From: a virus | DNA length: 28,521 bases | Direction: 5' to 3' (one strand) | IMG/VR virus record: IMGVR_UViG_3300030497_000009 | In this document: in pieces, positions 1-28,521 of the stretch | Position numbering within the stretch: position 1 is the first letter of the stretch | Layout: every line of letters starts with the position of its first letter | Made by a program: the position numbers and the translations under genes | The notes under the pieces: model-generated | What the model was told of the DNA's origin: nothing | The model's database searches: none | The model's input: the letters and a program-made list of their open reading frames with translations, nothing else

Positions 1-306
1 GAAGGTGGCGACATCATTCTTGACTCGAACTACATCCAATACTTAAATAACCAAGCGCAACAAGAACAGCAAGAGAAAATGATGGCTCAACAGGGAGCTC
101 AAGGTGGCCAAGGAGACGACGGTCAAGGATTTGGAGGCAAAGATGTCTCTGGTGACAAAGACGACTCTAAGGAAGATGACGACGATGGTTTTGACTGGAC
201 TGACGACGAAGATGACGGTGATGAAAAAGAAGACACTAAAAAGTCACTCGAATCAGAAAAGCTAACTGGTGACATAAAGTTTCTGACGATAGAATGGGAT
301 GACTAA
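1..306 (+). CDS. Portal protein, C-terminal part (5'-truncated by window)
   Basis: Frame 1 is open from base 1 (EGGDIILDSNYIQYLNNQAQQEQQEK...) into the listed 79..306 ORF. The GGDIIL motif, acidic low-complexity tail and position just upstream of the prohead protease fit SPO1/Twort-like portal C-termini. Confidence 0.8.
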   Translation, partial: EGGDIILDSNYIQYLNNQAQQEQQEKMMAQQGAQGGQGDDGQGFGGKDVSGDKDDSKEDDDDGFDWTDDEDDGDEKEDTKKSLESEKLTGDIKFLTIEWDD

Positions 307-329
307 CAAAATAAAATAGTTTGTTAGTC
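301..329. promoter_or_regulatory. Perfect 10-bp inverted repeat at the portal stop codon
   Basis: GACTAACAAA (301-310) / TTTGTTAGTC (320-329), 9-nt loop. Followed by an AT-rich TATATATT element rather than a U-tract; function unknown. Confidence 0.45.
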
Positions 330-385
330 TCCTATATATTGTATGTGTCTAACCTATAACGCTTCACTGTAAGGTGGTGAGAAAA

Positions 386-1135
386 ATGAGCGAAGAATTA
401 TTCAAGTTCTTTCTTGAAGCCGATGTAGTTAAGTCAGAAGCGGAAGAGGGTAAACGCATTATCCGTGGTTATGCTTCCACACCAGCCGATGATAGACAAG
501 GTGAAAGTTTAGTCCAAAAGGGCTTAGACATTTCAGACTTCGTAACGCATGGTTGGCTAAACTATGACCATAATAATGAGATTATTCTTGGTTATCCAAC
601 TGGTAACACGCATATTGACGACAAAGGTCTATGGGTTGAAGGTGAACTTCTAAAAGGTGTTCCTCAAGCTGATAAGCTCTGGGACTTAGCGTTAGCCCTT
701 AAGAAGTCGGATGCTCCTCGAAAACTAGGTTTCTCTGTAGAAGGCAAGGTGCTGGAACGCAAAGGCAATTCAATCTTGAAAGCCAAGATTTATAACTGCG
801 CGTTAACTCCAAACCCTGTTAATACTGAGGCAACTTGGGAAGCTGTCGTAAAATCATTCAGACCAGATTCTGATATTGATATTGCGAAAGGGCTAGAAGC
901 TGGCTATGCCACAACTCCAGAAACACAGACTAATGGCGGTGCTTTACGCAAAGAAAGCCTAGAAAGTAGCATCAAGAATTTAGCCGATAACTTGCATGAC
1001 TCTTCTAAATGGCAAGAGGTTCGCAGGAACCTAGCTAACGGAGGAAGTGTAAGCAAATCCGAAATGCTTGTATACTTACAACTTTCGAAAGGCTTCTCAC
1101 GTGATCAAGCTCTTAGTATTTTGGATAAATATTAA
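386..1135 (+). CDS. Prohead (capsid maturation) protease, HK97/herpes-type fold
   Basis: Motifs IRGYASTPADDRQGE, NYDH (His) and LGFSVEG (Ser nucleophile), followed by ALTPNPVN. ATG 386 chosen over GTG 374 because AAGGTGGTG (371-379) is an RBS. Confidence 0.92.
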   Translation: MSEELFKFFLEADVVKSEAEEGKRIIRGYASTPADDRQGESLVQKGLDISDFVTHGWLNYDHNNEIILGYPTGNTHIDDKGLWVEGELLKGVPQADKLWDLALALKKSDAPRKLGFSVEGKVLERKGNSILKAKIYNCALTPNPVNTEATWEAVVKSFRPDSDIDIAKGLEAGYATTPETQTNGGALRKESLESSIKNLADNLHDSSKWQEVRRNLANGGSVSKSEMLVYLQLSKGFSRDQALSILDKY

Positions 1136-1149
1136 TGGAGGTGCAAGAA

Positions 1150-1932
1150 ATGACATTTGAAGAAAAATTAGCAAAGTCACTAGAAGAAATTGACGCGTTA
1201 GCAGATTCAATTCTTTCTAAGTCTGACGAGCCTGAAAAAGTCGAAGAAGAAGACAAAGTTCAAAAAGGTGTAGCACCTGATGAAATCTCTTCTAACTCTG
1301 ACGACGCTGGAAAAAAAGAAGGCGACGAAGATGAGGACGACGAAGAAGGCAAGGACGATGACAAGAAGAAAGACGACAAAGGCGATGACGCTAAAAAGTC
1401 AATCACTGATGAATTTACTGGTAGCGAAGCTATCTCAAAAGCTATGGACGTTTCAGACTTCCTTGCTGAGTTCACTCGTGTAAACGGTGACGTTTTAGAT
1501 AACTTACGTGAAGATATTCATAAATCTCTTGAAACTTCTACGCATACTGCGACTATTCTTGCGAAGTCTTTCGGTGCGATTATGAAGTCTCACGAGGGCT
1601 TAGAAGGTTTAGTTAAATCTCAATCAGCTCAATTAACAGAACAAGCAGAGATTATCAAGTCTCTACAAGGGCGTGTTGAGCACGTTGAGAAACAACCTGT
1701 AGTTCGTAAGTCAGTTATCAATACTCTTGAAAAGTCTTTTGACCACAGCGCTGGAATCACGTCTGAGGCAGAGCCTAAACAAGAGACATTAAGCAAAGGT
1801 GAGATTGCTGAAAAGTTATCTAACTTCGCTTTAAACGGTGAAAATGGCGTAGTAATCAAAGACGTAATCGACTTTGAATCTAATGGCTATTTACGCCCTG
1901 AAGTAAAAAACTTATTCGAACCAAAACAATAA
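1150..1932 (+). CDS. Putative capsid scaffolding protein
   Basis: Lies between protease and MCP. Acidic D/E/K-rich N-half, coiled-coil-like C-half, many hydrophobic-x-K-S motifs. RBS GGAGGTG (1137-1143) supports ATG 1150. Confidence 0.75.
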   Translation: MTFEEKLAKSLEEIDALADSILSKSDEPEKVEEEDKVQKGVAPDEISSNSDDAGKKEGDEDEDDEEGKDDDKKKDDKGDDAKKSITDEFTGSEAISKAMDVSDFLAEFTRVNGDVLDNLREDIHKSLETSTHTATILAKSFGAIMKSHEGLEGLVKSQSAQLTEQAEIIKSLQGRVEHVEKQPVVRKSVINTLEKSFDHSAGITSEAEPKQETLSKGEIAEKLSNFALNGENGVVIKDVIDFESNGYLRPEVKNLFEPKQ

Positions 1933-1947
1933 TCGGAGGTGCTTGAC

Positions 1948-3663
1948 ATGGAATTTGAAAACGGATTTGGAATGGGATCTGGTCAACAGGTTTCTGACCT
2001 TAACAAAGCATTATCAGCTGGTTACGCTACTTCACCTGATACACAAACGAATGGTGGCGCGTTCCGTGTTGAATCATTAGAAAGTTCTTTAAAAGTTTTA
2101 ACTTACTCTGACCAACATATTAAGTTTTGGAAGAAAATTCCAAAGAGCAAAGCTACAAATACTGTTGAAGAGTACAACCAATTAATCAGCTACGGTTCTG
2201 AAGGCGGTGGCTTCTTAACTGAAGGCGAATTACCAGATACTCAAGATTCTACTTACCAACGTAAAGCAAGCTTCGTTAAATTCATGGGTGTTACTCGTGA
2301 AGTAACGCATCCTATGACTTTAGTGAACTCAGCTCACGGTGACGTAGTTTCTCGTATGAACCAAGACGGTATCCTTTGGATGCTTAAGAAAATTGAAAAT
2401 GGTTTATTCTGGGGTGACTCTAAGTTAGGTGCTGGCGGTACTGAGTACGTAGAGTTTGATGGTTTGGATAAATTAATCCATCCTGAAAACACTATCGACT
2501 TAGCTGGTAAACATCTTGAAGAGAAACACATTAACTGGGGTTCTCAAATGATCCTAGAAAACTATGGTATCGCAACTGACTTGTTCTTACCATACGAAGT
2601 ATTTGCTCAATTCCAACAAGAGTTCTTCCCTAAAGAGCGTGTTATCATGCCTACTACTGGTGGAACTAAAGCTGGTGTTGTAGTTGACCAATTCCAATCT
2701 CATGGTGGTCCTATCAACTTCGAGCCTAACTTATTCTTGAAGAAAACAAAAGAAGTTCCGACTCAAGCTACTTCACCAAAAGCTCCTGCTCAACCGGCTT
2801 CAGTAACTGCGGCATTAGGCGCATTAACTAACGCTGAGTTTGCTAAATCAGGTGCTGGTTCTTACACTTACTATGTAACAGCTGCTAACAAACATGGTGA
2901 ATCAACTCCAGTTAAATTAGCAACTCCAATCGCTATCACTGGTGCTGACTTAGCTAAAGGTGTTACGTTAACAGTTCAGAATGCTGCTGCAACAGTATAT
3001 CCAGTTGATTACTTGACTGTTTACCGTACAGAAGCTGATGGAACTCAAGCTTTCCAAATCGCTCGTGTTGCTGTAACTAGTGCAGCTGCAAACGCTCAAA
3101 CTGTCGTAACTGACAAAAATGACACTATGCCTAATACGTATACAGCGTTCATGGGTGAAATGTCAGAGCAGATCCTAGCGTTCAAACAGTTAACTCCTAT
3201 GTTAAAAATGGACTTAGCTACGCTTGCTCCGTCTTACAGATGGATGATCTTAATGTATGGGATAAAAGATTTTTCTAAAATCGAGTGTCCTCTTGTAGCG
3301 TAAGTTACAAGTAATAAAGATGGGAAATTGCTGGAAACTCTGAGTATCTCAAGGTAGGATATTACGCAGTAATGACGTAACGACCCCTGAAAATCCGAGA
3401 GTGCAGACAATCAGCAGCCGAGCTTCCTAAGGAAGAAGGTTCAACGACTAAGTGGTTATAAGAGTAATCTTATAATCTGCGCCATCCCCCACGATGTGGG
3501 TGAAGATATAGTCTGACCTCTACAGCGATGTAGAGAGGTAGGCAGAAATGACCTATCCCACTTAGAGCGGTGGTAACAAACTTGGCCAGTACTTTATGCT
3601 CCTAAAAAGTTCTTGCGTTTCAAAAATATCAAAGCTGAATTATACAACGAACCAAGATTCTGA
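1948..3663 (+). CDS. Major capsid protein precursor, intron-split: join(1948..3263,3585..3663), 464 aa
   Basis: Twort/SPO1-like MCP motifs (GYATSPDTQTNGGAFRVESL, LFWGD, EFDGLDKLI). RBS GGAGGT 1935-1940. Removing 3264-3584 joins AT+G and restores the expected C-terminus ...WMILMYG-M-PVLYAPKKFLRFKNIKAELYNEPRF*. Confidence 0.95.
3264..3584 (+). ncRNA. Group I self-splicing intron (321 nt, no internal ORF) in the MCP gene
   Basis: Exon 1 ends in U and the intron ends in G. P1: GGGAU (3259-3263) with IGS GUCCU (3287-3291), U-G wobble. P2 CTTGTAGC-GTAA-GTTACAAG. P AAATTGCTGGAAA 3325-3337; Q AATCAGCAGCC 3409-3419; R GTTCAACGACTA 3439-3450; S AAGATATAGTCT 3503-3514. P3 GATGG/CCATC; P7 GACTA/TAGTC; P7.1 3456-3475; P9 CTCTACA-GCGA-TGTAGAG. 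Confidence 0.95.
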
Positions 3664-3690
3664 GTATAATTTGAAAGTTTTGTTTATATA

Positions 3691-3729
3691 ATAGAGTAGG
3701 GGTTAATTCCTCTACTCTATTTCAATTTT
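3691..3729 (+). terminator. Hairpin after MCP / before HNH gene (terminator- or attenuator-like)
   Basis: ATAGAGTAGGGG-ttaatt-CCTCTACTCTAT, 12-bp stem with one G-U pair, followed by TTCAATTTT (imperfect U-tract). Confidence 0.6.
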
Positions 3730-3742
3730 AGGGGGAAATACA

Positions 3743-4438
3743 ATGAACGCAGAATTTGTAGAGTGTCAAATATGTGGAAAGAAAATGAAGTGGATTCAAA
3801 ATAAGCATCTAAGCCAACATGGTATAACTACGAAAGAGTACAAGAAGATGTTTCCTAATCACCCGAACAAGACATCCGACATGCAGAAAAAGATAGAGGA
3901 AACTCGTTGGGGTGAGTACGAAACGATACACCCTAAAATAAAGAAATGTTTTAGGGAAGGTTGTGAAGAGAAGGTAGCTGAGAAAAGTAAATACTGTTCG
4001 TACAGCTGTAGAGCCACTGATAGGGCTAATAGCGACGCTAATCCTTTTAAGAATACAAAGACTAATCCAGCTTTTAAAACTGGTTCATCGAGTAGCTGGA
4101 AGCGTCAAAGAAAGATACGAGCCGAAATGGATAATCACTCGTGCGTCCGGTGTGGTAAAACGGGGCTTGATGGAAAGGCTCACAAGTACAGTGTGCATCA
4201 CATTATACCTAAGAGGTGTTTCACCCTTGACAACTTGGATGACCGCGATGATGTTTTTAATACGATAACTCTTTGCGGTATATGCCACAAGGAAGTTGAG
4301 TCAAGCTCTTTCTGGTTGCTTGTGCGGTTACTTATAGAGAAAGGTGTTTCACGAGAAGAAATCACCGAGTACCTCCGTAATGAGATAGAAACAAACGCTC
4401 CCTTTGAAGCCTTCATTACTAAAAGTACAGAAGAATAG
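3743..4438 (+). CDS. Free-standing HNH homing endonuclease with N-terminal zinc-binding modules
   Basis: C-terminal HNH/McrA-type core CVRCG...SVHHIIP...NTITLCGICHKEVE. N-terminal CQIC...H...H finger and a C-x4-C...YCSYSC module. RBS AGGGGGA 3730-3736. Confidence 0.88.
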   Translation: MNAEFVECQICGKKMKWIQNKHLSQHGITTKEYKKMFPNHPNKTSDMQKKIEETRWGEYETIHPKIKKCFREGCEEKVAEKSKYCSYSCRATDRANSDANPFKNTKTNPAFKTGSSSSWKRQRKIRAEMDNHSCVRCGKTGLDGKAHKYSVHHIIPKRCFTLDNLDDRDDVFNTITLCGICHKEVESSSFWLLVRLLIEKGVSREEITEYLRNEIETNAPFEAFITKSTEE

Positions 4439-4450
4439 CTCCGAAATTAT

Positions 4451-4478
4451 ACTCAGGTAGGATTATACCTGAGTTTTT
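4451..4478 (+). terminator. Rho-independent terminator
   Basis: ACTCAGGTA-ggatta-TACCTGAGT followed by a T-run. Confidence 0.8.
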
Positions 4479-4507
4479 CAATGCCAAAAATTAATGGAGG
4501 GTTTAAT

Positions 4508-4792
4508 ATGCAACTAAAAAATGAAAAATACGCAGGTCAAGCAAACGCAATCGTAACGGGCTTTGGAACTTTGTCTTTTGATGAAAAAGGTATCGTTAAT
4601 AACCCTAAACTTTCTGAGGATGCTATTAAAGCTCTAGCAGAACTTAAAGGATTTGAACTAATCGAATCTGAGGGCACTGAGAAGCCTGCTAAGGAAGAAA
4701 AGAAAGAAGAAGTATCTAAACCTAAAGAAGAGGAAAAAGACGCTGAAGAAGCTAAAACGAAGCGCTCACGTCGTAAGAAAACAGAAGAATAA
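4508..4792 (+). CDS. Small hypothetical protein following MCP (K/E-rich tail ending KRSRRKKTEE)
   Basis: RBS GGAGG 4496-4500 supports ATG 4508 rather than 4481. Occupies the position of the small conserved post-MCP gene of Twort-like phages. Confidence 0.8.
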   Translation: MQLKNEKYAGQANAIVTGFGTLSFDEKGIVNNPKLSEDAIKALAELKGFELIESEGTEKPAKEEKKEEVSKPKEEEKDAEEAKTKRSRRKKTEE

Positions 4793-4807
4793 TAAGGAGG
4801 TTATCTT

Positions 4808-5575
4808 ATGCCGATTAACTTCAGTACTGAGGAGATGAAGCAACGGGTTATCTTTGGTATCCCGTTGTTTGACTCTGAAGGAAATCCATTCCCTGAAGAC
4901 TTATTGCAGTCGTATCTTGATTCAGCTATCAACTGGGCTGAGCAGACGCTTGGTGTTGCTATTCAACCGCGTGAGGAAGAAGAAAGCCACGACTACATTG
5001 CCTCTGACTATATGAACTGGAACTATCTAAGACTATGGAAGAAACCCATCCTAGAGGTAGAGTCCGTTGAAATGGTTTACGGTAATGCTCGTATGTTTAA
5101 TATACCCAACGACTGGTTAAAGATTGACCGGCTAGCTGGTGTAATTCAAATATTCCCTATCTCTGGTAGTGCCGGAGGTTTGATTATTAACGCTGGTGGT
5201 GGAGCTTGGCAACCTCTTATCCATGGTCAGATGGGCTATGCTCCTCAGATGTGGAGAATTAAATACAAAGCTGGTATGACCGAATCAGAAGAGAGACAAG
5301 TTTACAGACAAACGAACATTCACCCGATGCTTAAGGATTTAATTTATCGAAAGACAGCAATGAGTGTAATGGGCGTATGGGGTGACTTAATCATCGGTGC
5401 TGGTATCGCGAACCAATCTGTTGGTGTAGACGGTTTGAACCAATCTATTGGTACAACTCAGTCCGCGATGTTCGGTGGTGCGTCAGCCCGTATTAAACAA
5501 CTACAAGAAGATATTGACGTTATGCTACCAACGTTACAGTCGTATTACGGTGGCATTAACATGACGGTGATATAA
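4808..5575 (+). CDS. Head completion / head-tail adaptor (neck) protein
   Basis: RBS AAGGAGG. C-terminal WGDLIIGAGIANQSVGVDG...TTQSAMFGGASARI resembles the conserved neck protein of Twort-like phages; fits synteny. Confidence 0.75.
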   Translation: MPINFSTEEMKQRVIFGIPLFDSEGNPFPEDLLQSYLDSAINWAEQTLGVAIQPREEEESHDYIASDYMNWNYLRLWKKPILEVESVEMVYGNARMFNIPNDWLKIDRLAGVIQIFPISGSAGGLIINAGGGAWQPLIHGQMGYAPQMWRIKYKAGMTESEERQVYRQTNIHPMLKDLIYRKTAMSVMGVWGDLIIGAGIANQSVGVDGLNQSIGTTQSAMFGGASARIKQLQEDIDVMLPTLQSYYGGINMTVI

Positions 5576-6271
5576 ATGAACTTGAACGAGTATCAGCTCA
5601 AGAACTTTGGACGAATTGATTTCAAACCTGAGGAATTTGAGCGTCTCATATACCAGCGTGGGGCGCGTGTTCTTTGGGAGAAAGCTATCTTCTGCTCCTG
5701 TATTAACGAGGAAACAGGTAGTGCTGATTTTATTTGTCCTGCTTGTAAAGGTAAAGGCTTCTTATACTTCGATCCTCAGGAGATACGTGCAGCTGTCTCA
5801 AGCATTAATCAAAGTAACGATGCTACTCCCATCGGGTTGATTGATGTGGGTACGTCTTTCGTAACTACGATGGCTAAAGACCAAGTAAACTTCCGTGATA
5901 GAATTACTTTCCTAGACTTCCGAACGGTTTATTCACAGGTGCTGACGTATCAGGATCCTGTCGTAAACCTAAAGTACAAGGCAGAAGAAATAATGTCCAT
6001 TCGGGTACTTTCTTCTGAGATTCCGAAAGAACAATATAAGCTATCAGAAGATGGTTGGAGCATCGAGTTTGAAGAGGGTGTGTTTGGCTTCGATGATAGG
6101 TTCTCTATCTTGATGAAAGTGAAACCTACGTACATCGTAATTGACATGCCTCACGAGCTACGCGGAACGTTTATTAAGTTCGGTCATCCTGATGAAGAGT
6201 GGGTTTTACTACCTAAACAGCTAATGATTAAACGGGAGGATTTACTACCATTAAAGCGTGGTGAGTTATAA
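5576..6271 (+). CDS. Head-tail connector/neck protein with CxC...CxxCxGxG motif
   Basis: RGARVLWEKAIFCSC...CPACKGKG motif and LPKQLMIKRED C-terminus; synteny. Confidence 0.7.
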   Translation: MNLNEYQLKNFGRIDFKPEEFERLIYQRGARVLWEKAIFCSCINEETGSADFICPACKGKGFLYFDPQEIRAAVSSINQSNDATPIGLIDVGTSFVTTMAKDQVNFRDRITFLDFRTVYSQVLTYQDPVVNLKYKAEEIMSIRVLSSEIPKEQYKLSEDGWSIEFEEGVFGFDDRFSILMKVKPTYIVIDMPHELRGTFIKFGHPDEEWVLLPKQLMIKREDLLPLKRGEL

Positions 6272-6999
6272 TGCGTGAGGTACGAATTGATATTCCTAAA
6301 GGCTTCTCTGGTGTATTAGCTTCTCAGTTGGAGAGTGCGGCACAGGCTGCTGTCTCTTCAACCTTGATGGCTAGTAAATCGAAGTGGGAGCAAACGGTTC
6401 AGCAACGGTTAACAACTACCCGTGCTGACTACTTGCTAGGCTTGAACGCTGACAACTCGATGGAGTTTCCTGACTCGTTTACTGGTATCTTGACGCTACG
6501 TGGTAAATGGGCTAACATGCTAGAGTCTGGCTTCCCTGCTTACGATATGAAGACCAACTTCGAAAATAGTAAGCGTGTGAAATATAACGCTGAAGGTGGT
6601 TGGTATTTAACGATTCCGTTTAGACAGCGAACTCCGGGAACGTCTGGTTCAGGTGTCGGTGGTTCGGCTATGCCTGACGATATATACGCACAAGCGCGTA
6701 AGCTACGAGGTGGAACGCGATTAACTGGTACAGAAACTCAGTACCCTGCGCAAACATCTTGGACGGGCTACCAACATAAGTCAGGTATTTATGAAGGCAT
6801 TAAGAAGGTAACGAAGAAATATGACAACGCTACCCAAAACCAGTATATGAGCTTTAGACGTGTGGGGCAGAACTCTGATCCTCAGTCTTGGTGGCATCCT
6901 GGCTTTCCTGGGATTAAAGCGATTGACGTGGTTGAGCCTTATGCAAAATCTACGTTTGAGAAAGTTTTTAAAAAGTATCTTAATGACGCTATGGGGTGA
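6271..6999 (+). CDS. Conserved virion morphogenesis protein (head-tail region)
   Basis: 242-aa ORF coupled to its neighbours; GGWYLTIPF and FRRV...SDPQSWWHP motifs recalled from Twort-like structural modules. Confidence 0.65.
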   Translation: MREVRIDIPKGFSGVLASQLESAAQAAVSSTLMASKSKWEQTVQQRLTTTRADYLLGLNADNSMEFPDSFTGILTLRGKWANMLESGFPAYDMKTNFENSKRVKYNAEGGWYLTIPFRQRTPGTSGSGVGGSAMPDDIYAQARKLRGGTRLTGTETQYPAQTSWTGYQHKSGIYEGIKKVTKKYDNATQNQYMSFRRVGQNSDPQSWWHPGFPGIKAIDVVEPYAKSTFEKVFKKYLNDAMG

Positions 7000-7004
7000 A
7001 TTTA

Positions 7005-7823
7005 GTGATACCTGTAATTGAAAATGTGCTGTCCGAGATAATTGTATCACGATTAAAAGTTATAAAAGCCAACCCAGATATTGTAGATAGACTGTTCAGC
7101 CATATAACAACAACACTTAGAAGCCGTTTAAAAGAATACCTCAAGAGTGATGCAGTCACGGTTATCCGTGGCTTTCCAACGGAACGTGCGAAGCTACCCT
7201 GTTATGCTATCATGCTAGGTGGCGAGCGCGAGCAAGAGAAATTCTTGGGTGATATGTCTGACGACTTCTCTGATGATGTCGAGTTGATTTCTGTTACAGA
7301 GCAGGTGGAAGTGAAGTACAAAAACGGGAAACCGACGATTGAGCTTCAGCATAAGCCGTTAAGCGCTGTGACGTCAATTCTGTTAGATGGTGAAGAAGTA
7401 TTGCCGACTGAAGTTGTAAGTGCGAATCGTTCTATTTTAGCGTTTGATGAAGAAGATGTTCAGCGAGGTTCAAAGCTAGACGTTGAGTATGTCTATAAAA
7501 AGTCTGGTACTGAAGTTTTCGGTACACTGTTCAATACGCAGTATCGTATTGAGACTTGGACGAATAATGGCGACTTGACTGTGCTACTTTACCACCTGTT
7601 AAAATACATCATTCTTTCTTCACGCTTAGAGCTAGCTGACAAGTACAACTTAAATGTCCAAAGTCTTGGTGGGTTAGACTTCGAACCAGCTCCTGAGTAC
7701 ATGCCTGAGTTTGTTTATCGTAGAGCGTTAACGTTTGAGTGCGTAATTGAAAACTCCTATGAAAACGCCTTTGATTACATTCAAGGTATCGAAGTAGACT
7801 GGAAATTGGAAGGAGATAGCTAA
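7005..7823 (+). CDS. Putative tail terminator / tail completion protein
   Basis: Two genes upstream of the sheath, the usual position. GGGGTG (6993-6998) supports GTG 7005 (MIPVIE...); 6996 is the alternative start. Confidence 0.6.
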   Translation: MIPVIENVLSEIIVSRLKVIKANPDIVDRLFSHITTTLRSRLKEYLKSDAVTVIRGFPTERAKLPCYAIMLGGEREQEKFLGDMSDDFSDDVELISVTEQVEVKYKNGKPTIELQHKPLSAVTSILLDGEEVLPTEVVSANRSILAFDEEDVQRGSKLDVEYVYKKSGTEVFGTLFNTQYRIETWTNNGDLTVLLYHLLKYIILSSRLELADKYNLNVQSLGGLDFEPAPEYMPEFVYRRALTFECVIENSYENAFDYIQGIEVDWKLEGDS

Positions 7824-7824
7824 G

Positions 7825-8013
7825 ATGAAAGATAACAAAAAACAACCAGCTAAAAGACCAGCATTAATTCACATAGAAGAATACCTTGCTATTAAAGATA
7901 TTCGTGATGAGGTGAAAGCTGGTTTTACTGTTTTTATGAGAGGACGGGAATACCAGTACTCCGTAGAAGCGTTTGACAAAGAGTTGGAAAAATATTTCAA
8001 CCGAAAAATTTAA
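7825..8013 (+). CDS. Small conserved hypothetical protein preceding the tail sheath
   Basis: RBS AAGGAG; 62 aa with AGF...M.G and Y..R C-terminal pattern; synteny. Confidence 0.75.
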   Translation: MKDNKKQPAKRPALIHIEEYLAIKDIRDEVKAGFTVFMRGREYQYSVEAFDKELEKYFNRKI

Positions 8014-8028
8014 TGGAGGTGCAACTCT

Positions 8029-9741
8029 ATGGCTAGAAACATTGGTGTTAACTTTAATGGTAAACGTATCGTTAGACCAGGAGCGCATAGTCGTATCGAT
8101 TCACAGGGGCTTGGAGCTTTTGGTTCAAGTTCTGAGAAAAAGCTAATTCTCTTGGGTTCATCACAAGGTGGAGAGCCGAATAAGTATCACTCTTTCACGA
8201 ACTATTCTGAAGCGCGTAACACACTTCGTGGTGGTAACTTACTTAAAGCAGCTGAGCTTGCTTGGGCGCCATCTGGTGACGGAGTAGGTGCTGGTGAAAT
8301 CGGTTTCGTTCGTGTTGAAGAAGCAACACAAGGTGTGCTAGACAAAGCTGGATTCAAGTTAACTTCTAAGCTTTACGGCTCTGAAGCGAATAAAATCCAA
8401 GCGAAGTTAGAAGACGGATCAATTGCTGGCTCTAAAAAGCTGACAGTTTATTTCTGGACTGACAACGCTCGTGAGATTTATGACCAACTTGGTCCTGTGT
8501 TCAACTTTAAGTATACGGGCGCTGACGCGTATGCTGGGTTAACTATCCAAGCTGATGCTAACGGTAAAGCTGAGAAGTTCATCGTTAAGACAGGTGCGGA
8601 TAAAGCGACAGCGACTGAACTTGTTGCTTATGACTTAGGGGCTACTGCTGAGTTCAAAGAAGTTAATAAGTTAATCAACGAAATTGGTTCTCACCCAGAG
8701 CTATCTGCTTCTGTTACACTAGCTGGTAACAAAACGCTTGATACAGATGTATTAGATGCTGTGGCTGACCAAGATATTAAAACTCCGTTCATCGTAACTG
8801 CTTTAAAAGGTGACATTGAGAGCCAGCTTGCTTACTCTCGTTTGGTAACTGTGGCGGTTAAAGACGGTGAAGTTGAAAACTTTGAATCCGAGTATTTAAC
8901 TGGTGGTTCAAACGGTTCTGTACCTGCTTCTTGGGCTGACAAGCTTGACTTAGTTTCAGGTGAAGGCGGTTACATTATCGTTCCGTTAACAGCTGACGAA
9001 GCGATTCATGCTGAAGTAGCTCGTTATGTTGAGTCTCAATCGAATAACGAGAAAAACGAAATGCGTGCATTCTACGGTGGTGGAATGGGTGAAACAGTTG
9101 ACCAAGCGATTAACCGTGCTGTAACGTTAAATAGCCATCGTGCTGTTCAATGCTACCCTGCGATTACACGTAAGGCTGCTGACAACACTACAGAATCATT
9201 ACCAGCTTATTTCACAGCTGCACTAGTCGCTGGACGTTCTGCTGGAGTACCTGTTGCTGAGCCTGTAACGTTTGACTATCTAAACCTTATTGGGGTTGAG
9301 AAAGTTCTTTCTTCAGGTGAAATCGACAAGTTACTTGAAAATGGTGTAACGCCTATCGAGTACGTGCGTACACGTAACCGTAAAGGCTTCCGTGTAGCTC
9401 AATGTGTGACGACTTACCAAGATGATAACAACCCATCTTACCGTGAGAACTCTATCAGCGAGTTAATGGACTTCTTGAATATCGAATTACGTGAACACTT
9501 AGAGTCTCGCTTTGTGGGAACTAAGGGTACTGCTGTGACTGGCGCATTAATTAAGAATGAGGTTCAATCGTTCTTAGACCAAAAAGTGCGTGAAGAGTGG
9601 CTAGTAGAATACGATCCTGAAAGCGTTGTTGTGTTAGACGGTGAAGTTGTAGAAGTAAGCTATGCGGCAATGCCTGTTACTAGCGTTAACTACATCTTAA
9701 TCACTGGTTCGTTCTACCGTTCAGCGTTAACAGCATCTTAA
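8029..9741 (+). CDS. Contractile tail sheath protein
   Basis: 570 aa; RPGAHSRID...SEK.L.LGS.QGGEPN, LRGGNLLKAAELAW and a C-terminal sheath domain (E..DFL..ELR..LE..FVG). RBS GGAGGT. Confidence 0.95.
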   Translation: MARNIGVNFNGKRIVRPGAHSRIDSQGLGAFGSSSEKKLILLGSSQGGEPNKYHSFTNYSEARNTLRGGNLLKAAELAWAPSGDGVGAGEIGFVRVEEATQGVLDKAGFKLTSKLYGSEANKIQAKLEDGSIAGSKKLTVYFWTDNAREIYDQLGPVFNFKYTGADAYAGLTIQADANGKAEKFIVKTGADKATATELVAYDLGATAEFKEVNKLINEIGSHPELSASVTLAGNKTLDTDVLDAVADQDIKTPFIVTALKGDIESQLAYSRLVTVAVKDGEVENFESEYLTGGSNGSVPASWADKLDLVSGEGGYIIVPLTADEAIHAEVARYVESQSNNEKNEMRAFYGGGMGETVDQAINRAVTLNSHRAVQCYPAITRKAADNTTESLPAYFTAALVAGRSAGVPVAEPVTFDYLNLIGVEKVLSSGEIDKLLENGVTPIEYVRTRNRKGFRVAQCVTTYQDDNNPSYRENSISELMDFLNIELREHLESRFVGTKGTAVTGALIKNEVQSFLDQKVREEWLVEYDPESVVVLDGEVVEVSYAAMPVTSVNYILITGSFYRSALTAS

Positions 9742-9759
9742 TAAGGAGGTTGATGGGCT

Positions 9760-10230
9760 ATGAAGAATCGAAATAAAATGCTATTAAAGCTTGACTTACA
9801 ATTCTTCGCTACGCAAGAGAAACAGACTGTTCACTCAGGTTCTACGATTCTCTTGATGATTGGGAATAAAGTAGTAGGGCGTGCGCAAGGTATTGACGCG
9901 CGTCGTTCTTTCGGTACTGAGCCGGTTATGGAAATCGGTTCTATCATGCCGCAAGAGCACGTGTACAACCGTTACGAAGGTTCCGTTTCTATTGAACGGT
10001 TCTTCGTTAAGAAAGACAACCTTGCTCAATTAGGCTTCGCTTCACTAGGTGAAGAAGTCTTAAAGCAAGATGTTATCGACATTGTGGTTGTAGACAAAGC
10101 AACGAAGTCTGTTATCCGAGCTTATCGTGGATGCTCAATCCAAGACTACTCTGAGAACTTCCGAGCTAATACCATTTCAGGTGAGAATGCTAGCTTTGTT
10201 TACCTCAAAGCAAGTGACACTACAAATTAA
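9760..10230 (+). CDS. Tail tube protein with a 16-aa N-terminal extension ending in a Prp-type motif
   Basis: KQTVHSG...IGNKVVGRAQ...RSFGTEPVMEIGSIMPQEHVYNRYEGS is typical of Twort-like tube proteins; directly after the sheath. RBS AAGGAGGT 9743-9750. Confidence 0.93.
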   Translation: MKNRNKMLLKLDLQFFATQEKQTVHSGSTILLMIGNKVVGRAQGIDARRSFGTEPVMEIGSIMPQEHVYNRYEGSVSIERFFVKKDNLAQLGFASLGEEVLKQDVIDIVVVDKATKSVIRAYRGCSIQDYSENFRANTISGENASFVYLKASDTTN

Positions 10231-10261
10231 CAAAATTTGTACTAAATGATGACTAACTAGG

Positions 10262-10312
10262 GTACATTAACTGTAAACCTTCTAAGGGGGAGTGCAGTTA
10301 ATGTACTTTTTT
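10262..10312 (+). promoter_or_regulatory. Terminator-like hairpin enclosing the RBS and start codon(s) of the GIY-YIG gene
   Basis: GTACATTAACTGTA (10262-10275) pairs with TGCAGTTAATGTAC (10293-10306), 14 bp with one G-U. An inner CCTTC/GGGGG stem covers the RBS. TTTTTT follows at 10307-10312. Confidence 0.8.
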
Positions 10313-11074
10313 GTTTCAGGAATTTATCAGATTAGGAATGAAGTTAACGGGAAAGTTTACATCGGTAGCTCTTTGCTGGTTGCTAGTCGGTTAAAAGGAC
10401 ATAAAGGTCAACTTAAAAGAAACAAACATCACAACATAAAGCTTCAAAACGCTTGGAATAAATACGGTGCGGAAAACTTTACATTCACGCTGTTAGAAGA
10501 ATGTGCGGAGGAAAGATTAATTGAACTTGAACAGGAGTACATGGATAAATTTGACTCGATCCGAAATGGGTACAACATACGTGAAGCTGGGTCAATTGGT
10601 AGACACTCACCTGAAACAAAAGAGAAACTTCGAATAGTGAACCTCAACAGACCAAAGGAAATAAACGAACGAATCTCAAAGTCAAAGATGGGTCACAGCG
10701 TTTCTCCGGAAGCTCGACGTAAAATTGGTGACGCACAAATTGGAAATAGAAACCGTGAAGGAAAAACGTTTACTGAGGAGAGCAAGAAAAAGATGTCAGA
10801 TGCGCTTCGCGGAAGAAAAATATCAGAAGAGGTTCGACAAAAGATAGTTAATTCCCTCATTGGAAACACAAGAGCAAAGGGCAGAAAGCTCTCCGAAGAA
10901 CACAAACGAAAGATAAGCGAAAGCTTAAACAAGATTGATAAAGCCGAGGTTAACAAACGTCGTTCCGAATCACTACGAGGGCGTAAGCAGTCTGAGGAGA
11001 CAAAACGAAAGATAGCAGAAGCAATGAAAGGCAAGAAAAATGCCAAGAAAAGACCGGATAAGGAAGCAAATTAA
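10301..11074 (+). CDS. Free-standing GIY-YIG homing endonuclease with NUMOD3-type repeats
   Basis: SGIYQIRNEVNGKVYIGSS, conserved R, E (LEQEY) and GYN. C-terminal repeats HSPETKEKL, VSPEARRKI, FTEESKKKM, ISEEVRQKI, LSEEHKRKI, QSEETKRKI. ATG 10301 fits RBS AAGGGGGAG; GTG 10292 is the alternative. Confidence 0.92.
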   Translation: MYFFVSGIYQIRNEVNGKVYIGSSLLVASRLKGHKGQLKRNKHHNIKLQNAWNKYGAENFTFTLLEECAEERLIELEQEYMDKFDSIRNGYNIREAGSIGRHSPETKEKLRIVNLNRPKEINERISKSKMGHSVSPEARRKIGDAQIGNRNREGKTFTEESKKKMSDALRGRKISEEVRQKIVNSLIGNTRAKGRKLSEEHKRKISESLNKIDKAEVNKRRSESLRGRKQSEETKRKIAEAMKGKKNAKKRPDKEAN

Positions 11075-11113
11075 AAGTGAACTACCCTCCTAACTAAATT
11101 GTAATTGAGATAG

Positions 11114-11146
11114 AAGCTCAGGATCCTAGCTATCCTGAGCTTTTTT
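11114..11146 (+). terminator. Rho-independent terminator
   Basis: AAGCTCAGGAT-cctagct-ATCCTGAGCTT followed by a T-run. Confidence 0.85.
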
Positions 11147-11178
11147 ATATTTTCAAAAACACTTAGGAGGAATTATTA

Positions 11179-11577
11179 ATGGAAAACCAAGCTCGTGAAC
11201 TAGGTCAAGGAATTATTCAAGGAACTAATCGTAAACACGAAAAGCATTTCAACTTCTCAGAGTATGACGCTCGTTTCGTTGGAACGTTTGTGTACAAACA
11301 CCCTTCTGTTTTAGACCGTATGCAAATTGGTATTAATAAAGCGAAGATGTTACAAGGTTTACAAGGACAAACAGACGTTTTAACTGATAACATTGCCCAC
11401 ATGGCGGCAACTCTTGGAGTTGTTTTAACGAAGTTTCCAGAGTGGTTTAACCTTGCGGACGTTAGCGAATATGAAATCTTAGAACAGGTGTATGATGAGT
11501 ACACGGGGTGGGTAAACTCCTTTCGAAAGCCTACTAACGCCAACGATGATGCAGGAAATAGTCAAGGAGCCCAGTAA
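11179..11577 (+). CDS. Tail assembly chaperone (short, gpG-like form)
   Basis: Between tube and tape measure; RBS AGGAGG; overlaps the next ORF, which is in the +1 frame. Confidence 0.82.
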   Translation: MENQARELGQGIIQGTNRKHEKHFNFSEYDARFVGTFVYKHPSVLDRMQIGINKAKMLQGLQGQTDVLTDNIAHMAATLGVVLTKFPEWFNLADVSEYEILEQVYDEYTGWVNSFRKPTNANDDAGNSQGAQ

Positions 11578-11962
11578 CAGATTTGATTACTGGATAATGA
11601 AGGAGTGGAGGGTTTTACCAACCTCTCCGGAGTTTCAAAACTTAACAGCTGACCAGAAAGAGTTCCTATGGGAAAACTTTTTACTGGATAATCCAGAAAT
11701 CTCGAAACGCCTTGCGAATCGCTTTGTGGATGAAGACTTCGATAAGGAATTTGAGAAGGCTGAGAAGGTAGCTGTAGAAGCGCAGAACACTTTCGAAGGT
11801 AAAACTGACCAAGACGAAATTGAAGCGATAGAAGAGAGCTACAGCCGTTTTACGGAACAGGACGGTGACTTGCCTGACTATCGTGAGATTTTAAAAGCAA
11901 AAGGTATTGTTTTGGACAACGAACAGCTAGAAGATGTTGATGATTGGGAGGAGGTGGACTAG
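11525..11962 (+). CDS. Tail assembly chaperone C-terminal part (gpT-like), probably expressed by +1 frameshift as a ~260-aa fusion
   Basis: The +1 frame opens after TAA 11513-11515; there is no SD before ATG 11546; TCC TTT CGA lies at 11518-11526. WIMKEWRVLPT motif. Confidence 0.75.
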   Translation, partial: ESLLTPTMMQEIVKEPSNRFDYWIMKEWRVLPTSPEFQNLTADQKEFLWENFLLDNPEISKRLANRFVDEDFDKEFEKAEKVAVEAQNTFEGKTDQDEIEAIEESYSRFTEQDGDLPDYREILKAKGIVLDNEQLEDVDDWEEVD

Positions 11963-11965
11963 TCC

Positions 11966-14900
11966 ATGTCACAGGAAATTAATCTTAAACTGAAAGCTGA
12001 TACCCGTGAAGCCGTTAAGTCGGTGAAAGACCTTGAAAAACAGATGTCCAACATGGAGAATATCGAGAGTAAAGGTAACATGGATAAAGGCTTTCTTTCA
12101 CAAGAAGACGTAAGACGGTTTCAGCGTACAGCAGACCAAGCGGAGCGCGTGTACAGGCAGTTTTACGAGAAGTACAACAAGATAGAGCGTGAATTTGAAA
12201 AGAAGAAGCGTGACCTTGAAGAAGCTCGTAAACGTAACCCAAACTCAACTACGACGGCACAACTTGAACGTGAAGTAAAAGAAGTTGACGCGCGTAGAAA
12301 GATATACAGCTCACAACGAGAAACCGTTGAACAGACTCGACAAAACATTAATACTTCATCCGAGAACATTAACGATATGAACACACCGGGAGCGCTTAAC
12401 GGGATGCTTATGGCGTCTCGTAAGCTACTTCCTATGCTTGGTATTACGTTGGCTGCTGGACAGCTAGCTGGGTTTGCTAAAGACGGGATGAACCAGATTA
12501 AGGTGGACGAGAACTATATGTCCAAGCTTGGTCAGCAGGTTCCCGGATTTAACGGTGACTACGAGAAAGGGCGAATCCAAGCACAGGATACGGGCTTGAA
12601 AGATGGTAACGCTTATTCTGCGATTGACACAATGCAGACTGGTGCTACTTATGCTAATCTCGCTGGTGCGAAAGATTCTAAAGAGCTTTGGACTGCGACA
12701 AACGAGATTCAAACAATGTCTCGTGTTACGGGTGTCGATCCTAACGAGCTAGCTCAACAGTCAGGCACACTCGTTAAAAACGGAACGTTTGACGCGAAGT
12801 CTCTTAAAGGCTTTCGTGAGTCAATGGTTGGTGCGATTAAAGAGACTGGCATGGCAGGGCGTGACCGTGAGTTCATCAACGCTGTAACGGGTTTATCCGA
12901 ACAAGTTGGAAGCGGTCAAATGAAGTTCTCTAAAGATGAGTTTAATCAACTTTTAGGGCTTCAAACGATTCTAGGTGAAACAGGCAAACCAGGATTACAA
13001 GGGCAAAAAGGTGCTGACGTTCTTGGTCAGATTGATGCTGGCGTTAAAGGTAACGATAACGCGGTTGACCTTATGCTTGGCTGGGGAAGTGAATACCAAG
13101 GTATCGAAGGGCGTGCTGAGTTAGAGCGTTTGAAAGCCAAAGGTATCTCTGACCCTGAAGTTGCGCAAAAGTTATTCTCTAATATCGACAAGCTAGGTGG
13201 CGGTAACAAGGATTACCAAGCTCTATTCCTGAAAGACAAGTTTAATCTCTCTATGGAGCAAGCCGATGCCTTACTTGAGGATGACACTCTCGATAAACTT
13301 AAAAAGGGTGGAATGTCTAAGAAAGAGATTAACGCCATCATTAAAGACGGTGGTAAAGAATCGAAGAAGAAGCAAGAGGATTGGCAAGACTCACAAGCAC
13401 AGCGACGTGAAGAGAACGACGTTAAGTGGGAGAATACCAAGAAAGCTGGTGGTAGTCCTCTTGATAAGGCTTGGAACTGGGGTAAAGAACAATTCCTTGG
13501 TCAGTCAGAAGGTGCCCAGTGGGCTGAGCTTATCGGTGGTGCTGGTGTATTAGGGGCTGGTTCTGTACTAGGTGGTAAGAAGCTCTTTAATATGCTTGGC
13601 AATAAGAAAGTCGGTGGAGTGCCTAAAGGTGGTGGTTTCTGGAAAAATCTTAAGAAGCCTTCCATGCCTAAAATGCCTAGTATGCCTAGTATGCCTTCCG
13701 TTCCCGGAGGGGCTACTTCGTTACTTAAAGGTGGACTTGGTGTTCTTGGTTCAGCTGTAGCCATGAAAGAAGCTGGGGATGCTGGTGGCGGTGTAGGTGA
13801 CTGGTTCTTTGGTCACGAAAAAGGGCAAACAGTTTCCAGCTGGAATCCTTTCGAAACTGAAAAGTATAAAGAGGATAAACAAGGCGCACTTTCTAAAGGT
13901 TGGGATTTCATAACTCCTTGGGATACCGGCTCTGAAAAAGAGAAGGAAGAAGAGGAGAAAAAGCCAAAAGAAAAGAAGGCTGAACATAAGGATGAGAAAC
14001 CAAAAGAGAAAAAAGCTGAAAAAGAGCACAAGCCTAGTAAGGAAGAAAAGAAAGCAGATAAAGAAAAGCACAAAGATAAAGAAAGCGCAAAAGCTGATGA
14101 AAAGAAAGCTGATGCTGAAAAAGGTAAAGACGAAAAAGAGAAAGATGTTAATGACATCACCTCTGAAGTAGTTAATATCAACGGTAAAGTCATTAACATC
14201 ATGGGACAACCTACGAAAGAAGAAAAGCCTGTTAAAAAGGCTGACGGTGAGAAGAAGGTTGAAAACCTTGATTCAAAAGTGTTAAAACAAGACCCTCTTC
14301 AAACTGAAGCTGAAATCATTGTAAACCCTGATGCCGACAACAAAAAGAAAGACCCGTTGAAAGCAGAAGTTGAACTTTTAACTAACCCTGAAACTGGTGA
14401 CAAAGACAAGAAGGATGACGCTAAGAAGCTAGTTAATCAATCTCAACGCACTAAAGAGGTTGAAAAAGCTAACATCGATGCGAAGGATAAGCAACTAGAG
14501 AAAGAGATGACTTTGCTTGATCACCAACGTAAGAACATCGATGATTCAAAGATGGTCAACGAGTTTGGTGGGTTCAACGGTCAAGGAAGTCGTACTTCAG
14601 CAAGCGAAGCCGGTGGTGGAGGTATCTTTGGAAAACTTATGGGTGGACTTCTAGGTGGACTTGCTGGTGGAGCAGGTGGAGGAGGTATTCTTGGTTCTCT
14701 ATTCGGTGGACTCTTCGGAGGTGGAAACTCTGGAGGAGGTACAGGCGGTGGTGACACAGATATTTCTGGTGACTTCACGGGTAACTCCAACGCTCAAGTA
14801 GCTTGGAACTTCTTTAAATCGAAAGGCTTTACTGACCAAGCAACTGCTGGTATTCTAGGTAACTTGCAACAGGAATCTGGTCTCGATCCTAACAAGAAAC

Positions 14901-15460
14901 AAAATGGCGGAGGTCCGGGACGGGGTATCATGCAGTGGGAAGCTGGCGGACGCTGGGACGAGCTTCAATCTTGGGCAAAGAAAAACGGTAAAGATCCTCA
15001 ATCCATGGAAACTCAACTACAGTATATGTGGTTGGAAATGAATGGTAAAGACTCTACTGGTTCAAGTATCTTGAAAAAGAAGTATGGTGGTATCGATGGG
15101 CTAAAGTCTACAACCGACTCCAAACATGCTACACAGGCGTTTGAAGACTCGTTTGAGCGAGCTGGTAAACCAAACTACGCAAACCGTTATAAGTACGCTG
15201 ATGGGTTCCTTAATCAGTATGGCGGTACGCAAGGTACTTGGAACTCGCAAACGGCTCAAACGATGACTGGAAACACGAACGGCTCTATACAACCATCGAC
15301 TAATAACACGCAAAAGCTAGAAGTAACCGTTGGTGGAAACATCGATGGAATGTCAAAAGAAAACAATAACGCTGTCACTACGGCAATCACAGAGAAGATT
15401 AAATCAAGCGCTGTTAGTATTGCTTACGAGTTTAGACAGGGGCTGGGAGGAAATCGCTAA
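11966..15460 (+). CDS. Tape measure protein with C-terminal phage-tail-lysozyme-like domain
   Basis: 1164 aa after the chaperones, with helical and G-rich regions. AWNFFKSKGFTDQATAGILGNLQQESGLDP...GRGIMQW...FERAG (about 14789-15223) matches the phage tail lysozyme (lysozyme2) pattern. Confidence 0.9.
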   Translation: MSQEINLKLKADTREAVKSVKDLEKQMSNMENIESKGNMDKGFLSQEDVRRFQRTADQAERVYRQFYEKYNKIEREFEKKKRDLEEARKRNPNSTTTAQLEREVKEVDARRKIYSSQRETVEQTRQNINTSSENINDMNTPGALNGMLMASRKLLPMLGITLAAGQLAGFAKDGMNQIKVDENYMSKLGQQVPGFNGDYEKGRIQAQDTGLKDGNAYSAIDTMQTGATYANLAGAKDSKELWTATNEIQTMSRVTGVDPNELAQQSGTLVKNGTFDAKSLKGFRESMVGAIKETGMAGRDREFINAVTGLSEQVGSGQMKFSKDEFNQLLGLQTILGETGKPGLQGQKGADVLGQIDAGVKGNDNAVDLMLGWGSEYQGIEGRAELERLKAKGISDPEVAQKLFSNIDKLGGGNKDYQALFLKDKFNLSMEQADALLEDDTLDKLKKGGMSKKEINAIIKDGGKESKKKQEDWQDSQAQRREENDVKWENTKKAGGSPLDKAWNWGKEQFLGQSEGAQWAELIGGAGVLGAGSVLGGKKLFNMLGNKKVGGVPKGGGFWKNLKKPSMPKMPSMPSMPSVPGGATSLLKGGLGVLGSAVAMKEAGDAGGGVGDWFFGHEKGQTVSSWNPFETEKYKEDKQGALSKGWDFITPWDTGSEKEKEEEEKKPKEKKAEHKDEKPKEKKAEKEHKPSKEEKKADKEKHKDKESAKADEKKADAEKGKDEKEKDVNDITSEVVNINGKVINIMGQPTKEEKPVKKADGEKKVENLDSKVLKQDPLQTEAEIIVNPDADNKKKDPLKAEVELLTNPETGDKDKKDDAKKLVNQSQRTKEVEKANIDAKDKQLEKEMTLLDHQRKNIDDSKMVNEFGGFNGQGSRTSASEAGGGGIFGKLMGGLLGGLAGGAGGGGILGSLFGGLFGGGNSGGGTGGGDTDISGDFTGNSNAQVAWNFFKSKGFTDQATAGILGNLQQESGLDPNKKQNGGGPGRGIMQWEAGGRWDELQSWAKKNGKDPQSMETQLQYMWLEMNGKDSTGSSILKKKYGGIDGLKSTTDSKHATQAFEDSFERAGKPNYANRYKYADGFLNQYGGTQGTWNSQTAQTMTGNTNGSIQPSTNNTQKLEVTVGGNIDGMSKENNNAVTTAITEKIKSSAVSIAYEFRQGLGGNR
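13658..13702 (+). repeat. 9-bp in-frame tandem repeat (P-x-M)x5 in the tape measure gene
   Basis: CCTTCCATG CCTAAAATG CCTAGTATG CCTAGTATG CCTTCCGTT = PSM PKM PSM PSM PSV. Confidence 0.8.
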
Positions 15461-17247
15461 TGGTACAAGCAAAACGCTATCGTCCTAGCGTTACTGTTAC
15501 GTTTTCTACAGAAAAAGGTGATATTACCCTCCGTGCGGAAACGACGGAGGTTTCATCTTTGTCTAAGGAGATTTTGAACGTTTCAACGAATAACGACCTT
15601 AACGTTGATGCGGGAACGTTTCAGATAACGCTTCCAAATAAAAATCGTTGGGATTTAACGCTAGGCTCTAATGACAAAGTAATTATCCAGATGAAACGCT
15701 ACGATGATGAAACGATATCTACTGTTATGGTTGGGCTAGTCGATGATGTGCGACGCACCGTTACAGTACAGGGTACGACTCCACAAAGAACAGTCACCAT
15801 TACAGGAAGAACATTCGCGAAAGCGCTTATGAACTTCGAAGTAGGCGTTGTTCAAGAGACTAATATGACGACGACAAGTATGGGTTGGCTAGCTGGAAGG
15901 GTTACGTTCGCTGGTCAGTCAGCTGCAAGTATCGTGGAACAGCTGTGGGCTGAGTTAATCTTTAAGTATATGAACTATGAGTTTAACGATGGAAAGAAAG
16001 CGATTGACGTTATTGACCTCCAGCTGAGTAGCAGACCTAATGAAAAGTTATTCGATGAAAAATCGTTTATTAACTATCAAGGTTCGATGCAATCATTCCT
16101 ACGTGAAGTTTCGAATGAGCCGTTTAACCAAATGTACTGGGAGAGTTATGATAATGAAATGCCTAGCTTCGTATTCCGCGAAACACCTTTCAACCCGAAA
16201 AACTGGAATGACCTGCCACTCCATATCGTAGAAGACAAGCATGTAATTAATCCATCGATTGGTAAAAGTGACATCGAAGCTTACGCGCTCTTTTCTGTCG
16301 GTATGCAGAACTTCTTTAGTACGTTCGATGTAAACCAAACGATGGATGTGTTCCCATTGTGGCATGAGCCTTATTTTAAGAAGTTTGGATTGCGTAGGCT
16401 TCACCGTTATACTGGTTACGTCGGATATGCTGATGGCGGTGACGTAGGTGACTCCAGAAGCCAACTACAGTCTTATCAGCAGGACTTATATAACTGGAAC
16501 ATCTTAAACCCACGATTCTATAACGGCTTTCTCACAGTAATCGGTGAGAGCAAATATAAAATCGGTGACAGGCTTCTCTACTTGTCTCTTGAGTCAGGTG
16601 TGGATATCGAGTTCTTTATTGAGTCAGTTTCTCATGAGTTCGATGTGTACGGCTCTTGGATTACGAGACTGGGTGTTACACGTGGACTTCCTAAAGGTGG
16701 AGATAAACGGTTTGAAGCTCCTTGGGGTGTTTATACCGATTACGAAGGTGGAGCACTAGGTGAACCATCTATTCAGCTAGGTAGCACAACCGGCTCAACT
16801 GTAGATGGTAACTTCACACTACCAACAGGTGGAGCTACGGGTACTGCAGCCACGATCCTACAGTATGCTCAATCGTTTGTTGGTAAAACAAGATATGTAT
16901 TTGGTGGAGGACGTTCACAGTCTCAAATTAACTCAGGCATATTCGATTGCTCTTCATGGGTACATTACGTGTTTAAGCAGAATGGGATTATATTAGGTAG
17001 TGATAACCCAGCTAACGTGAACACTGATGTAATCGCCAAACAAGGGCAAGCCGTTAACGGGGTTAGTAATATGCAACCAGGAGATTTAGTATTCTTTAAC
17101 ACCTACAAGCACAATGGTCACATCGGTATTTACATGGGTGGTGATCAGTGGATTGGTTGTCAGACTTCGCATGGAGTTAAAGTTGAAAGTTTAAACGGCT
17201 CGTACTATAAGAGTAAATTAAGCTCCACAATACGTCGGGTACTCTAG
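15460..17247 (+). CDS. Baseplate hub / tail-associated lysin with C-terminal NlpC/P60 peptidase
   Basis: N-terminal YRP...AGTFQI hub-like region. C-terminal YVFGGGR...FDCSSWV...PGDLVFF...GHIGIYMG gives the NlpC/P60 Cys-His dyad (Cys codon 16948-16950). Confidence 0.9.
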   Translation: MVQAKRYRPSVTVTFSTEKGDITLRAETTEVSSLSKEILNVSTNNDLNVDAGTFQITLPNKNRWDLTLGSNDKVIIQMKRYDDETISTVMVGLVDDVRRTVTVQGTTPQRTVTITGRTFAKALMNFEVGVVQETNMTTTSMGWLAGRVTFAGQSAASIVEQLWAELIFKYMNYEFNDGKKAIDVIDLQLSSRPNEKLFDEKSFINYQGSMQSFLREVSNEPFNQMYWESYDNEMPSFVFRETPFNPKNWNDLPLHIVEDKHVINPSIGKSDIEAYALFSVGMQNFFSTFDVNQTMDVFPLWHEPYFKKFGLRRLHRYTGYVGYADGGDVGDSRSQLQSYQQDLYNWNILNPRFYNGFLTVIGESKYKIGDRLLYLSLESGVDIEFFIESVSHEFDVYGSWITRLGVTRGLPKGGDKRFEAPWGVYTDYEGGALGEPSIQLGSTTGSTVDGNFTLPTGGATGTAATILQYAQSFVGKTRYVFGGGRSQSQINSGIFDCSSWVHYVFKQNGIILGSDNPANVNTDVIAKQGQAVNGVSNMQPGDLVFFNTYKHNGHIGIYMGGDQWIGCQTSHGVKVESLNGSYYKSKLSSTIRRVL

Positions 17248-17257
17248 GAGTGATAAA

Positions 17258-18244
17258 ATGGAGATTCACAATATAAAACTACAGAGTTCACTGGGTAGAA
17301 TGCAACACTTCTATCGACAAGATATGGACATGAACGGCTTTATGGCGCTGGCTCGTGTCCTTAAAGTTCATCATAAATCCGGTACGGCTGATATAGCTCT
17401 CGTAAACTCGAAAGACACCTATTCATCGAGTTCAGTTAACGAAGGAAAGTTTGCCGCGCGTATCGTACAGAACACAGCGAACTTCGATGAGAAAAGACAG
17501 CGTTACTGGGGTACGGTTGACCCAATCGCAGAAGGCTCGCTTGTGCTCGTAGCGTTTATGGAAAACATGAAACAGCGCCCCATCATCTTAGGGGCTTTTC
17601 ACCGCCCTGATAACGTCGATAATCCTTTTACTAACCTTTACCCCTTAAAAGAGAAAAACGAAGGGCTACACCGTCGAGAAGCGCTGAAAAAGCTACGTAT
17701 AAATCCTGCGTTAACTTATCAGAAAATAGACGGAGAAGGCAACATCGAAGTCACGTTTGGCTCGAAGTCTTTCTTTGCGATGTATAATACGAACATGGAT
17801 CCTATGGGTCACCTAGCTGATAACCACGGAGGATTCGACCATGCCGACCTAACCGAAATAGATAAACGAACAGGCACACCTCTGGAAGCTGACTGGGAAG
17901 AATCGAAAGCCCCAGCAAGATTTCTATTCGTGAAACGTAATTTTGATAACACCGATGGTTGGACAAAGTTCTTCTTAGATGAGTTTGGTATGTTCCGAAT
18001 TACGAGAGACAACAACGATGGAAAGCTTTCTTATTTCGAACTAAACGAAGATGGTAGTATGAAATTCCGTCAACAGCAAGACGAGGTGTTACATGGTGAG
18101 GGAGAGAAGTTCTCTGAGCTAGGCATGACAGCTACGGGAGAGCCTTACTTGAAACATCACAGTGGTAGCATCATAACGTTCGACGGTGAAGACATTATTA
18201 TCCGTGCGAAAGGGAAAGTAATCCAAGAGGAAGGAGCTGAGTGA
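17258..18244 (+). CDS. Putative central baseplate spike protein (gp5/gpV-like OB-fold plus beta-helix)
   Basis: LQSSLG...LARVLKV...EGSLVLVAF...PIILG N-terminal pattern; C-terminal short beta-strand repeats; synteny. Confidence 0.7.
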   Translation: MEIHNIKLQSSLGRMQHFYRQDMDMNGFMALARVLKVHHKSGTADIALVNSKDTYSSSSVNEGKFAARIVQNTANFDEKRQRYWGTVDPIAEGSLVLVAFMENMKQRPIILGAFHRPDNVDNPFTNLYPLKEKNEGLHRREALKKLRINPALTYQKIDGEGNIEVTFGSKSFFAMYNTNMDPMGHLADNHGGFDHADLTEIDKRTGTPLEADWEESKAPARFLFVKRNFDNTDGWTKFFLDEFGMFRITRDNNDGKLSYFELNEDGSMKFRQQQDEVLHGEGEKFSELGMTATGEPYLKHHSGSIITFDGEDIIIRAKGKVIQEEGAE

Positions 18245-18245
18245 C

Positions 18246-19472
18246 ATGCCCCAAAGTGATGGCAAGAATACCTTAAAACGGTTTGAGTTTGAATTTAAGG
18301 GTAAATCCTACAAGTTTAATCTAAATCCTGAAGAGTACACACAGGACGAGCCAGTACGAACAGTCGTAACGCAAACGCTTGGTGGAGCATTCGTTGATGA
18401 CTTTGGAGCCGGTTTGGTTAGTATCTACATGAAAGGCTCGACAGGTATGAAGAACGGCTTTGAGAAATTCGTGGAGCTACGTGACTTTATACGTAACTAT
18501 ACGAAGACAGGCACAGCTGGTCAAGAAGTAAAAGACGAACTGAAGTTTCATAACTATACTGACGAAGAGAGCTGGATTGTACACCCAGACCCAACAGGAT
18601 TCCGTGTATTTCGTTCGAAAAGCAACCCGTTACTTTTTATGTACGAACTACGTTTAACAGCTCTCAGGAACGCTAAAGACCCAGCGCCTGAAATGATTAC
18701 GAAAACCGAAGTTAAAACGACTGATTCACCTGAAGAGGGTGTGCAAGAGCAGGTTGGTGACGCACTAGGATCTAAGAGTACAACGAATAAAGACGTAGCA
18801 AATAAAGCGAAAGAAACGAAAAGTTCAGGTAACTCAGGTGATGGGGTTGTACAGAAAGTTAATGGTACAGTCAAGAAAGCGAAAACGGTTGTGTCTGATG
18901 CTCTTGGAGATTTTGTGAATGGGCTACAGGTATTAAGTAACGGGCAAGCCCAAGTACAACCACAAGCACAGACACAACAGAATTTTAGAGCGTTTGCGGT
19001 ACAGGCACCTGAGCTAACATCGTTAAGCCCATACGTATCAAGCCTAGCACTAGACTACTACCAAAAGTTCCAAGAGGGTACAGCTGACACCGCGAATATC
19101 ACGATCCCATCTGACTCTCTTGTTTATAAGATGATTTATGACGTACCATCTTTGCTGTTGCCTAAACGTATTACGGATACTATGCGTATGGTTATTCTTG
19201 AAACGTATGCTATCTATAAAGCGTATGAAGAGGATCGTGGTGCGTTTACCACTCGTATCTCGAAAGATGACATGACTAGATTAAAAGATAATATCCGTTG
19301 GCTCACTAGCAAGCTCGAAGACACGGATGATGAAGTTATTTATGATATTATCGATGGTCTTCGTGACATCGAGGTAGCTATTGGCCAGTACAGAAATACC
19401 AACTCGCTATTCCTTAAGGACGTTTCAAGTAGCATAAACGATTACAACGGAGGTGGTAACGATGGATTATAA
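18246..19472 (+). CDS. Baseplate / tail tube initiator-like protein
   Basis: MPQSDG...YKFNLNPEEY...DDFG.G...I...G.TG N-domain, then a low-complexity linker and a helical C-domain. Confidence 0.65.
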   Translation: MPQSDGKNTLKRFEFEFKGKSYKFNLNPEEYTQDEPVRTVVTQTLGGAFVDDFGAGLVSIYMKGSTGMKNGFEKFVELRDFIRNYTKTGTAGQEVKDELKFHNYTDEESWIVHPDPTGFRVFRSKSNPLLFMYELRLTALRNAKDPAPEMITKTEVKTTDSPEEGVQEQVGDALGSKSTTNKDVANKAKETKSSGNSGDGVVQKVNGTVKKAKTVVSDALGDFVNGLQVLSNGQAQVQPQAQTQQNFRAFAVQAPELTSLSPYVSSLALDYYQKFQEGTADTANITIPSDSLVYKMIYDVPSLLLPKRITDTMRMVILETYAIYKAYEEDRGAFTTRISKDDMTRLKDNIRWLTSKLEDTDDEVIYDIIDGLRDIEVAIGQYRNTNSLFLKDVSSSINDYNGGGNDGL

Positions 19473-20133
19473 AAAACACACCGTCTCCTACGGAGAATCA
19501 CTACAAAGTATTTCACAAGATATACTGGGTGACGCTGATAGATGGGTTGAAATCGCCATCTTGAATAATCTTGTTTACCCGTATATCGATGATGAAGGCT
19601 CAGCGGAAGGCGTAAAAACGATTGGTGACACACTACTCGTACCGCAGGATGCGAACATGGAGGATATTATACCACAAAACGAGGTTGCTGGAATCTATGA
19701 GAAATCACTTGGCCAAGACTTAGATATCTTTGGGGATGAAGACTATATTGAGCTTACGAACATCGAGACAGGAGAAGTGGACATCAATATGTATGGTGAC
19801 CTTCGTGTCGTTTTTGGTCTTCGAAACTTACGACAGTCTATCCTTATTCGATTAAGCACCCCAATAGGCACTCTGCTTCACCATCCAGAGTTCGGAAGTT
19901 CTCTCATAGAGCTTCTGGGCACAAAGGGTACGGTTGAGAAAATTCATAAAGTAAAAGTTGAGCTTGAGCGTTGCATAAGAAGCGACGAACGGGTTGCTGA
20001 TATTACTTTTGAAACGTTTTATCTTGACGGTGATTTACTAAGAGTTGGGTTCACAGTGACGCCTGTAGGTTTTGACGTTGCTTTTAAAATGAGCTTAAAG
20101 CTTGGGGAAGGAGGAATAGTCGAATGGGCTTAA
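19462..20133 (+). CDS. Baseplate wedge subunit (LysM-like N-terminus plus gp25/GPW-like domain)
   Basis: HTVSYGESLQSIS...W.EIA.LNNL (LysM-like); NLRQSILIRLSTPIG.L..HPEFGS...DERV (gp25-like). RBS GGAGGT supports ATG 19462. Confidence 0.85.
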   Translation: MDYKKHTVSYGESLQSISQDILGDADRWVEIAILNNLVYPYIDDEGSAEGVKTIGDTLLVPQDANMEDIIPQNEVAGIYEKSLGQDLDIFGDEDYIELTNIETGEVDINMYGDLRVVFGLRNLRQSILIRLSTPIGTLLHHPEFGSSLIELLGTKGTVEKIHKVKVELERCIRSDERVADITFETFYLDGDLLRVGFTVTPVGFDVAFKMSLKLGEGGIVEWA

Positions 20134-21185
20134 AACTAAAGAAGTTCACTGAGTTGTATTCCGGTATGGTTTCTTGGATTGTAGGAAATACCACGAAGCT
20201 TACAGACTTTTCAAAGGGTTCAGCTATACGTAGTTTACTAGAAGCAATTGCCACATCGATAGAGCAAGCTTACTTCAACATGTACCGAAACGTCATGTGG
20301 GGGATCGAGAACTCTATCTATGAAGCGTTTAACTTTCGGAAGAAAGATGCTACACCATCGAGTGGAACACTTACACTTATGTTCTCGTATCCGGTAACAG
20401 CAGACTTCCTTGTACCAGAGGGTACGCGCTTCGCGTCGATTACTCAGCAGGATGGTTCTACCTTGTATTTCCATACAAGAGAGGATTACAAAGTTCTTGG
20501 TGGTTCGATTGAAGCTGACATCGAAGTTTTCTGTACAACGGCTGGTAAGATTGGTAACGTGTCTGCTGATACAATTAAAGTAATGGTAAACCCTATTCGC
20601 GAAGTATCAGAAATCACTAACCGAGTAGGGTTCACAACAGGGGCTGAAGAAGAGTCCTCAGCGAGTCGTAAACAGCGGTTTAACCGTTATATCGAAACGC
20701 TAGCCCGTGGAACAAAGAAAGCGATTGAGTACGGAGCGAAAGAAGTTGAGGGAGTAGCCGGTGTGTGGGTTGACGATAGCGAGGTTGGACTTGTGAAAGT
20801 TTACGTCCATGATGCCAACGGTAACTTGCCTGACTATCTAAAGACAGAAGTTCAAACAGCTCTTGAAAACTACCGTGCTGCTGGAATACCGTGTCTTGTT
20901 CTGCCGATTATTAAAGAAGAAATTAAGATTGAACTTGAAGTTTCTGTTCTCCAAGCGTACAACACGACGCTTTTCAGACAGAACTTGCTGGCTAGTCTTT
21001 ACAGCTATGTAAATAACTTCCCTGTTGCAAAAAGCTTCATCGTATCTGATCTTGTTCAGTACGTAATGAACTATGATGATGTGGCGGTTACGAACTGTAA
21101 AGTGCTTAGTCCTACACAAGATATCATAACACCACAACAAGAGATTATCCGAGCGAGTGAGATTAAGCTTACTATTAAAACATAA
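20124..21185 (+). CDS. Baseplate J-like protein
   Basis: TDFSKGSAIRSLLEA; C...G..GNV; G.EEES...RF..YI..L.RGT...; YRAAGIP. Confidence 0.9.
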   Translation: MGLKLKKFTELYSGMVSWIVGNTTKLTDFSKGSAIRSLLEAIATSIEQAYFNMYRNVMWGIENSIYEAFNFRKKDATPSSGTLTLMFSYPVTADFLVPEGTRFASITQQDGSTLYFHTREDYKVLGGSIEADIEVFCTTAGKIGNVSADTIKVMVNPIREVSEITNRVGFTTGAEEESSASRKQRFNRYIETLARGTKKAIEYGAKEVEGVAGVWVDDSEVGLVKVYVHDANGNLPDYLKTEVQTALENYRAAGIPCLVLPIIKEEIKIELEVSVLQAYNTTLFRQNLLASLYSYVNNFPVAKSFIVSDLVQYVMNYDDVAVTNCKVLSPTQDIITPQQEIIRASEIKLTIKT

Positions 21186-21197
21186 GGAGGTGAGTGC

Positions 21198-22715
21198 ATG
21201 TTCAAGTTTTTGAGTCCTATCTTTAAGCGAAACAAAACACTTGGGGTTTCTCCTCAACATAAAGCCCTAATGGAATCGATAATGGCTCAGCTTAACCAAC
21301 TGGATGAAGATACCAAGCTAATGAAACTTGAATTAGTTATTCTAACAGCTACAGGCAGATGGCTTGATAGCTGGGGGGAATGGTTTGGTATCCTTCGTAC
21401 AGAAGGCGAAGAAGATGAGTATTACAGCAAGCGTATCGTAGCTACAACGGTAAAGCCAAAAAGCACGATACCAGCTTTAATTTCGGCAGTTGATGAGGTG
21501 GCTAGCTACACGGGTGACCAGACTTCTATTTTTGAACCACACAAGTTCATCGCGCGTCACAATATGTCGAAGTTTAGTGGAACAGACCGATACACTGATG
21601 GAGTTTACTGGCGTTCTGGCGTAATTGATTTATTACTCCCCTACGATATTACAGTTGACATACGAAATACAGTTGAGTCCGTAAAGGCTGCTGGTATCCG
21701 TGCTACGTTTACCCAGCTTAATAATATTATCATTCCAGATGGTGAAGATGGCTGGACATACGGTGAAATGTTTATTCCTTACGAAGACTATACGCTAATC
21801 TTTGAACCGGCTCTTGCGATTGCGCTGAAGGGCGCGGTGTTCTCGATGAACACGCAAGGACAACGTACCCGTTCAGGTAAACAAACCCTTTGGGGAACTT
21901 ACATGGATTTTGGTTTCGAGCCGTTGATGTTACGAAACTTTGAGCGGTATGCTGGTGAATCGATGGTAATTAATCGAGACGACTTTTCTGTGTTCACACC
22001 GGTTCCAACAAGAATTGGTTCAAAGTACTCTGGAAGACAAATGGGTGGCGTTGTATCAGGTGGACTACTTAATCAGTATATCGAGACTAACACCTTTGAT
22101 CCAACAGCGAAAACAGACCGACAAGGTGACATCGTACACACAGTGTACAACCTCCGACCTGCCACACGATCCCATCATGGTGTCTACTCTGGACGCTTTG
22201 GTTTCTCTGGAGCACCAGATGACGGTTGGGTTGATAAACCTTATTATATCGTATGCAATGATGAAGCAGTTTTCTTGTACACAACAGCAAAAAGAGTGTT
22301 TCAAGAGACGAACTTAATCACTGAGCTTATGTTGGACAAGGCGAACACTTTTAATAAAAGCTATCGGTCAGGAAGGCAGATATTATTTGCGTCTGATTTA
22401 CTAACGTTACAAACTGACTTAACAATGTCGAAACAAAAGCGTGAGTTGACGTTCAATGACCCATACCGTTGGGTTGACTTTTTACATGCGCTTCGTGCGA
22501 AAGATGAAGAACTTATAAAGGAGCTCATCAATTTAGATAAGCTCGAAACACCTTTAGAAGAACTATTTGAATATGACTCCTCAATCACGGTAAAAGAGAT
22601 TGAAGACTGGGGCATTAATATTCAAAAACATAAAGAGGTTTCGTTATCTTTCGAAATGACCAGTGGTTACGAAGAGAAAGCGCAAGGAGAGGTTGAAGTC
22701 AAGCTCTTAGCGTAA
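21198..22715 (+). CDS. Baseplate wedge / tail protein (gpI-like N-terminus)
   Basis: TATGRWLDSWGEWFGILR..GE.DE.Y..RI and KAAG motifs; follows baseplate J. Confidence 0.75.
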   Translation: MFKFLSPIFKRNKTLGVSPQHKALMESIMAQLNQLDEDTKLMKLELVILTATGRWLDSWGEWFGILRTEGEEDEYYSKRIVATTVKPKSTIPALISAVDEVASYTGDQTSIFEPHKFIARHNMSKFSGTDRYTDGVYWRSGVIDLLLPYDITVDIRNTVESVKAAGIRATFTQLNNIIIPDGEDGWTYGEMFIPYEDYTLIFEPALAIALKGAVFSMNTQGQRTRSGKQTLWGTYMDFGFEPLMLRNFERYAGESMVINRDDFSVFTPVPTRIGSKYSGRQMGGVVSGGLLNQYIETNTFDPTAKTDRQGDIVHTVYNLRPATRSHHGVYSGRFGFSGAPDDGWVDKPYYIVCNDEAVFLYTTAKRVFQETNLITELMLDKANTFNKSYRSGRQILFASDLLTLQTDLTMSKQKRELTFNDPYRWVDFLHALRAKDEELIKELINLDKLETPLEELFEYDSSITVKEIEDWGINIQKHKEVSLSFEMTSGYEEKAQGEVEVKLLA

Positions 22716-22730
22716 ATAGGAGGTTAAACT

Positions 22731-23246
22731 ATGGCAACTACTACGATTAATGGTCACGTCTCACGTGCACTTGATTTCTTTGAACGTAACGATATTTATT
22801 TTGCTATTGGCCAACCAGACCCGTGGGATGACGAGAACTATCCGCCAGCCCCAACGATTGAAACACAAGATATCTCAAAGCCGATTGGTTTCAAGAAGGT
22901 AGAAAACATCTATATGGTAGTTCCTGATGAGCAAGGAAGTATCGTTTATCGTGACAAGCGCTGGAGAGTTGTTCCAAAAGACCAAGCGATTGCGGAGGGT
23001 GCACGCTGGGTATTCATCGAGTGCTTCCTACGATATGACGAACTTCCACTTTCTGACTATCGCCAAATTGGTGTCTACAGTCGACTTAAGGTGAAAGCCG
23101 ATGTACTAGCAAGTTCAGCTGGAAAAATGAACCTTTTACCAACGGATGTCGAGGACAAAGGTATCCTTGAGATTATTGATAATCGTAAAAAGGTTACTCG
23201 TCAAATCGACCAAAAAGAACAACTCACGATAGTTGTTGAATTTTAA
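22731..23246 (+). CDS. Conserved baseplate structural protein
   Basis: YFAIG...PW.DE..PP.P...IGFKK and YRQIG motifs; RBS AGGAGG; synteny with Twort-like baseplates. Confidence 0.78.
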   Translation: MATTTINGHVSRALDFFERNDIYFAIGQPDPWDDENYPPAPTIETQDISKPIGFKKVENIYMVVPDEQGSIVYRDKRWRVVPKDQAIAEGARWVFIECFLRYDELPLSDYRQIGVYSRLKVKADVLASSAGKMNLLPTDVEDKGILEIIDNRKKVTRQIDQKEQLTIVVEF

Positions 23247-23267
23247 TCAGTATAAGGAGGTTACCAT

Positions 23268-26200
23268 ATGTCATATCAGGATATTAACAAAAACCCTTAC
23301 TATGATGATTACGATGCTCTTAAAGGGTACAGACAGATTCTAGCTGTGCCAGGACGAGTTGAGCAAGCTCGTGAGTTTACGCAAATCCAAACGATGTTCT
23401 TAGACTTCTTAAAGCGTTTAGGTGATACAGTTTTAAAGAATGGTAGCATCGTAGAGGGTTGTGGACTTACTATTCAGGGAACTGATGCTAAAATTGGACG
23501 AGGTAAAATTTACTATGATGGTATCGTTTACAACGTTGGTGAGCAAACAGTTAAAATCTCTGGAGTGGGTAGAGAGGTTATCAGCGCTCGTGTTAACGAA
23601 AAAGTTATCACAGAAGTTGAAGACCCAACTTTACGTGACCCAGCTCAAGGATACGACAACTACAACCAAGCTGGTTCTCATCGTTTACAAACTTCTATCG
23701 AGTTTGTTGTTAACGATGATACAGCGACACCTGTTTACGTTCTTGAAGATGGTGGGTTACTAATTCAAGAAGAAAAACCGCAGTTAGATATCGTGAGTGA
23801 CCTGTTAGCCCGTCGTACAAACGATGAGTCAGGTAACTATCGTGTAAGCGGTTTAGATATCTACGTTGAACCGTTTGATGCTAATAACGTCCGTTTAACA
23901 GTTGAGGCAGGTAAAGCTTACGTATTAGGTTATGAGGTTGTAAAACCAAACCCAGCTAAAATTATACTTCCTAAAGCGATGGATACTCGTGCCGTACTAA
24001 ACGAGCCGAAAGTATACCGCACTGGAACGCAAACATATAAATTAAACAACGCTCCGGTTAAACAAATTAACCAAGTAGTTGCTCAGGTACAAGTTACTGA
24101 AACAATTACGCGTGGAAGTGTGACTGGTGGTGTCGACTACCTTCCGAAGTCTCCTGTTATCTTGATTAGTGAAGTTAAACAAGGTGCTACAGTTTACATT
24201 CAAGGTACGGATTATCAGCTTACGAATGACGGTGTTGACTGGTCTTTATCTGGTATCGAGCCATCAATTGGTAGCTCTTACACAGTAACGTACCGTTACA
24301 ACAAAGTCATGACGAAAACGACTGACTACGTATTAACGAACGTGGGCGCAGACTACTTCGTTGACTTCACTCCAGCTGGTGATAATCCAGTAGCTGACTC
24401 AACGATTACTGTTGACTATGATTTCTACTTAGCTCGTAAAGACCTCGTTTCTTTAGGGCGTGATGGTAGTATCACAGTAACAAATGGTCAAAGTGACATT
24501 CCACGTATGATTTCTTCACCGTCTGTTAGTAACCCTGACATCCTACATTTAGGTACAGTTTACCTGCCACCTAACAGTTCCGATGCAGCTGCCAACTCTT
24601 ACGCGGTAACGCGATTGAGCATGGAAGACTTACAGAACGTTGTTCGACGTTTAGAAGATATGGAATACAATAACGCATTAGATGACCTTGACAAAGAAGC
24701 GATGGCTGGTGAAGCTCCTACAAACCTTAAGGGTATTTTCTCTGATGGTTTCATCGGGTTCTCAAAATCCGACTTAGGGCACCCTTTGTACTCAGCTGCA
24801 CTGTCTCTAGAGACTGGTGAAGTAGTACTACCATCTAACTCTATTAAATCGAACACACTAGTTCCGAACCTGACGTCATCTAGCGCGAAAGTTTGGGGAC
24901 GCTTAGTAACGACACCAGTGACAGAAAAAGTTTCTATCGAGCAAACATTTGCTACTGGAACGATGCTAGTAAACCCTTACAACGTGTTTAACAAGATGGC
25001 TATGATTGCGTTAACACCAGCTGTAGATAACTGGGTTGACTATGAAAGTATCACGATTGAAAAAGAAGTTACCAAAACGTTCCGAGTTCACCGTTGGTGG
25101 AGACACGGGGGAGACCTATGGAATGAAACTGAGAAATACCTATTTGAAAACCTTGTTCTTGACAATGGCCAAAGATGGGAAGGTTTCTCTGACAAGACTG
25201 GTACAATTACGACTGTTGGAACATCTAAGACGCTTCTTGATGAAGCTATCTTATATATGCGCCAGCGTGAAGTAGTTGTCGAAGCTTCGAACTTAATTCC
25301 TAACTCAGACAACCTTGAGTGCTACTTCGATGGTAAAAAGGTTGATATTTCTGGTGTAATGGGTACGAATAACGGTACAGCTGCTGGTACGATTAAGGCT
25401 GATGCTAGTGGTGTAGCTCGTGGTAAGTTTATGATTCCTGCTGGTGTTCGTTGTGGTACTCGTGAGGTTATCCTTAAGAACTTAAACAACACAGCGGTAT
25501 CTTCTTATACAGCCAACGGACGTCACCGTGTGGTACAGGATTCAGTTCTTCGTACACGTGTAACGGTTACGGCTTATGACCCATTAGCCCAATCGTTTAT
25601 GTTTGACCGTGACCAAGTAGTAAGCTCTGTTGGACTTTACTTTGGTTCAAAAGATCCTTCTAAAAACGTTACAATCCAAATCCGTAACATGGTAAACGGT
25701 TATCCTGGCCAAGTAGTCTACGCTGAGAAAACGTTGCTTCCAAGTCAAGTAGCGACTTCATCTAAAGGAACTTCTGAAACGAAAGTTTCTTTTGCTGATC
25801 CTGTTGTCTGCCGTGCTGGAGAGCAATACGCAGTAGTAGTTGTAACAGACAGTGACGTTTACACGATGTTCGTTGCTGAGTTAGGAAAGAAAGACCTAAA
25901 CAGCGGTGGTGTAGTGACTCGTCAACCATACCTAGCTGGAACACTATTCTCATCTGCTAATGCTTTAACTTGGACAGCTCACCAAACGCAAGATATGAAG
26001 TTCCGAGTTTATACTTGCGAATTTGCTAGCCAAGGTGTTCTTGAGTTCAACGAGATTACGAGCTTGGATGCTGACCGTATTCTATTAATGGCTGACTACC
26101 TAACACTTCAGAATACTGGATGTACATGGGAGTTTAAGCTTAATGGAAGCAACTGGCAACCAATTAGTAACTTCGAAGACAAAGATGTGAGTGCTATTGC

Positions 26201-26600
26201 TAACCGTTTAACGCTACGCGCTACGTTCACAGCTGACTCTAATATGTCTCCTATCCTTGCTACTGACACATTCAACTTAGTTGGGTTCTTAACTGCGACT
26301 AGTGGAACTTACGTAAGTAGACAAGTAGACGTAACACGTGGTTATACTACTGTTCGTCAAGTAGTTGAGTGCCACATTCCGAGCGGATGCTCAGTAGTTC
26401 CGAAGTTCACGACGGATGGAACAAACTGGATTACTGGTACGGTAACTAGCACGCAAGCTGTCGATACAGAGTACACACGTTACACTTACGAGTACACGCT
26501 TGGCGGTTCTGCTACGAAGTTTAGAGCGCGTGTAGATTTACAGGCTCCTAACCAACTAGCTAGACCAAGAGCACGTAAGCTAATGAACATTATGAAATAA
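23268..26600 (+). CDS. Large baseplate/adsorption-associated tail protein (DUF4815-like)
   Basis: 1110 aa; NPYYDDYD...PGR..QAREF..IQ, DPTLRDPA, LARRTNDESGNY, GKAYVLGYEV, DPLAQSF and WTAHQ..DMKF motifs. Confidence 0.88.
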   Translation: MSYQDINKNPYYDDYDALKGYRQILAVPGRVEQAREFTQIQTMFLDFLKRLGDTVLKNGSIVEGCGLTIQGTDAKIGRGKIYYDGIVYNVGEQTVKISGVGREVISARVNEKVITEVEDPTLRDPAQGYDNYNQAGSHRLQTSIEFVVNDDTATPVYVLEDGGLLIQEEKPQLDIVSDLLARRTNDESGNYRVSGLDIYVEPFDANNVRLTVEAGKAYVLGYEVVKPNPAKIILPKAMDTRAVLNEPKVYRTGTQTYKLNNAPVKQINQVVAQVQVTETITRGSVTGGVDYLPKSPVILISEVKQGATVYIQGTDYQLTNDGVDWSLSGIEPSIGSSYTVTYRYNKVMTKTTDYVLTNVGADYFVDFTPAGDNPVADSTITVDYDFYLARKDLVSLGRDGSITVTNGQSDIPRMISSPSVSNPDILHLGTVYLPPNSSDAAANSYAVTRLSMEDLQNVVRRLEDMEYNNALDDLDKEAMAGEAPTNLKGIFSDGFIGFSKSDLGHPLYSAALSLETGEVVLPSNSIKSNTLVPNLTSSSAKVWGRLVTTPVTEKVSIEQTFATGTMLVNPYNVFNKMAMIALTPAVDNWVDYESITIEKEVTKTFRVHRWWRHGGDLWNETEKYLFENLVLDNGQRWEGFSDKTGTITTVGTSKTLLDEAILYMRQREVVVEASNLIPNSDNLECYFDGKKVDISGVMGTNNGTAAGTIKADASGVARGKFMIPAGVRCGTREVILKNLNNTAVSSYTANGRHRVVQDSVLRTRVTVTAYDPLAQSFMFDRDQVVSSVGLYFGSKDPSKNVTIQIRNMVNGYPGQVVYAEKTLLPSQVATSSKGTSETKVSFADPVVCRAGEQYAVVVVTDSDVYTMFVAELGKKDLNSGGVVTRQPYLAGTLFSSANALTWTAHQTQDMKFRVYTCEFASQGVLEFNEITSLDADRILLMADYLTLQNTGCTWEFKLNGSNWQPISNFEDKDVSAIANRLTLRATFTADSNMSPILATDTFNLVGFLTATSGTYVSRQVDVTRGYTTVRQVVECHIPSGCSVVPKFTTDGTNWITGTVTSTQAVDTEYTRYTYEYTLGGSATKFRARVDLQAPNQLARPRARKLMNIMK

Positions 26601-26609
26601 AACTACTAG

Positions 26610-26642
26610 AAAGGGGTGGGTGTTTTACGCCTGCTCCTTTTT
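26610..26642 (+). terminator. Rho-independent terminator (G-U-rich stem)
   Basis: AAAGGGGTGGGTGT-ttt-ACGCCTGCTCCTTT then TT; several G-U pairs. Confidence 0.65.
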
Positions 26643-26664
26643 CAACAAATAAGGAGGAATTACG

Positions 26665-26919
26665 ATGCCAGAAATGATTAAACACGAAAGCGGAGCGATT
26701 CTATTTTATTTAACTGAGGAAGAACAAAAGGTTGAAGATACTATCGAGAACAATAAGAAACTCGAAAAGGAAAATAAAGCCATGAAAGCACGTTTAGAAG
26801 CGTTAGAAGCTGCTGTAAGTAAATTAGTTCCGACAGAAGAAAAAGAAGCTGAGAACGAAGCTGAAGCGGTTGAAGAGGTCAAACAGAAACGTACACGACG
26901 TAAGAAAACTGAAGAATAA
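26665..26919 (+). CDS. Small coiled-coil protein (possible fibre chaperone) ending KRTRRKKTEE
   Basis: RBS AAGGAGG; SGAILF..T.EE N-terminus followed by heptad-like LEKENKAMKARLEALEAAV. Confidence 0.8.
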   Translation: MPEMIKHESGAILFYLTEEEQKVEDTIENNKKLEKENKAMKARLEALEAAVSKLVPTEEKEAENEAEAVEEVKQKRTRRKKTEE

Positions 26920-26933
26920 GGCGGTGGTTCATA

Positions 26934-27911
26934 ATGTCCATTCAGGATAAACGGATAAAATATGCCGATAATATGAAGCAAGTCGTAGACAAGATGAACG
27001 CCATCCTTGATGAAATTATTAGTACCATCGGAAATTACCCCTCTTTAAAAGAATACATCGAGGGGTTGACTGGTGGTATTAAAGGTACTATCACCACTAG
27101 CCCAGATGGAGTTCCTGTTGGGCATGGATTTGGTAACTTAGATTATCAAGTCATCTTGACAGCGAAAGATAGCGTGTCTGTCTGGTGGGATAATAAAAAC
27201 GAGGATACAGTCACTGTGTACGCTTCTGAAACGGCTGAAATTGATTTCGCTATACTTAGCACCACCGACGCGTTAAAACTCGTTAGAGATAACGCTGAGA
27301 CGGTTCAGGAGGTAGTTGAAGCGCGTAAGGGCTATCCTAGCTTGAAACTCTATCTTGACTATCTAGAATCGAAGACACCACGTGGGGTTGTAATCAAAAG
27401 ACACATCGCTAACTCTTACGCTGGACAAGTCGTGATGAGTCTCCCTGAGGGAGAAGCTTACGTTCCCGGAACTAACACCTTAACGGTTTATGTTGGTGGG
27501 GTAAAGCAACGAAGTAACCTTGACTTCAATGAAATTTCAGCTTCGCAAATACGGTTTAACAGTGCTATGGACGGTGTTTACTCTGTAGAGCTAATCTGGT
27601 ATGACTTCACTCCAGCTAACCTAGAAACGCATGCTGTACAGCATATGCTAGGCGGTGGTGATGAAATCAATATTAGTGGTCTTCAGATTCTTCCTCAAAC
27701 GATACCTGATGAAGCGATGGTAGAGCGTTATGTGAAACACCTTGTATCTGCTGTTGCCCCAACGACAGGCACGTGGAAGCTTGGCGATATCATTTATCAT
27801 AGTAACCCACAACCAGGAGGTTTCATCGGCTGGATTTGTACAAAAGGTGGAGCATTCGGAACGTGGGATTCAGAGCCTGTATTTAAACCATACGGATTAA
27901 TCAGTAAATAA
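26934..27911 (+). CDS. Modular tail fibre / receptor-binding-associated protein
   Basis: Two YPSLK.Y helical repeats, a beta-sandwich module (YVGGVKQR...DF.E), an HxxxHxxGGxD motif and C-terminal APTTGTW..GDI.Y...P..GG..GW.C. Confidence 0.7.
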   Translation: MSIQDKRIKYADNMKQVVDKMNAILDEIISTIGNYPSLKEYIEGLTGGIKGTITTSPDGVPVGHGFGNLDYQVILTAKDSVSVWWDNKNEDTVTVYASETAEIDFAILSTTDALKLVRDNAETVQEVVEARKGYPSLKLYLDYLESKTPRGVVIKRHIANSYAGQVVMSLPEGEAYVPGTNTLTVYVGGVKQRSNLDFNEISASQIRFNSAMDGVYSVELIWYDFTPANLETHAVQHMLGGGDEINISGLQILPQTIPDEAMVERYVKHLVSAVAPTTGTWKLGDIIYHSNPQPGGFIGWICTKGGAFGTWDSEPVFKPYGLISK

Positions 27912-27924
27912 GGGAGTGACATAA

Positions 27925-28521
27925 ATGCAGAAAATTAATCGTGACTTGGTAGACTTCTCTAGTCAGGTTAACGTATGGCGTGAACAGACGTTTGATGCTA
28001 CAGCAGGTCAAACGTCTTTCAAGCTTAGTACTAGCTATCCCGTTAACCGAAACATGATTGAAGTACACCTTAATGGTGATAAACAACGCCTAAACATAGA
28101 CTATGCCGAGTTTGACGAGAACACAATTAAGTTCACTGAAGGGTTACGGTCTGGTGACGTCGTTAACTTACGTTGGCAAGTTCCGTTCTCTGAGATTCTT
28201 ATTAGCTACCCTGACATACGTATTGAGGAAGCCAAGAAAGTAGCGAACGTAATGAAGAGTCAAACGTTTGACGTTTCGGGTGGGCAAACTGAGTTTAGTT
28301 TACCAACTCCTTACGAGCCGGGAACGCACAGCATTAAGGTTTTTGTTAACGGCACTAAACAGCGTACAGGACTAGACTTCACTGAGACGGATAACGAAAC
28401 TATCACGATGGCAGAGCCGTTAAAAGGAACAGACCGTGTTGAAATCGAGTGGCTAGCTCCTAGTGGTCAGTTCTTACTAGGCAAAGTGGACATCGCTGAT
28501 GCTGCTGACGAGAGCGTCCCA
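27925..28521 (+). CDS. Tail fibre-like protein, N-terminal 199 aa (3'-truncated; absent from ORF track)
   Basis: RBS AAGGGAG, ATG 27925, open to the window end: MQKINRDLVDFSSQVNVWREQTFDATAGQTSFKL...; contains two 64-aa repeats. Confidence 0.8.
   Translation, partial: MQKINRDLVDFSSQVNVWREQTFDATAGQTSFKLSTSYPVNRNMIEVHLNGDKQRLNIDYAEFDENTIKFTEGLRSGDVVNLRWQVPFSEILISYPDIRIEEAKKVANVMKSQTFDVSGGQTEFSLPTPYEPGTHSIKVFVNGTKQRTGLDFTETDNETITMAEPLKGTDRVEIEWLAPSGQFLLGKVDIADAADESVP

Follow-up and report, generated by a model that had tools for sequence, protein, structure and literature searches.

An ORF-Less Group I Intron of Predicted Catalytic Competence in the Major Capsid Gene of a Herelleviridae-Type Bacillus Phage, with a Neighbouring HNH Endonuclease Gene

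The window analysed here is the whole stretch of viral DNA, 28,521 nucleotides in length, and the phage that it comes from is a large, Bacillus-type, Herelleviridae-type myophage. The major capsid gene is divided into two exons by an intron near its 3' end, and an endonuclease gene follows a short distance downstream:

1948–3263, + strand: exon 1 of the major capsid gene, with 438 codons from the ATG at 1948 and the AT of the junction codon.
3264–3584, + strand: ORF-less group I intron of 321 nt, delimited by the RF00028 match, by its being an insert against intron-less alleles and by covariation.
3585–3664, + strand: exon 2 of the major capsid gene, with the G that completes the ATG junction codon, 25 codons and the stop TGA at 3662–3664.
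3690–3721, + strand: terminator-like hairpin of 13 bp with a T-rich tail, found by consensus scan between the capsid and HNH genes, a putative terminator.
3743–4438, + strand: free-standing gene for an HNH endonuclease of 231 aa, 159 nt beyond the point of intron insertion.

The identity of the capsid protein was set by searches of PHROGs and the PDB. Exon 1 matches PHROG 752 'major head protein' (E 2e-135), with residues 5–438 aligned to profile positions 8–452 of 475, and the solved structures related to its product are SPO1 Gp6.1 (9vel) and a major capsid protein (5lii). No Pfam family was found for the protein at E-values up to 0.01, and its homologues bear a precomputed PF17236 label. Exon 1 is colinear with the uninterrupted alleles of the relatives L003 and L004 and 94% identical to them, the identity having been measured for these two; further small inserts within exon 1 were ruled out, the same 438 residues aligning with both.

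The original prediction had placed an ORF-less group I intron at 3264–3584 and had named a covariance-model search as one way to check it. This search supports the prediction, since Rfam RF00028 matches window positions 3262–3535 on the + strand over model positions 1–253 of 253, with 68.8 bits and E 1e-15, the gathering score of the family being 50 bits; with the limit relaxed to E 1, the window still gave no other Rfam family or intron. The boundaries are exact in comparison with intron-less alleles, relative to which the intron is exactly 321 nt of extra sequence. The intron-less L003 and L044 read GGGAT directly followed by GCC, while L004 reads GGAAT and then GCC; the junction U3263|G3585 is unambiguous, as a one-base shift either way loses the match to these alleles. 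The predicted spliced junction is ...TATGGGAT/GCCAGTA, the intron ends with a terminal G at 3584, and ligation restores the host reading frame. There is no ORF of at least 30 aa on the + strand within 3264–3584 and hence no intron-encoded endonuclease ORF; the sole ORF of the region is a 58-aa frame with a TTG start on the opposite strand, which overlaps the exon.

The predicted structure of the intron consists of the following parts:

3259–3291, + strand: P1 and its extension hairpin, from minimum-energy folds, with 3259–3264 paired with 3286–3291.
3292–3311, + strand: P2, 8 bp, with a GUAA loop at 3300–3303, from folding; three pairs are changed on both sides.
3319–3513, + strand: catalytic core, from the Rfam alignment and a hand-built structure counted on 2-, 3- and 4-sequence alignments.
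3319–3323 with 3482–3486, + strand: P3, 100% paired in four sequences, with two pairs changed on both sides.
3329–3334 with 3411–3416, + strand: P4, part of the core structure.
3339–3407, + strand: extended P5 arm, part of the core structure.
3417–3440, + strand: P6, part of the core structure.
3446–3450 with 3509–3513, + strand: P7 (pseudoknot), five invariant pairs, 100% paired in four sequences.
3454–3477, + strand: P7.1, a GUAA-capped hairpin of 10 bp, fully paired in four sequences.
3488–3500, + strand: P8, part of the core structure.
3518–3584, + strand: peripheral 3' domain (P9, P9.1, P9.2, tail and G3584), from folding and covariation.
3518–3535, + strand: P9 with a GCGA loop, four pairs changed on both sides.
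3537–3557, + strand: P9.1, three pairs changed on both sides.
3558–3573, + strand: P9.2, from folding.

The U-G wobble of P1, the GNRA-capped P2, P7.1, P9 and the terminal G of the original prediction were all recovered where it had placed them. For P10, inspection by eye gives a weak helix of about 2 bp. P9.2 could not be aligned between homologues; the window and the Lysinibacillus phage LysYB1 each hold a hairpin-capable sequence there, again judged by eye.

The fold is supported both by its energy and by comparison of relatives. Fold z-scores of −3.5 (whole intron) and −5.1 (P1–P2) were obtained. For covariation, four sequences were aligned, namely the intron of the window, those of LysYB1 and the metagenome contig L196, and that of Bacillus taeanensis nrdE. 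In this alignment, 96.6% of the cells are paired, compared with 33–44% when the partners are slid, and 22 of 80 pairs are changed on both sides, compared with 1–3 in the slid controls; none of 500 shuffles reached the observed value on four of the five measures, and 4 of 500 did so on the fifth. The exon and the guide have also changed together: exon position −2 and its partner are A-U in the window and G-C in LysYB1, L196 and the nrdE sister intron, in which the exon GGGGU is paired with a guide GCUCC or GCCCU. The sequence thus carries the marks of a group I intron, with the core, the P1 wobble, the terminal G, the P3/P7 pseudoknot and compensatory helices.

IA-type group I introns are common in phages, and subgroup IA is recognised by two additional helices, P7.1 and P7.2, which follow the 5' strand of P7 and precede the 3' strand of P3; in the present intron, one long hairpin (P7.1) lies in this interval and no second hairpin (P7.2) was found there. 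It has been reported that IA2 is the commonest viral subtype (PMC11835236).

On the late capsid transcript, the guide GUCCU (3287–3291) would pair with the last five exon bases GGGAU (3259–3263), with U3263-G3287 as the wobble at the 5' splice site. An external guanosine would then attack after U3263, the freed exon 1 would attack after the terminal G3584, and the exons would be ligated as ...GGGAU-GCC..., giving a message for the full capsid protein. Joining 3263 to 3585 yields a protein of 464 aa that ends in ...YGMPVLYAPKKFLRFKNIKAELYNEPRF, and its last 29 residues match those of the intron-less alleles L003 and L044 (L004 differs by one residue), so the spliced product is as originally predicted, reproducing the C-terminus of the intron-less alleles. 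The unspliced product likewise agrees with that prediction: the exon-1 frame runs into the TAA at 3301–3303, inside the GUAA loop of P2, and yields 451 aa from the ATG at 1948 with the C-terminus IKDFSKIECPLVA. On unspliced RNA, ribosomes would halt at this stop, 38–40 nt into the intron and ahead of the catalytic core. Early in-frame stops occur in other phage introns, as in the literature on T4 td, and the stop in the P2 loop resembles them.

Exon 2 has evidently been maintained as coding sequence. Its translation is identical to the C-termini of L003 and L044 and one residue apart from that of L004; against L003, L004 and L044, the codon differences comprise 8, 11 and 10 synonymous and 0, 1 and 0 non-synonymous changes, respectively, and the window-specific changes are synonymous in four of four cases. 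An alignment of 12 sequences contains four invariant and four nearly invariant residues in exon 2, and the C-terminal 26 residues are kept in all of about 160 capsid homologues. These comparisons indicate that exon 2 is under purifying selection at the protein level. The original prediction had stated that the unspliced product lacks 'conserved last strands'; the conservation is borne out by the roughly 160 homologues, but the strands were not confirmed, as an AlphaFold model of the full-length capsid protein of L003 has a mean pLDDT of 53.8, with 28–65 in the C-terminal part, and is too poor for the fold of exon 2 to be read. The case for a structural need for exon 2 is therefore an argument from conservation.

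One alternative is that the intron is a dead relic that is not spliced, the shell being built from the truncated protein of 451 aa or the genome being defective. This is very improbable: the conserved core elements are all intact and score above the Rfam threshold, paired changes preserve the helices in four lineages, the guide sequence tracks the change in the exon, and exon 2 is in frame and selected at the protein level, with its 26 C-terminal residues retained in every homologue. The fold, the exact insertion point and the protein-level selection on exon 2 are established by comparison of sequences, from which we infer that splicing takes place and is efficient. It is very likely that the element at 3264–3584 is a true group I intron without an ORF, probably of IA type, whose ribozyme is catalytically intact and which is spliced from the capsid mRNA. 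A dependence of capsid output on the efficiency of the ribozyme, which had been suggested earlier, is a reasonable proposal.

Orthologous introns that lack annotation occupy the same capsid codon position in the Lysinibacillus phages vB_LfM_LysYB1 and LysYB2 (OP628075, OP628076; 58.2 bits) and in the metagenome contig L196 (JACCDR010499430.1; 73.4 bits), and a sister intron lies in nrdE of Bacillus taeanensis BH030017, a bacterial assembly (84.3 bits). In LysYB1 and L196, too, the frame of exon 1 is closed by the TAA within the aligned GTAA loop of P2. LysYB1/LysYB2 and L196 resemble the window in codon position, in a core that is 77–87% identical, in the stop within the P2 GUAA and in the HNH gene downstream; they differ from it in the P1 extension, P8 and P9.2, their guides fit GGGGU rather than GGGAU, and the capsid proteins are 61–76% identical. 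The nrdE intron is also ORF-less and of the same lineage, with 80% identity to that of the window over 281 nt, a GUAA-capped P2 and a 5' exon ending in GGGGU, and its core is 76–80% identical to those of the three capsid-gene introns; its host gene, however, encodes the large subunit of class Ib ribonucleotide reductase and belongs to nucleotide metabolism. Searches for close copies of the intron in IMG/VR gave nothing beyond short matches within the core, shared with many unrelated introns of phages; an exact core 30-mer was absent from the viral and metagenome contigs, and a core 19-mer led to one relevant contig, L196.

The site is uninterrupted in 37 further viral-contig alleles and in the 120 best database homologues; it is therefore rarely occupied. 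Each intron-bearing allele has a closer intron-less relative, with amino acid identities of 94%, 82% and 82%, while the capsid protein of the window is 76% identical to that of LysYB and 61% identical to that of L196. Between the window and LysYB1, the intron is 80.5% identical (core 86.5%) and the exon 74.7% identical in nucleotides; greater conservation of intron than of exon was considered as a sign of transfer and set aside, since it is inseparable from structural constraint on the ribozyme.

The protein of the downstream HNH gene has an N-terminal Ros/MucR-like zinc finger followed by the HNH domain (Pfam ROS_MUCR, E 1e-6; HNH, E 2e-6) and matches PHROG HNH families with E 1e-16. A promoter scan of the region gave only a weak consensus match, which overlaps the capsid stop codon and was discounted. 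In LysYB2, L196, L004, L044 and L189, too, the capsid gene is followed by an orthologue of the HNH gene, which in all three intron-bearing lineages lies about 160 nt downstream. Intron and HNH gene occur together in three lineages, the intron without the HNH gene in none, the HNH gene without the intron in two, and neither in 34 loci (17 clusters); the association is significant by Fisher's test, with p 0.001 by locus and p 0.003–0.007 by cluster. The most likely picture for the persistence and spread of the intron is that it travels with this free-standing gene. The HNH enzyme would cut the DNA of a co-infecting relative that lacks the intron–HNH pair, and repair from the present genome would copy both elements, a course of events suggested by their co-occurrence; physical closeness alone could also explain their joint loss or gain.

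A stricter form of this picture is collaborative homing: the target of the HNH enzyme would be the uninterrupted capsid sequence, at the insertion site or adjoining it, which the intron divides, thereby protecting its own genome, and the two elements would spread as a unit. The position of the endonuclease gene so near the insertion site fits this reading, as does the presence of both elements in three diverged capsid clades with the intron never found apart from the HNH gene, and precedents are known: PMC10448857, with reference to Bonocora and Shub 2009 and Zeng et al. 2009, describes such pairs in cyanophage S-PM2, where the psbA intron is paired with the free-standing F-CphI, and in T3/T7-like phages, and the terminase of ICP1 is a further case (PMC10448857). 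However, an intact HNH orthologue adjoins an uninterrupted capsid gene in the close relatives L004 and L044, L044 does not differ from the window on the exon-1 side of the site, and such genomes would cut themselves unless their sites were immune. Moreover, HNH proteins from the three lineages with the intron share only 39–41% identity and are far more diverged than the intron cores, at 77–87%, and recent joint transfer as one block is therefore unlikely. Strict homing is thus possible but doubtful. In a fuller version, also tentative, the two elements would constitute a collaborative homing unit whose target is the best-conserved part of the Herelleviridae capsid gene: the enzyme would cut alleles that lack the intron, at the insertion site or close to it, and the intron would shield its carrier and be copied together with the HNH gene. 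On this view, the ribozyme may derive from an intron of nrdE type, since both targets have GGGRU at their end.

The same comparisons bear on the idea that the intron is old and essentially immobile, its own endonuclease lost or never present, and that it has been inherited vertically since before the three capsid clades split, with many removals by recombination with intron-less phages and mere proximity as its link to the HNH gene. HNH and capsid identities rank alike (87%/94% for L004, then 39–41%/61–76% for LysYB and L196), and core identity peaks, at 87%, for the window and LysYB1, whose capsid proteins are closer (76%) than those of the window and L196 (61%). A clear co-conversion tract was not detected either: window-specific sites match LysYB1 at 3 of 3 positions within 60 nt of the junction, compared with 47% elsewhere, a test that involves few sites. 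This idea would nevertheless need at least three independent precise losses, in clades with intron-less relatives of 82–94% identity, and it has to accommodate a ribozyme of the same lineage in the unrelated gene nrdE after the same GGGGU, which implies at least one move of this lineage from site to site. Immobility is likewise a possible but doubtful account, and travel with the HNH gene is preferred.

Phage head and capsid genes with group I introns have been published before, so the rarity implied by the original prediction was overstated. The major head protein gene of the lactococcal phage Tuc2009 contains one (PMC2504315, PMC3706429), and for the capsid-gene intron of mycobacteriophage LittleE, RT-PCR and N-terminal sequencing across the junction have demonstrated splicing (PMC3706429). 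Compared by description, the present case is like these two in that an intron of self-splicing type sits in the most highly expressed late structural gene, and, as here, a U precedes the 5' splice site and a G ends the intron in LittleE. Unlike the present intron, which is 321 nt long, ORF-less and 26 codons from the stop, that of LittleE is 819 bp long, is found close to the 5' part of the mature protein and contains an ORF for an endonuclease.

Introns of Bacillus nrdE/nrdF and of prophages were surveyed by Tourasse and Kolsto 2008 (PMC2504315). In the present lineage, the core is better conserved than P1, P2, P8 and P9, as in the related introns of prophage tape-measure genes in that survey. 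Like the collaborative homing pairs described above, the window has an ORF-less intron in an essential gene and an adjacent, co-occurring free-standing endonuclease gene, a pairing known here from sequence; unlike them, two relatives have the endonuclease gene without the intron. The DNA polymerase introns of SPO1 and SP82 encode the HNH nicking endonucleases I-HmuI/II, according to the passages on them in PMC3706429 and PMC7414437. The likeness to the present system lies in a group I intron, a Bacillus phage of the same family and an HNH-type endonuclease, whose role in mobility is proposed here; in SPO1 and SP82, however, the endonuclease is encoded within the intron and the host gene is one of replication, whereas here it is free-standing and the host gene is that of the capsid. 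A search of phage sequences gave no significant DNA similarity to the SPO1 intron.

Capsid-gene introns and intron–endonuclease partnerships are thus both already described, and knowledge of group I introns as such is unchanged. The capsid protein, on the other hand, is mis-annotated in the present phage, in the deposited LysYB1 and LysYB2 and in similar metagenomic phages, being called as a protein of about 450 aa with a junk tail and without the conserved last 26 residues. Such an error of automated annotation at the C-terminus had been anticipated, and the GenBank records of LysYB1 and LysYB2 do give a capsid protein of 453 aa, which continues into the intron, and leave exon 2 unannotated; this error touches capsid phylogenies, mass-spectrometry searches and structural modelling. 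The locus also offers a compact natural series for the persistence and movement of ORF-less introns: in three diverged capsid clades the same site is filled, each clade has relatives that lack the intron, some relatives have only the endonuclease gene, and a sister ribozyme follows the same 5' exon pentamer in Bacillus nrdE.

The window represents the structural module of a large myophage of the Herelleviridae type, in which a prohead protease is followed by a scaffold-like acidic protein, the major capsid protein, an HNH gene, and genes for head completion and the tail, in that order. Among deposited genomes, the closest belong to the Spounavirinae: those of the Lysinibacillus phages LysYB1 and LysYB2 and of Bacillus phage YungSlug, with about 77% nucleotide identity in the capsid gene. 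The capsid ORF starts at ATG 1948, preceded by GGAGG, and stops at TAA 3301-3303, giving 451 aa with the C-terminus IKDFSKIECPLVA; both this stop, in the loop of P2, and this length had been foreseen for the unspliced message. In PHROGs, capsid residues 19-78 (window 2002-2181) match families called 'head maturation protease' (E 2e-11).

A group I covariance-model search, proposed as a check on the original prediction, gave a match to the Rfam group I intron at 3262-3535 (+), covering 253/253 positions with 68.8 bits against a gathering score of 50 (E 1e-15); no other Rfam family was found across the 28.5 kb window at E up to 1. The complete group I architecture that had been claimed is present when the sequence reading is combined with the minimum-energy fold and set beside the Rfam match, as listed below.

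Elements of the intron (fold and sequence reading combined, unless stated)
Exon GGGAU 3259-3263 plus A3264, with 3286-3291, +, P1; U3263-G3287 is the splice-site wobble
P1 extension hairpin, +, 6 bp, minimum-energy fold
3292-3311, +, P2, GUAA loop with the in-frame TAA inside it
3319-3323 with 3482-3486, +, P3
3329-3334 with 3411-3416, +, P4
3339-3407, +, long P5 arm with a GUAA tip
3417-3440, +, P6
3446-3450 with 3509-3513, +, P7
3454-3477, +, hairpin between P7 and the P3 3' strand, 10 bp, GUAA cap
3488-3500, +, P8
3518-3535, +, P9, GCGA loop
3' of P9, +, P9.1 and P9.2, then the terminal G3584

The hairpin at 3454-3477 occupies the P7.1 position typical of subgroup IA, and P10 is weak, with about two pairs by eye. 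The plus strand of the intron holds no ORF of at least 30 aa, in line with its description as ORF-less.

Fusing 3263 to 3585 yields ...YGMPVLYAPKKFLRFKNIKAELYNEPRF and a protein of 464 aa. The capsid gene is uninterrupted in three viral contigs of close relatives, L003, L004 and L044, and exon 1 of L003 and L004 is 94% identical to that of the window. The last 29 capsid residues of the three are those of the predicted spliced product, apart from a single K-to-R substitution in L004; in the DNA, GGGAT is followed directly by GCC in L003 and L044, and GGAAT by GCC in L004. Since these alleles read continuously across the site, the insert has a length of exactly 321 nt and the junction allows no shift of even one base, so that the predicted boundaries, 3264-3584, and the spliced product both agree with them. 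The reading across ...RWMIL(M/L)YG-x-P..YAPKK is also continuous in all of 37 additional alleles from viral contigs and in all of the 120 best matches from the large protein database; the site therefore falls within the most conserved C-terminal stretch of the protein and is rarely occupied.

Against the three intron-less alleles, exon 2 (3585-3664) shows 10, 16 and 12 nucleotide differences; the differing codons are synonymous in 8, 11 and 10 cases and non-synonymous in 0, 1 and 0, and all four changes unique to the window are synonymous. The segment carries four invariant and four nearly invariant residues in a 12-sequence alignment with identity down to 38%, and alignment to the solved chain of SPO1 Gp6.1 (9vel) extends through residue 462 of 468; the AlphaFold model of the capsid protein was poor. 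Judged from these comparisons, the functional product is very unlikely to be the 451-aa truncated protein, and splicing would appear to be the sole reading consistent with the data.

Homologous introns were found in four other places. LysYB1 and LysYB2 carry one at the identical codon position (327 nt, Rfam 58.2 bits), which is unannotated; as had been anticipated for automated annotation, their deposited capsid CDSs are 453-aa truncated products reading into the intron (L001 1514-2875, OP628075; L183 3014-4375, OP628076), and exon 2 is also missing from the GenBank records. The metagenome contig L196 (1-2173, JACCDR010499430.1) has another at the same codon position (Rfam 73.4 bits); its capsid protein is 61% identical to that of the window and belongs with SPO1-like alleles, forming a third intron-bearing capsid clade. 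An unexpected location is nrdE of Bacillus taeanensis BH030017 (L190 about 7400-7709, minus strand, NZ_QOCW01000005.1), where a homologous ORF-less intron, with 84.3 bits in Rfam and 80% identity to the window intron over 281 nt, splits the reductase barrel domain between profile positions 56 and 60, with nrdF next. This sister intron shows that the ribozyme lineage moved to a different host gene on at least one occasion, and insertion directed by the guide sequence would fit the GGGGU or GGGAU that ends both capsid and nrdE targets.

Other group I matches were also recorded. Another contig of B. taeanensis BH030017 has a second, sub-threshold RF00028 match (45.9 bits). In Pseudaeromonas phage KLEP7 (L184 2448-2726, OM654377), an intron of 73.2 bits, with 78% identity to the window intron in its 5' half, separates a CDS annotated 'structural protein' from one annotated 'tape measure protein'; the two are probably exons of one gene. 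Vibrio phage 1.084.O (L186 1945-2219, MG592459) has an intron of 80 bits in the space separating two genes annotated as HNH nucleases, and a short metagenome contig (L197, Ga0315294_10030198) has two full-length introns within 1.6 kb, at 1469-1693 and 3017-3261, and additional partial matches to the window intron.

Covariation was counted on a hand-built structure over a four-sequence alignment (window, LysYB1, L196, nrdE), and on two- and three-sequence versions. Standard pairs occupied 96.6% of cells, against 33-44% with the 3' partners slid by 1-3 columns, a measure favoured by derivation of the structure from the window sequence; compensatory changes are free of such bias, and both partners had changed in 22/80 pairs, compared with 1-3 for the slid controls. 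The observed value was reached by 0/500 shuffles on four of five measures and by 4/500 on the fifth. The 5' exon ends in GGGAU in the window and in GGGGU in LysYB1, L196 and nrdE, and the guide sequences are GUCCU, GCUCC, GCCCU and GCCCU, respectively; at exon position -2, G-C thus takes the place of A-U. Such tracking of the exon by the guide would be expected if selection for splicing has continued.

The exon-1 frame stop is shared: in the window it is the TAA of the P2 GUAA loop, and in LysYB1 and L196 it is the TAA of the GTAA that aligns with this loop; in LysYB1 it is kept despite a 3-nt indel upstream. As the stop lies within P2, ribosomes on unspliced RNA would halt short of P3; the T4 td intron has a similar early stop. 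The position may be selected, or may reflect chance, as a one-in-three frame coincidence per lineage.

The HNH gene (3743-4438, +) is a 231-aa ORF starting 159 nt past the insertion site, 3' of a terminator-like hairpin; its product combines a zinc finger of the Ros/MucR type with an HNH motif. The window has a second free-standing gene for a homing-type endonuclease, 3' of the tail tube gene (10292-11074, +); that protein has a GIY-YIG catalytic domain plus four NUMOD3 motifs.

Orthologues of the HNH gene (identity to the window protein)
LysYB2, same position, 39%, intron present
L196, same position, 41%, intron present
L004, same position, 87%, intron absent
L044, same position, 67%, intron absent
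L189 1-778, 3' of an SPO1-like capsid gene end, 38%, intron state unreadable because the contig begins 47 nt before the capsid stop

The intron occurs with the HNH gene in three lineages and without it in none, while of the 35 intron-less loci whose downstream sequence extends for 900 nt or more, one (L004) has the gene and 34 (17 clusters) lack it; the association (Fisher p 0.001 by locus, 0.003-0.007 by cluster) is limited by sequence relatedness and small counts. Each intron-bearing capsid allele has a closer intron-less relative (window 94%; L196 with L025, 82%; LysYB1 with L005, 82%), the window allele shares no more than 76% and 61% identity with the two other alleles that carry the intron, and in the capsid tree it groups with intron-less L003 and L004 (support 98/99); therefore, either several precise losses or several gains have occurred. 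Movement of the intron linked to the endonuclease is favoured: the enzyme would break a naive co-infecting genome, and repair from the intron-bearing genome would copy both intron and HNH gene. Strict collaborative homing of the two is nevertheless rather unlikely, because L004 and L044 retain the HNH gene next to a site that lacks the intron, the divergence of the HNH proteins far exceeds that of the introns, and a co-conversion tract could not be shown.

The sequence features first noted are thus confirmed, and the Rfam match, the junction and the intron-less alleles support the interpretation as an ORF-less group I intron in the major capsid gene. The type is already known, group I introns having been published in phage head and capsid genes: Tuc2009 has one in a head gene (PMC2504315, PMC3706429), and splicing of a capsid-gene intron was demonstrated in LittleE (PMC3706429). 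Herelleviridae are known to carry introns, examples being an intron-invaded terminase and the intron of the SPO1 DNA polymerase gene (PMC7414437); in Bacillus cereus-group prophages, ORF-less phage introns were reported whose cores are conserved and whose P1, P2, P8 and P9 vary (PMC2504315), and subtype IA2 accounts for more than half of viral group I introns (PMC11835236). Partnerships of an intron with a free-standing endonuclease have been described in cyanophage S-PM2, T3/T7-like phages and ICP1 (PMC10448857). The useful additions here are the mis-annotation of the LysYB capsid genes, the co-occurrence with the HNH gene in three clades, and the sister intron in nrdE.

Follow-up and report, generated by a model that had tools for sequence, protein, structure and literature searches.

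A group I intron without an open reading frame and a free-standing HNH endonuclease gene at the capsid locus of an SPO1-like phage: a candidate case of collaborative homing

We found that the major capsid gene of an SPO1-like, Bacillus-type phage is split towards its 3' end by a group I intron without an open reading frame (ORF), and that a free-standing HNH endonuclease gene follows the capsid gene. The locus lies in a 28,521-nt stretch of viral DNA (IMG/VR record IMGVR_UViG_3300030497_000009), referred to here as the window, and its features are listed in Table 1. Comparative data point to a nuclease target in the 3' end of the capsid gene around the intron insertion site, since introns occur there only together with the HNH gene, a second intron lies 8 nt away, two tracts of variant sequence start 15 and 39 nt upstream, and the site is silently recoded in other carriers. 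This suggests cleavage of the capsid gene by the nuclease at the intron insertion point, which would amount to collaborative homing, a rare arrangement. On balance, we consider it somewhat more likely than not that the locus as a whole is best explained by a homing endonuclease directed against this capsid site, with either the intron or silent recoding protecting the phages that carry it.

Table 1. Features of the capsid locus in the window (positions are those of the window)
Feature	Position	Strand	Remarks
Major capsid protein, exon 1	1948..3263	+	Likelier start is ATG 1948, preceded by GGAGG; the ORF itself opens at GTG 1939
Upstream half of proposed nuclease target	3249..3263 (-15 to -1)	+	Codons I-L-M-Y-G-M
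Group I intron a	3264..3584	+	321 nt, ORF-less, terminal G; interrupts the major capsid gene
Internal guide sequence GUCCU	3287..3291	+	Pairs with 5' exon end GGGAU (P1, U.G at the splice site); read from the sequence
Capsid exon 2	3585..3663	+	25 codons plus stop TGA 3661-3663; downstream half of proposed nuclease target covers its first ~19 nt
Terminator-like hairpin with T-run	3690..3721	+	Between capsid stop and HNH gene; part of the HNH-type left flank
Free-standing HNH endonuclease gene	3743..4438	+	231 aa; Pfam and PHROG HNH families
Domains of the HNH protein			C2H2 Ros/MucR-type zinc finger, residues 8-26; C4 zinc ribbon, 69-89; HNH nuclease, 134-186
Terminator-like hairpin, right flank of cassette	4451..4474	+	3' of the HNH gene; kept in L085 and L088
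DUF7349 gene	4508..4792	+	Pfam PF24040; conserved right-hand neighbour

Group I intron and HNH gene at the capsid locus

The capsid gene of the window shares 76% nucleotide identity with those of the phages LysYB1/2 and YungSlug, and the domain PF17236 (SU10_MCP) is present in homologues of its product. The element that interrupts it, intron a, matched the Rfam model RF00028 at 3262-3535 over the full model (1-253) with 68.8 bits (E 1e-15; gathering score, 50). The intron of LysYB1/2, which occupies the same site and is 86% identical, scored 58.2 bits. The 5' exon ends at U 3263 (GGGAT|) and the intron at G 3584; once 3263 is ligated to 3585, the gene again encodes the conserved capsid C-terminus ...RWMILMYGMPVLYAPKKFLRFKNIK..., a sequence without interruption in intron-less homologues such as L005 and L006. 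The junction given in the initial annotation, ...ATGTATGGGAT/GCCAGTACTT..., was exact.

In LysYB2, P1 covaries, with an exon change from A to G at -2 being matched by a change from U to C in the guide sequence. A comparison of two sequences, those of the window and LysYB2, revealed compensatory changes in 8 of the 87 predicted pairs of intron a and no broken pair. Judged by its score, by P1, the terminal G and the restored reading frame, and by these compensatory helices, intron a is a group I intron. Its longest ORFs comprise 9 aa on the plus strand and 15 aa on the minus strand, confirming the earlier statement that it contains no endonuclease. A sigma-70-like promoter match at 3641-3670, which overlaps the capsid stop and lies upstream of the hairpin, was no better than matches in shuffled sequence and was rejected.

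The ATG of the HNH gene, with AGGGGGA 6-7 nt upstream, lies 80 nt past the capsid stop and 159 nt past the 3' splice site, in agreement with the spacing of 80 and about 160 nt noted initially. The protein matched PF01844 with 28.1 bits (cut-off, 21.4), and its N-terminus matched the ROS/MucR-type zinc finger PF05443 with 29.1 bits (cut-off, 25.4). In eight aligned homologues, residues C8, C11, H22, H26, C69, C74, C85, C89, C134, C137, H152, H153, N173, C178 and H182 were invariant, and the same residues were invariant in a six-sequence comparison. The nuclease half has diverged from that of L006 with a dN of 0.004 and a dS of 0.72 (dN/dS, 0.006). From the profile score, the His...Asn...His motif, the zinc cysteines and its maintenance by selection, the gene is predicted to encode a nuclease of the PF01844 type; I-HmuI falls into another HNH subfamily, characterised by NUMOD modules.

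Purifying selection acts on both the intron and the nuclease gene, and both look functional, as judged by compensatory pairs and P1 covariation on the one side and by invariant residues and low dN/dS on the other. Structural comparison yielded generic matches. The AF2 model of the HNH protein (pLDDT, 76) retrieved only generic HNH folds in Foldseek, with E values above 0.03, the nearest being Cap5, McrA and the GVE2 phage HNH, and a sequence search of the PDB gave no match. PHROG matches were to HNH families, with one labelled terminase small subunit. No member of the HNH family was found in a scan of bacterial genome contigs.

Distribution of the nuclease and the introns among related phages

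The HNH family was present in a single copy in all three HNH-carrying genome records that were searched, namely, those of LysYB2, S4-1 and the L009 phage, the last of which is rated 100% complete. In each of the 15 lineages with a readable left side, the gene came immediately after the capsid gene, and it preceded the DUF7349 gene in every contig extending that far; in two of these 15 lineages, the capsid protein is only 33-38% identical to that of the window. In the HNH-less phages YungSlug, L007 and L008, the capsid gene is followed directly by the DUF7349 gene. These three and L005, also HNH-less, have a different hairpin at the position of the left flank, and the hairpin of the window is kept in L006 and L088. 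On the capsid tree, genomes with and without the HNH gene interleave, including as sister pairs (L006/L005 and L111/L008), which fits the expectation for a mobile endonuclease gene. Given this sporadic occurrence at a fixed intergenic slot and a mosaic boundary next door, the HNH gene is, by prediction, a free-standing homing endonuclease gene.

We also considered that the HNH protein might be a domesticated phage protein without a role in homing, either a packaging-associated HNH of the kind found beside terminase genes or a nuclease acting on host or competitor DNA. The generic PF01844 type of its nuclease domain, its nearest folds, the PHROG match labelled terminase small subunit and the strength of purifying selection would all agree with such a function. 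However, the majority of close relatives, a near-isogenic one among them, lack the gene, which is thus not essential; it occupies one fixed intergenic slot with its own hairpins on both flanks, and the nuclease domain of its product is preceded by two zinc-binding modules, the Ros/MucR-type finger and the C4 ribbon, that plausibly serve DNA recognition. Domestication appears highly improbable.

Introns at the capsid site were found exclusively in genomes carrying the HNH gene, as judged from more than 800 capsid genes. In a collection of phage isolates, 748 of 750 Herelleviridae-type capsid genes showed no interruption at the site, the exceptions being those of LysYB1 and LysYB2, both of which carry the HNH gene, and all of the approximately 70 HNH-less relatives in IMG/VR were contiguous as well. 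A second group I intron, intron b (305 nt; RF00028, 55.2 bits), resides at GTAT|TA, 8 nt downstream of the intron a site, in L009 and L099, again both HNH carriers; it shares only the core with intron a. The capsid match of a further candidate, L027, ends at the insertion-site codon, but this proved to be a divergent, truncated C-terminus rather than an intron.

The two elements do not travel strictly together. Twelve of the 15 HNH-carrying lineages have no intron, showing that the HNH gene does not require one, and the window and LysYB2 have HNH proteins of 39% identity despite the 86% identity of their introns, which indicates separate histories for intron and nuclease. The initial annotation had described intron and HNH gene as a candidate collaborative-homing unit and had proposed to test their co-occurrence. 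The anatomy that it described, an ORF-less intron beside a free-standing endonuclease gene, is borne out, and the introns do keep to HNH-carrying genomes; these figures, however, do not support a single unit, most carriers being intron-less. When only close relatives are counted, introns are present in 3 of 13 HNH carriers versus none of approximately 12 HNH-less genomes, which is not significant (p ~0.12).

One way to account for these separate histories is that intron and HNH gene are two independent selfish neighbours, with the nuclease targeting another sequence (for instance, the DUF7349 gene, the spacer between the genes or a more 3' part of the capsid gene) and the introns spreading by ordinary recombination, having settled in the capsid gene because it offers a conserved, highly expressed site. 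The prevalence of intron-less carriers, the disagreement between intron and HNH phylogenies, and the lack of significance among close relatives are what such independence would produce; a preference for conserved sites is general among group I introns, and introns in capsid genes without adjacent homing endonuclease genes (HEGs) of this kind are known (PMC3706429). The restriction of both introns to HNH carriers among more than 800 capsid genes and the presence of two unrelated introns within 8 nt of each other nevertheless argue against it, as do the features of the insertion site described below, and we regard it as unlikely.

A different history, HEG turnover, has been raised as an alternative for such loci and was proposed for the terminase locus of ICP1 (PMC10448857). 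An endonuclease gene once present in the intron would have been lost, and a free-standing HNH gene unrelated to it would have arrived later beside the capsid gene, making adjacency a relic rather than a partnership. The existence of this proposed precedent and the separate histories of intron and HNH gene at the present locus speak for such a course. However, introns a and b are compact, and no ORF remnant was found in either. Furthermore, neither an exact core-pattern scan of IMG/VR nor blastn against the phage collection detected intron a elsewhere, whether containing an ORF or lacking one. The HNH family is also older and more widespread at the locus than either intron, which reverses the order expected under turnover. 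We therefore judge turnover to be very unlikely here.

Recoding and recombination boundaries at the insertion site

The near-isogenic pair L005 and L006 is informative with regard to the position of the target. L005, with a flank of the HNH-less type, and L006, which carries the HNH gene, differ by 3 mismatches in 4286 nt, whereas the 3'-terminal 118 nt of the capsid gene, up to the HNH cassette, contain 25 mismatches, 24 of them silent. The divergence begins about 38-39 nt upstream of the insertion site, and 13 changes fall within 45 nt around it; 18 of the 25 substitutions lie in the first half of the tract, a statistically weak peak at the site (binomial p ~0.03). In L088, the variant tract starts 15 nt upstream of the insertion site. 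L006 and L088, both intron-less HNH carriers, have in common the silent changes at -15, -14, -12, +4, +7, +8, +10, +16 and +19. A recombination boundary marks the end of an exchanged segment, and a break anywhere to its right, including one downstream of the HNH gene, would fit as well.

The exons of the window, in contrast, are not recoded and resemble the HNH-less-type sequence of L005. The initial annotation had named, as a case that would speak against its proposal, a related phage combining the HNH gene with an identical intron-less site; we looked for an intron-less site identical to the ligated exons of the window and found none among the HNH-carrying relatives examined, whose sites differ from the ligated exons by 9 to 15 changes, mostly silent. 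That the intron-bearing allele is unrecoded while intron-less alleles of the same HNH clade are recoded is, together with the two tracts starting 15-39 nt upstream of the site, a further argument against independent neighbours. No single base divides HNH carriers from noncarriers. The Leu codon after the site (CTT versus TTA) was tried as a marker of sensitive and immune alleles and rejected: it applied in HNH clade A and in S4-1 but broke down in L098 and L113, two intron-less HNH carriers that retain the unrecoded-looking CTT.

As a separate observation, all three differences between the window and L005 within -13 to +16 match the type of the intron donor LysYB2, which is suggestive of co-conversion, albeit at three sites.

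Model and relation to known systems

In the mechanism that we favour, the HNH gene would be a free-standing homing endonuclease gene dedicated to the position between the capsid and DUF7349 genes of SPO1-like phages. Its likeliest target would be the highly conserved codons for RWMILMYG(M/V)PVLYAPKK near the capsid 3' end, reaching from approximately 15 nt before 3263|3585 to 20 nt after it. Any carrier must leave its own capsid gene uncut; most appear to escape by silently recoding the site, and in the window phage, LysYB1/2 and the L009/L099 lineage, a self-splicing intron would split it instead. When such a phage shared a host cell with a relative whose capsid allele is unprotected, its nuclease would nick or cut that allele, and repair from the donor would copy the intron into the relative. 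If the conversion tract were long enough, the HNH gene, 159 nt further on, would be copied too, resulting in collaborative (trans) homing. We infer the cleavage site, the intron-based immunity and the co-mobilisation from sequence comparisons; a handicap to co-infecting relatives, as envisaged in the initial annotation, is likewise putative.

A close counterpart is the psbA group I intron of cyanophage S-PM2 with the free-standing F-CphI (Zeng, Bonocora and Shub 2009, as cited in PMC3984707 and PMC6083498). The target of F-CphI coincides with the intron insertion site, so that the intron confers immunity and is mobilised in trans. F-CphI has an Endo VII-type catalytic motif, unlike the zinc-finger/HNH enzyme of the window; the host gene is psbA rather than a capsid gene; and cleavage at the insertion site was demonstrated experimentally there, whereas here it is deduced. 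Another described locus likewise combines a free-standing HNH gene with an adjacent ORF-less intron and was proposed as an intermediate toward a composite mobile intron. It differs in phage family and target gene, and the present locus differs further in that many carriers have only the HNH gene with a recoded site and in that two unrelated introns lie 8 nt apart.

In T4, the free-standing HNH-family gene mobE also lies beside an intron-containing gene and promotes the homing in trans of the nrdB intron, with its defunct I-TevIII, together with flanking DNA; that intron keeps a degenerate endonuclease ORF, in contrast to introns a and b (PMC2790892). Intronless homing by the seg and mob genes of T4 involves a sporadic gene in an intergenic slot that targets a conserved neighbouring gene, with the donor being immune via site polymorphisms and flanking markers being co-converted (PMC2988022; PMC3984707, Figure 5c). 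This model matches the 12 intron-less HNH-carrying lineages and the L005/L006 pair but is intron-free, and the window adds an intron as an alternative way of breaking the site. Finally, HNH enzymes of large lytic phages, namely, I-HmuI and I-HmuII of SPO1/SP82 and gp210 of PhiPA3, nick an essential gene of a relative at an intron site and can thereby place that co-infecting phage at a disadvantage; they are encoded inside the intron, unlike the free-standing enzyme of the window (PMC11620839).

Described collaborative-homing loci amount to a handful (S-PM2 psbA, the T3-like DNA polymerase gene, T4 mobE/nrdB and the proposed ICP1 terminase case), and the origin of partnerships between introns and endonucleases is an open question (PMC10448857). 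The locus described here offers a natural series within one phage group, comprising HNH-less alleles, the HNH gene with a recoded site, the HNH gene with intron a and the HNH gene with intron b. Within this series, an intron and silent recoding may be two equivalent routes of escape from the same nuclease. That the Herelleviridae capsid gene probably contains a target for a site-specific nuclease also matters for recombination and competition among phages that are used or studied together.

More tentatively, and with a probability that we place somewhat below even, the locus may preserve the first stages of a proposed pathway to mobile group I introns, in which an HNH gene with a recoded target coexists with combinations of the HNH gene and either of two unrelated ORF-less introns, 8 nt apart, that shield an unrecoded target. 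A stage with the nuclease inside the intron was not seen at this locus. If this early-stage reading is true, introns would serve initially to confer immunity to a nuclease aimed at the capsid gene, and the most conserved motif of the capsid gene would be a contested site between related phages.

Layout of the capsid locus and structure of the intron

The window comes from a large phage resembling SPO1 (Herelleviridae, Spounavirinae type). At the DNA level, its capsid gene shares 76% identity with the capsid genes of LysYB1/2, which are Lysinibacillus phages, and of the Bacillus phage YungSlug. All coordinates and distances initially annotated for the capsid gene, the intron (here intron a) and the HNH gene proved correct. 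The first codon opening the capsid ORF is GTG 1939; ATG 1948, 7 nt after GGAGG and in agreement with the N termini of LysYB2 and the related contig L098, is the likelier start. Within the prohead protease gene, a stretch at 878-1096 is 41% identical to the capsid N-terminal arm (residues 20 to 92), a second match present in all close relatives. A second free-standing gene of homing-endonuclease type, with a GIY-YIG domain and two NUMOD3 motifs, lies at 10292-11074 (+), immediately 3' of the tail-tube gene (9760-10230). Counting the HNH gene, the structural module therefore has two endonuclease genes of different kinds, and each of them follows a virion gene of high conservation.

Features of the capsid-HNH locus in the window
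Feature	Position	Size or match	Remark
Capsid ORF, exon 1	1939/1948-3263		
Group I intron	3264-3584	321 nt; Rfam RF00028	
Capsid exon 2	3585-3663		Gives the final 25 codons
Terminator-like hairpin	3690-3721		Between capsid gene and HNH ORF
HNH ORF	3743-4438	231 aa	
Second hairpin	4451-4474		3' of HNH gene
DUF7349 gene	After second hairpin		Conserved

Intron a matches the full Rfam model with 68.8 bits (threshold, 50). The last base of the 5' exon is U and that of the intron is G, the 5' exon GGGAU pairs with the internal guide GUCCU (3287-3291), and the ligated exons read ...RWMILMYGMPVLYAPKKFLRFKNIK..., exactly the contiguous C terminus of intron-less homologues. As the initial annotation stated, the intron holds no endonuclease (longest ORF, ≤15 aa). 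LysYB1/2 share intron a at the same site with 86% identity; when these copies are compared, 8 of the 87 predicted pairs carry changes in both partners and no pair is disrupted, and a U-to-C change in the guide compensates an A-to-G change at exon position -2 from the insertion site.

The HNH gene and its distribution

Three modules make up the HNH protein: a C2H2 zinc finger of the Ros/MucR type in the N-terminal part, a C4 zinc ribbon in the middle and, in the C-terminal part, the HNH domain (PF01844). In alignment A3 (8 homologues), no zinc ligand and no residue of the His-His...Asn...His motif varies, and 6 sequences gave the same result. No match was obtained in a PDB sequence search, and the AlphaFold model (pLDDT 76) matched generic HNH domains only (Cap5, McrA and the GVE2 phage HNH). 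Relative to the closest homologue, that of the related phage L006, the nuclease half (4142-4435) has a dN of 0.004 and is identical in protein despite a dS of 0.72, whereas the zinc-finger half (3743-4141) has a dN of 0.13. Thus, the presumed DNA-recognition half would evolve much faster than the nuclease half, or else the gene may be a recombinant. Judged by sequence, both the intron and the HNH gene look functional.

Homologues were collected from a phage isolate collection, IMG/VR, JGI metagenomes and a 5.8-billion-protein index and by a full HMM search, which yielded 17 representatives at E below 1e-30. The gene lies directly 3' of the capsid gene in all 15 lineages with a readable upstream side, including two whose capsid proteins are just 33 to 38% identical to that of the window; on every contig long enough to show it, the DUF7349 gene comes next. 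It is present in a single copy in LysYB2, in S4-1 and in the contig of phage L009 (rated 100% complete) and is absent from YungSlug. In the capsid tree, HNH+ and HNH- loci form two sister pairs (L006/L005 and L111/L008). HNH-less relatives have in common one terminator type between the capsid and DUF7349 genes; in HNH+ relatives from the clade of the window, the HNH gene is flanked upstream and downstream by hairpins that differ from it. We regard this distribution as pointing to a locus-specific mobile gene. Three clades are distinguished among the HNH homologues: A (window, L006, L086 and L098), B (L009, L099 and LysYB2) and C (S4-1, L092 and L089). In the Bacillus phage S4-1 record (PQ069208.1), positions 9-3926 form a single 1305-aa ORF in which a long tail-fibre-like protein is fused to the last ~65 capsid codons; this is probably a misassembly, since the record is UNVERIFIED and partial. 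Its HNH gene can nevertheless be read, as can its capsid 3' end, which has no intron.

Introns and silent divergence at the capsid site

A 73-aa probe across the insertion site retrieved 750 capsid genes from the isolate collection, 748 of them contiguous there; the two stopping at the site were those of LysYB1/2, both HNH carriers. Some 70 further HNH-less loci in IMG/VR were contiguous as well. Two HNH+ loci, L009 and L099, carry a different group I intron (intron b; 305 nt, 55 bits), which has only the core in common with intron a and whose insertion point, GTAT|TA, lies 8 nt farther downstream. Another group I intron of the L009 phage (86 bits; G001:C1:106604-106877) lies far from the capsid gene. 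Among the isolates, interruptions at the site were confined to HNH carriers. Of 15 HNH+ lineages, 12 lack an intron; when limited to close relatives, the association between intron and HNH was not significant. Intron a occurs with HNH clades A and B, and its 86% nucleotide identity against 39% amino acid identity of the HNH proteins indicates that it moved independently of the HNH gene.

The near-isogenic loci L005, with the HNH-less terminator type on a contig ending 45 nt after the capsid stop, and L006, whose HNH is 87% identical to that of the window, show 3 differences in their first 4286 positions and 25, of which 24 are silent, in the final 118 nt of the capsid gene. This divergence sets in 38 nt 5' of the insertion site, and 13 of the changes fall within 45 nt centred on it; the substitution peak at the site is only weakly significant. 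L086/L088 represent another HNH+ variant without an intron, in which the divergent tract begins 15 nt 5' of the site; silent variants common to L006 and L088 lie at -15, -14, -12, +4, +7, +8, +10, +16 and +19. At these positions the window, which combines the intron with the same HNH cassette, is unrecoded and L005-like. We searched for HNH carriers with an identical intron-less site and found none; in the nearest cases, 9 to 15 bases around the site differ, most of them silently. In the intron-less carriers L098 and L113, a Leu codon looks unrecoded. Metagenome 3300025728 in IMG/VR is the source of both contigs L005 and L086, and its assembly breaks at the capsid/HNH locus; L086 begins within the capsid 3' end and includes the recoded site and HNH. 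Both haplotypes seem to coexist in this sample.

A candidate homing target

Taken together, the distribution, the second intron, the near-isogenic pair and the recoding fit a nuclease with a long recognition site straddling both intron insertion points, which HNH carriers would escape through either recoding or an intron. Alternatively, the target may lie downstream of HNH, as a recombination boundary marks the end of the exchanged segment and not the place of the break. On balance, we slightly favor the capsid site split by the intron as the target. The observation underlying the initial annotation, which proposed that the HNH enzyme nicks or cuts intron-less capsid alleles and spreads both elements, is confirmed, and its interpretation is partly supported.

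The arrangement agrees with the definition of collaborative, or trans, homing established for S-PM2 psbA/F-CphI and T3-like phages (PMC3984707, PMC6083498, PMC10448857), and with T4 mobE (PMC2790892). The HNH carriers without an intron correspond to intronless homing of the ordinary kind (PMC3984707 Figure 5c, PMC2988022). Introns in capsid genes have been described before, in Tuc2009 and in mycobacteriophage LittleE, whose intron contains a LAGLIDADG gene (PMC3706429). Neither introns in capsid genes nor free-standing partners are mentioned in a survey of introns in Bastillevirinae (PMC11878797). For the idea that the HNH nuclease might handicap co-infecting relatives at this locus, PhiPA3 gp210 offers a precedent (PMC11620839).

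Follow-up and report, generated by a model that had tools for sequence, protein, structure and literature searches.

The contractile tail tube protein encoded in a 28,521 nt stretch of viral DNA (IMG/VR record IMGVR_UViG_3300030497_000009; "the window" means this whole stretch) starts with a 16-residue leader that ends in a recognition motif of Prp, the protease linked to the N-terminal extension of ribosomal protein L27 in Firmicutes. Judged by its sequence, this leader is very probably cleaved by the Prp of the host. We lean towards a reading in which the leader is an optional extension taken off by host Prp, its removal being probably needed where it is present, rather than a switch at the core of tail assembly.

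The tube gene and its surroundings

The window comes from a Herelleviridae-like myophage and covers its module from head to baseplate, with genes for head protease, scaffold, capsid, sheath, tube, chaperones and tape measure. The features used below are:

374–1135, + strand: phage-encoded head maturation protease (phrog_1028, E 1e-115)
1135–1932: scaffold, without Prp tag (motif scan of the window)
6996–7823, + strand: probable tail terminator, assigned by synteny (phrog_1000; the syntenic genes of relatives match PF23932 SP10_terminator)
8029–9741, + strand: tail sheath gene, without leader (phrog_279, E 5e-108)
9743–9749, + strand: Shine-Dalgarno sequence AAGGAGG of the tube gene, 10 nt upstream of the ATG (from the sequence)
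9760–10230, + strand: tube ORF including the leader, 156 aa, ATG at 9760
9760–9807, + strand: 16-residue leader (pro-peptide), with a length ahead of the motif that is free in homologues
9784–9810, + strand: Prp recognition motif, P8–P1' LKLDLQFF|A (invariant positions, match to the L27 motif, model in the Prp cleft)
9808–10230, + strand: mature contractile tail tube protein, 140 aa plus stop (PF26461 Phi812_tail_tube / phrog_985)

Because a sheath gene is present, with its stop codon at 9739–9741, the tail is contractile. The original prediction had described a strong ribosome binding site and the lack of a methionine at the mature boundary, and both are found: AAGGAGG precedes the gene, and an alternative start at the mature boundary was discarded, as there is no ATG, GTG or TTG in frame there. 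The second in-frame methionine of the ORF is residue 7 (9778); it has no Shine-Dalgarno sequence of its own, and initiation there would merely cut the leader to 10 residues. In the relatives L002, L006, L007 and L013 the Shine-Dalgarno sequence is located immediately 5' of the leader methionine. An assembly error as the source of the leader was also rejected, since the same leader occurs in independent contigs.

LKLDLQFF forms residues 9–16 of the tube protein (9784–9807). As the codon of Ala17 is at 9808–9810, the predicted scissile F|A bond falls at 9807/9808. In a phmmer comparison with the tube of phage 812/K (E 6e-49) residues 17–154 of the query align to residues 2–139 of the chain, and Ala17 corresponds to Ala2 of the solved phage 812 tube. 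Thus, the F/A bond stands in exact register with the mature N-terminus, as had been claimed. The Twort-like tube start given in the original prediction for this comparison is present in L068, and the leader given there for B. subtilis L27 is the one in Table 2 of PMC9405229. The top Foldseek match is 8q01 (TM 0.72–0.79), and the identity as a Phi812-type tube (PF26461, Herelleviridae-like) is supported by sequence, fold and the position after the sheath gene.

Within the six frames of the window the motif is unique, the chance expectation being approximately 7e-4 over all window ORFs and 6e-5 in the first 30 residues; it is not a chance occurrence. In the AlphaFold model of the tube monomer the leader has low confidence (pLDDT 57–67), therefore this model is uninformative with regard to auto-inhibition. 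A role of the leader as an aid to translation initiation was considered and dropped: the folding energy of the mRNA start region is -7.0 kcal/mol for tagged and -7.0 kcal/mol for untagged genes (p 0.69). Deletion of the leader in silico leads to more mRNA structure (-11.4), which is expected under relaxed selection and is not decisive.

Several further elements were observed in this region. The major capsid gene (1939–3663) holds an ORF-less group I intron at 3264–3584 (Rfam RF00028, 68.8 bits), so that the capsid protein comes out truncated in ORF calls. Spliced as predicted, the gene has exactly the C-terminus of the intronless sister contig L020; in Lysinibacillus phage LysYB1 an intron of 86% identity occupies this capsid site. 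Directly 3' of the capsid gene lies a free-standing HNH endonuclease (3743–4438), which is shared by the intronless L020 (66%), L025 and L087 and is also found beside the LysYB1 intron; this layout suggests a putative collaborative homing of the ORF-less intron. An optional GIY-YIG homing endonuclease (10292–11074) follows 3' of the tube gene and is absent in L020, L021, L024 and contigs from an independent run. The overlapping tail-chaperone ORFs (11179–11577 and 11546–11962) match consecutive parts of one profile, phrog_25000, and suggest the usual programmed frameshift.

Conservation and patchy distribution of the motif

Our sample consisted of the best 120 homologue clusters of the tube, with an extension defined by position alone. 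An N-terminal extension is present in 33 of the 120 clusters and is 8–42 aa long as a whole. All 33 finish with [FILM][DN][LI]QxF|A, precisely at the position of the start methionine in leaderless clusters, and in the 87 leaderless clusters the initiator methionine is located at or adjoining the cleavage position. Gln at P3, Phe at P1 and Ala at P1' are invariant in all extensions; P5 is D or N, P4 is L or I and P6 is hydrophobic, with unconstrained residues upstream of the motif. At P2' the window has Thr, and Arg, Ser and Gly occur among the homologues. Several flavours of the motif exist, which vary by clade (LDLQFF, LNLQFF, INLQLF, FDIQRF and LDLQTF). Comparing 11 variants of the locus, the motif codons differ synonymously at every position and the residues are fixed. 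The motif is conserved at the protein level and under purifying selection.

The leader agrees with the substrate pattern of Prp (C108), [L/M]xx[D/N][L/I]Q[F/L]F|A, with Phe at P1, Gln at P3 and a small residue at P1'. Prp reads P1 Phe, P3 Gln, hydrophobic residues at P4 and P6 and small ones at P1'–P2' (PMC9261936, PMC9405229). The proposal of an L27-type Prp tag is hence well founded, given the match to the L27 core and the Q-x-F|A found in every extension. The alignment of homologues that had been suggested along with it gave a divided answer: tag and register were borne out wherever an extension exists, but the leader is absent in 87 of the 120 clusters.

Tagged and untagged tubes are intermixed. 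A single-clade origin of the leader was rejected with a p-AU of 3e-82 in a 47-row subset picked to include untagged sisters (LG+G4; rooted with a Kayvirus-, a Bastille- and another distant Herelleviridae-like tube). The leader state changes 18 times on a quick tree, where starred branches require no fewer than 8 of the changes, and in pairs of tagged and untagged tubes the mature domains are 88–95% identical. Searching with the leader peptide hit only 4 of the 757 phage records that have a tube match, and the tube matches in genome contigs are mostly leaderless. Since close relatives exist without it, the tag looks like an optional add-on that was repeatedly gained or lost and not like an essential assembly switch. 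Judged by the tube, the closest cultured phages are the Lysinibacillus phages LysYB1/2 (80%) and the Bacillus phages YungSlug (73%), Nachito (71%) and SP10 (70%); four of these phage records are classed as Spounavirinae. The closest cultured phages infect Lysinibacillus and Bacillus, and the DNA of the window occurs in plant and rhizosphere metagenomes.

A tag was also seen on one scaffold. In L117 (contig MTEV01004477.1) the scaffold at 2406–3209 carries LDLQFF|A with the methionine retained right after the Ala, and the tube of this contig is tagged as well. It is the only tagged one among approximately 34 distinct related scaffolds, and this uniqueness together with the retained methionine, which looks like a surviving earlier start, suggests that an existing gene can acquire the tag anew at its 5' end. 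In phage SP10 (L026, 17128–18303) a variable linker in a homologue of the tube initiator contains LDLQFFA near residue 227, which may be either an internal site for Prp or a coincidence; as a second site it was discarded, as it is not conserved in five aligned homologues.

Other tube homologues are of interest in their own right. One clade (P0054–P0112 and P0168) has variable C-terminal extensions of 15–80 residues, rich in Ser, Thr, Ala, Gly and Asn, which differ even inside a 90% cluster; one of these proteins reaches 309 aa. Leaderless phi812-type tubes are located within Anaerococcus and Peptoniphilus contigs (L015, L016–L018 on NZ_OCTP01000011.1, and L019), and one contig has three tube copies exactly 62,841 bp apart, either a tandem prophage or an assembly artefact. 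An 8-kb contig in a "Clostridiaceae" MAG (L014), with a tube N-terminus nearly like that of LysYB1, is probably a mis-binned phage contig.

Cleavage, the protease and the role of the leader

With the PF04327 profile, which detected B. subtilis in the control and which a very divergent Prp could escape, no Prp was found in the complete genomes of the tagged phages LysYB1, YungSlug and Nachito and of a Nachito-like 150.6-kb IMG/VR genome. As these four genomes have no PF04327 match, the tagged relatives would depend on the Prp of their hosts. The protease is therefore, with high probability, of host origin, in line with the original prediction. Throughout the whole genomes of LysYB1 and YungSlug the motif is found within a real ORF on the tube only. 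For the head the phage has its own protease, as had been stated (374–1135), and the six-frame motif scan found no Prp tag on the scaffold or capsid of the window.

That a protease of the phage, or another one that is not Prp, makes the cut, or that there is no cut at all, appears most improbable. The window is only part of a phage genome, which may have a Prp gene elsewhere, and S. pneumoniae does possess a second protease that cuts L27 (10.1101/2025.08.01.668195). However, a phage-encoded Prp is missing from all four complete tagged genomes, the head proteins share a different motif, K-A/S-L, as the probable target of the phage head protease, and the exact register in 33 of 33 extensions favours the predicted cut over no cut.

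Modelled together with residues 1–40 of the tube, the Prp dimer of B. subtilis gave a score of 0.68, compared with 0.01 for the best control; the mark set for such models is reached by 51 of 78 solved pairs and by 2 of 108 mismatched pairs. The runs share at least 85% of the contacts, with a partner pLDDT of 51–53. Residues 7–20 lie in the cleft with Phe16 against Prp residue 34; in S. aureus Prp the catalytic Cys bears this number. As a like complex (7KLD) had already been solved and the result may be memory, the model is taken as likeness only and not as binding.

According to our proposal, the tube would be made as a precursor with a leader mimicking the L27 extension. The host Prp dimer would bind residues ~7–20 and cut F16|A17, which would yield the same Ala-Thr-Gln N-terminus that leaderless relatives get via removal of their methionine. 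Where the tag is present, its removal would probably be required for normal ring stacking and capping. Before cleavage the tag may give a modest advantage, for which folding or solubility of the abundant monomer is the most likely, if tentative, candidate.

On balance we expect removal of the leader to be needed for normal tails, since the N-terminus of the mature tube fits into adjacent parts: the tube N-termini of phage 812 insert into the terminator (PMC12886913) and in T5 a deletion of the pb6 N-terminus abolishes tube formation (PMC8718954). On the other hand, removal may be unneeded, since uncleavable capsid and scaffold proteins of phage 80alpha are viable and assemble normally (PMC5744158). 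Tubes can also carry appendages, as some homologues tolerate 15–80 extra C-terminal residues. An unremoved leader may be harmful, and therefore we think of a passive dependency on Prp rather than of a designed checkpoint.

The original prediction had gone further, with cleavage as a dedicated gate that licenses polymerisation and with the tag as a determinant of host range. A leader that actively blocks tube polymerisation until host Prp cuts, and in this way times assembly and limits the host range, is unlikely in our view. The tube N-terminus is an assembly interface in 812 and T5, Prps are species-selective (that of C. difficile failed on an S. aureus peptide; PMC9261936), and motif flavours are clade-specific, as host tuning would predict. 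However, the leader is lacking in the 87 leaderless clusters, including the sisters with 88–95% identity, it is normally the baseplate that nucleates contractile tubes (PMC6088184), and in 80alpha, the sole tested case, cleavage is dispensable (PMC5744158). YungSlug has LNLQFF and the one Bacillus L27 leader compared, that of B. subtilis, has LDLQFF, which would speak against tuning if the L27 of the YungSlug host reads alike. Leaderless sisters and 80alpha thus argue jointly against both the gate and the host-range claim, and a true host-Prp checkpoint for polymerisation or capping, repeatedly acquired in a group of lytic SPO1/Twort-related myophages, tuned per host and limiting host range, is rather improbable.

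A somewhat less likely case is that of incidental cleavage, with the intact leader as a folding or chaperone handle and an uncleavable tube that would still assemble. In 80alpha a pre-cleaved scaffold fails to give capsids, uncleavable scaffold and capsid proteins are viable, and the authors describe cleavage as being of unclear relevance (PMC5744158); the extension of S. aureus L27 matters both for its presence and for its cleavage (PMC9261936, 10.1101/2025.08.01.668195). Against this, a sheath-enclosed and N-terminally capped tube would offer less room than the lumen of a capsid, and leaderless sisters fold without any leader.

It is very improbable that the benefit is directed at the host, the highly expressed tagged tube tying up Prp as a competing substrate and slowing ribosome maturation, or the leader hiding the monomer from DSR2-type sensing. 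Prp that has lost its catalytic activity acts in a dominant-negative way and cleavage of L27 is essential (10.1101/2025.08.01.668195), and the patchy gain and loss would fit a trait under host conflict. Bacillus DSR2 senses tail tube protein (PMC10981675, PMC11087589), but the tube used in the work on DSR2 was that of siphophage SPR. Moreover, a tag that can be cut off makes a poor inhibitor, and cutting leaves a product no different from the tube of leaderless phages.

For the preferred reading of an optional, host-removed leader, the near-identical tubes with and without tag form a natural experiment. Cultured tagged phages (LysYB1/2, YungSlug and Nachito) are available alongside cultured untagged ones (SP10, SBSphiC and Goe26) on tractable hosts. 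The reason for a removable extension on L27 and several phage proteins has been called a mystery (10.1101/2025.08.01.668195). Should cleavage be required, this would be an unrecognised host dependency of lytic phages, and Prp inhibitors, which are pursued as antibiotics, would interfere with tagged phages. With regard to annotation, the virion tube protein should begin at Ala17.

Comparison with known Prp substrates and tail tubes

In phage 80alpha, scaffold gp46 and capsid gp47 resemble the window tube in bearing an L27-like F|A leader on a structural protein, and both are cut by host Prp (Kizziah et al. 2017, PMC5744158, and Wall et al. 2015 as cited there). Like the four complete tagged relatives of our phage, 80alpha has no Prp of its own and a variable length upstream of the motif. 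The substrate in our case, by contrast, is the contractile tube of a lytic Herelleviridae-like phage of the ~145-kb class, known from its sequence. Whereas scaffold and capsid are tagged in 80alpha, both are untagged in the window, where only the tube has the tag and the head has its own protease.

The long L27 and FlhB leaders of Firmicutes (MEROPS C108), for which cleavage by Prp is established or proposed, share the same P8–P1' pattern (PMC9405229, PMC9261936). Compared with LRLDLQFF|A of B. subtilis L27, the window core differs only at P7, with K for R. Downstream, the window differs from these leaders by continuing with tube residues and by having Thr instead of Ser or His at P2'. The tubes of phage 812/K (8q01, 8r5g) and SP10 have the same fold and mature N-terminus, at 58% (812) and 70% (SP10) identity, but they start with Met-Ala and need no protease past the removal of the methionine.

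Phage phi13 is a temperate siphophage with a non-contractile tail; the window tube, in contrast, lies inside a sheath and is a member of the phi812 tube family. The major tail protein of phi13 resembles the window tube in that both are tail tube proteins with an N-terminal Prp motif, and the authors proposed in 2017 that Prp associates with ribosomes, procapsids and tails (PMC5744158). This was the only literature found on the motif or on Prp in connection with tails. The novelty originally claimed is thereby narrowed, as the motif had been noted on a major tail protein in 2017, and it stands for the contractile tube: no description of a Prp motif on such a tube or in Herelleviridae was found in the searchable literature, the coverage of which is incomplete. 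New here is a tag confined to the tube in lytic phages with contractile tails, which apparently depend on the Prp of their host.
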